This document shows, in pieces, positions 1 to 64,000 of a DNA stretch of 64,000 nt (position 1 is its first letter; each line of letters begins with the position of its first letter). The notes under the pieces were generated by a model. The model worked only from the letters and a program-made list of their open reading frames with translations. It was not told the DNA's origin and searched no databases. Location of the stretch: positions 5,890,001 to 5,954,000 of the forward strand of contig OU015569.1 of assembly GCA_907165135.1 (NCBI GenBank), written 5' to 3'. The translations under genes and the position numbers were made by a program. The DNA comes from Oikopleura dioica (Eukaryota > Animalia > Chordata).

Positions 1-929
1 TTCCGAGAAGTGCGTTCTTTGAGCCTTTCCGTTGAAAGAGAAAAACTTTCCATCGAATGTCCTGAAATGAACTCCCGACCAGAAATAACATGTAAAATCC
101 ATTGCAGCTTATTCTTGGTTAACGATCAATCTTTAACAAATTTTATGCATGTTAAACCAATAGCTTCGTCTTTTTCAATAGAGCCAGCTAAATTCGCATT
201 ATCGTCGGTCGTATCGATTGCTGTCAAGCACGGAAAACAAGTTGAGCTATTCAGGGAAATCCAGGAGTACTCATCACCCTTTGAACAGCACTCGTCAAAA
301 GCTATTTGCCCTTCGCTGCTGCCAGCACAAGTTGACGAGGCGACGCATTCACCTGGAAATAAGAATCAATCATAATTTGAAAGTAAAGAAAAGCTAGACA
401 TCTCAAAAACTGACCTAGTGTCGTTGGGGTTCGACAGCTTGCGCCGCTCCACCCTTCGCAGCATTCAGAAACAAGCTCGCGGAGAACGACGTTCTGTTTC
501 ACTTCTGGGCGATAAATGAAACACTCGGCTAAGGCGCCTTCTCGCTTGAAATAGTCCTGTACACCTCTTTCACCTCCATGCTCACTCTGCATACGCGTTT
601 CATCGTATAGCCAGTCGTCGTGAACGGAGCGATACAATTCCAAGCAAGGAACTAGACACTTTGTTAGAAAATGACTTGACTTTCACTTTTTATCGCAAGT
701 TTATTCTTAAAACATCGACGTAACAAGTTCCCGCGTTTCTTTTTCAAAATACGTGTGTATCGGGTTCTAATTAACTCCGTCTTCGTAGAAACAATTTTTT
801 ATTACCAGAATCTTCGAGCCTTGGGCTCACAACAACTTCATAATTTCGCTCTTGCTCTACTTCACACCAGTTGCCGGTCTGAGAGATCAGAGCCGATACC
901 AAAGAAGCAAAAAGTATCAACTCTAACAT
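1..929 (-). CDS. SSPO: SCO-spondin, N-terminal exons (signal peptide, EMI domain, start of VWD1); gene runs off the left edge
   Basis: Exon 929-806 MLELILFASLVSALISQTGNWCEVEQERNYEVVVSPRLEDS, then from 651 VPCLELY...CFIYRPEVK...ECCEGWSGASC, then GECVASSTC...FDECCSKGDEYSW...TCFPC, then TCYFWSGVHFRTFDGKFFSFNG. Motif order matches vertebrate SSPO as recalled (WCEW..PRQEDLVPC, CPIYKP, CCPGWGGAHC, EECC, TCASWSGFHYRTFDG). Confidence 0.85.
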
Positions 930-1998
930 TGGAATCTATCGACTGAGCAAGTCTTCTCAGCTCTCGTCGACTGCGTAATCTGCGGAAAGAGCGCCCTAAA
1001 GTCACGCAAAGAATTAATCAGCTGAATGTCCGACAGGGAAATTTGGATATCACTGGGGGACTTCGCAAACTCGGTCGACATTTAAGCAAATATAAGACGA
1101 TTAATTGTAAAATCGAATATTCCTCTTGATTCTTTTTTCTTGCATTGTTATGATGAAACCAAAATGGCGCATTGATGAAATGTTTTTGCGGCTTATTATG
1201 CAAAGGTTGAGAAACTTATTCAAAATAATAATAATACATATTTTAACTAAGCCAAATTACTTTCTCCTGAAACCGCCAGAAAAGAAGTCTTCCTTGATTC
1301 CAAATGCGATTGACTTATGTGTTATCCTTTTAAATATCATTCTAAGATGAGACAAGCTTCGCAATTATAAATAAATCTTTTGGTCAGTTAGAATACTCCT
1401 TGTGAGTTCGCCGACCACTAGATAACTGTCAATCTTTTCCAACCTTTTGCTGTGGCGGCGGCCAACTATTGTCAACTCAATTCTGATGTTTTGCGATGCG
1501 CTGTGTCAAAATACTAAACTTCAACCCCTGCAATTAACAATCATCTTCGGGTTTTTTCTGATGGGAGGATAGCAAATCCTTTTTATTGCAATTGAATTGT
1601 GTATTTACAGATTGATGAGTTTTTCGAACCGTTTTGCTTTTACGCTGAGAGATTGAATGCAGAAGAAATTATCGGTTGAAATTTGAATATACAAAGTTGG
1701 GTAGTGTAGGGTCGATTGGTTCATTTTCTCCCGGTGTATTTCTTCGTGTTGGAAAAGTGGTCTTCAAGTTGTAGCACCTCCAGAAAGCTGCCCTAGGAAA
1801 GAGTTAAAGCAGAAAAAACTTACCGAGGGCGTTTGCTTGTTGCATCACTCTGTTGTGTATAAATTTTCTTTGTACAAAGTAGCAGCGACTTCAGAACATC
1901 AATTTTACCTAAGAAGAATTCATAAGTACTGGTGCGTGCTATCCCTTATTAATTCCCAGTAAGAATTTCGTTTATTTGTCTCTTTCCGTCTCTAAGAG

Positions 1999-3545
1999 CT
2001 AATTATGAGCTGGAACGTTGGGAGATAAGAATCTTCTACTTTTGATGAAAATGAGATGTGAATGGGAAATTTAGTGAAAGATTAACTTTGATCGATGGAC
2101 GTACCAATCACGATGCCTTGTCGAAGGTCGATCGTCTGTCATAAAGCTGCCGGAGGCAGTGGTGGTACCCGTGACTCCAGCAGACTGAGTGAAGCTCAGT
2201 GCTGGCGGAGGTGGCAGATTGCGCGCTTGAATGCGGGCAATGTGATCTGCGTCCTGGAACTTGGGCTCAGATACATATAAAATAGTCAGACGCGCATTCT
2301 TTCATCGATTACTTATGAATCTATTTGAAATTATCATATCGTTATATTACGGTATTTGACTCGTCTAGAGAATGTGTATTTGAACCCGGGCCTTTTCTGC
2401 ATTAGGAAGGGTTCGGTATGGTTGGTAGCCAGCTGGTGGCTCCGATGTTGCTGATTGCTCACGGGATACCCAGGCTGCTCGATCAGCTTCTAAAAAGTAG
2501 AATGAAGAGTTGCAAATAACTTAGAAAACCAACCTTTCTGCTTCTTCGTGCGCTTCTGATTTCGCTTTCTGACTTTGAAGATAATAATTACTATCACCAC
2601 GATAAAAAGAAAGAATCCTGCCCCTCCACAGGCTAAGGCAATCATTTCTTTCGTCGACAGAGTAGAAAAGAATGTTAAGACTCCATCATTATTCCCCGGA
2701 GGAGATGTCGCAGAGCCGCCAAGATCTTCTGGCGTTAAGACTCCTAGAATTGCGTTAGTTGCGTAGTTGATATCTTCAAGACGTTTGGTCAGATGCACTT
2801 ACCGAGCGAAGCTTGATTTGGTTTCTTCCAGTCGCCAACGCCGCGGCTAAGGGGAATCTGGACGACTTCTCCAGCTTCATACGCCATGTAATCGGGATAA
2901 GCGGGAGGGTTGAAGGGTTCGAACTGTTCTGCGTGCATTTGTTGATTATAATGTTGCTGCATGGCGTTTTGCTTTGAAAACGTTAAATGGAAGGCTTTCA
3001 GAATTTCTTTTACCTGTTGAAGATTTTGAGGCATAATTGGATAGTGCATGACTGGAGCAGGAGGAGGTGTCGCCGGCGCGTTACGAAGACGGTTTTGCTC
3101 TTCCACCAGTCGGGGATCCATTTTCTGATGGTCCTCGTTGTTTCGGCTAGATTCACAAGATTCAGATACAGTAAAAAGCGGTGGAATTTAAGTTTAGCGT
3201 TTCTTTAACAGCTAGACGCATATTTACACGTTCACTAAAGCGCGATCAATAACCGTTTATCATATTTACCTATCATTTGGGTCATTCCTCCAGGCCTCGT
3301 TTGAGTTTGCGCCTCCCGCAGATTTCAGTTTCGCTTTGGTCTTTGCTTTTCCTACTGCGGCCCCTACTTTTGCTGCGGCTGCCAATTTGCTTTGGTCGAT
3401 TGTCATTCTCCCCTGGCTGTCGGCAGAAATGAACTTTTTGTACTTGGCCACATTTGTTTGTCCGGTTATGGTCCCCACGGGCTTCGCTTTGGCTGATGAT
3501 TTTGCTGTCTTTCCTGGCGCCTTTTTCTTCTTCGGCCCACTAAAA
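1999..3545 (-). CDS. Uncharacterised multi-exon single-pass membrane protein; 5' end not found
   Basis: ORFs 3266-3478, 2789-3121 and 2490-2798 can be joined by short GT-AG introns. TM segment IALACGGAGFFLFIVVIVIIIF is followed by KVRKRNQKR, then Pro-rich tail exons (EADRAAW..., PKFQDADH...). Confidence 0.45.
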
Positions 3546-6500
3546 TATTCACGTTAATCAGAAAGTTATTGCTTTTCACATGAGAACTGAATGCTGAAAC
3601 TGCGATTTGCAAAAGCTAGGATTTGTGATGCGAGTCTAGGAACAACGCTTGAGCTGGCTTATGTCTCTCACTTCCCCTCTTTTTGCGCCGTTCAATTTCA
3701 CACCACAAATCACATTTTGAGCTTCAAATTAAATCCCAACAACGCTCAATACGAAAGCGCCAAATCCATACTTCTACGTAAGAAGCTAATCCAAGGTGAG
3801 GAATAAGCAGCTCTAAATCAGGGCCTAGTCACATCACATGCCAGAAAAGGGGATGCAGCTCACGATAAAAAGAAAATTCCAAGGCTGAAGTTCAACGCCC
3901 TCCTCAAAATAGCAGTCGCCGTCTTATCAAGCAAATCAATTTGTTATATTAAAAATTTCCAAGGTCTAAAAAGTGACCCGTCAAAATTTCGTTTTAATAA
4001 TAGCCATCTTTATCACTTGAAATTGTGATCAGGAACGGACGTGTTTTATGCAAGAAAAAGTGCATTTGTCAGGGCGATGTTCTAAATAAGTCGAATAAGA
4101 GAATGAGACTTTCTTTAAGTGCTCATGTATCCGGTCTGCGATAGTTAAGAAGGATCAATCTTATCCCTGCTTTCTGCTTTTTACTCGCACGCGCTATTGA
4201 ATACAACCTCTTTATCTTAATACAAATCGCTCTCCTTTCAAGAACAATTAGACAAGCTAAAAAATATTTCAGTGAAAAATAGCTCCGACGGCTTTTTGAA
4301 TCAAGAGTCTCGCGCGCTAAAACATTTTGTTTGTTAGAAAAAAGCTTGCTGATAAGGGTAGCGTCTTAGAAGAGAAGTTACAATTCAAATTTAATGAAGG
4401 CTGCGATTTTAGTAATTTTCGACGAATTCTTGGATTTATGTCGTTTGTATCACATAAAATGGAAATGAGTTTCGCCCGGGGCTGGACTGCTCACTTGCAC
4501 GTCCGAGCCCGATGCAGCGCGCTACGTGGAAAGGTCGTCATTGGTCCAAGACACTATGGAACTCTTGGTACTACTATCCCACACGGAGCAGTAAATAACC
4601 ATACACTTAACCCAAAAACCCAAGCGATAGCTTCTAGACAATGGAAAAATATTAGCTAATCGGTAAATTACTTATTGCCAATAAGTTATTGGAAGTACTT
4701 AGAATCTCGAAATGCGCTACTTTGGCGAGTGTGTTTTTGACCAAATAGTTCTTTGGTAAGATCATGGGCTGCTTTGTTTTTGATAATTATGCGGATTTGA
4801 TATTAAAGGTTAATCAACGAGTGTCTCCCTCTAAGTCCGCTTGACGAGATAAACACAGTCGCCTGAGATATTTCTCACTCTATCTCTTTATTTTCTTTTA
4901 CGTTGTGAAACTGAAGCTGTGAGAGGGCTTAATGTTGAGCTAAGGTGCGATCGAAAGTTGCGAAAGTTCACCCGTGATAAGAACGTCGTCTTTCACGTGT
5001 ACCTAGGCTAGATATACGTTATATCGTTTTGGGGAGCAGTGATAAGAGCTAGAGAGGAGTTACCCGCGCATTCTAGCAAATTTCTCTTAAATGGCTTCTT
5101 TCTTGAAGGGCCAGAACATCTTAATGTTTATCTTAAATTCGTTCGTTTCGCATGTTCCGCTAATTTAAGCTTCTTCGCTTAAAATAAGGGCTGCACGTTT
5201 AATTTTCAAGCATCTTGCTCTGGCGGGCTTGTTTCAGAAAGAATTAATTTCGGATTAATATTTTCGAGTTCTGACATGTCACTTCGTAACGCACAGCTTA
5301 CACGTAGTATTATGATGTTGCTTCTTCCGCAACGAAGAACGTTCTGCAACATGCGCTTTTTGCCCAGAGAAGGCAACGTGCTAATTTATTGTCCATTTAG
5401 CCTTCTCGTTTACCGCTCATGGAAAAAATGAGCACCTCCCAATTGCTGGAATCTCATAACACGCAAATTTTCTGAAGATCTTTGACGATCTTTGACTCTT
5501 TTTCGGTAATCGAAAATCAAAAATTGGGAGAGGAGTCGTGGAGATGATTTTGTCAAGCCAAAATTTCAAAATTTCGCTGAGATCAGCAAGTGACAGGTAG
5601 TGCCATTTTGTGGCTATACTGTTGGCATTTAAGGCCGAAATTTGGATCCACGCGAAAAAGTCTGAAGTGGAGCTAAGCTCTAAATTTAGTTGTAGCTGGA
5701 CAGTTATTTTAGCCTGGCGCGGGTCTTCCTTATTCGATCCCACCTCCTAATAATAATTAAATCGTACTAAGCGGCGACGCACGTTGAGAAAGAACGTCTA
5801 ATCAAAGAACACTATTATGAATAATTGCTCCATTCTAGCTAGTTTTGCTCATTTTGTTATGTTAGAAAGAGAGTTAAACTGCCCTAAGCCGACTTATACG
5901 GGTACTTGTGGCCGTTTTGGCGGAACAACTCAATTCCGACACTTTGTTCAGCCTAAAACGTCCGATGGAATTGACCAGTCTTCATTTCTTACTGATTCAC
6001 CAAATCTTAGTTCAATAAAATTCGTTTGGTCGATGGAGATTCAATTCATTATAAATTGAGCATTTATGACTTATTTGTAAAATCATCAACGCTTTCTTGA
6101 GGTTATATTTTCGAAGCAGCATTAATGTGATCTGATATTGCGCTGCTAGTTTAAGTTCATGACTAATTTATGATTTAGAAAATCTTGGAAATGGATGCAT
6201 TGCGTAATAACCGCTCAAATTCGACAGGCAAGTTCGACAGTCCCCTGCTCACTGAAGTGCTATGCTTGCCATTTGGTTGGTTTGATTGCGTTTCGATGCG
6301 AAATGCAACAGCCAAATTTGAGAGATCTTACCCATGAGCGGCGAAAGACCGAATCTTTCCAGTTTTTCGCATTACACGCGGATCTGGTTCTCTTCCTTGT
6401 TTTCCGCTTTTGCTTCTTTTTCTTTGGAGTTGTTGAGCCTCTCTCTCTTATTTTTTCGACCCCTCTTCTGGGGCAGTTCTCTGTCAATTCGACTGACCCA

Positions 6501-9500
6501 TCTTGCTCTGGGTATAAATCTGTTCAGCTGTCCACTCTCTCGGTTGTTATCCAAAAACCAAAATACAAATATTTATACTTATGGGTTAATTTCGTTCGTG
6601 CAAAAAATTTCTTTCTCTTATTCAATAAAAAATCGTTCTTCTTTCCATTCTTTTGCCTATCGTGGCTCAGTAATCGAAGTCTCCACCAAAGGCACAAACT
6701 AGGTGTCGCGCGTGCGCGCACACCACCACCAATCTCACACAGAAATTCTAGCACTCGACTCCTACGCTTTGGTCTTATTGTCTTCTTCCGTTCACGGTAC
6801 TTTGGCCATCGAGCTGTGCATTTGGATACACATGTCAGTACACGATCAGTAGATACTGTTTGTAACATACACGATCAACGGAAACGATCATTAGACCTCA
6901 GTCAAGCTTATTGATCGTGAGCTCACTTTGTTATGGAAAACGAAATCGGCGAAGAAATTCTAGTTACTAAGCGAAAATTTCAGAACTATCAACCGTCTTT
7001 TCGAAGATCGAAAATGAAATCGAAAATAACTTACTTATGCGCACTAATAGTTAAATCAGCTTCGGGGATGTTCCTTGAAAGAGAAGCATTTTTACTCGAG
7101 CAATGAATGGCGCTGGGTTGGCCGTTAATTCTAGAGGGTACAATTTGCTTCTCGAGCAAACTGCGCCCGCCAGGTGCCAATTGCCGCCCGCTTCGGAGTC
7201 TATCCAGTCGCGCTCTACTCCACTCTAATCATTCCTACTCAAGATCTTTGCGCAATGCTCGCTGACAAGGGTGCTTCTTTAGCCAAACAGCAATCCCACT
7301 CTCTCCCACAGCGGCGACCACCCGATCCAGAAGGCGGACCTTTAGAATCCAGCTTGTGCTGAATCAAATATCATTTTTTTTACGCTTGAGTTAACGCCAT
7401 CACAGTGGCTTCTTGAATAAATGATCCCTTTGTTCTCTTTAGAAACGAATCCCGTGATAAAGGTCTTATAGCTATTTTTGATATTGTATTCTAAATTCGA
7501 AAAGGACTATATTTTTACTGAGTTCTTATTTGTTAAAGTTCCTCTTAAAATTAAAGACAAAAATTTGTACAGAAATGCAGTAAAAGAAGATCGAAAACTA
7601 GCTAGAATGTGTCAGTTATTGAGATGATCTTTCGTAGTTTCGGAATCGATGCAAGATACTAGAAAAGGGCTCGTCCAATCGAGAGTGCCCGCGACACTAT
7701 CAATAACGCACTAGTTTTTCGTAAAACCAACTCCCAAGGTTCCCCGAATCTGATTAGCGATCGTATTTTTTAGAGCGAGAACAATTTCCTGACAATAGAA
7801 TATTTATGGCGTTATCTATTCTTGTTTATTAACGTATGTCTAGTACTTGTTGGCCCGATTGGGATTAATGATTGATAACTTTTCGCGAGAGGCGTTATCT
7901 TCATCGAGTAAAGTGCAATATTCTGAGTTTTGGAGATCCAAGCCTCAATTGATGACGGTCATCAGATACTTTCAAGTTCAAAACGTGTTCTGAAGCGCTA
8001 ATATACTCCCGTAACCATATTGTAAAATTTCTTTCTACCCCACGACAAGTCATTTAAAATCCGTCCTAGAGAATTTCGAGGTTGTGTTGTGTGCTACTGG
8101 TATGCATGTGTGTAATAGAACGAACGGGTTCACAGATTTCTGCCAAGTCGCCAGAAAAATCGCGGTTGTGGGAAGCCACAGAGACTCAAGAAATTGCTTT
8201 CAAGTACCGACGGGGTGAAATGTAACCGCTTCAATCAGACGCCTTTTTGTCGACATTTTCGAGGCCCAAGGAGCTGACTTGTCTTTCTGCTGTAAGTTCA
8301 CACGCATTCACCTTTTCACAAATAAACTTTGAGCAAATTGACTTATCGTTTACTCCGATCTTCATAAAGTTTCAAAAAAAAAAATTCACAAAGCGACTTA
8401 GAAAAGTCAAGATTGAAGGACTTCTACGCTTAGATTAGAATCTCACAGTATTTCTAATATGGTGCGAGTAGGAGCCTAAAGACGTACCTTATTTTTCTTA
8501 ATGTTTCGTAAAGGTCACCACGACAGCCGCATTCACTCACTGCGTCGATAATTTTTGACCTCTGGCAGCGCATTTTTGCAAACGAACGCAAACTTTAATA
8601 AACACTCCCTGTTCAATCTATAAACCGCACTTTCTCGTGCGCTGAATTTTCTAGCGCAGAAGATCGAGAATGCAATATTTTCAATTTCTGACGTTTTAAG
8701 AGGCTTAAAACTTCATTTTTAATCAAACGTTGAGTCGAAATGGTAGCCCGTTGAGATGAACCGCGCTTTTTCAATTTATTAGATAACCAGATAAATTCTA
8801 GGGAAGAAAGTTCGAACCTAACTAATCAATTGATCATGTAAAGATTTTTCTTCAATTTGGGAATTCGAATAAAATCGTGACAAGAAGAGGGTTAAAGATC
8901 AACTCAAGTTTTTCATTTTGAGTGAGATAGTAAAAAAAGATGTTGAGAAAAATTAAAAATGAAAACTTGTGCCGGATGGGGCTCGAAGCAAAACCGCCTT
9001 CTGCCGATGCATTTTTAACGATTCTGAATATTGACAGCTTCCATTCCAGAGCTCTACTCAAAAAACAACTCTGTAGTTTTTTGGAGCCTCTCGAGAGTAG
9101 TAAGAAGATAGATGAGATATTGCGATTATCCACACAGTAATCCGCTGAAAATCTACTGGGCGTCAGCCACTGGCTGTAGAAAGGTATTTTCAGGGATGCA
9201 CTCGGCGAAAGCCAAAGAGTAGCGCGAATTTCCGGCGCTAAAAGGGAGGAACTCGAATCCGTTCAAATCAAATACGACGCGTTACACGAAAAATAGTTTC
9301 TCTTTTTAGACAAGCTTTTCCTAGCATTTTTGACATGCTGAAATATGGCTGTGGGATGTTAATCGTTCCTCGCCTGAATTTGAAATCGTATCAATCAAAG
9401 TCAAAGCGAATATAGAGAGTGAATCCTCTAGGGAAACCGCTTGTATCTTGTAGCTGAGATTTTCGCTCATGATTTTCGAGAGCGCGTTCCACTTATCGTT

Positions 9501-9875
9501 GCAAAGAGCAAAACGTAAGGATCGTCTTTTTGCGAATTAACTCAATCTCAGAGTTCATCTCCAATTATGCTAATTGCTGTTTATGCAATTTTCGCGAAAC
9601 GAAAAAGATTCTCACAATTAGCCAAATTCCAAAGTGAAAACTTTTAGAACATTCCAAGGAACTCTCCTGCTATCGCGGCTAAATTTAGACGTGGAGCTGA
9701 GCTTTTACGGTGGCATTTAATAATCGTGCGAATTCCAAAGCGTGTTGTAATAAAGAATGCTGTGAAAAAGTGTTTGCTCTGTTGGAGCCCATTCAGATAC
9801 CCTCGCGCACTTCTGAAGTAAACAATTCTGTCTTAGCATCTAAAACAGAGCAAAAAGAGATAGAATTTTCGGAAA

Positions 9876-10834
9876 ATGGCCGACTCGATTGAGGCTTGTT
9901 TCGATTTGAACGGGACGAACAACATAAGGATATTTTGGGCGTCTGCGCCCTCCAATAGAAAGGTCATTCTGAAAAACAGGGGCGCTACTTTTTTTAATTC
10001 CGATAAACGTGGACGCGAGAGCAAGACAGACTCGTAGAATTGTTTGAATTCGCGACAGAGGTTTAAGGCAAACGGAATTTGTTGCGGATTACTTCTTAAA
10101 ATCTGCGTTCTATCTTCGTTGAAATTTATCTAATCGGAATTTAAGATATCTAGCGAGCAAATGCGACTAAAACAGATAATCGGAGGCGAGCGCCTTGTTT
10201 GCGAATGGATAGGTACGTATTGGCACGCCATCGCTACAGTTTACGAGTACTTACTTCAAGATATAACGACAGACACTGCTCTATTGCATGAGATGAGACA
10301 AAAAAGCGCAATCGAAAAAGCGCTTCCGCCGCAAATTTTCCACGGCGACGAGTATTTGGGGGTAAGCGCATCTACTTATTGGATGCAAATTGCGATAAAT
10401 ATAATAATAAACACGATCCTGTTGGCTCTAATTGCATTTGGCGAAGAAAGATTTTTTAGAACGTGGAAGCATTAAACGAAGCGGTCGAGGATGGCAATCT
10501 CTGGGGCTTTCTCAGACTGGATAGACAACGGTAAGCCAAGTGAAATCAAGGAAGAGGGAGGAAGTCCTTACCATTCAGAGCGGTGAGATACAGAGAAATC
10601 GGCGGCGGAAAGTACGAAATCGTAGATCCGACAGCCGCGTTGGTCGACGCCTGCTTCGATAAGATGGCAGAAGAGGTTTCTCAAGCCGCTGTTCGAGGAG
10701 AAGAAAGCGAACCGATGCCAGCACCTCCCGTTAAACCAGCCGGTGGTGTCGCCATGCCTTGTATGGGCACTCAAAGCACTCTAAGACCATTGGATAAAAA
10801 TCTCCAAAAATCATATGACAGATGCACAAAATGA
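9876..10834 (+). CDS. SH3BGRL: SH3BGR-like (glutaredoxin-fold) protein with a C-terminal extension; alternative first exon at 9112-9183
   Basis: Spliced MADS...IRIFWASAPSNRK|ISSEQMRLKQIIGGERLVCEWI|DITTDTALLHEMRQKSAIEKALPPQIFHGDEYLG|NVEALNEAVEDGNLWGFLRL. This follows the SH3BGRL3 pattern (LRVYSTS..DI..LRDEMR..PPQIVNGDQYCGDY..AVE..FL). Confidence 0.75.
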
Positions 10835-12249
10835 TTAACTTTGATTTTCAAACAATTGATGCCTCGGGTTGATCCCATTACTAATTACTCACCACCCGAA
10901 TTAAAACCCGAATGATTTTTATCCGTGATTGGAAAAAACAAAAGTTCCTCGCGCTCAGTCGTTTTCCTCAAAAATTCAGAGCAGTACAAGGCGCCCTACA
11001 GATGAGATTGAAAATGGCGAATCGCCCCTCGACCCTGCACTTTTATTTTATACAGTTTCCGACATGGGTGTAGAAATCTTCGCTGTTGTCTTATACTCTT
11101 TCTTTTCAAAGCCTGAAAACATCGTTACAAAGTATCAATACACACGAAATCCAAACAACTGGTCATTTGCAGCATTATCTCTGACAGGTCGATTGAGATC
11201 TTTTCTATTCTTATCTTAGAGCAATTGTCTCTGGATTTATAGATAATTTACGGCGAGGTTATGTTGTGTCTGTCATGATGTTAGTTAGCGCTCGTTAAAG
11301 AGCGGCTCATTTACGACGCTATCGCAAAATAGTCAGCTCATCGCTCAGCGTCGAATTCAGAGGATTTTCGAAAATTTAGATGCCCAAAAGAATCAGGCTA
11401 AGAGTAAACGACATCTCGGAGCAACAAAAAGATCTAAAAAGGTTACTTTAACTTTAATACTCATCAAACTGCGCTTTAAAAGGCCAAAGGATCATCCAGC
11501 TTCGTGGCTCGTTTTATAGCACGAGCCACTAGTCTTTCTGATATATTTATATTTGTTAGCCTTAAGTTCTCCCTTCTTTTTCCTTCTTAAAAGATACTGA
11601 ATTTTAAAGTCGACAAGCACTCCATATAGAAAAAACACCTTAGCTGGAACACACCAGCTCCGCAAAATCAATAGCACCAGGATATTCAATGAAAAGTCTA
11701 GAGAAGTTTTTGACTTGTACGAATCAGGGCAGCAAATATCGAGAAAGCGTCGCACTTGAACCCCGCCATCTAATTATGTCCCGAAGCAAGGTAAGAACTC
11801 TTCCTTGATTTCGAAGCGACTCGTTTTGTTGCGTTTGAATATGAAGGCTAATTTTGTGAGTGGAGACGTTGAATATGCGTGTTTGCGGGTATTCTCAATT
11901 TGTAATTAATCGTAGCTTAAATGCTCTGAAATGAAGATTTTACTGCTGGAGCCAATGATGCATTCCGAATGATGGATAGATGATTACATATGTAGATTCT
12001 GCTGGCTCGTGTAATTAGCGACGGGAAAGGTGTGCGGCTGGGGCGAGATTCCATTCCCTAGGCGTGCACGCCGGAGGGGCGCGATCCCGAAGAGAATTAA
12101 CCTCTTTTGCTAAAGATTACCGGAGCCTGAATCAGATTCCTACTTCTCGCCAAGATATATAAGTAAGCTGCTGCTGTTGCTACAAGGATTAAAAAATAAG
12201 CTCACTATGTTCATATATGTGACTTAAATTCGGGCACCATATCCTTAAT

Positions 12250-12805
12250 CATGCCACACAAGCTTCTTCACACAAGGGGCCCGGTGCGTGTGTGTTCCAT
12301 CGAGAGAAAGTAACGACCTCGCCAATCGGGACAATGCCAACCTGGCCTCAAGGTAGGAGAGTTAGTTTAGTTTGCCCTAGGGCTCGTGCTAGGTCCACCG
12401 CGGCCGCTCTATTATTTCCAAAAAATAGTCAAAAAACAACGGGAAAAGCCCTCTTGAGAAAGCTAAGCTTCACCGCGTCGCTGAAAATTTTGAAAAAAGT
12501 CGTACTCATAAGTGCGTGCCCAAGACGCATGCCACACAAGCTTCTTCACACAAGGGGCCCGGTGCGTGTGTGTTCCATCGAGAGAAAGTAACGACCTCGC
12601 CAATCGGGACAATGCCAACCTGGCCTCAAGGTAGGAGAGTTAGTTTAGTTTGCCCTAGGGCTCGTGCTAGGTCCACCGCGGCCGCTCTATTATTTCCAAA
12701 AAATAGTCAAAAAACAACGGGAAAAGCCCTCTTGAGAAAGCTAAGCTTCACCGCGTCGCTGAAAATTTTGAAAAAAGTCGTACTCATAAGTGCGTGCCCA
12801 AGACG
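12250..12805. repeat. Tandem direct duplication, 2 x 278 bp (12250-12527 and 12528-12805)
   Basis: Both copies start catgccacacaagcttcttc and end agtgcgtgcccaagacg; no differences seen by eye. Confidence 0.9.
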
Positions 12806-14279
12806 CGTGGAAAAGAAAAAGAGGGATTGTACTGCGAGAAAAGAGGTGTTATCACGTTGAACGATCAAGGGTCAGTAATGGGCAATTTCGCTTCTCAGAA
12901 CTTGCTCATGTGCGTATATGAGGGAAGCACACAGTCTGAATACTAGCGCTCAGTGCAGTATCAGAATACATCAATTAATAAGAGAGCACAGCAGTAAGAA
13001 ACATTACAACGCCTAGAAGAATTAAAAAAGTTCATCGCGTTGTCGGAAATCGAGAGAACGAGAGTGCCGAAGCATGCCACGAGTCTGGTTCGCGCCGACT
13101 CCTATGACCGAATGGTAATCGATTCTACCCACACAGGCTAATCATATTTTATGACTTCCGTGTTTTGACAAAAAGACATCCACTTTTTTATGTTTTGTAT
13201 TTCATGGTGCGATGGTGCGAAGCGATTAAAAATCTGCTACTTAGCGCGTTTTTATCTTTATTTGCGGTATTTTTGAGTTGATTGATGAGGTGCTAGAGTC
13301 GCAAGATACAGAATTTATTTCACCCTGGAATTGACACTGCCCCACTCAGCAGTGCGTTTACTCTTTTATTTCTACTTCGATTAAGATTTCTCGCTTGACT
13401 ACTCGTGGGTAAATTGTCTTTTTACGATAGATTTGCCTTACAAGCATATTTTCGTCTTTCCCTCTCCATAGTCTGATAGCTTCAATCTGTGGCCAGGTCC
13501 TCTGATAAGTTTCCTCATTGAAAAAGGCATTCAGAGCTTTCGAGTTTTATTTGAGCTAGTTACTCTTATCAAACCGCTTTGGCCAAACATAAACATAGAT
13601 GCGTACACCTTCCATCGTTTTTGAACGTTTTTGTTTGTGATCAAAATTTGATCACAGGAGAGAAACGTAATTATGGGTCTAAAGTGCTCCAGGTATTCGA
13701 TAGAAGGCGGATGGATTACATCGTCTGCGTTTAAAAATTAACGAAAGAGGGTGATCAGTTTTGTTTTACGAAACTAAGAAAGAGTGATCACAAAAAACAC
13801 CTGCTCAAATATCCCCTTTTGTATCACGCTTTTTATCAACGCAGGAGTGTTTTATTTTTCTTGGGGAGAGCTTGATAGTAATAGAAAATTACGCTCAAGC
13901 GAAAGAGTGAGAAAGAGCACCAGGAGGAACCAATAATTTATGAGCCCGGGAGACGCGTAAGCCCGTCTTAATAAGAGCACTATAATCTGAGAAAAGCACG
14001 TGTTATCCATGTAATTTGAATGTATTGTATTTAGGCATGAAAGGAGATTGAGCGACGAAAAAATGAACGATGGAGATCCGAGCAGAAGAATAACGCGCTG
14101 TGGGAAAGGATTCAAACTTTCAAACACAAAATATTGTCTTAATATTTTCTCGAATCGAGCCCATATGTTTTTCTCTGCGCAATATTTGCGGATGCACTTT
14201 ATGAGCTCGAGTCACGAGAAAATAAGTCTATATTATATTGCGAGTCTTTAACGAAAATGAGTTTTGAATTCATACTAAG

Positions 14280-17216
14280 GAGCCATGAGCACCCAGGCGA
14301 GAGCGATGAAGCGCCCGTCCTGACGATTGAGATTTCTGACAGACTTCTGGCGAACGCGGGAAGTGAACGCTCGAATCAACATCAGGTCAAGCAGAGGATA
14401 TCCAAAGGTTAGCCACTTAATTCTAGATAAATCCGCACTAGTAGTTCAGATTTCATGAACTTATCATCATGATAATATCATGTTTCGACATAAAATGAAA
14501 TTAACTTCATAGATTTTATTTTCAGCGAATTCGGAAGTCACGATTCATGATGTCCGCCGGTGTACGATTACAGAAGTACCGGAAGAGGTTCGCCAATGGA
14601 TCGTCCTTACGTTTTCTCGACAAGAGCAGGACGAAAACGAACGCAAAAGTAAGTCATCGAAAGCTCTATCAGGTTTTCTGTGATCCAGACTATCTTGGTC
14701 GATTCAAATGTATTACGTTACAGTCTGTAACTAACAAGTCTGTAAGTAACTTTGAAAGTCCAGTTTTTCTAAGAAATAGAAATTTGATTTTACACTGGGA
14801 AAAGACAAAGTCGATTTATTTGGACGAAAGTTTTAGCGGCTGACGCAGCCTAAAACTCATTTTTAGGGCAGAAGTTTGTTGTGCTAAAATTCGGTATTGT
14901 TGCTTATATAGAATTCCCCTCACTACCTTTATATGACACATAAAGCTTTATGATTGGCAGTTATCATAACTGGTGATATCGCTTTGTAAAAATATAGACC
15001 TTTACAAAACGCACGTGAGCTGAAGACATCTCTTAGGATGGATGTAACTCTAACGTCAACTTCTTCTAAAGTTTAACGATCAGAACGTAGAGATATAAAA
15101 CAGGTTCCAACAATAATTCGCAAGTTTAAGAAGTACGGTTAGACCGGATGCTATTTCGATAAGGAAAAATAGCAATCACGTGGATGGATTTTAGTTAGAA
15201 TCGCACCTGCATGTCGCATGGAATTGGTGTCTCCTTTCTATAAAAACTAACTGATGCGTTCTAGAGGGCCGCTTCCGTAAGTTGGTGAAGGCCATGAATA
15301 TGCACATCCGCCTCCAAAAGTAAGACAGATGTATAGCTTTGCTCATTCCTCAGACGTTCAGGATGTTCACAATAAAGCAGGACGTGATAAGCGACCAACT
15401 CTCGGATTATTTATCGGAAATCGACAACTGGGGCTGGAATCCGTTCAAGGCAGGCGAACTGACAAATGGACACCCCTTGCACTATAGTATGCTCGAGCTC
15501 TTCCGAAAATACAATATCAACAGCAGGTGATTGCAAGTATCATCATTACAGCGATAATTTATCTGTCGAATTAAGGTTCGGGATCAAACAAACCACACTG
15601 ATAAACTTCGCAGATGCCATCGAAGAAGAGTATCAAGTTGTGAGTAGCTTATCTCCCTCCTGTCTTATCATCGCTTTCACTCTTCTATCTTAGCATCCCT
15701 CATGAGGTCTTTTTACTCTTATAGTTACCCCGAACCAGATTAGATTCGAACTTTATTCAGCAAGAAATATTTTAATTTTGTTTTCCAAAGCTGTTCCTCT
15801 AAAGGTCTACAGTGTATACTCTGCAAGAAGAAAGTCCTCATTTAGAAATAGAAATTATATAATGACACTAGAGTGGCGCTCCTTATCACAACAACATCCA
15901 TGCCACAGACGTGATGGTCACCGTGCATCAGCTGCTCTTTCAAACCCAAATGGCGCACTGGTTCAGTGTGGTTGGACAATTTGAGCAGTGTTATGTAGAA
16001 AGAGTAAAGTCTTACACTTCCGCTCGCTTACTTTAGAACGCAGTAATGAGACATTACTGTGGCGCGCTCGCTCGCTTCCGTTAGCTTGCTCAAATTGGCA
16101 ACCGTTTTCAGTGATCTGGAGCTGTTCTCGATATTATTCGCGGCGGCAATCCATGACCTGGCGCACACCGGCCAGAGCAACCAATTTCACATCAACACAA
16201 AGTCTAACTTGGCGCTGCTGTACAACGACCAGTCAGTGCTCGAGAATCACCACATTTCCACAGCCTTCCGAATCATGAAGACCGGTGGCAACTCACTGGC
16301 GATCATGCACAAGTCAACGTATTTTTAGAGGAGGACAAAGACTTGACTTCAAGTCTCAACGATGCCCAGTATAAAGAATTCCGCTCCAACGTGATCGCAA
16401 TGGTGCTCAGCACAGACATGAGCACGCATTTCGACAAAATCAAAACCATCAAATCTGCAATACGAATGCCCAAGGAATACTGGAACAATGTACTCGTCGA
16501 TAAATCAGCCGAATATCCCAGAACGTATTCGACCAAGTTTTCTTCCTTGATCTCAAAACAATCCTTTTAGCATGGAGAAAATTCGCATAATGGAATTGCT
16601 CTTACATTCTGCCGATCTGAGTAATTGCGTCAAGGTGAGCTTCAAAATGAATAAATCAAAGATGCGTGTTATAACTAGCCCTGGAAATTTCACTCAAAGT
16701 CAGCAACGCTGTTACTGGAAGAATTTTTCCGCCAGGGAGACATCGAAAAGGCAAATGATATTCCCGTCAGTCTCCTGTGCGATAGAGTTACTACAGATGT
16801 CCCAAAGAGTCAAATAGGCTTCATGGCTTATATTATTGAGCCGACTTTCGCAATTTTAACGGAAACTGCATTTTTCATTGCAGTCACCTTCCTACCAGGT
16901 AAGGACACTAGAACTTGCACATCTGAAGCTTAATTTCAGTGGTTCTTGAGGAGGACCAAGTTAAAAGTAGAATTTCAACGGAGAAAAACTTTAAAGCAAT
17001 AAGGAACTCAGATATAAAGTAAGTGCGCCATTTGATCGAGACAATTGAAATGCGAAAATCTTTAGCCACGAAGATGTGCTGCCAATAATAGACAAGTTCT
17101 CTTCTATCTGGATGGAGCATTTAACGGAGAACAGAATGAAATGGGCGAGTTTTGAAGCCCAGGGCTCAGTGAGCTTGGACAAAGTCAACGAAATACTAGA
17201 AGCCCAGCAAGAATAG
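14280..17216 (+). CDS. PDE1: Ca2+/calmodulin-dependent cyclic nucleotide phosphodiesterase 1; extra 5' exons possible upstream
   Basis: Motifs RFRKLVKAM, YHNNIHATDV, HDLAHTGQSNQFHINTKS..YNDQSVLENHH, TDMSTHF, LHSADLSN and EEFFRQGD..LCDR..SQIGF..IEPTF; stop TAG at 17214-17216. Confidence 0.85.
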
Positions 17217-18337
17217 ACAAATTGCATATACGCAGGGGAAATAAAAACTGGAAATGCGTCAAAGCAGCTGCTCAAAAAAATATCCAAGAAAACACACACA
17301 AATCATCGTTGATCGAAGAGCTTCGAATTAAGCACCTACTATACTCAAGACACCAAAAAGCCACTTGTACCTACGGAAGAATTCAATATGAATAAAATAA
17401 TATACTTGACCCTCAATGAGTCATTGCTATTTTTACAACCCGAGTTTTAGACCTAGCCATTGTGAGAGAAACAATGTCTTTTGAAAAAAAATCACCTGTT
17501 TATTCGAGTCATTTCCTATTTTCAAAAAATTTCAACTAAATTTGGCGCGACATCAAATCGTAATTTTGGTCGAGCGAATCAATAATAGTCAAAAAGAGAG
17601 AGAGAGAAAGTGAGAAAGAAGAGAGAAACGCTGAAAATGTTGAATTTTGACCAGTAAGTCAACTGAACGAGAGCAATACTTCTGAGTTACAAACAAAAAT
17701 AACCTTTTGAGAAGATTTGTTTAGTCTCACTCGTGATTATAAATAACATCAATATTTTGTCGGATAGAAGCAGTCAAAATAAACTGCCGATAACAGATCT
17801 TCTCATGCCACGGCTAAATATATCATAGGGTTTAACATGAGCAAAATCGCTCATCTTATTTAACTGGGGAATAAATTTACTTTCATTTTACGAATCACTA
17901 TGAATGCTTTTTTATTATTTATATAACAACTCTTCGCAAATATTTTGCAGTCTAAAATCGGCAATAATTATTAATTAATTACGGTGATTGCCTCTTTATT
18001 AATATCAATAAACCTGTATTCGAGTAATTATCTCTCACAGAATATCAACGTACTTCTAAAAAGATACGTTTATGGTTATTGAGTTTGGCCAGAGCTCTCG
18101 TTACAGATTACGATTGCCCATAAAATTCTAAAAAAACTCGGCCTGATTGACCCCGGTGGGGTTTCTTGCGTTGAACATACGCTCGGTTAAGCTATTTTTT
18201 AGTTGGGGCGCCACCTCCCCCTGGTTTTAGCTCTGCGGCCGTGTTAGACTGAGTCTGGCCAGAAGGCACCGACGGACGCCGCACTGAAGCACGAAACCTT
18301 TAAGGGAGAGAAAATCAAAGGAGAACCTGTTTCTGCG

Positions 18338-20236
18338 ATGAACAATTCCCCAGTCACGTGGTTGGGTTACAACCCAGCCAAAAATTACGCCGCCGCCGCC
18401 GGTGGAAAACGAAAGGTTAAATATTGAATTTTAATAATTTCTCTATTTAACTAGCAGTAACGCGAAATTGCAGAATTCGCAGCGCCGTTTCTAGTTAACA
18501 ATGTTTTTGATTACTTTGGATAACGTAGAACAGCCAGTTCAGGCTTTACGGTCAAATCGTAAAAATGGAAATTAACAAGCCAACCGTTCCAAGCAGAGTT
18601 AAATCATGCATTGCAACATAGTGATTTCAAAAAGTTAAATTAGTTGAACTTTGAGATTTAGCTCTGATTGAAAGGCAGTTCAAACGCGGATTTCTGACAA
18701 TAGGCAAGCGGGACTCACCGTATTTCTTTTCGCGATAATTAAATGAAAATGACGGGAGTCATGTCCCTGATGTAGATCCAAGCCCGAGAATCGATTCTAA
18801 TCAAAGGCGTCCAGCGTCAAGGACCCACTCTAAACGCAAGGTTTATTTCTAAGACGACTCCCTTTTGATACTATGCCTTGATTTCTCTCCAGAGCGACTG
18901 TAAATCGCCAGTGATGGATTTCCCCCAGGGCCAGCAAATTGATTACCTAATTAACCACTGTATACTTGTCTGCTTGTTGCCGACGCCCAGTAATTGAATT
19001 ACTAGCTTCCAATTTGTTCATCACCCAGATAATCAGCTCAAAATTGGCACTCTATATTTTTTTATATCCATATTTAGTCAAAATATGTGTGGAAGAATAT
19101 CCTGGCTGGTGGCCTTGCAGGAGGAATAGAAATCTGCATCACCTACCCAACAGAATACGTGAAAACCCAACTGCAGCTCGACGAAAAAGCAAACCCACCG
19201 AAATACCGCGGCATGGGTGAGTGACTCAGTTTAACCTCTTGAAATAAAACATACCAAGATTTACTCAGCACTTAACCTTAGGCCTTTTTTGAAAACTCAA
19301 ACAGACGTGTGTTTTAGTCGACTGCGCTAAACAGACTGTGGCGCAGCGAGGTGTCGGCGGACTTTACCGTGGACTCTCTGTGCTTCTTGTCGGCTCGATT
19401 CCGAAAGCAGCAGTCAGGTAAGCTGCTAATCGCCTAAACAAACTCATTCAATTTTCATGTTAGATTCGGAGCACAGCAATGGGCCTCCAACAAGATACAA
19501 AGTGGCTGTTTTGGCGACGGGTTTGCCTCTAGAAATCCAGTCGCAACTGTAAGTTTACTACTTTCCACAGTTAATAACTGGACTCTAGAGCTTGTTATCT
19601 GGTCTATTTGCTGGTTTTGCGGAAGCAATTCTCGCCGTGTGTCCGATGGAGACAGTAAAAGTGAAATTCATTCACGACATGAACCAAGCAAAACCTCAAT
19701 ACCGTGGTCTATTCCATGGAATGCGAACCATCATCGCTCAAGAAGGATTTGCTGGATGCTACAAGGTAAGTTTCTTCGATTTTCTTTAACTCAATACATT
19801 TTAAGGGTTTGACAGCTACACTCGCAAAACAAGGTTCAAACCAGATGATTCGATTCGGCGTGATGGACTCGCTAAAGGCCTGGCACGTCGATAGAACAGG
19901 CTCCGCTCCTGGAATTATTTACACTGCAGTTTACGGTGGCATGGCGGGAGCTGCCTCTGTCATCGGTAACACGCCGATTGATGTTGTCAAGACGCGAATG
20001 CAGGTAATATTAGCGCAATTGAAGGCAACAATCTAACCGCGCACTTCAAGGGCTTGGAATCGAGCAAGTACAAAAACTCGATGGACTGCTTCATGCGAAT
20101 CCTGAAAAATGAAGGGCCAGCCGCGCTGTATAAAGGCACCCTTCCCCGAATGAGCCGAGTGGTGCTCGACGTCGCCCTCGTCTTCGTCATCTACGAAGAG
20201 GTCCTGAAAGTGCTAGACCGCGTCGCTCCCGAATAA
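18338..20236 (+). CDS. SLC25A1: Mitochondrial tricarboxylate (citrate) carrier
   Basis: Exon 1 [14 protein letters not shown], then [66 protein letters not shown] and [25 protein letters not shown]. Confidence 0.92.
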
Positions 20237-20700
20237 GTTTAAGATGCAAGGCAAATGTTCGTTGTTTTTTTTTGACCCTGAAGGCTAAGCTTCTGTTCGA
20301 AATGATCGTTATTCCTGATCAACAATTCTATCTACTTCTACTACAACAGTTCAATATTCTTATTTCGACGCTCATCGTGAACGTTAAAGACAACTTATTA
20401 CTCTCATGTTTGGATGGTGTATTCTTTTCAAGTCTTGTTTCTATTATTCTTCTGTTCTGAACGATCTGTTGCTTGATTGATTTTTCTTTCTTCCGAAAAC
20501 TGAAGATTTCGGGCTTTGAATTTTTCCCGAGAAAATTCGGGTCAATATTATTTTAATAAATTCCTTAGCAAACAAGTTTCGTAATATATCTAGGATAGAT
20601 ATTAATTTATTGAATTGGTGTATTTTCAATCAATATAGCTGGCAGTTGTGGAGAATGTACACAAGAAAAAGTACAGTCAATGCACGGTGATCGAGGAGGA

Positions 20701-21944
20701 TTAATGAGTACGAATGTTGACGATCGAGTCCGAGTCAGAAATGCGATCAACATTGATTTCAAAGCCGTCGTCGGTCGGGCCGTCCGCGGCTGAGCCTGAA
20801 GAGGAGCTGCCCGATGAGCCAGACGCGCCATCGGAGGTCTGATCGCTGCGCATCGTCGCAAAAGGAGATTGCATTTGCTTCATCAAAGCATTCAATATAA
20901 TGTTCGCTGTCAAGGCCTAAACAAGCTCTTTTTATATCATTTTCTCTTTTCTGCTTACTTTGGTCGTAGCTTCAGTAGCGAGTGCCGAGGCACAGCGAGC
21001 GTTGTAAATAGCAAGGCGCAGCAGCTTCTGTGGATCCTCACCGAAATGATCGCTTCGAAAGCCCGCATTAGAAATATGATACTGAAGTTGTTGCTGGTCG
21101 GTGTTAAACATTGGATGTTGAAAACCGAGATGAGGATAAGTGTTAAAAATTTCAGGCGATGGAGACTGCTTCCCTTGATGATGTGTGTTCTCTGTTACGG
21201 TGGCATCTTCTTTCGCAGGTTCCATCTTCTGATGATTAACTGGAGAGCATAAATATTGACCAAACATTTGTATTTTTTACCTCTTGGAGGCATGAGAACT
21301 TGGTTAGACGAATGAATAGAAGTAGAAAGGTTGGTAGCTGGCGGTAAAACTTTTTCTGTGGTAATAGGGGTAGTCACTGTAGCAGTGGTAGAAGTCTGTG
21401 CTGATTCCAAAGTAGCTGGGAGACAAGGAGGAGATATATCCTGTCCGTCCGCAAGGTCCATTTTTATGGCGGTGATTGGGGTCTTATCCACTTTTGGAAG
21501 CTTCTTTCCTGGTGTCCCTTTTCCGTTGTCTAATAATTGTTGTATTTATGAATCATTTTCTAACTTTTATCATGAGTAATTTAAACAAGTTCCCTTTTTT
21601 GAAGTCACCACTTCTCGCTCGTTGATTTTTGAACCAGCAGCTAATCTGGCTAAATGGTTTCTGCAGAAAGTCAGCGATTTCAGTTCTCCGCGATACGGAC
21701 GGGTATGGGTTTTCCCTGTAACTAGCGAAGAGGAAATCTTTCTCCTCTTCGGTGTATGCAGCTCGTTTGGGTTTAGAAGAGCTAATTTTGAACTGTTTTG
21801 AGTAAAGTGGTTATTTTTGATTTACCTGGACGACTGCTCGGAGGAGGGAGGAGATCCAGCCGGCTTAATGGGAGTCGGGTATTTTCGCGACGCAGCTGTG
21901 AACGGCAGTTGCATTCCGATTAAGATATCTTCGGCTTTTCTCAT
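20701..21944 (-). CDS. Divergent homeodomain transcription factor
   Basis: Homeobox at ~21612-21775: KPKRAAYTEEEKDFLFASYRENPYPSVSRRTEIADFLQKPFSQISCWFKNQRAR. Upstream exon MRKAEDILIGMQLPF..; downstream S/T/P/Q-rich exons (ORFs 21195-21491, 20932-21267, 20701-20913). Confidence 0.75.
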
Positions 21945-22514
21945 AGTTCATATAATTGTCAGATATTCTTTTTATGTCTACTTCTCAATCAAGAATAAAT
22001 GAAAAATAAATAGACCTAAAGAAGATCTTCTTTGATTTAAATGAACGAGGTAAAATTGAACGATTCCTGCTTTATAGCGATTTATAATAGTGAAGAATTA
22101 AGATAATTAAACCTTCTTTGAACTCTCTTACGAAGTTAGATTCTACCGTTATCGGGCCTTTAGAAAACTCTTGTTTCACTATAAATAAAACGCGCCTTTT
22201 TTGTCGATCTCTTGAAAACGGCCCTGGAAGTCGGGCGATTTTTGCGGACTCATCCGATACTCTCGGAAAAATGTGAAAACTTCTGATTTTGTCTCCTCGC
22301 GTTTGAGCTGCTAACTGGTGTCTGATCGCAAAGAGCTGATTTGTATTTTGCAAGCTCAAAACAGAAACGGTCTCGAGTCGAGCCAAAACGGTTGAGAAGG
22401 TGGCCCACCGCGATTTCACAATTCTGTTTCGCACATATTTTTGCACGTCTAGAAATAATAAGAAATAGAGAAGAATAGCAGCTCATCCAGGCGGAGAAAT
22501 CCTGAGACATAAAA

Positions 22515-24490
22515 ATGCCAAAAGCTCGTCGAAAAACCCTCTCGGGTTTGGCAAAGGAGGGGTCGGAAAGCAATGAATTTATGATTGATTCTAAGAGAGG
22601 TTCTAAAATTCTAAATAAAGGTCGGTTTTGGCGCCGGTCATGTTCTCAATGATATGTGTGGTACAATGTGGTTTGGATACGGTCTCGTGTGGATGCAAGA
22701 CACGCTCAAGTTTAGTGGCTTCTAACTTAGCAACTTTAGAATTTATGCAATTTTAAGAAGCCAAAAATAGATTTCATCAACTAATTGTGGATATATTATT
22801 CTAGTCGCGCAATTCGCCGATGCGATTTTCAACCTTTGGGTCGGCAACGAGTGTGATAAGGTAACTTGCATAGGATCCCATAAAGTAACAGTCGGAATTG
22901 AAAGGTTACGCTTATAAAGAAATTCGGTCGGCGAAAAGGCTGGCACGCCATAGGAACTCTGATGGTGCTGATAGGCATTGTTTTTACATTTTTACCGCCG
23001 TTTACTTATGTTCCGGGTATAACTCCCGAATGGATGGCAGTGTATCATATGATGAGCTGTCAAGTAAGTTCTTCTTGTCAATAATTTTCGAAGTAATGCT
23101 TCTTCAGGTACTTTTCAACGCTGGCTGGGCAATCGCACAGATTGCGCACTTGTCACTCATTCCTTCGCTAGCGATAACGGAGCAAGACGAGATTTCCTTG
23201 AACTCGATTCGTCAAGCAATGGTATACTGCGCCTCGATTCTGACATACACTTTGGCCGGTTTCATCATAAAAAACTCGGTCGATGGCGCCGGACTTGACT
23301 GGAACACGCGGTGGCAGGTAAGATTTTTATGCAATAAACAACTTGGCGATCTTTGTTTTTGATTACAACGCTCAACTTCGTGTCAACCGGGGTTGGTTTT
23401 ATTTTCGCGCTAACCTTCCTGACCCTCACACCAGAAGATCCAACCGAAACGCCGATCCTCGAAACAACTCATGTCACCTCTACGGTCAAGCACAAGACCC
23501 TCACAGTCCGAGAATGGGCGGCAAAGCCAGGCTTTTTCCGAGTAGGTGTTTGCTACACACTTACACGGTTGATGTACAATCAGGTATGCAATATACCTGC
23601 TAGTAAGCAGCTAGAATGGGAATCATTTTTACGCTAGCAACTGCTCTTCTTCCCTGTCCTGATCACAACATCACTCAAGTTCCCAAACAGCTACATTGGC
23701 TTTTGTCCACTTGTTCTCTACGCGTCAGGGATGTTCCTATCTTTTGCTCTTCCGCACATCCTTAAAATTACAGGCAAAAAGGTAAAATATCAATTTCAAC
23801 AACGGTCAACAACCATTTTGAGTAATTTTTACGCAAATAAGTTTTCTGAGACTAAAATTAATGCATCTTTTCAAGTGTATGATGATTCTGGCGACGTTGA
23901 TGGTCGCAGGTGGTTTTGTCTGGCTCGAGTTCTTACACACGGCGACGAATGAAATTTGGGGAATTGCAATTCTCCTTGGCATGGGCGCTGCTGGAACGCT
24001 GATTATGTCTCTTTCCTCGATTGTAGATGTGATCGGCAGAAATCGAGAGTCCTCGTCCTTTGTTTACGGAACTTATTCGGTCTTCGATAAGGTATTTCAA
24101 TGCATGAAACGTAGTTCTTGAATTTACACGTTTTCAGGTGATGAACGGGCTTGCTGCACTTGTTACACAAGTCATGTCACCCTGCGGTGATGAGCACTCA
24201 ACTCAAGAGTGCCACGACGACTTCCCTAGTTTCTTCGGGCGAATGGTAATGATCTTCACCGGCCTCGCCATGGTGGTTTACCTCTGCTACCCAAAATTCG
24301 AGAGGACGGAAGAGCACGGTGACGACGTGATGAGCTCCATTATCGTCTCAAATAGGTAGTTCAGATTCTGCCAAAGCGAGACCTTTCTAACCACGGCTTT
24401 AGATTCCAGCGTCATCACTCAATGTCACTCTCCTACTCGCAAAGTCACAACCTCGAGTCCGAACGCCGCCCGCTCCTTGCCAACAAATAA
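22515..24490 (+). CDS. MFSD12: MFS transporter, MFSD12-like
   Basis: GAGHVLNDMCGTMWFGY, FNAGWAIAQIAHLSLIPSL, CYTLTRLMYN, SSSFVYGTYSVFDKVMNG; many short introns. Confidence 0.8.
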
Positions 24491-24874
24491 TTATCAATTA
24501 CTAAAATTATTGAATAAAACGACAAAGCTGAACGAACTTGTTTTTTGTATTGCAAAAAGAAAATAAGTAAATAGATTTTGTACCGACCGAGAAAAAGAAA
24601 AATCCGAAGAAAAAGTATTGTTTGCTGGAGACTGATCCTTTCTCAGGGTGAATACTCAGAGAATATACAGAGTATAGGGGTGATAAAGTGATTCCGTTGT
24701 CGAAGCAGTCCAGCCAGCCCTAAGGAAAGATTATAATGAGCTCGAAATTGATTGATTGTACTCACATGATTCAGGGGAGATTTAAATGCCGATTGGCTGG
24801 AAACTACGTTTATAGAGAGAAAGAATTGGGTTCCTTGTAGTAGGTGATCGCATGAAATAATAAAAATAGGTCTC

Positions 24875-25144
24875 TTATGCTCTAAGGAGAGCATCTTCAG
24901 AGAGATTCTGTTCTTTTATGATCACGTGCCTTTTAAACATTGGAACGGAACGAGTGGATGGACTGCAGCAGCCAGCTTCTTGGATCTCTCGACAGAATGA
25001 GCCTAGCACAACGCCGAGTTGGCTCTCCAAGTCGTCGAAATTAACATCGCCACAGGTTGCGCAGCTCTGGACGACCTCGTCCATCGACTTATCCCAGGGA
25101 CAGGCGATAGCAACGGTGGCTAACGCGAGACAAATAACTTTCAT
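24875..25144 (-). CDS. Small secreted cysteine-rich peptide precursor (89 aa)
   Basis: Signal peptide MKVICLALATVAIA, six further Cys and a dibasic KR. Upstream TATAAAA (25292-25298) and a 5'UTR intron (GTAAAG..cttttAG). Confidence 0.6.
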   Translation of the reverse strand: MKVICLALATVAIACPWDKSMDEVVQSCATCGDVNFDDLESQLGVVLGSFCREIQEAGCCSPSTRSVPMFKRHVIIKEQNLSEDALLRA

Positions 25145-25291
25145 GTTTCTTTTTTAACTAAAAGTGAATGTTAATTGCTGGGTTTTTTAAGGCAGCAGAA
25201 AAGAAAGTTTGGAGTTGGATTCTTGAGCTCTCTGGTTTTGCGTTGGGACTTTACCTTGGCAGATAGATGTAGACTGTCACTAGTGGAGGAC

Positions 25292-25298
25292 TTTTATA
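25292..25298 (-). promoter_or_regulatory. Candidate TATA box for the Cys-rich peptide gene
   Basis: GGTATAAAAG on the minus strand about 40 nt before a GT donor of a non-coding exon. Confidence 0.4.
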
Positions 25299-25892
25299 CC
25301 TGCAGCCTGCGGTTAATAATTGAGTGCTTATCTATAATTGCATTTCGACAATGTCGAACACTGTTTTGCCTTGGGCCATTTAAGATGTTTCCAAACGAAA
25401 CATGTCACTCTCTGTCAGGGCAGCACTGTGCGAACATTATCACACTTAATCATTCATTTCTTGCATCATTCAACGGAGCCGGACATTTTTGCCGACATTC
25501 GCGGGACATCTACTAATGAGTTCAGCTTAATTCTCTTTACCGTAATTCCTCTTCCGTAGTCCGAAAGTCAGAATGAAGGCCTGCTCGGATGAAGGTTCAT
25601 TGATCATGTTCACAAATTACCAAGTGAGTTCGGCCAAAAAGATAGATCAAAGGTTAATTTGAAATATGCAACTAGGTCACTCTAGCAAATAAATTTATTA
25701 TTCTAATTACTCCCGTAATTACTTCTTAATACGGGATATCACAGCTCAGTATGTTCGTATGAATTGTTTTCTTCTGATTCCTTGGTTTCGTCCAGTTTCA
25801 ATTTGTAATCCACTCTTTCGCGAATAAACTTATGAGGTTGTAAAAATTGCCAAGTCAAGATAAAATTAAAATTACACGCTTTCAATGGGGTG

Positions 25893-27994
25893 TCACAAGG
25901 TCGACAGATTTTGCGTGATTAAATGTCTCTCGAAGAAGTCATTTTTAACCAATGCCTGAAGAAAGCCTTCAATGTTTCGAGATCCCTTGTATTGCTCCGG
26001 TTCATCTTTTGCACCGCGACCTGCCCAGAATATTGTCGGAAAGCCGCTGTATCTAAAGTACTTTGGCGGGTGGTTGGCAGTCGCGTCCATCTTTGCAAAA
26101 AGTATTTTTTCGTCTTCGAGGAGAGTTTGGGCGAGCTCTTAATTATAGTTTAGGAAATCCACATGCTTATCGAATGCCTTACCCTCCCAAATTGGCTCCA
26201 AGGTTTTGCAATGACCGCACCAAGGAGCATAAAATTCGACGAAGACGTCCTTCTCCTCGTCAAGAACTATACTTTTGAATGTGTTTCCAGTTACAATTTT
26301 CACTGGGTCGTTGTTTTCCTCTGGTGGCTCTGCACTCTACGTACAATATAAATAATTTTTCACAAGGAAAATAACCCGCCTTTACGTAAAACTTCAACTC
26401 GCCATTTTGATATTGTTGTATGAACTGGCGGACATTTGATCCGTCCGGAAGCATATCGCAGACAATATCTTCGTCGCAGACTTCCCCCACTTCCATCCTA
26501 TAGGAGTCGTATTGTTCATTCCAAATAACAACTTTCGGAGCCTTCTTTCCCCAATCTTGCAGGGTTCACTCGCGCTCGATTAAATTATGTAACATAATGT
26601 TTTTTCATTCAATATTTGTTTTCCTTATCTGAATCCTTCCCTGGTTTCCCCCCGAGACTATCATCCAGCAGATCTTTAAAGTCTTCCGCATTACCAATTC
26701 CAAATTGGAAATCAGGGAATTCAAGCGCAACCTGTTTTCAGGGCTTGACATATGTTGCGCGCATATTTTTCTAGCACACATTCAAATCTTTTTTGGAAAG
26801 CCTTTCCTTCATGATTCGGTTTCGCCAGTACCGCATCCCTTTCGGATCCTTCTCGATGTGGAAGTGGTAATAGAACATTACCATAGGCGGTCTTGTAGCA
26901 TGAAACTGATCGACAGTTAGAATTGGACAGAGGCCGGTCTGGTGATCTTTGACGAAGGTTCTTATCAATCCCGCAGTAAGCTTGTCTCCCTCGAATACTT
27001 TGTAAGTGTCCTCAAAAGGATTGTTGAAGTAAATTGGACGATGAAGAATTATGTTGTTCCAAAGTCCATCTGGGTACTTTTTATTCATGAATAGCTCTTT
27101 CGCCAGTGTTCGATCAGTCACATGAGCAAAACGATAATCGTCGGCCAGAGCGCCCACTATTTTGTGATACGAACGGCTGTAAAAACTTTCTGTATCTTCG
27201 TCCTCTTCAGGAAATATTCCGATCACGCCTCCGTCCGGATGGTTGGTGAATAACTCTAGATCTTCTCTTGATCGAATCTTAATAAATTAGTCTTCAAATA
27301 AGATCTGTGAGGCTCAAAAGAGAAAACATTTAACAGTTTAAATTTTAGATGAACTGACTTCTATTCGGGTCTTTGATCAGTACCTGATGAGAGGCGAATG
27401 AAAACTTTCGCCTCATAAATTTCTTAACGTCTTCATCGGATCTCAAATGATTTGGATTGTCGCCCGAATTCTTTCCATCCACGTAAAGGACCACGTGCGG
27501 GTAACCCTTAACACCTTCGGATTTGCACAGTTCGACGTGTTCTGCAACCGTGCAATCTTTTGATGTTCAGAAAAGACTGGTTTCAGGCAAAAACAATCAA
27601 GTTAATTAAAGGTTAGTAAAGTTAATCTTTGGTCAATTTGAAGCGCAAACAATATTTCATGAGCTTCCGCAGAACTACCGTTATTTTCGCTTAGCTAGAA
27701 TTCGATAAAAAAACTGATTTCAACTTGGCCAGTATATTTTAAATTAAACAAACGTTTTTTGAACAATACTACAAGTGCAAGTTTCATCGGCGGCGTTTCA
27801 TTGCTGAGAACTTTTTCTGCTTTCTTTAACTCTGGCAGGAATTTGCCACATTTTGAGCACCACGGAGCATGGAAAGTCACTAGCACTCTCTCATTCTGAT
27901 GGATAACCTTCGGAAAACTATAGTTGTCGAGCTCGAGTAGCGCCGCAGCCGCCTGCCCAAGAAAAAAACTGCACAAAAATTGTATCAGATGCAT
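25893..27994 (-). CDS. PDIA3: Protein disulfide isomerase, ERp57/PDIA3-like
   Basis: Signal peptide; a domain FHAPWCSKC; b' signature HRP..NPFED and [14 protein letters not shown]; a' domain [11 protein letters not shown]; [15 protein letters not shown]. Confidence 0.8.
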
Positions 27995-28381
27995 CCAAAA
28001 CAATTGCTTGCGTGAGAATCTGCCCGAGATTGTTTTACAATCAGTTTTGTAGCACCGAGGCACGATAAAAAGGACTAACCGGCTATTGCGCCCCGCGGGA
28101 ACAGCAATCAATCCGTACAAATTCTACACAACTCATTTTTAGTATATTTTTTTATTAAAGGTGAAGTAAGATGAATTGGTTGAAGTTTTCAAAATCAAGG
28201 CGTTACAGATAAAGAGTGCAGTTGCGCGAGCGCGTCGCGTTTTGTTTTCAACAAGGTGAGAAATCTGCGCAGGCGACGACTGTATCTTCCTGGGAAACGC
28301 CGAGAATGTTTTGAAAGTTCTTCACTGTTTGTATCTATTGATCGTCGTAAGCGGCTATGTGTTGAAGCTGGTTGAAAGTGA

Positions 28382-29125
28382 TTACCAAGTCTGGTTCGAG
28401 ACTTGAGGGACCTGGTTTGAGACCTGTGGTTCTTGATTGGAAACCTGAGGAACCTGGTTCGAAACTTGAGCCATTTGGTTGGAAGTCTGGGCAACCTGGT
28501 TGGACACTTGTGGCATCTGATTCGATACTTGGGCCATTTGGTTAGATGTCTGGGGGACTTGGTTGGAGACTTGGGCAACTTGGTTAGATGTCTGAGGAAC
28601 CTGGTTCGACACCTGAGGAACCTGGTTCGATGTCTGAGGAACCTGTGGTTCTCCTTCTGGGATCGCATCGGGGATTTTTACGTCGACGTAAGCGGGACGA
28701 GGAGTTGTAGGAGCCTCAGTGGAAGTTGTTGTGGTGATGACAGAAGTGGTTGTAGGCTCCTCGGTAGTAGTTGTGGTTGTAGTTGTAGTTGTAGTTGACG
28801 TCGTGGTTGTTGAAGTAGTGGAGGTTGTGGTGGTATATGCAGGAGTCTTCTTCTTCTTCTTCCTCTTGTTTTTCTTTTCTCCCTTGACTTTCTTGCCTCT
28901 TCCTCCTTTGCCTCCTTTGCCTCCTCTTGCTCGAGCGATTCCGGATTCGTCGACATCTGAGTTCAGCGCTTCGAATTCCTCGGCAGTGATTACGTTTCCG
29001 TCGTCATCGTAGTAGATGTAATCGTAAGAGTAGGAGTAGGAGTCATCGTAAAGCGTGGCGTCGACGGTATTCTCTTGGGCGGTGACAGTGGCAGCGGCGA
29101 AGATAAAAAATTTGAAAAGTTTCAT
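28382..29125 (-). CDS. Secreted modular mucin-like protein (acidic Tyr block, Gly/Lys block, Thr-rich block, 7-aa repeats); may extend to 28195 through a 31-nt intron
   Basis: 247-aa ORF with signal peptide MKLFKFFIFAAATVTA; TATAAAAA at 29192-29199 upstream. Confidence 0.75.
   Translation of the reverse strand: MKLFKFFIFAAATVTAQENTVDATLYDDSYSYSYDYIYYDDDGNVITAEEFEALNSDVDESGIARARGGKGGKGGRGKKVKGEKKNKRKKKKKTPAYTTTTSTTSTTTTSTTTTTTTTTTTEEPTTTSVITTTTSTEAPTTPRPAYVDVKIPDAIPEGEPQVPQTSNQVPQVSNQVPQTSNQVAQVSNQVPQTSNQMAQVSNQMPQVSNQVAQTSNQMAQVSNQVPQVSNQEPQVSNQVPQVSNQTW
28394..28645 (-). repeat. Coding minisatellite, 12 x 21 nt (Q[VME][PA]Q[TV]SN)
   Basis: Twelve heptapeptide units counted in the ORF translation. 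Confidence 0.9.
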
Positions 29126-29712
29126 TTTTGCTCAACTGGTCGAAGTATTCCCGATCCGATGAGGTTATGGCCAGCACTAGAATCCACCTCGTTTTTATAC
29201 GCAGGTCGAATATGTTACGCACGCTTAGGTGGCGTGAGAGAGGCTCACGCACGGGCTCAAAGTAGCGGACGTTATTATGCAAAACTTTGTGATGTATTCC
29301 CGGGTGAAACCACATTCGTACAAAGCGTTTCGGAAGCTATGGCAATAAGTTAGAAAGAAAAATTTAAAAATACAACAAAAAAAATGATCAAGAATAAACG
29401 CCTGAGCTAATCATTGATAAGAATTCGACATCTTGCTCTTCATAATTAAATTCTATTTGATAAGAAATTGATCGAAAGGCATTGTTTGAAGTTCACGTTT
29501 TCTGACTATCGTGTTTTCTTTTTCAAGTACCTAGTATAAGCTAGCGATTAGTATACAGCACGTACTTCGCGCATAAATATTTTCTCTGGTAACCTTATTT
29601 TGCAAATTGAAACGTGTTTGCTGCTTGCCTCGCTCAATAACGAGCAAAGGGGAGTAAACTTGTTTCACATACTAATACTTGGACAATAGTTTCGCTCACG
29701 GATTATTAGAGT

Positions 29713-32060
29713 TCAATTTCTGGTGCTTAATACAACCCTCCGTCGTAAGATGACTTTTCTCGGAGATACAAGCTGCTCCTTATTTTGCAAGCAGACTAAT
29801 GAAATAGGATGAATTTCGCGCACTTCATTATGTAAGCTAAATGCATTACGCCCGGCGTATTTTCTTCTTATCGTTACGTTTTTGGTGAACCTTGCAGAAT
29901 TTACAATTTCTGAAGACTTCAAGCTCTTCAGCGATGATTAGAATCCACATCATTACAATTGAACAATCAAAAAAGCTCACGTAAAAATTTTAAGATGCTT
30001 AAAATAAGTTATATGAGCTTATTTGAAGTCTCGAAGGACAGCAAGTCTCAGAGTTATTCATACAAGAAAATCCCTTACTCGATAACAAGTTTTTGCATCG
30101 AAACAACGGTTATGCCAATTTCTATGATTCAGGTTTTGCGGCAGAACTTTAGCCATCAACCGTACTCCTCAAAGGTCAGCTCGCCTGTCTATTTTCAGAG
30201 CGATGTTGGTTGGCGCTCGTGCTTCGAAGAATTCACCTACTATGGATTTCAAAGAGTATGTTTGAAGCTTATACGAAATAGAGGGACCATCCATGTTAAG
30301 CTCCATGAAAATATTTTTAAAACAAAGAGTTACAAAGAAAACGTCATTCGTCCAAATGACTGGAAAAACGCTCCTAAGTGGATCAAAACATATAGCTTGA
30401 AGAATTGACATAACAGGTTGAATATGCGAGGGTACTACTATTCTGGCCAATGATGCAAGAAAATTGTCTAAAATATAGAACGATGTTTTGATATTTCAAT
30501 CCCAAAACGAAAAAGGAACTTTGGTCATTGTTCTGTTAACATAGGGGACAAGTTTCGACGTATAAAGTAGCAGAATTTCTGGAATTCTTGGATCGTTATC
30601 GGTGACTTCTTCATCCGACGCCCGTGACCCGTGTCAAAAGAAGAAGATGATGCAAGTTGCTGGAAATCGATCTATCAAGAGTTCGACAACTCGGAAGGTT
30701 ATCGCTCCCTTACCACAACGGCCTGTTCTTCCTAGGATAACATTTTAATCCCATAAACTTTCAATTAATTTTGACGTTTTGCGGCGTTGTCGGCACTTGT
30801 TCCTCGAGCTCAAGAATGGAGCACTTTTCTCTTTCAATAATCGTTTGCCAAGTTCAACGTGATTAGACTCAAAACACTCGCTGCTAATTGCAACATTATT
30901 GATTAAGTGGGAGTGAATACGGAACGAGAAAGTTCTAAATAGGTCAATAAACGCATTTAGAGTGTTTTCATACACGATTGCATGTAGTTGGTTGTATTTA
31001 TAGCGATAATCAAAAATAGCCTAAGCAAATTAAAAACGAAAATAGTTAAATTCTGTTTTCAAAACAGTTTATTTTCACTGCAAAATAGAATAAGTCAGTG
31101 ACAAAGCTATCATAGGCTATCAAAATCAAATTTATTCTATTATATATTTTAATATTCAGCGGCTCCGTCGGGCCTGGTTAGCTCAGTCGGTAGAGCGTTG
31201 GACTCTTAATCCAACGGTCGCGGGTTCGAGCCCCGCATTAGGCTCATCTTTTTGATCCCCTGCCTTCGTGATAAAGATACATTCGTGAGATCAACCAGTG
31301 GAGGGCGCAAAGCATCTGTTCTCAGAGGAAGAGAAAGGGCTAAAAATCTTCTTAGCGGGAGAGCGAACCAAGAATCTATTCCGTGAAGAGTCCATACCTG
31401 TCAGTTATTTTCCGAAACGATAAGAAATTAAGTTATTTATCTGATGTAATGTGGGATGGATTCGTTGAAGGAGAATCGTCCAAGTGTACACCACAAGAAT
31501 CTTGTACGGCATGGTCGATACCAGAAAGCATTCGCAAGCTTGTTGCTGTTGCATCAAGATTCGCACAAGCCTTGTTTTTACTGACTTTAGTAAGTGTCGT
31601 TGAAATTACTTCGCAGTAGCTTTGAAAAGGTCGAATTAAGATCTCTGTCTTCGAATTGGACCAAAACATGTTTGCAAGTGAATCATTTCGGAGACTTTCT
31701 GCCGAGAACAAAAATTTTGAGTGTCAACAGTTTAATCCAAAGAGTAATCCATCTAAATTAATACTTTGTTTATGGGATCTACAGAGTATGTGTGACTTCG
31801 AGCAAATTTTTTAAAGTGAAAAAAAATACCCAGTTTATTATGAAATTAAATCAGTAGAAGAATGCAACGATGCCACTGCGACACGCAGATTATGCATGTT
31901 TTAGCTCTAGTGCTTTTGCGAAAATGAAGCCACAGAGGAATGCGATGCTCTTGCGATTTCACTTCTTGGCGATGGACTTGCTTATTCAAGGAAATACTTC
32001 TACGTCTTTAGAAGGGGACAGAATCCCCTCCATTCCAGTTTCTTCTGTTTGCGTAACTGC
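29713..32060 (-). CDS. Possible multi-exon gene of unknown function
   Basis: Open segments with plausible splice sites, e.g. EEQAVV|42-nt GT-AG intron|IDFQQLASS..EFQKFCYFIRRNLSP, plus ORFs 31433-31711, 30745-30975 and 30169-30450. No recognisable domain. Confidence 0.3.
31172..31244 (+). tRNA. tRNA-Lys (anticodon CUU)
   Basis: GCCTGGTTAGCTCAGTCGGTAGAGCGTTGGACTCTTAATCCAACGGTCGCGGGTTCGAGCCCCGCATTAGGCT: full cloverleaf, A and B boxes, T5 terminator just downstream. Confidence 0.93.
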
Positions 32061-32306
32061 ATCCGGCATTCTTCCGCCGCCGTCAATCTAAGATTAACGA
32101 GGCCCTAACTCGCAATCCCGAATTCTTTCAAGTGCTCTGTAAGTACACAGCAGTCACAGTACTCTTCAAACAAAAAAAGTAAGAAGTTGTAACAGTCGCA
32201 CTTGCCAAATATGCTTCTCAAATAGCCGGCTTGAAATAAAATTTGATCGATATAAAAATTTCACTCGCCTCAGGTGAGATTCTCGTGACAAGATAGAAAG
32301 ATTGTA

Positions 32307-35300
32307 ATGAAGAGAAAATGGCTTATCGTGGGGTTCGCCTCGATGGGCGTCTGCCTCGCTGTGGGACTCGGAGTCGGCCTTGGTGTCGATTGGGACAAGG
32401 CCGACGACGGTGCAATTGACGAAGAGGTCTCTCCGACGCCCTGGGAAGACAGCTTCAGGAACGTGCCAGAAGTACAGTAAAAAATTCCAAAATACGATGG
32501 GATAGTAATCCATTTCGTTCGATATTACATCGTATCATGTGTAACATATGCCATGTCCGCCAACAACGCGTTGAACAAGAATCATTTGTTACTACTCGAT
32601 GCACTCTTTCGATATCATTTGACCACAAATATTTAAATGTTGCTTTGGGAGATAATAATCTGACGCAAGCTTGATCTACGTAAATTCAAAAGAAAACAAG
32701 TAAATACATGATACATGTCTACTAGTGCCGACTGTCTATTTCCCTGTCGAATATAATCCTTCCAGCACTACACAAGGCTTCCCTCTTACGTCAAGCCCAT
32801 CAACTACAACATCGAGCTCTTCCCCGACCCTGTGGCGGATATTTCCTACGGTAGTGAAACGATTACGGTCAATATCGAAAAGCGAACGCAAAATATTGTT
32901 CTTCACGCACTCGCCGACCTGACGACCATCAACGAAGCAACTATTTCTGTCGAACAAGAGGGCCTCTCACCAGTCGTTACCAACACCTTCTACTATGACG
33001 AAAATAGAGAGCAGTTTTTCGTCATCCAATTGGAAAACAAGCTTGAGATCGGCGAGGCGCACATCTATCTCGAGTGGCAAGGGCCTCTTGTCAGTACTCT
33101 TGTTGGAATTAACAAAGTCAACTACAAGGAAACAGAATTAGATATTCTATTTAGATAGCCAACAATTTATCTGGTTTCTTCGAGTCAGTCATTTAAAATG
33201 ACTCATTTTAGTTAGTTTTTTTCTGGATTTACTCATTTTTTTTAAATATTATATATCCACAGTGTGAGCCAAGCAAAATGTATGAGTCTAAGAAATGTGC
33301 ATTCTATAAATAAAGTTTCGTTTTTTTAATTCTGTCAGGATGGTGGTGAGGACCGATACATCATTGCTACAAAATTTGAGCCTACCTATGCACGTGAAGC
33401 GTATCCGTGCTTTGACGAGCCAGCTATGAAAGCTACTTTCAACTTGGCGATGTACCACGAAGAAGGCTACAGTGCTTTGTGGAATATGCCTGTCGATGGA
33501 GAGCCAGAATGTGACTGCGAAGGCTGCAACGCAAGGAATGCGATCAAAATTTCATGTAGATAGTTATACAATTTTATCAAGCGGAGTTCTTCGTATATCG
33601 CAATTCAAAGTTATAAAAAATGCAAAACTGTATTCCAACAATCGCCAATTATGGGAACTTATCAGCCGACGTTTATCTGGCATAAAATGTGCAACGAGTC
33701 CGGAGAAGGCAAAAGAGCTGATGGCACTAAGGTTGACTTTTCTGATGTCTGCAATTTTTTCAAGTTTAATTTTAGATTCCCATCCGCGTTTTCGCAGCCT
33801 GTGACAAGGTGGAGCAAGTTGCGCATGCAATGAAGGTGCAGCAACACGTCACCACCTACTTTGAGGATCTCTACAAACTTCCATATGAGCTTCCTAAAGT
33901 TGACCTTATCGCAATTCCCGATTTCGTAACCGGCGCAATGGAACAGTGGGGACTTATCACTTATAGAGAAACCTCCTTGCTCTATGATTCTGATGCCGGT
34001 GCTACTAGTCTTAAACAGAGCAAATCTTCAACCATTTCCCACGAATATGTGCATCAATGGTTCGGCAACTTGGTAACTTGTAAATGGTGGGACAACATCT
34101 GGATTCAAGAGGGACCTGCTACCTTTTGGTCTCAAGAAGGAATCGAAGAGGCCTATGAAAATGAGCCCTGGGACATGCAAAAACAGCAAATTTACCAATC
34201 AATCACCTACTCGCTCAACAGAGATGTCTCAGTTGCCGGCCGTCCAATCGTTAGCGAAGCTAGAAATCCAGACGAGATCACTGCCGCCTTCGACTGGGTC
34301 ATCTACGACAAGGCTGCCTCGATTATCTACATGCTGCGAGAAGCAATGGGCAAAGACTCTTTCGATAAAGCGACGACTAACTTTCTTACGGAGTTTCAAT
34401 TCAAAGGTGACGTAGAAATAAACTTTGCAGAGAATCAACTATTTCAGAGAAATTTAGAACGTTACTTAAATTGCCCGTCCATACCGAGTAAATTCCTCAA
34501 TACCTCGACTAGTTCTGGACATCATTTTTAAATCTAATGATGATAATTACTTTCAATAGCTGCCGATGAGCTGGACTTTATCACCAGCTACCAAAAACAA
34601 GCGGATGCGGACAACATCATGATCGGGAGCAAAAAGCTCGACATTAAAGCCCTGATGCATCCTTTCTTGAAACAGGCTCTGTATCCACTTCTGACCGCGA
34701 AACTTGACGGGAACAACATTGTCATAACTCAGGGTGGGAAAAAAGAACTTCTCCACGCACTCGCTAGAGGGAATTCTAAAAGGGCGCGCGAGAGGCGCGA
34801 GGGTGGAGCAGCTGAGGCACACGCGAGTAACGCGGTAGGAGATGGGCACACCCGGTAGGTATAATGGAGGTAAGAGGGATTCGCCTGCCCCCAGCGGGTA
34901 ACAAGCCCAACACGGCCGAACTGCCCAACTCTGCGGGAAACAGCGAGGCTCACTGGGAAATCGCTAATCTATCGAGGAAAATCATGATCAGAGGGTAGTT
35001 GCGACGGTCTAGCTAATCTGCACAAGGTTCAATTTTCTGAGGATCATGAGCATTTTTGCTCAAAAATTTTCAGGAAAGATGTGATTTATACTAATTCGAC
35101 AATGGAGATTCCATAAATCACACTTAAAACGTCTAAAAACGTGAGTTTATTCAATAAAACCTCCATCAAAGTTCATCCTATTGTAATCAAATTTTAATCC
35201 AGCTGTCTTGTGATCTTCTCTTCCGTTTGAAAAGTCTTTTTTAATCATCCATCTAATCTCTTATTACCTTTTATCCTTTTCCAGCTGATCTGAGAGACTA

Positions 35301-37476
35301 AAACTTTCCATAAGAACATGATAATTGAAGACGGTGAACCCTATCCAAAGAGGGCGAAAAATCGAAACCAAAATATAAGAGAAACCAGACAAGCCCTTAA
35401 TATTCCCACCCACCAAGACTGAGTCTCAACTTTCAATTTATCTGAAAATCATCTTGACCCGAACTGCCTAACCTTACTGTATGGTATGGACCATATCGTA
35501 TGGTCCATACACCATGATAATATGGTCCAAATTTGATGCTCTGCAACACGAACTACTTCCAGGAATATTCCTCATTGACCTTGTAGATATTCCTTGGCCG
35601 ACATTTTTTGCTCATGATGGGCTACTTAGCTTTAATATTGTCTCCTACATCGTTACTTGCGTGTGCCCCAGCTGATCGATCTCGCTACTCTCGCGCGCCC
35701 TTTTCAGAGCTCGACCAGCGAGTGCGTGGAGAAGTTCTCCTAATCCCTCAGGGTGAGATACTGTCAGTGAAATGCATTGAAAATAAACATTCGCTCAGGT
35801 GACAGACCATTCCTTCACAATGCAGACTCCACGCTCCCAGAAGCTGAGTACAACTTCAAGTACTCGCTCGTTGTAACTTCAAACAACAACGATACGGAAT
35901 GGCTTGATGCAAGTGAATCTCAGATAACACTTCCGAAACCTGCCGGAGATATCCCATTCAAATTAAACTATGGACAGAAAGGATATTATCGAGTAAAATA
36001 TGAAGGAAACGATCGTAAATTACTATCTTCCGGGCCATCACCAGTATCCTCGATGCTCAACTGATAAGATTAGATGATCTTTTTAGGTTGATAGCATTTT
36101 CGATTGTAATTAACAGGTGCGCTTTACACGGAGTTGGTAAATAGTCTTGCCAGTGGAAAACTCGATGAAATGGATCGAATGGGTATTGTAGATGATGCTT
36201 TCAATTTGGCCATCTCTGGAGATATCAGCTACTCAGATGCTCTTGATACTGTGGACTACATCGCTAAAGGAAGTGAAGACTCGTACTACGTCTGGGGAGT
36301 ATTTGGGTCACGCACTTCGTATATGCGCACGATGTTGTCCGGCACCGAGACGGGAGATAAGTTCATCGCATACTTCAAGGTAAGCGCTCTTGGTCGACAG
36401 TTGAGACCTTTCCGGTTTTGGGTCGAGTGTATACCAATTTCGTAAATGTAAGTTTTGAATTGAAACTGACCCCATTGTTTAGAAAGCGGTCAGTGAGCAA
36501 TTCGAGCGTTTTGGATTCGAAGTTAAAGATACCGACTCGCATATTCACAAGTAATGTCCCAAATCTGACCTTGAAAATAGATCTTTCTATAATAGAAAAA
36601 TGCGATCAAATATTGTCTCGCTCTCGGTTTCCTTTGGAGTCGAAGAGGCTGCTGTGCAGGCATCAGCAATCTACAGCGAGTGGAAAAATTCAAACGGCGA
36701 TGTTAGCAAACGACCGCACCCAGACGTTGCTGGAACCGGTACGAATGATAAAATTAATAAAAATGCTGTATCCACCCCTTTAGTCTATAATCTTGGCGTA
36801 TCGAGCGGCAGTTATGAAGATTGGGAATTTATGTACGAACAATACACAAAAGAACTGGTCGCAGACGAGAAGAAAAAATACATGCGTGCTATGGCTGCGA
36901 CTGAAAACGTCACCACAATCGGCCAGGTTCTTTTTTGATCGATGGCCTGAGAAAGAATGCCGCCACTCAATCGGCCGGATAAAAGTATTTTTACGCGCGA
37001 TTAGAAACTGGCCTAATTTTAGAATCTGTCAAGAACCTCAAAAGACTACATGCTCAACACGTTAGCTATGGACAAGACGATTATTCTAGAGCAGGATTTC
37101 TTCACATTTATCAATTACATCTCGTACTCAAGTGTCGGCGAGAAGATGGCCTGGGATTGGGTCAGAGTTCACTGGGCAGAGCTTGTTGAGCGATTCGGAA
37201 CCAACGATAGAAATTTCGGCCGTCTTGCACCCAATATTGCCAATGACTTCAAAACAGGTTAATTCTTCAACTCAATCATCATTGCTGATGCAAGTTTGCC
37301 TAGAGTACGGTCTCTGGTCAGCGGACGATTTCTTCAAGGTAACTGAAGCTGACGCCGGCGCCGGTGAGGGTCCACGAAAATCAACTCTTGCCCAAATCGA
37401 TTCCAATATCGAATGGATCAAGAACTACGAATCTGATATTTTCAATTGGCTAGAAGCTCACGATGCTAGAGAATAA
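32307..37476 (+). CDS. ENPEP: M1 zinc aminopeptidase, glutamyl aminopeptidase (aminopeptidase A)-like, type II membrane protein
   Basis: Signal anchor MKRKWLIVGFASMGVCLAVGLGVGLG; FEPTYAREAYPCFDEP; PDFVTGAMEQWGLITYRE; HEYVHQWFGN; YDKAAS; C-terminal AGAGEGPR..NIEWI typical of ENPEP. Confidence 0.85.
34737..35746. mobile_element. Non-autonomous TIR DNA transposon (MITE, MULE-like), 1010 bp, ~105-bp imperfect TIRs, 9-bp TSD CTCAGGGTG
   Basis: TIRs 34737-34842 and 35641-35746 share perfect blocks AGAACTTCTCCACGCACTCGCT and AAAAGGGCGCGCGAGAG. TSD copies at 34728-34736 and 35747-35755. No transposase ORF inside. Confidence 0.85.
35484..35510. repeat. Perfect 12-bp-arm palindrome gtatggaccata-tcg-tatggtccatac (Oikopleura-type ATATGG repeat)
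   Basis: Arms are exact reverse complements. It translates as WTISYGPY, which I recall from spurious Oikopleura predicted proteins. Confidence 0.7.
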
Positions 37477-37926
37477 ATTCTATTTGCTTAAATATCCTCC
37501 GAATCTCATTCGTAGCGACATGTTTGAAAGAACAAAAGCTGCTTTATGCGACCCATAAAACAATAAAAATTCAATAAAAATCAGAAATAAATTAATCAGA
37601 TAATTTTCAAAATAAATAATAGAGAAAAGTGCTGTGGTTTCAGTATATAAATGGAGGATAAGTTTGAAACTGCTTGACTTCCGTGGGAATCGCCCGTGAG
37701 CGTTCACAGGCTGTGTTTTACGCCAATCCGAGGGCCTGAAGGTTTTCGCGAAGAGAAATTGAGACCGTAAAATATTATTCTTTTGAGGTAGGGTGTTATA
37801 TTATTGGAGGCAGAATGCCTATGCTTGTTTCAGGTGCCACCAGCAAAGGGCGCCACCAGCTGACAGAACGACAGGAAACGCCTTCCACTCCCACAAATTA
37901 AAATATCGATCAGAAAGAGAATCACC

Positions 37927-39228
37927 ATGGACTTTTACAAAAACAAACGACAGCAAGATTCACAGTTATATATGTGTAATGATCATACTCTGCCTGAGCG
38001 CACATTTTGTGTCAATCGGGACGAAGACGAGGAAGAATTTAGCTCGTTCGGCTCATTTGAGCGTTCTCACGATTCATCTGGCATAGCTTCAGAGGATTCC
38101 TATGGGGACCAAAACTACTATCGATCAGAAGAGAGCTTGGATAAATTAGAGATTACTGCCGCCGATGACGATTCTCAGAGTTCCAAGAGAACTGTTTGGG
38201 TGGAACCAGCTCCGGAGACAACTGAAAATGTCGTCCGACTAGGACCTTGGTCAAAAAAGAATACTAAGCACGTGAAAATTACTTCCCCGAAAAAAGGGAC
38301 TTTACGCCTTGTGACAAACTACCAAATCCGCCATATCGACGTGAAAAAATTAGAATTCAAGAAGACTATTGTAAATGAAGATGTCGAAGAGCAAGATCCG
38401 CAAACTGATGTAAAAGCTAAGCTTGCAGCAGTCAGGAAAGCTAAGAAAGAAAAAAAGGTTTACGACTACTTACAGAGCTCTGCAGAAAGTGACATTGAAA
38501 GTACAAGAAGCTCCGAAGGAGAATTCAAAATTGTAGACAGCCTTTCAAGCAATGAAAATGAAGAAAGGAGAGATAATAAACGGACTAGCTCGACCGCCAG
38601 CGGAGAACATAATTTGCCATCTTCGAAGAAACAGCGAATGATTTTAGTAGATTACTATGCTAGTCCAACTCCCGGAAAGGTCACTCAAGTAAAACAATCT
38701 GAACCAGAACTGCGCAAAGTGGGTGTTCAAGAAAACAAATCGGATCAGCAGACAACTGTAAATCCTCGAGCCAACAGAAATTCTCCAGAGCAGAGTGACA
38801 AAGCAGAAAAGTCTGAAGAACTCACTCATAAAGATTTGGTGAAATTCGAATTCAACATACACTTTTCACTTCATAAAGCAACTACGGCTAGCTACAAGAT
38901 TGATTTCTGCGTGAAAACCGCTGCATCTTGCATTCGCGGCTCCAAAGAGTTCGAAGAGTATCTCAAAGCTCGACGCAAAGAAGTAAAATCAAAATTCCGC
39001 CAGATGAATCGAGAGGGAAAAACTGCTCTTCTTCTGGCAGAGAGCTGCTTATTGAAAGTCTGCGAGAAGATTCAGCGGAGTAAAAATGATCAAATTCTTT
39101 CTGACAGGACATTTCTGTCCGAGGTGGAGTCGCTAAAAAGTTCTATTGCGGCTCAAGAATTGTACGAAACAAGAAAAGGCAATTTTATAAACATTGTTGC
39201 GCCGCAGCTGAAACCTAAATCCGGATAA
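37927..39228 (+). CDS. Intronless orphan protein (433 aa): charged disordered N-terminus plus C-terminal ~126-aa domain
   Basis: Long uninterrupted ORF whose C-terminal domain aligns without gaps to the neighbouring ORF 39853-40368. Confidence 0.75.
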   Translation: MDFYKNKRQQDSQLYMCNDHTLPERTFCVNRDEDEEEFSSFGSFERSHDSSGIASEDSYGDQNYYRSEESLDKLEITAADDDSQSSKRTVWVEPAPETTENVVRLGPWSKKNTKHVKITSPKKGTLRLVTNYQIRHIDVKKLEFKKTIVNEDVEEQDPQTDVKAKLAAVRKAKKEKKVYDYLQSSAESDIESTRSSEGEFKIVDSLSSNENEERRDNKRTSSTASGEHNLPSSKKQRMILVDYYASPTPGKVTQVKQSEPELRKVGVQENKSDQQTTVNPRANRNSPEQSDKAEKSEELTHKDLVKFEFNIHFSLHKATTASYKIDFCVKTAASCIRGSKEFEEYLKARRKEVKSKFRQMNREGKTALLLAESCLLKVCEKIQRSKNDQILSDRTFLSEVESLKSSIAAQELYETRKGNFINIVAPQLKPKSG

Positions 39229-39852
39229 CTTACGTGGCTACACATATTCTCGCTCATTGAAACTGACACTCAAAGCTAATAAATTCATTGAAAAAGTCAA
39301 TTGTTGCATTATTTGGTTGCTTACGTGCTTGTATTTGCTCCATTTCCGCAGCGCTAGTTTTATAATCTTTACTAAATTTTTATTTGACCTTGTCTCAGGG
39401 CAGGAACTGTTTTGCCGTTCTGCCCCAATGCCGTTTTGCCCGTTTTGCCATGTCTGAGAGACAGTGTTTGATGAACTGAAAATGAAAATTCTGCAGTTTT
39501 TCGAGAATAAGAAATCTTTTCAAAACTTTTTTCCTCTAGGCACAGAATATTTTCAAACGGAAGAGAAAAAGGTATTGATACAAAAATATGCTTCAAATCA
39601 GAAAAGTATACGAGGTATCATATACCATATTTATTATACATACACTATACGTATAGGTGTAGGTTATAAAATATATTTATCAAAAATATTCAATTTCTGA
39701 GTAATTAGTTTTTAGTCATTAGGAACTCAAAAAGGGAGGGATTTTCAGATGATTATGGATAATTGAGTGTGAGAGGGTTTTCAATAGCGACGTGGGGTAG
39801 CTGCTAGGACAAGATGTTTTTATGAGTTTTTGAGCTTAAATATGGCCCAGCA

Positions 39853-40368
39853 ATGCTTTTTAGAGACAAAAATAAGTTTATGGCATCGACTAAGACTCCC
39901 GAAGAAACTCAAGATGAAGCCATAATTGTTAGCGAAGAGGAGAAGCTATTGACAAAGCTCGAGTTCAATCTTTGCTTCTCGCTTCACAAGTGTGACGTTA
40001 GAAAACTGAACGGAGACTTCTGCGTGAGAACAGCTGCAAGCTGCGTTCGAAACTCAGAAATTTTTCAAAATCATCTGAAGAAAAGACTGGCAGAAGTGCG
40101 CGCTAAATTCAAGCAAATGAACAAGGATGGAAGAACTGCTGAAGTCGTGGCAGAGAGCAAGCTTCTTCGAATCTGTGAGCAAATAGCTGCTAGTAAAGAC
40201 GACAGCATCTTCAATAATATCGCATTTCGAGCACTTGTGCATTCTTGGAGAACTTCGCCCGCTTCAAAAGACATTTACGAGACTAGAAAACAGATTTACA
40301 AAGACATCGTCGCTCCGGAATTGAATAAGATCTACCGTCGTATGAAAGAAAACACTGAAAAGAGTTAA
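39853..40368 (+). CDS. Intronless orphan protein (171 aa), tandem paralog of 37927-39228
   Basis: Shared motifs EFNxxFSLHK, DFCVxTAASC, KFxQMNxxGxTA, AESxLLxxCE, YETRK and IVAPxL. Confidence 0.75.
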   Translation: MLFRDKNKFMASTKTPEETQDEAIIVSEEEKLLTKLEFNLCFSLHKCDVRKLNGDFCVRTAASCVRNSEIFQNHLKKRLAEVRAKFKQMNKDGRTAEVVAESKLLRICEQIAASKDDSIFNNIAFRALVHSWRTSPASKDIYETRKQIYKDIVAPELNKIYRRMKENTEKS

Positions 40369-40641
40369 ATTACTGCCAAGCTTATTTTTTCAAACTGAAA
40401 ACAATATGCTTCTTGAAGAATCTGATGATTCATAAAATTCTCTCGGAATAAAACTATCTGCTATGCATTTATATGATGAGAATTATGGCATCGTATATAC
40501 GCTCATTAAAGGATGGCCTTGAGGGAAGCAAAGTATTGATATACGGATGTGTTTTATGACTCTTCTTATGACTTTGTCTCCGTACGGCGGAGGTTTACGA
40601 TTGAGCAGACAAATGAGAGAAACTCTTAATTGGGAAGAACG

Positions 40642-41629
40642 ATGAGATTGTCATTATTTCTAGGTTTCGGGCGTTTGAAATTAATCAGACTGGACTGTTC
40701 TAAAAATTATTAATCAAATTAGAATTCACACTCTAGAGTCTAGAGTGACTCTAGACGGAAAAATCCGTCCGTCAAAGGCATAACTGGTTCTGCATTTGCT
40801 CTTGAAGAAGATAAACTTGGTTGGATCGGCCAAATAAAAAAGTCGTTCCTAGAAGAACTGCCTCAATATGGAGAGGACGATGTACCAGGAAAATTGGAGT
40901 ACCACAGAGAGGCAACTTCGATGAGAAGACCGACTTGGGCACACTGGTCGGAGTGGGGCGAATGCTACAGGTTGCTATAGGTCGATTTTGATGTTTCCAA
41001 AAATAAGCTTAGAGAGTCAAATACGTGGTGTTTGGGCTGGCACGCCCGGCGACGTGATTGCTACGGTCCAAGTGGCATTGTTTCGTTTGATAAGGTTGTG
41101 CTTATCATATTTCTGCAGGTACTCATTATTCTTTTAAGGTACTATCGGAAGAATATGAAGGAGTGCTATTCGATCAAGATACAGTTTGCGGCGCCCCTCG
41201 AAAATCGTTCAGGAAGAGTGGTTACGTTGACGAATTGCTTGACTTTATTTATCGTAAACGACACTCCTATTAAGCTGGTCAAATGAAGTTATTGAAGGGC
41301 CCATTCGAACGTGGGAAAATAAAACTTGCCACGATAGAGTCTGCAGTAAGATACATTTACAAGACAGCAATCTGTAATATTTTCAGTGATCGCGTACACA
41401 CAAATTCCTCTATGGGGAGTTGTTTCCATCGCGATGGCAATTGGCGTTGTTTGGGAAATCGTCGAAACTATGAAGTACAATCTAACAATTCCTTTCAAAA
41501 TTATAAGCTCTAACTAGGCGATATTACCGTTATAAGTACGAGGGACGTCCGGGTCATCCCTACGCAAATATGGGAAAAGCGATTCTCTACAAATTTCTGC
41601 CCTGTCTGAAGCCGACGCCGAAATATTGA
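40642..41629 (+). CDS. Small single-pass membrane protein with a TSP1-like motif
   Basis: Signal peptide MRLSLFL|GITGSAFA; WAHWSEWGEC..C..HARRRDC; TM IPLWGVVSIAMAIGVVWEIV; short tail ending PTPKY*. Confidence 0.55.
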
Positions 41630-42564
41630 AAAACGTTAATTATTGCATATTTTGCGGCCCTGATGATTATTTAAGAATTAAATGATAAATTACAATCAAT
41701 CCGTCACAGACAGTTTCAATACTTTTCATTATTTATTCCAGTGTTGTAATGCAAAAAAAAAACTTGAATTGGCCTTGAGTAGCGAGTGAATTCGCGCAAG
41801 TTCACTTCCCGGTCTGGCTGTGGTGATGCGAGATCCAGGAAGCGCCTTCGCGAATAGAAGATTTAGTAGAACTACAGTTTTTGAAGGAGCAATTCAAAAT
41901 AGAAGCATTTTCCGAACGTTGTTTTAAACGGAGTAGGTGGACATTCGGAAATAAACTTGATTATACAATTGAAGTTTAGTCTTGTCGGATTTCATGATTG
42001 GCTAGAGATTTTATAGGAAGGTGTCAATTATCCAGGCTATTTAGATTTTAGGTAATTTTGGTCGAGATAGAAGTTTCGGATACATAAAGGAGATGTGTCT
42101 TTTGACGCTCCGGCAGAAGAGTAAATATTGCAGTATATCTCGGTGAAAACAACAACGAGCTGTGTTTTGAATGGATGGCCGCACGTGAGGAGTTAAGTGG
42201 AGTAGAAGGAGTTTAACATGCAAAATATTACTTTTGAGACAGAGTAGCGGGCATTATTTGTTTTTTCATTTATGAGTTGTCGTTGTAGATATTCAGTGGG
42301 GAATTCGGAGTATACTGGAGTTGAGTGGTTTAAGGTTCAGAATAAATAGAGAAACTGTTTAAAGAGAAGCATAATTGCGAGTGCTCACCTAGTGGAAGTC
42401 AGGCGCCACCTGCCAAATAAAAAAAAAAGGAAAAACGAAACGAAAAATAGAGCGCTAGAACTTGAAGAACGCCTCGATAGTTGAAGCAGTTGAGCAAGCG
42501 CCTTGTCATCCCCTATGATGGGTATATATCGGATGTTTTGGTGAAGAGTGGCGTAGTGAGTGTT

Positions 42565-46238
<3,674 letters not shown>

Positions 46239-48057
46239 GGTGGCAGTGACCGATGACCGACCGTTCCAGCGTCAGTCTGAAAAAACGATCGTTACTTCAA
46301 TTCTTGATGCTCTGTCTCGCAGTTAAAGAAATATGAGGCTTCTCTCGCTGACGGGAAAGTGAACCGTTGTACATAATGTATCTCACAATAGCTTAATTCT
46401 GCCCCGATCTTGCAAAAAAAAAAAGAAGAATCATCTTTCGGGCCATGTGTATAATAAATAAGAGGATGGGCGATAATTTAAGTCCATATTATTGAAATAA
46501 CCTTGCATAATCATAAGTTGAAATTGTTTGAAAACAAGTCTGTGGAATGAATTTTTGAACGAAGAGCAAAAAGTAACATCGCATGCGGATCTCGGTAAAG
46601 ATAGCGGCTTTTGATTTTCATTATTGATTCTCTGTTAGAAAGAAAAAATTCGATTGACAGGGTAGTAGATGTTTACGCAGCGAAAACGAGTTAAAAATTG
46701 AAAGAGTCGAACATATGTTTAAAAAAGTGCAGTGCGACAATAAATGAAAGCACAGCTCAACTTTGGCTCAATAAAACAAACCTAGATATGCAGCGTTATA
46801 AAAACTTATTAAAAATTCATGTTCCTGGGAGAATATGGCCGGAGAATTGTTGCGGGAAGAGATTCACTTTGTTTTTCTAATTTTAAACTAATGAATAAGA
46901 AATGATCTCCACAAACGAGAGCAAATATCTCGTTTTTAACAAGTTCCAATATAACAAGTATTTTTTATTCGATCGTAGTTTTTTTTTCTTCTCAAAACTG
47001 GAGCTCTCAAAAAATATCGCTCTCTCCCTCTCTCTCTTTTTCATTTTTTTCTCTGTCTCTCGTTTGCTTTACGCCTTTTTACAAGCGCGTGTCTGAAATT
47101 CAAAATTTGAATCTTCCTCGTTTGCTCTATCGGCTCTTAAACTTTTCCCTCTCTCAAAAAAAAAACGCAAACAGGGCTAGCGACCCAAAAAAAAAACGGT
47201 TTTGCTGCAACAGGAGCGGGCAGCCGATCAATCGAGTCGATCGCCACTTGACCAGGAGCCGATCTCTCTTGCCCGCTTCAGCGCGTCCTCCGTCTGCCAC
47301 ATTTCAACCTTCCAATTCCAGTTAAATTAATGAACGCTAAGCGTGATAAACTTTTAGCGAGGCAAAAGTTCAAAAAGGAAATAGATTGGTTTTTTTCGGT
47401 CTGGCAGACTGATGAGCTTTTTGAACGCAAATAGTCGCTGCACGGTTCTCTTCCTTGATTCCGAAGAAGGGGCTCTGGTGTATTTTTTTCTTTGGAAAAG
47501 TGTCACAATAGTTTTTGGAAAATAAGAATTGTGCCCGATTCGACAGGGTTTGGGCGATCTGGGCTGGAAAGAGCGTGGGCAAGGCGGGATCTCTTGGGAG
47601 AGGGCCGTCGACAGAACAATTCTCTTTTTTGATTTCTCAACCGTCATTCGCAGTACGATGCTTTTGACTTGAATAATGAAACGAATGTGACTCCAAGTCT
47701 CAGCAAATCCATTTCGTTTGCTTCGCTACATTTTAAAATGTCTTTCTAGCGAATTTCTTGAACAAATTCTAGTCCTAACCAGACGATAAATTGTCATCTT
47801 CGGTCAGACTATTTAATCGATAAGTTTGTTTTTCTAAATAATCTAATCAATAAGTTGCAACAAGCAATTAAATGCGAAAAATGAAAAATGGCCATCAATC
47901 AATACGAACTTCTCAAATATTCGACCGACGCAGCTTGATGCGAGCCCCTGCCGCTTATTTTCACACGAAGGGAAGAAGTCCTTTCTTGGGTATTCCCTTT
48001 TAAAACTAGCCATCGTAAAAATATATCACTCAAATAAAATTCCAGATCTGCTCAAAT

Positions 48058-48990
48058 ATGGCGTCATTTATTTCTGATTTCGCTGGATTATTAAGCAGCG
48101 CCGTTTCGCTGGTCATCGGGCAGTAAATTATGATTATAAAAGAATATGCAGGCGGTCGAGGAAGAGCCATTATTGAGAAAATGTTGGTCCTAAATGAGAG
48201 CTACAACGACCCTTCTTTCTCAGTTACACCAGGTAGAGAGACGAGCAATCAAATGAATGATAGAGTTACTTTTTCTTCGAAGACTTCTGATTATCAGTAA
48301 ACTTTGCTTCAAATAGGAAACGCAGTACCCTTTTCTTCGAACACCCACCCAAATTATGCGATATGCAAGATCCAGAACGAGCAAGGTTACCACCATGAGT
48401 TTGATACTATGAACGCGCTTGCCTGGGTCGAGTGCTTCTTGCCGGTTTTTCTATGGGTTGGGAATTGTGTTTTCAACGGCGAAGGTGATAGACGATTCAA
48501 ATTAGCTGGAACAGCGCTCTGTGGACTTCTCTCGCTCATTGCCGGGCCAATGTATTTAACTTGGTTTTATCAATGTAAGTTCTGCAAACCTTCATCCACC
48601 AATGCTTTTTAAGGCCCACAAATCGGCTCCAATAAGCCAGTAAAGATGCAAAGGTGCTTCAAAGCGCACGTATCTCTATGTCTAGGCTGTGTCATTCTAG
48701 GCGCGCTCGCTGTTGTCCAGGATCGGAATTAGTTGCAAAAATCTAAATTTCAAAGAAATTCAAAACATATTCCTTGGAAGGTTGTCTTTACGTTCTTAGG
48801 TGTGCTGATGTGCGCTGACTGTAAAGCAGGCTTCCGCCTCAAGGCCCTCTTTGGTGCAATCTTCATGTAAACAAGTAAAACCATAAAAATCATCAACTAA
48901 CGAATTCAATATTTTCCGTAGTTTGCGCATTGGTCACTTTCATTCCTCTTGGATCCGTCGCTCTCGGCTGGAAATACGCATTCGGTGATT
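48058..48990 (+). CDS. Probable multi-pass membrane protein of unknown family; end uncertain
   Basis: ATG exon MASFISDFAG.., hydrophobic segments in ORF 48304-48612 (LAWVECFLPVFLWVG; LAGTALCGLLSLIAGPMYLTWFY), short introns. Confidence 0.35.
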
Positions 48991-51445
48991 GTTTAGGAGT
49001 CATGGAGTCGGAGACTGTTCTTCTCAACTGCCCAAACAATCTTCCCGTCTAGCCTAGCTGATCATCGAAGAACGATTCATAATATTCTATTCTATCTGTC
49101 GAATGATGTTTCTTTAACTGATGATAAATGAATAAAATACCAACAAGAGCGCATAAAATTTTTAAAATTTTAAATGATTTCCTCCGTATTCTTTGTCCCA
49201 GTCCACGCGCTTTGGTAGAATTAGAGCGTCGATTACGCCCTCAAAGTGTTACCGCTCATCCGATTATTCCCGCGTAAGAGTAACAGCTTCTTGGCTTATT
49301 GCAAAAATTTAATGAAAGTGCAATAATTCCCACGTTGGAAAATAGAAAAAAGGCGGTTTATGGAACTTTGTTGTAGAATTTATGAAAGTGCGGTTATTCG
49401 CGTTCCTCGAGATTAAATTCGATAATACAACAAGAGATTATGAGCGGCGCGGTTCCCAGTTAAAACGTACTTATTACTTTTGAAGACGTTTGAGAAGACG
49501 GATCCCCTTCTATTTGGCGAAATCCGATAAGCCCAGTATATCGTTCTTTTCGTTAAACACATTTTCGCTGCGTCTCCATAGAGATGCGCAAATGTATTTG
49601 AACTGGCGTGAGATTCATCAATTTCTCTCTAGCAGCAGAGATAACGATGTTAATTGGCCTCAAGTGTGAATTATTTTGGAAGGTAACATCAAGTTTCTAC
49701 TTCGCGTTCATTAATTCAAGTGAACGCTTGTACATTCAAAAAATATTATTTTTCCATCATCTATAATATATACTTCTATATTATAGATTCTATAAAATAA
49801 TTTTAGAATGGTTTCGACATGAAAATTCCACAAAAAGAGGTAATTTTGAATTAAGAATTGGTCGTAAATGAAAATCATAAGCAAGCGGAAAAGCTTGGCA
49901 ATAATAATACTTCTGATTAAGTTTTGCAAAGTTCTTTGACTGTTTTTCCATTTCTTTGGAAAATGAAATTCTCTAAGCTTATTAAGTGGTTCTTGTTTTC
50001 GGGAGAAACGTTCAAAGCGCTGCGCAGAGAGATCGAGATGCATTTTCAAGTCAAAAGCTTCAGGTGTGATTTCAGACCAAGCTCAAACCAGTTACCCGAT
50101 TATTAAGACTCTACTATTACAACGACGAGGCGCAGGAAATGGCCTAGCAAACATCACCGTTGTTTACGCTTTGTGTAAACAAAACGAGTAGAAAACAGCA
50201 GTCTATCTGCAGGCGCGAATCCATTTGCAAAGCTAATTTTCTGCCGAAACGATGACGACTTAGAAGGTAATTACTAATTTACTAACTAGCTCATTACCAA
50301 TCACTAAACTCTGATAAGGCGGTTTTAACTTCTAGTTTTAATTTTAGAAATGATGAAGCTTGTGGAGCAGCGACGAACGCGACGAAACGCGATAAGAAAG
50401 GTAAACATCCAGCCGCGATCAAAAAATTTGCTGTTTTTATTGGTTATCACTTTGTACTGGTAAACGTTGTTTTCTGTAGCGTGCGCAAAAACCGGCTTGG
50501 TTCCATGACCTGCATCTTATAGGTAGACTAATTTTCGGAAAACAGTTTCATTCAGCGTTTGTTCTTCAGTGAAAGATGCGTATGACATGTTCGATGCTTT
50601 CGATTCCTTGGACCAAAGAGATGCCAAAATGAGAGTTTGATTCTGTAATAAAGCGAGAACTGTATCATTGAAATTTACGCCCAGCCTTACAGTCACCATC
50701 GTGAATGAATAATGAAACAGCTCGAAACAAAGCGGGCAAAAAAACATTTCAAATGCCAAAAATATCGTGACGATGCCATGTCTTGTCGGCTTACTGCTTG
50801 GGTCGATGATTTCTATTTTCATGTTGTAGCTAAGCCAGGCAAGTTTACTCCATGCTTACGCGTCACCCTTCCAGAAAGATTCGATATTGACGCGAACGTG
50901 TTGAATCATCCTAGAAACGTTCACTTCGCTTTTGGGAGGAAGTGACGTCGAAATTGGCACCAAGTGGCTTGTCCCGACCGGTACTAAAACTACCACATCA
51001 GCGGGAGCATAAATAAAAACACGGCAAAAGTGAAACAAGCTTTTTTCGAACGTTCCTCGACAAGTGCTTGAATTGATCAAAATACAACAAACAGATTTCA
51101 ACAATAATTTCGTTGTTAGTAATGATAAGGAATCGAGAATTCGTTGCTTAGAAAAAGGAGAAAAGTTCTAATAAAAATGCAAATGTAACTTCTGATCTGA
51201 AATTGATTAGCATGCGAAATCTTAAGGGCTTACACACGAAGAGCCACTTGCTTTTTTGTTGTGACCATCTTGCAATAAACAAGGTGAGAGCACTAATAAG
51301 AACTTTTTGGTGGAGCAGAAGTAGGTGGCGCGCGGCGGATCACCAAGACCAAGAACGCGCGCAGCGGATCTGTCGAGCAACAAATTTTTGGACTTTTTCT
51401 TCTCCCTAATCTGAAATAAATATTTTGTAAAAAGAGAAAAGTAAA

Positions 51446-54400
51446 ATGAAGCTTGGGCTGACATTTTTGGTGCTTTCGGGTTTATCCGATGCTCAGACGA
51501 AGAAAAGAGGAGGGAAATTCAAGAAGAACAAACAGCAAAAGGAAGAAGCGGCTAGGCTGAAGAGAGAAATAAAAGCGTTTGTTTTGGGTCAATGCGTTAC
51601 TGTGGCCCCTTCGAAGAGGGTTGACTGTGGGTCTGGGCTTTTGATATAGAAATTGTTTTAGCGAGCATCTGATAGGAAATCCGTGATTAACGATTGGCGT
51701 TTGTTTGAATTGAAAGCCCTCTAAAGTTATGAAGGTATCTCGATTGATCGGTGCCAAGCTCGAGGCTGCTGCTGGGACGACGGCGCAGGAAGCAACGTTC
51801 CTTGGTGTTTCCACGGCAAAAGGAGCGGTCATGATTTTCCCGTCTAAGTAACAAAATTTTAATCGGTGGTTGTAGCCTAAACAGAGAACCCTAGAAATTG
51901 CTAAATTATTAGAGCGCGTTTTATTTGCAAGGAAACAGAGAATTAACTCGTTCTGCGGGAAATTAGCTTTCGGAAAAATTGAGATCCAATTACAGTTCAA
52001 TGGATAACGCTGTCGACTTGGCTCGTTTAGTGCCACAGAAGTCAACGTGTTCTGGAGACGCGAAACAGGAACTGGGGACGGACGTGAACAACGCACAATT
52101 GCGGGATCTATTTCGCAGATTATCTCGTTTCACCGATCATAGATTAGCCATTTTTAATGTTTTTAGGATATTTGCAAGCATCGAAATATTCGGAATGTTA
52201 TATTCTGCGAGGGCCAAAAAGATACTCAACCATTAGTTACTTCTTTTCAGCTAAATTGTGAGAGAGTCATTTTCTGGCAACTGTCGTAATGAGTCTGTAA
52301 TTGAGCGTCCAGCTGCAAATTTAAAAAAGGTTCATCCCAGCTAAAGCGCAAAAACTGCGGCTGGAATCGAATAACGCCTCAAGAATGCGAATCGATCGGT
52401 TGCTGCTTCGACGACTCAGTCCCTCGTGTTCCATGGTGCTCATACAAGCAGCCAGATAAAAACCGACCAATTTCGAAACTTACACCGAAAGTTGCTCCAC
52501 TCTTTTGCGAGAAGCCGGACGTGGTCGGAAAGACGGGCTACAATTACGCCTGTACAGATGGATTTAGGCAGGATTCGACGTGCACAATAACCTGCGCTAA
52601 TGGGCTCTCCGGAATGGGACGAGCGTGGAAGATCACGTGCGAAAGCCCGCAGAGAGGATGGATCGGCGAGACTCCATCGTGTGACCGTGAGTGTGATTTT
52701 CCCTTTCGCGCGGCTCATACTGATTTCAGCCGTGTTCAAACTGCCAAGCAAGACGGAACGCTCAATGTCTCGCTCTGTGAAAGCCACTCTCAAGCTACAA
52801 GCGCTTATTCGCCATAGATACATAACCGGTAATTTCCAATAAAAGCAACATTTGAGCGTTTCTCGTTCACGACTTGGTGTTTGGTTAAGAATTGACTTAA
52901 TAACTTTTTCAGCTTCGAAATGCTACTTCCCGCCATCGCCAGCGAACGGAATCAGAACATGCTCACGAGTTGCTTCCGTTTTCCCTGGATCTGGTTATGA
53001 TTATCAGTACGTTTGCACATTTGCATGCGACGAAGGTTATCAGTTACAAGGGGCACAGCAGCGCTCATGTCCAAGCAATTTCGGGAATAAAGCATCTTGG
53101 ACGCACGCTTCTCCTAAATGTGTCAAATATGCTCCTAATACAGGATCAGGCTTCAATTCCATATTTTGAGAATTACTTGAGATATTTTGTTCGAGAAAAA
53201 ATTTATTGAAGACAATTCAAGAATCTCGCTGGTTTGAAAAGAATGCTGGATGCCCAGGACTCGAGCGGCCAGATAGCCGAACGGAGATCAAATGCGAGCC
53301 CAGCCCTGTCTTTGGGAAGTTGAATTGCGAGGCTTCTTGTCCCGCGGAGTTCTTACGAGTAGTAGGTGCTCCTCGCCTTTTCGAGTGCTCCAAGAATCTC
53401 AAAGATCCGCGCCCAATTGTGCCAGTCTGTGCATCTGGGTATTGCAGCAAATTCCCGATGCCAGAGAATGGGACTGTCAACTGCACGAGATCCGAAATGG
53501 ACGGCTCGGTTTGTACCGTTTCATGCAACGGCGGATTCAATTTGATCGGCGAAAAACAATACAGATGCAACAGAGTCAATTGGATGCAGACTTCTAGCAA
53601 CACAAAAATGGAAAACGAGCCTCAGTGTGTATACGAGGAACTCTTTTCTGAGGGCGAATGTTCACTGCGGCGCTCTGCCACGACAAGAATTTTTGGCGGG
53701 TCGGCAGCATCCGAGAAGGATTTCATGATCACAATTCGATACGGGGAGCATTTCAAATGTGGAGGTGTCATGATCGCTGATCAGTGGGCTATTACTGCAG
53801 CCCACTGCGTGCAAGGTAATAAATTGTCGCTTTTTGAAAAGGAGTTATTACTAATAACTCCCTTTCAAAGCCTGGTTTTGATTTGAAATCTAGGTGCATT
53901 TGGACGTATTCACGTTCACCACGACTCACGAAATTCGAAAGACCTCGGCCCGGAAGTGTCTGTCGAGCGCATTGTCACTCATCCAAACTTTAATCGGAGA
54001 TCGCAGCACGATATCGCGCTTATCAAGCTTGTGGAGCCTCTCTCTTCAGCCGACATCGTCTGTCTTCCTGAGCCGGAGTTCAACCTGCCTAACGGAGAAA
54101 TTGTACAAGGTCTGTTGGCTACTCGTCAAGAGTGAAAAACTGATTGTATTTGATAATCATTTAATCTAATTAAAAATTAAGCGTATGGATACGGAAAAAC
54201 GTCATCCTCTTCAGGAAGCCATGCGACGGGACTCCAGATGGGCCGAATCGAGTACATTCCGCCGAGCGAGTGTGGCTTTATTAGAAAACGATTCGACTAT
54301 GAGAATTTATTCTGCGGAATGTCACCAGCTGACACATGCGACGTAAGACCTATGCAAAGGAGACAGTAGCGCATTCTCAACCCCAATAAAATTTCTTTGC

Positions 54401-54637
54401 CACCTCAGCTTGGTTAGCGTTCTAACACACTTTTAGGGCGATTCTGGGGGGCCAGTTCTATTCAGAAGTGGATCAAGTTTCAAACTCGTCGGCATTGTTT
54501 CCTCCGGAATTTGCGAAAGTAAAAATCCAGGTTTGTTTATAAATCATGAGTTAAGTTCCAGAGAAACTTTAGGATTGTACGTGCGCGTGTCGAAATTCAT
54601 CCCCTGGATTCACGAGACGATTTTCTCTCAGCAGTAA
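51446..54637 (+). CDS. Secreted modular trypsin-like serine protease: 2 trefoil (P-type) domains, ~4 sushi/CCP domains, S1 protease domain
   Basis: Trefoils RVDCG|YEGISIDRCQARGCCWDD..VPWCF and RKNCGWNRITPQECESIGCCFDD..VPWCS; sushi repeats; activation site R|IFGG; catalytic TAAHC, HDIAL and DTCD|GDSGGP. Confidence 0.85.
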
Positions 54638-54828
54638 ATTTGGCTGAAGAGCGATGAACACGACCCTTTGACCGTCTTTGTAAATTTCTTCTTATTCGTA
54701 AAATGATAAATACACGTTTATGCACATAAATCAATTTGTTCTTTTCTTAACGCGGTATTTGTGTTCTGGGAGCGGCCCTGGTGATTGACCTCGGATTCAG
54801 CTCTAGAACGTGTTCAAAAAAAGAGAAA

Positions 54829-57220
54829 ATGAAACTATACTTAGCGCTGTGTGCGCTTTCAGACACTATTCTAGCTCAAAGTTGTCCTGGAGGCTACTTT
54901 TGTATAGGAGGAACTGCACAGGCTTGTTCGAAAGGTTTTTATAGAGGACCAAATGATCAGCAGAATAAATGTCTATTGTGTCCCCCTGGAACTTATTGCC
55001 CTAACACAGCCACTGTTTATCCGCTTACGTGAAGGGATGATAAAAACACTCTCTGTAAGATGAGTTTGACGAGCTTTGAATCCCACTAAAGTGTCCTGGA
55101 GGCTATTACTGCTTCGAGCAAACAATAATTCCGCTTCCCTGTTCAAAGGTTTGATTATCACTTGATCCAGCTACAAACAAGTGTTTAGGGAAATTATTGT
55201 CCGGAAGGATTTTGGAGGGAATTTCCTTGTATCCCTGGAACATATGCAGATCAGGAAATCATGGCATCGTGCAAGAGCTGCCCTAGAGGAAGCTTTTGCC
55301 CCCTCGAAGGTTTGTTTTAAAAGCAAACTAACTTGTCAATTAAAGTTTATCAAAGGACAAGTTAATCCAGTTCAATGTCAAGCTGGATTTGTGAGCGAGC
55401 AAGGGTCAACTTCTTGTTCCAAATGTCCGGACGGTCATAAATGCGCAAATGGAATTGATTCAGGAGTTTGCCCGGCTGGGGGATTCTGTGATCAGAACGG
55501 AAGATATACTTCTTGTCCAGGAAATAGTTTAAATCGTGCTATATCTAGTTCTATTTCATCAAACTTTCAAACTCTTCAGCGGGAACATACAATCCGAACA
55601 CGTCTGCAAGTTCTTCTTCTTACTGTATTATTTGTCAAAAAGGGTAAGCATTGTATTAGCCATATATCATGAAAAAGGCAGAGAGTAAGCAGAGAATTGA
55701 GACGAAAACAACAGTTCCCAAAAGCCACTGAAACTCTGGTTCTAAAATCTCGAAATTTTTATAGTTAGAAACTCTTGAACCAGTGCCCAAAGCCAGAATT
55801 GAAAGAGTCCTTTCATCGGCAAATCGTACATCAAGTTTTCGCTTTCCACGTTTTCAACATATCGGACCTGTTCTTCGAATGTTTCGTTGAATTCGAACCT
55901 TGAAAATGTTGATTTACGCAACGAAAAAACAAACTATAGGGCTAATGCTGGTGTTTCTGGTTGATTGACGACCGCTAAGTCTCAACGATAGCCCTCTTCA
56001 CCTTTGAATCACGTCGCTGAGTGCACCTGTAATGAGTTGTACTCTTTGATATTCTGATTAAATTTGGTTAAACATGAGTATCTCTCTCTTTTTTGTAACC
56101 CTTAGCGGAAAGCTGTAAAACTAAGATCATCATAGTAATGCTTTTTAGATGGGTTGATATCTTCAAAATTCGTATGTTCCTCTTAGTTATCAACCCCCAC
56201 TGGACAGGACAGCGCTTCCCATTTTTTTCTTCTTTCTCTTATTGATTCTACTTGAAAATAATAATGAAACTGCTTTCGATATAAAATATTGCGAGTGATG
56301 GCACTTTTTCGGGATTTAAATCTGAGCAGGGGCAGTTAACAGTTCGTAGAAACTGTTCCGGGGCCTCATAAAGCATTTCCTCAATTGCCCTTTTCTAGTT
56401 TCGCTAATTTCAGAACTTACTGCCGAGCTGGCTCAATTTCACCTACTTCATGTCGAGAAGGATCTTATCAGCCGAAACTCGGTCAATCGCGATCGTATGC
56501 TTGCAAAAACTGTCCAGCTGGCAGTTATTGCCCAAGAAGTGGTTTGGCAAGTGCAATTCCCTGTCCTGATGGTTTTGTATGTCCAAGCGGAACAGTAGAT
56601 CTGGGCCAAGCAAAAAGACAATGCCCAAGAGGATACTTCTGCAGAGGAGGGAGAAAAAAGTCGAAATGTCCGAAAGGCTCTTATCAGGAACCAGTTTGAT
56701 AAATTTTCGAGCGAATAAAATACAGATTTTCAAAACTTAATGAAAGGATGAGCAAGCACAAAGTTCCTGTAAAAACTGCCCAGTCGGGCGTTTTTGTCCG
56801 AAAGCATCCGTTGACCCTGTTAGTTGCCCAAAAGGAACGTTTTCGAATTCGTTGAACTTAACGTCGATTCATGACTGTCAATGGTGCCCAAAAGGAAAGT
56901 ACTGTCTCGGACGAGGCTTGAACAAGCCAACTGGGAACTGCCAGCAAGGCTTTTTTTGTCCTGGGAAGAGTTTTTTACCGTCTAGTAGACTCTGTCCAGG
57001 TAACAAGTTAACTTGAGTTTTGGGTTTTTAAATTTTTCTAGCTGGTCATTACTGTCCGACAGGAACAAAACTACCTATACAGTGTCCGCGAGGAACCTAC
57101 AACAGGAAAACAGGTGAAAAAAGTATCTCCTCCTGTCTGAAATGCGCTGACGATTTATACTGCAACGAGCGTGCTCGTGTCCGGCCAACTTACAGGCAGG
57201 AGCTTTTAGATTTCAACTAA
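54829..57220 (+). CDS. Secreted Cys-rich tandem-repeat protein (CPxGxYC / GCC2-GCC3, ephrin-receptor-like repeats)
   Basis: Signal peptide MKLYLALCALSDTILA, then many CPxGxYCP/CxxGTY repeats over several exons; no TM segment seen. Confidence 0.75.
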
Positions 57221-57902
57221 TTATTGCCTCTTTCTGCGGAAATATTTTCGTGAGATTTCAAAAAGTCCTGAAAAGTATATGGTCGACGTTCAGAAGAGCA
57301 GCAAATTATCCCTTTCCCGAAACATATCCCTGGCCGAATTAGATTTTCACATTTTATTTTTATCGAAGACAGGAAATAAATTCAAAATACAAAATGTCTG
57401 TCTTCTTTGAGACTCTTTAGTTCACCGGAGGCAGTAGTAGTTGTGTCTTGAGAATGGCGCTACTCTAGCTCTAGGAAGCCGAATAAAAGGAGATTCCGGA
57501 ATGAGGCAGAAAAGGTAAACTAGTTTTACATAGATGGTATTGATTCGTTTGTAAAATTGGAGAATCTTTTGTCCCCCATTTCACTGTCGACATGTAAAGA
57601 GATTGAAAGAGATTAACTTGATATAATTAGTGTTGTAGATTTAGGTTAAGGCTGCGTCTAAGCACTCCAATAAGTGAAGTCCTGGCACTTCCTTAACCTA
57701 CTGCTACAGCATTCTAATCGACAAAAAAAGAAGATAAATTATCTTCGATAATTTTAAAAACGCGGATTTCACCGTAGGTTTCGCGAAGAGCGACTCCGCA
57801 ATAACTCTTAGATTCGCTCTTTGAGAAGCTTATTTTGATTCCCGCCTGTTCGGCATTTGTGAATTATAGAATTTATTACAGTCAGTATCTATACCAATAG
57901 AT

Positions 57903-60378
57903 TTATCTGTTTGCATATAGATCTAGACCATCCCAGAAGTCGCAAGTTTCAGTTTTGAATCCACTTTCGCTGCGCGTAACCAATCGTTCATTGTTAGGGG
58001 TGAGCTCGTTGTATCCAAAGTGCATATACGTATTTCCGTCATTGAAGCTCTTCCATTCTGGCAGATCTGGGTCAGAATCGTAAATATCCTAAAACTTGCG
58101 TTAGTCTGTTTCTTTCTACTCAACATTTTACTTGGATTATTTTCGGGTACCAAGCACCGCTTTGATCGTTAGGGTCGCCGTTTCGAACAAAATTTCCCCA
58201 ATATCGATGCATGTATCTTTCCATGAGTTTGTATTCTTTGAATGGCATTGTTCCAAATGGGTTTCCATCCGAATCGCACTGCATGAATTCACTATTTTCC
58301 GCATTGATCTAATATAATTATTTGTCGTCAAAGCATGTTCCCACAAGAAAGGACTTACATAAGTACAGTTCAGGCTTTCTTCAGCTTCGAATGTATATTG
58401 CAAGTCGGCAGCATGGCAGGAGACGATGTGGCACCTTTTAATGTCAGATCAAACATGAAGTATGGTGAAATGATGTACCTATCATAGGTTCTGAAACCAC
58501 CATGTGGAAAATGGGCAAAGTCAATAGGCATTCCAGCACGGAAGTGATATGCGTACAGATTTTTGGCATTGTGTTCTTTATAAAACTTGCGCAGTGGGCA
58601 TGTGAAAACCCAGTCGGTTGCCGGCTCTTCAATGACATCACGATCATCATGTTTTGGGCCTTTTTGCAGACAGGGCTACACATACTCTTAGTGAAAATGT
58701 ATTCGATATTGATTTACCGCGTCAGAGATGCCGTTGCAAACTCCTTCAATGAGAGATAGAGCAGGTGCGCCAGCAACACCCTCGCAAATGCCAAGAGCCC
58801 CACAGAGACTATCGATGCATTCCTTTGGATTAAAATCTGATGTTGTATTTCCCCATTTAGGATCATTCGGATCATAACCTGGTGTGTTACAGATTACGTC
58901 GTATCGATCCATAATCTTGTCAAATTTTTCTTGGTCATGAACAATAGCTCGAACTCCAGCAGTTGCCTCGGCACCGCTGATAGGACTTCCCCAAACAGAT
59001 CTTACGTATATTTCCGTTTCGTGCTCCACGGACCCAGCCATGATATTGATGTTCTTGTTGTATTTTCCCTCGACGAGATCCCAAAAGGGCTGTCTGTGCA
59101 TGATACTATTGTCAACCATGGGCAAAAACTTCATAGCAAGAGTAAAAAGTCGATCGGGATTGACTAACTGTGGCATTTGGCGACGAACTCGCATCACAGC
59201 ATCCTTATCTAGTGCACGAAGACATGCATTTCTATCTTCAGGTGATGTTATCTGATCATTGATGCAGCCAGCAGTGTCGGCGAATTGCCAAGCTTGCTTT
59301 TGTCCTTCCCAATTTTCTTTCATCGGGATCGCGAGGGGATTCGAATGTGATACAACACTATTTATCATGTCACTTGAGTGAAGCAAGTGCAAGAGTGTGC
59401 TGACCCCGCCTGCTGATTGTCCAAAAATCATGATTTTTTCCGGGTCTCCTCCGAACGCATCAATGTGTTCCCTGACCCACCGAATCGACTCTTGCTGATC
59501 CAAGAATCCCCAATTAGCATTAGTAGTCTCACCCTCTTCTGTCTTCTCCAACGCCATGAAGCCAAAAGGACCAAGTCTGTAGTTGACGGTAACGACGACC
59601 ATGTCCATCATTGGCGCCACAAATCTTGCATCGTAAAGTGGATTTCCTCCTGCTCCACCTGCAAAGGCTCCACCGTGGAACCAAATGGCCACAGGTATTT
59701 TACGCCCCTTTTCGAAAGATTCTTTTGAGACGAAAATGTTCAAGAAGAGACAGTCTTCTTTACTGATGGGAGCGTAGCTGCTATCACCTGTTAAAAGTTC
59801 AAAAATAGTTTAACGGAAAAATGAAAATGAATTACACCAATAAACTTAGAAAAATTTTTGAACCCAACCTTGTGCACAAAACGGTGCGTAATACCTAGCA
59901 TTGTGATATCCCCATGTCTTAATGGGGCGCGGGCTTTTCCATCTGTACTCACCCTCTGGCGGTAATGCGTATGGAATGCCTTTAAATACTATACTATAGT
60001 GCTCATTGTTCACAAGTCGTGCTGGATCGCCAAGACCAGGATCGTCGTCACCCTCTTCGAACCAGGTGTAACCACGAATGTAGCCCCCTTTTGTTAAAAT
60101 GTCGACAGAGTTCTTCGTTGGCGGAGGAGTCGTTGGAGTTGGAGTCGTTGTTGTTGTTGGAGTAGTCGTTGTAGTTTGAGTCGTCGTTGAAATTGGCGAC
60201 GTGGTTGTTGTGGTCTCATCTTTATCGCATGATTCTCTTGTCAAGCCGAATCCGAGACCAAAACCAAGGCCAGCTATCGTTGTTCCAATGCATAGACCAA
60301 TGATAAGGTTCTTCCACTAAAACAATTATTATCTCTGCTTTTTTCGTACTTTTGTACTTTTTTCCAGAATGATCCCAT
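57903..60378 (-). CDS. Type-B carboxylesterase with N-terminal signal anchor and Thr-rich stalk
   Basis: MGSFWKK|WKNLIIGLCIGTTIAGLGFGLGFGL; FKGIPYALPP; EDCLFLNI; HGGAF; NYRLGPFGF; GQSAG nucleophile; GSVEHE acid; CHAADL His; YWGNFVRNGDPN. Confidence 0.88.
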
Positions 60379-60609
60379 TTTAGCTCGTCGAGAACTTCTG
60401 CTCTTGGCGGACTGACAAAGTCTTTTTGGAACTGCATGTTCTTCCAGTGCCACGCCCTGATTTTTGAACTTTTCATAGAAGGTTATTGCATGAAGATAAA
60501 TCTCAACCGGACATCGATTCTGCAAATGCTAAGAGATTTTAGGAATGTGTACTCGGTAATGTTTATTGACAGTAAAGTAAAAGAATTTACAGTGTTTCTG
60601 GCTGTGGCG

Positions 60610-63034
60610 TCAAAGAGTGTATTCAGTCATGAGACTGTGTGTTCGCTCGTGTTCCTCCCATGGAAGATTGTCGCAAGTGTCAGGTTTGTTGGAGATGCCA
60701 TCAACGTAGCCAAGTTGGCCAACGACTTGCATGATCCTATAAATGAGCATAAATTTAAGACAACCATTTTAAGCATTGTGAAAGTTCAAAGCTACCTGTA
60801 CTGCTCGGAATTAGTCAAAATCAAGGAAGAAGGTTCCCTCATTGATTCCAAATACTTAGAGACACCCTTTGAAAGATATCGTTGATGAACTCTATCGGCT
60901 TCCAATACGGCCAAGCAGTGTTGTAGTGCCCAACAGCCCCAGTTTGAAACACCGCTGTAATTACAATTTAAAACATGTCTTTTATAAGAATTCATCACCA
61001 TGAAAGAAGCCACATGGTGGAAGCGGAAGCAGCAATCATGTCTCCATTGTGAATTGAGCCGATAACTTCGTCATGCACTTTGCCCATGCCAAGCTCGTTT
61101 CCTCCGTCGCCGATAGCGATCGTAGGGATATTGAGGTCCAGCGCGCGGTACCAGAGATCTAAAATACAGCTAGTTTAACAATAAAATGTTTAACAATAAA
61201 TAATCAGGCAATATCTACTGCACTGGCATTACCTTCAACTCTATCAATAGAGGCAGTCGGCATGGTTTCTCCGCTCATTTTGTGGCACTTGCCATCGTCC
61301 CCTGCTCCAGCACGTTCGCAGGCGACGAAACAATCAAACTCCCCTTGTTCGAGCAGCTTCATTGTAGTGTACAAACTCTCGTCCTTTGGAACAAGAATCT
61401 CCGGCAGTGGTCTTCGGATCAGGTCCTGCTCCGCCAGTTCATCGAGCAGAATAGTGAACTTGCCTACTTGCTGCTCATCCAAAAGGAATGTGACCTTTTT
61501 ACCGAGACGAAGAAGAGTTACACACAATGCTGTTTTTGCGGTTTTAAGACATAGACAATTATTAATTTAGATAAGAACTTGTGAGAGTCTGACTTAAAAA
61601 CCAATTTCCTGCTACGCCAATAGGCCCATCATTTTCATACGGGAACTTGCCTGGGTTGCATGGGAAACCCGTCGTGATAAGGACAGATTTTGCATGAGAA
61701 AGTGCGAGCGAGGCTCCTTGCAGGTCCCCGGGTTGAATTAAATGTTGGATGCCACGAAGTCCAGGATCTCGGCACATGGCCGCTTCGACCATTTCCATCT
61801 TCTCGCTAGACTCGGCGGTCAGAAGTGAATAGTGTCCTTCCATCGGGTTGTATTCCACGACGTTGAGCTCCACATTTTCTCGGGCAGAGAGACCCTGAAC
61901 ATTATTTTATCGTATGCTTCGCTTATTTCGGTTTTACCTCATCGATAACAAGCATACTGCCCGGGGCGTGAGTAGCGGCCAACGGAAGTTTTGCAAAGTT
62001 TAACGCGCTTCCTGCTGAGACGCCGCAAGCCCAAAAACATGGAACGTCGCCATCTTTCGCGAAAACAGAATCTCCATAGTCTGGTTCCTCAATATTAGAA
62101 ATGCCAATTGCTTTTGGCGAGCCTATCCAAATCGGGGCGCCATGGGACTCTGGAATGGGCGAGGTGCAAGAGGCAGCAAGGGCGAGTTTTTCTTTTGGAA
62201 TGTATCGCATGGAAACAACCATTGGACCTCCGAATGGACCGCAGGGAGTCATTTCTACATTTGTCCGGTACATGGAAACATTACGCTTTTGTTCGACGTT
62301 ACGCACTAGAAATTCTTTGAAAAAAAGATCGATCGGGTTTCATTTTACCTGGGACGCCATTTCGCTGGAGGGCATATTCAAATCCAAATGAACAGCCGAG
62401 AAAAAATGGTCGTAGATTTTCATATCTCGCGGGAGGGAGCAGGTACTTTTGGACGGCGCCACGGGAACCATCCGTATACACTTCATAGCCTGGAACATCT
62501 GTTCTTGCGTCACAAAAATCCGAAGTAAGGGGCTCTGCGTTGAAATCGCCCTTTTCTTTCGACTTGTGGAGAAGAGGAAGAGGCCCGGGATTGTTTTCGC
62601 AGAACTCGACGAAATCATTGAAATGCTCGTCCGGGATGAAAGCCAAATTGGCCTGCTGATAGCCAGGGCAGAGGCCAGAAGTTGGTTTGAATTTGAACTG
62701 ACCGCATCGAACTGCTTGCCGCAGATCTAATATTTTTATAAGATAACATTTTCATGGGGGTCTATTAAAAAATCGCATAACTAAAATTGATACCTGACGG
62801 AGTCTCGAATGACATTCCAGGTCCTGCCTCTGGTTTGAGCCCTACGTCATCGTTTTCTGCTTGCTCTTCGTCCACCCGTTTGAATTTCTCGTCTTTGTTT
62901 ACTTTTCTTACCTTGATCGTCATGTCCTCCATATCAACGTACTGCTCTGAGAAGCGGCTTTTCCTCGAAAAATTCGATGAAATTTTCAGCTCTCGAGTTC
63001 CCAAACGCGGGAAACGCCTCATAAAGCTCAACAT
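60610..63034 (-). CDS. DGLUCY: Mitochondrial D-glutamate cyclase (C14orf159 ortholog)
   Basis: Transit-like MLSFMRRFPRL..; TSGLCPGYQQANL, FCENNPGPLPLL, LGCSFGFE, RNVSMYRTN, HGAPIWIG, PCFWACGV, THAPGSM, TTGFP..ENDGPIG and IGDGGNELGMG. Confidence 0.88.
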
Positions 63035-63103
63035 CAAACAAGCTTGATGGGAGGGGCTCTCTGAAAAACAAAACTCGGAATCCACAAAACAATCCGCTAA
63101 ATT

Positions 63104-63506
63104 TCAAAAAGAAAAAAAAGCATCGCAAATAGTGAAAATAGCCGTTCCTTCATCGTCGGCCAAGCGGATTTCTTGTTGGCTGTTTTGGAACTCGCTCTGG
63201 TCGGAAACGTAGAGGTCTGTGGTTGGCTTACAAAACAATTCTAGCGAGAGAGAATTGTCGAAAAATTTTAGTTCAGAAAATATACTTTTTTATCAAAATA
63301 TCATCTGTGTATTAATTGAAAATCACGGTATATATAATACGGTATTGATTGACTCCAAATTTGATAAAGTGATCATCAATGAATGATGTGAATCTAAGCC
63401 TTTCTTTTTCGGTACTTTCTCTCTCCTTCAAGGTCTGTGCGATTTGCGCCTTGAGTTCCTCCACAGTCGGCGCGTTCTCATCCTCAATTTCTTCGATAAA
63501 AACCAT
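63104..63506 (-). CDS. Possible small two-exon gene (~100 aa) 70 nt upstream of DGLUCY
   Basis: MVFIEEIEDEN..QY|GT-AG intron 63340-63241|QLFCKPTT..CDAFFSF*; frame-consistent splice, no known domain; may have further 5' exons. Confidence 0.35.
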
Positions 63507-64000
63507 TTTTCTTTGCCTGGTGTTTTTCGGGTGTTCAAAAAAGTTTGAAATTTTCCCGCTTTTCTAGGATGGGACGGTAGGAGTTAACACCCATGCCGCA
63601 GCTGATAAAAATTGCATAATGGCCAATCAAGCGTCACTGGGACAGTCAGTACTCACACAGCGGGAAGTGTACAGTCCCTTGCGCCGACAAGCTTTCCAGT
63701 GAGTCATTCCGGGCGCTGCCATTCCTATCGCTTCGATGGAGATTTTTCTTTAGGACGATAAAAATATATTTCTTGAGAAATTACAAAATAGCGTGTTTTG
63801 ACCCTTCTTGTTTCAAGCTTTTCGAGTACTATCAGTGCTCAACTATGCTTCATAATATACCAATAGAAAGCTTAGAGCCTCTTCTAGGGGGATTTGAATT
63901 CAAAAAGAGAAATAACGGACCCGAAAAATTATTTTGATACAACTTAGGTACTTAACTTTGACGGTGATTAAAGGGTACTTCCGGCTTCATTTGTTAGTTA

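Follow-up and report, generated by a model that had tools for sequence, protein, structure and literature searches.

A Mutator-like element on a splice donor of an Oikopleura dioica aminopeptidase gene and the probable enlargement of a 46-nt intron

When a DNA transposon inserts on a 5' splice site and its target site duplication (TSD) copies that site, two donors may compete for one acceptor. At the locus described here the question is which of them serves the gene: the copy on the upstream side of a 1-kb insert, or the original, which is 46 nt away from the acceptor. The locus, an aminopeptidase gene within a 64,000-nt stretch of Oikopleura dioica DNA (the window), offers a natural case of a transposon TSD copying a 5' splice site, in an animal with very short introns (median 49 bp in the O. 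dioica genome, PMC8008620) and rapid intron turnover. Both states of the site are available: the Okinawan genome carries the filled one, and a related lineage gives the empty one and also a transcript that is spliced. The case makes one step of the model in which transposons build and enlarge introns testable in an animal.

The insertion and its empty site

The features of the locus are, in window coordinates:

32307-37461, plus strand: M1 (glutamyl-type) aminopeptidase gene, given as the span of the orthologue match, with all parts present and open
34560-34733, plus strand: exon 5' of the insertion, ending ...ATAACTCAGG and reading ADELDF...NNIVITQ (P0124 residues 201-257, 79% identity)
34728-34735, no strand: left 8-bp TSD copy, CTCAGGGT, its final GT (34734-34735) forming the new upstream donor
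34734-35798, plus strand: composite intron of 1065 nt, predicted, its removal being required for the conserved protein
34736-35746, plus strand: non-coding, non-autonomous MULE-family element of 1011 bp, delimited by its termini and by copies across the genome
34736-34842, plus strand: left terminal inverted repeat (TIR), about 107 nt, from alignment of the inverted arms and of copies
34890-35311, no strand: internal segment (element positions 155-576), common to another repeat family without these TIRs
35641-35746, minus strand: right TIR, about 106 nt, from the same two alignments
35747-35754, no strand: right 8-bp TSD copy, CTCAGGGT, holding the ancestral donor GT (35753-35754)
35753-35798, plus strand: ancestral intron of 46 nt, GTGAGA...CTCAG, with GT..AG ends; a 46-nt intron lies at the matching position in the orthologous contig L051 and is gone in the transcript contig L052
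35799-36014, plus strand: exon 3' of the insertion, end approximate, DRPFLHNADS...GYYRVKYEGN (P0124 residues 259-327), with a weak ERAP1_C match

The gene span was obtained by tblastn of orthologous transcript ORFs and of the O. dioica Bergen protein P0124 against the window. The homologues P0004 and P0124 carry PF01433/PF11838 and are named 'glutamyl aminopeptidase'; P0004, which is 90% identical to the exon ORF 33776-34528, matches PF01433, and P0124 matches both PF01433 and PF11838 (ERAP1-like C-terminal domain). The same exon ORF holds HEYVHQWFGN (HExxH), and the host gene thus combines what defines an M1 peptidase, a Peptidase_M1 catalytic domain with HExxH, with an ERAP1-like C-terminal domain. 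Paralogues of the two flanking exons, sought for a comparison of intron positions, were absent from the genome. The locus lies in the X-specific region of O. dioica OKI2018_I69 and, as this assembly was made from a single mature male (PMC8008620), it is hemizygous.

The initial annotation placed a 1-kb TIR element at the splice donor, and this was borne out by the inverted arms, by the flanking direct repeat (starting at 34728 and at 35747) and by further copies in the genome. The element begins with GGGAAAAAAG, its first base being G34736, and ends with CTAATCC. Its arms align over 58 nt (34744-34801/35681-35738, 81%) and 37 nt (34806-34842/35641-35677, 86%), and the window contains exactly two occurrences of a 21-mer of the TIR, in opposite orientations, where 0 are expected. 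The TIRs are thus imperfect (81-86% complementary), although they are conserved between aligned copies; 110 nt of the left TIR show 100% identity with a copy at C2:8383345-8383454. The internal segment is 88-95% identical to the repeats L004, L007, L010, L011 and L013 and about 75% identical to the paired inverted arms of L015-L019, L022 and L023. No transposase remnant was found in the window copy by tblastn with the family transposase. This copy is 96-98% identical to its closest sibling and its two TSD copies are identical, and from these sequences the insertion into the aminopeptidase gene is judged to be young. Because of this young age, intact exons say little about gene function since the insertion.

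Orthologous contigs of a related O. dioica lineage were obtained by a metagenome scan. The genomic contig, L051, has a single CTCAGGGT and the 46-nt intron only, without the element, which is the empty site anticipated by the initial annotation; the transcript contig of the same lineage, L052, lacks the 46-nt intron and encodes VITQGDRPF across the junction. As an empty site with one TSD copy exists in a related lineage, comparison of the two loci identifies the element insertion as derived and the position of the 46-nt intron as ancestral. The claim that the downstream TSD copy begins the ancestral intron is accordingly upheld by an orthologous intron of the same length. Read from these alignments, the change is an enlargement of an existing intron, from 46 nt to a potential 1065 nt, and not an intron gain; of the intron gain and expansion first put forward, the enlargement stands and the gain falls, the intron position being ancestral.

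Donor choice at the composite intron

When the two flanking exons were translated locally with 34733 joined to 35799, the product was in frame, ...NNIVITQ-G-DRPFLH..., as had been predicted (ITQ-G-DRPF). This reproduces the conserved protein P0124, in which VITQGDRPF spans the junction. The joined model served for local translation only, and the searches used the separate exons and the natural transcript contig L052. On sequence grounds, the TSD provides a GT whose use with the old acceptor would restore the mRNA exactly. A two-step route was rejected: if the upstream donor were first joined to CCCTCAG| at 35751, which resembles an acceptor, and the old intron were spliced out afterwards, one extra base would remain and the frame would shift. 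Judged by the reading frame, only direct removal of 34734-35798 would be productive.

We propose, with a probability of about 0.6, that a MULE inserted on the splice donor and that the donor carried by its TSD lets the 1065-nt intron be removed, so that the gene was kept working. A non-autonomous MULE inserted in the Okinawan O. dioica lineage, its target comprising the last 6 exon bases and the GT that opens the pre-existing 46-nt intron, and repair of the 8-bp staggered cut duplicated CTCAGG|GT. On the upstream side there is now a copied exon end followed by GT, with a donor reading GT+GGGA, the latter contributed by the element terminus; on the downstream side the ancestral donor GTGAGA survives in the other TSD copy. 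Splicing from the upstream donor to the old acceptor at 35798 would then take out the whole element within the 1065-nt intron and leave the mRNA unchanged. The sequences show the element and its family with the MULE link, the 8-bp TSD, the ancestral empty state and the junction needed by the protein. What we infer is that splicing starts at the upstream donor sufficiently often to maintain the gene, and that the insertion was in this way 'neutralised by its own TSD', as the initial annotation worded it. The presence of all exons in an open state, at a hemizygous locus, speaks for this explanation.

Several observations weigh against it, and they also favor a damaging, perhaps polymorphic allele in which the proximal donor at 35753 is still used and the element is retained in the mRNA. 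Both the 46-nt intron and its old donor are entirely intact, the first 13 bases of the intron being identical to those of the orthologue, and this donor, so close to the acceptor, could compete with a new donor that has G at +4 instead of the better A. When two similar donors compete, the acceptor-proximal one is usually favored. In the predicted RNA fold the TIRs pair as a long stem that reaches onto the upstream donor and partly buries it. In addition, an annotated OKI2018_I69 protein for the aminopeptidase gene was not returned by protein searches that ought to have reached such an entry. With the element retained, 1019 nt (the element and one TSD copy) would stay in the mRNA, the frame would stop directly after 34855 (about 34856) and the protein would lose its ERAP1-like C-terminal domain; the gene would have to be dispensable in culture, and the loss therefore tolerated. 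This is harder to reconcile with exons that have no paralogue in the genome, with downstream exons that are all open and with hemizygosity in the sequenced mature male (PMC8008620). Moreover, the copy, at 2-4% divergence from its closest sibling, may not be brand new. We consider such a damaging allele possible, though on the unlikely side.

A more doubtful idea, which we hold to be rather improbable, is that a TIR stem of about 100 bp forms in the pre-mRNA and loops out the element, bringing the upstream donor to about 55 nt from the old acceptor. If true, the 1-kb insertion would act like a short intron in a genome adapted to introns of 50 nt. MULEs with long TIRs would then neutralise themselves by their very structure whenever they land on or inside short introns, and compact genomes would have a general way of expanding their introns.

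A small family with 8-bp target site duplications

Other copies of the element exist, as the initial annotation expected from a genome-wide comparison of the TIRs: 23 TIR matches in the genome resolved into seven two-ended copies and four one-ended left ends. Exact 8-bp TSDs flank all seven two-ended copies and GGGA starts all 11 left termini, by which the 9-bp TSD claimed at the outset is ruled out in favor of 8 bp. In five of the seven two-ended copies the putative ninth base differs between the two sides, being G at the left end and another base at the right, and it matches in the window copy only because the ancestral intron begins with GTG. Splice motifs are absent from the six other TSDs, which are AT-rich; the suggested enrichment of insertions at AG/GT was not found, there being no AG|GT target preference across the family TSDs, and the family shows no gene preference for insertion either.

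A 541-aa ORF (L036:109-1731, minus strand) lies about 120 nt inside a TIR of this family. Its match to PF10551 (MULE) has an E-value of 2.5e-4 and, at 21.9 bits, lies under the Pfam cut-off of 27.6 bits. The same domain is matched by three genomic paralogues of the ORF (E 2e-5 to 5e-4) and is precomputed for P0001, a homologue at 55% identity, and every one of the nearest Atlas clusters of the ORF is a MULE cluster (score 0.96). The TIR-bounded siblings L032 (aa 1-383, 73%), L021, L031 and L020 contain remnants of the ORF. L032 has both TIRs, yet only residues 1-383 of the 541-aa ORF, and a full-ORF copy at C2:8822108-8823727 has a single TIR, without an inverted partner within 2.6 kb of the ORF end or among the 23 genome-wide matches. 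The search for an autonomous MULE with the same TIRs thus yielded this one-TIR copy, and none of the copies in the assembly combines both TIRs with a full-length transposase. The missing intact autonomous copy is relevant to present activity, not to MULE membership.

The family has 8-bp TSDs, TIRs of about 107 nt and, in siblings, remnants of a MULE-domain transposase, in keeping with the hallmark of MULEs, that is long TIRs, typically >100 bp, and TSDs of 8-10 bp (PMC5225508). On these sequence characters the window element is a member of a small Mutator-like (MULE) family in Oikopleura with 8-bp TSDs. The Mutator-like assignment of the initial annotation therefore stands by virtue of the transposase remnants, whereas it was only by chance that its reasoning from TSD length led to the right answer. 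An 8-bp TSD in seven of seven copies would equally suit a hAT or P element, both of which give TSDs of this length, but the family TIRs are about 107 nt long with a GGG start, hAT TIRs being short, and siblings with the identical TIR type enclose pieces of MULE-domain transposase. None of the scanned ORFs contained a hAT or P domain, and TSDs of 8-9 bp are also made by animal MULEs (PMC5225508). A hAT or P assignment based on the 8-bp TSD is ruled out by the transposase remnants, and membership in either superfamily is very improbable. That there was no insertion at all, but an old long intron with inverted repeats and a chance repeat at its ends, is hardly credible; the one point in its favor is that an isolated 8-bp repeat may occur by chance, and it is refuted by six other elements bounded by the same TIR type, each with its own exact 8-bp TSD, and by the orthologous locus, from which the element is precisely missing with one TSD copy kept.

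Relation to known transposon systems

The locus is a single clear example of a known route of transposon-driven intron enlargement; it shows neither a new mechanism nor a family-wide tendency, and with it a small Oikopleura MULE family with 8-bp TSDs is documented. The family resembles non-autonomous MULEs of animals, such as the Muta1 derivatives of Aedes aegypti (PMC5225508), in its TIRs of about 100 nt or more, its MULE-domain transposase, its TSDs (8-9 bp in Muta1 derivatives) without sequence preference, and in keeping TIRs and subterminal parts while the internal sequence is heterogeneous. It differs from them in its very small size, with the left-type TIR present at about 11 ends, in having no copy in the assembly with both TIRs and a full-length transposase, in that no subterminal tandem repeats were noted, and in the non-identical termini of the element (GGGAAAAAAG vs GGATTAGGAG).

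Introners are transposons that turned into introns by recruiting a splice site of the TSD (Huff et al. 2016, as cited in PMC9860276) and are also covered in PMC9860276 itself and in the review PMC11282704. The likeness lies in a genic TIR/TSD DNA transposon, in a TSD that gives one potential splice site and in a removal that would leave the mRNA unchanged. In contrast to introners, the Oikopleura case enlarges an existing intron and duplicates its own donor, with the old acceptor serving as acceptor. The family, at about 11 copies and with no preference for genes or AG|GT, is not a high-copy intron-generating one, and many near-identical copies forming introns at new lineage-specific positions, which characterise introners, were not seen. 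A second likeness is to the MITE-derived non-canonical introns of Fritillaria borealis (Henriet et al. 2019, in the account given by PMC11282704), as both concern TIR/TSD elements at intron boundaries in larvacean tunicates. In that account the F. borealis introns are abundant, short and species-specific, with non-GT/AG ends and an adapted spliceosome, whereas the Oikopleura case concerns a single element of 1 kb whose boundaries are the canonical GT..AG.

Boundaries and target sites of the inserted element

Inspection of window 34400-36100 confirmed the structure described in the initial annotation, as inverted arms, a flanking direct repeat (starting at 34728 and 35747), a 46-nt GT..AG interval and an in-frame exon join were all found. 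The 64-kb window contains just two occurrences of a 21-mer from the arms, inverted relative to each other, against 0 in shuffles.

Features at the insertion site
34728-34735 and 35747-35754: target site duplication (TSD) copies, 8 bp, CTCAGGGT
34736-35746: element, 1011 bp, bounded by the 8-bp TSDs
34744-34801 and 35681-35738: inverted arm pair 1, 58 nt, 81%
34806-34842 and 35641-35677: inverted arm pair 2, 37 nt, 86%
35753-35798: GT..AG interval, 46 nt

We searched the genome (64.28 Mb, 19 contigs; the window is C2:5890001-5954000) with the full-length element, which gave many matches, and with its first 110 nt, which gave 23, from seven two-ended copies, four lone left ends and five more diverged terminal inverted repeats (TIRs). 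The two-ended copies and left ends bear out the expectation that the element has other copies in the genome. A script found exact 8-bp TSDs in all seven two-ended copies (CTCAGGGT, ATTTTAAC, CTTTAATT, GATTTTTG, AATTAGAC, TGTTATTC and GTTCATTC) and GGGA at 11/11 left termini, which sets the element at 34736-35746. The TSD had been read as 9 bp, one base too long: at the left end of every copy the supposed ninth base is G, at the right end it is a different base in 5/7, and the G after the right TSD of the window copy is there because the ancestral intron started with GTG. Nor are insertions enriched at AG/GT sites, since the TSDs of the other two-ended copies lack this motif and lie in AT-rich targets; splice sites are thus not a preferred target of this Mutator-like (MULE) family. 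Two one-ended copies (L039:3379-5166 and L008:1-1245) are truncated by sequence of LTR retrotransposons that encodes RT, RNase H and integrase domains, and several copies lie on the repeat-rich 2.9 Mb contig C3.

The host gene and its ancestral intron

The flanking + strand ORFs read ...NNIVITQ and DRPFLHNADS...GYYRVKY, and joining 34733 to 35799 gives a continuous reading through a split Gly codon, as first claimed. These exons have no paralogue elsewhere in the genome. The 251-aa catalytic exon has a 90%-identical JGI fragment (P0004) named glutamyl aminopeptidase, and all parts of the orthologue are present and open in window 32307-37461. The OKI2018_I69 assembly (64.3 Mb, 19 scaffolds, median intron 49 bp) comes from one male, and sex-specific regions of O. 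dioica are haploid in males (PMC8008620). As another protein from contig C2 (12,959,145 bp) is named Oidioi.mRNA.OKI2018_I69.XSR.g15878 [Oikopleura dioica], the locus is X-specific, which made it hemizygous in the male that was sequenced.

A metagenome scan gave two orthologous contigs, L051 and L052; the search queries were individual exons and, in place of a joined spliced protein model, the natural transcript contig L052. The genomic contig L051 (Ga0233438_10022670, 3772 bp) shares 66-74% nucleotide identity with the exons of the window, and its alignment jumps from window 34739 directly to 35747. It reads ...ATAACTCAGG up to the exon edge, then an intron from GTGAGATACTGTC to CACAG, then GTGACAGACC. 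In it CTCAGGGT occurs once, the intron is 46 nt long and the element is absent, which is the predicted empty site in a related lineage. L052 (Ga0115102_10158161) is 99.5-100% identical to the L051 exons and misses nine short intervals, and thus represents spliced mRNA from that lineage, where ...ATAACTCAG is joined to GGTGACAGACC. Its ORF is 92% identical to P0124, an O. dioica protein named glutamyl aminopeptidase in UniRef. P0124 reads ...GNDIVITQGDRPFLHNADS...; the window exons are residues 201-257 and 259-327, and Gly258 is the split codon. From the empty site, the transcript junction and the P0124 reading we infer that the 46-nt intron is ancestral, as had been proposed, that the insertion is derived and arose in the Okinawan lineage, and that 34733 has to be joined to 35799 in any productive Okinawan mRNA.

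The first 13 intron bases (GTGAGATACTGTC) are identical between window 35753-35765 and L051:1575-1587, while the remainder has freely diverged and the flanking exons are alike only to the extent given. The next downstream intron of the related lineage (L051:1786-1915) appears to be GC..AG. Within L052:1880-1970 the transcript contig has TAA where the genomic contig has GAA, giving an in-frame stop in the aminopeptidase ORF; either polymorphism or misassembly could explain it.

Choice between the two donors

An 8-bp staggered cut across the last six exon bases and the intron GT would, after repair, leave an upstream copy with the donor AGG/GT followed by the element's own GGGA, and a downstream copy retaining AGG/GTGAGA. 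The upstream donor with the old acceptor would then remove 1065 nt and restore the ancestral mRNA exactly. Two other routes would not restore it: an acceptor-like CCCTCAG at 35751 leaves one extra base, and use of the old donor alone retains 1019 nt in the mRNA, where the reading frame ends at a stop after 34855. Judged from the sequence, no route other than the upstream donor with the old acceptor is predicted to do so.

We put the probability that the upstream donor is used productively at about 0.6. A working gene is favoured by single-copy exons, a locus hemizygous in a mature male and intact exons, of which the last carries little weight because the window copy and its nearest sibling share 96-98% identity. 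Against it, the old donor is unaltered, closer to the acceptor and better at +4 (the two donors are identical through +3 and differ from +4 onward; upstream G, old A), and in the predicted fold the paired TIRs form a long stem reaching onto the upstream donor. Also against it, no annotated OKI2018_I69 protein for the gene was returned by protein searches accepting 138-439 aa and 337-1071 aa, ranges that should have covered it, in a database that includes other OKI proteins; the gene may lack an annotation, be merged with a neighbour or have a faulty model around the insertion.

Recruitment of splice sites from TSDs is established for introners, which may bring one site and obtain its partner from the TSD, or may find both where they insert (PMC9860276; review PMC11282704), and MITE-derived introns are described in the larvacean Fritillaria borealis, as summarised in PMC11282704. 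Unlike introners, the Oikopleura insertion makes no new intron position but duplicates an existing donor, expanding the intron from 46 to 1065 nt, and its family shows no preference for genes or splice sites. The case is one well-documented example of a process already known, and its practical advantage is that filled state, empty state and orthologous transcript are all in hand.

MULE transposase and the element interior

MULEs typically have a heterogeneous interior between conserved long TIRs and TSDs of 8-10 bp, and 14/14 Aedes families have 8-9 bp TSDs (Muta1 paper, PMC5225508). The Oikopleura family resembles them in its conserved long TIRs, heterogeneous interiors and 8-bp TSDs. The Mutator-like assignment was right, although not for the reason first offered, as siblings with the same TIRs contain pieces of a MULE-transposase ORF. 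These pieces, the most telling evidence for the superfamily, cover residues 1-383 (73%) of a 541-aa ORF in L032, 402-529 (70%) in L021, 1-158 in L031 and a short N-terminal part in L020. The ORF itself (L036:109-1731, minus strand) lies ~120 nt from a diverged TIR (C2:8823853-8823927) that belongs to the element's TIR family, terminus inward (alignment A2). It matches Pfam MULE (PF10551) at E 2.5e-4, under the curated cut-off. This was further supported by its more distant genomic paralogues (3/5 match MULE, E 2e-5 to 5e-4), by an ENA homologue (55% identity) with PF10551 in its precomputed annotation, and by the nearest named clusters in a protein atlas, all MULE (score 0.96, 197 shared features).

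No remnant of the ORF is present in the window copy or in L002 and L003, which are most closely related to it. The suggested search for an autonomous MULE with the same TIRs gave a partial result: the full ORF stands by a related TIR, but none of the 23 genome-wide TIR matches belongs to a copy that has two TIRs as well as a complete ORF. The family may therefore have lost its autonomy in the OKI2018_I69 genome.

Element positions 155-576 (window 34890-35311) resemble a different repeat that occurs without any MULE TIR at 88-95% identity (L004, L007, L010, L011, L013 and L014), and are ~75% identical to paired inverted arms of ~340-370 nt. The interior of this MULE derivative seems to have been acquired from a separate inverted-arm repeat. 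Such arms, ~300-630 bp apart, form a separate foldback or long-TIR family (L015:824-1842, L017, L018, L022 and L023; for example G000:C5:2124666-2125007 with its partner arm).

A single TIR accompanies the only full-length copy of the transposase ORF (G000:C2:8822108-8823727). Over about 140 residues this ORF matches part of the annotated gene OKI2018_I69.XSR.g15878 at 99% identity. The annotated product is 407 aa long and carries kinesin Pfam domains, and the gene would be either a chimeric model or a kinesin gene that incorporated a transposase fragment.
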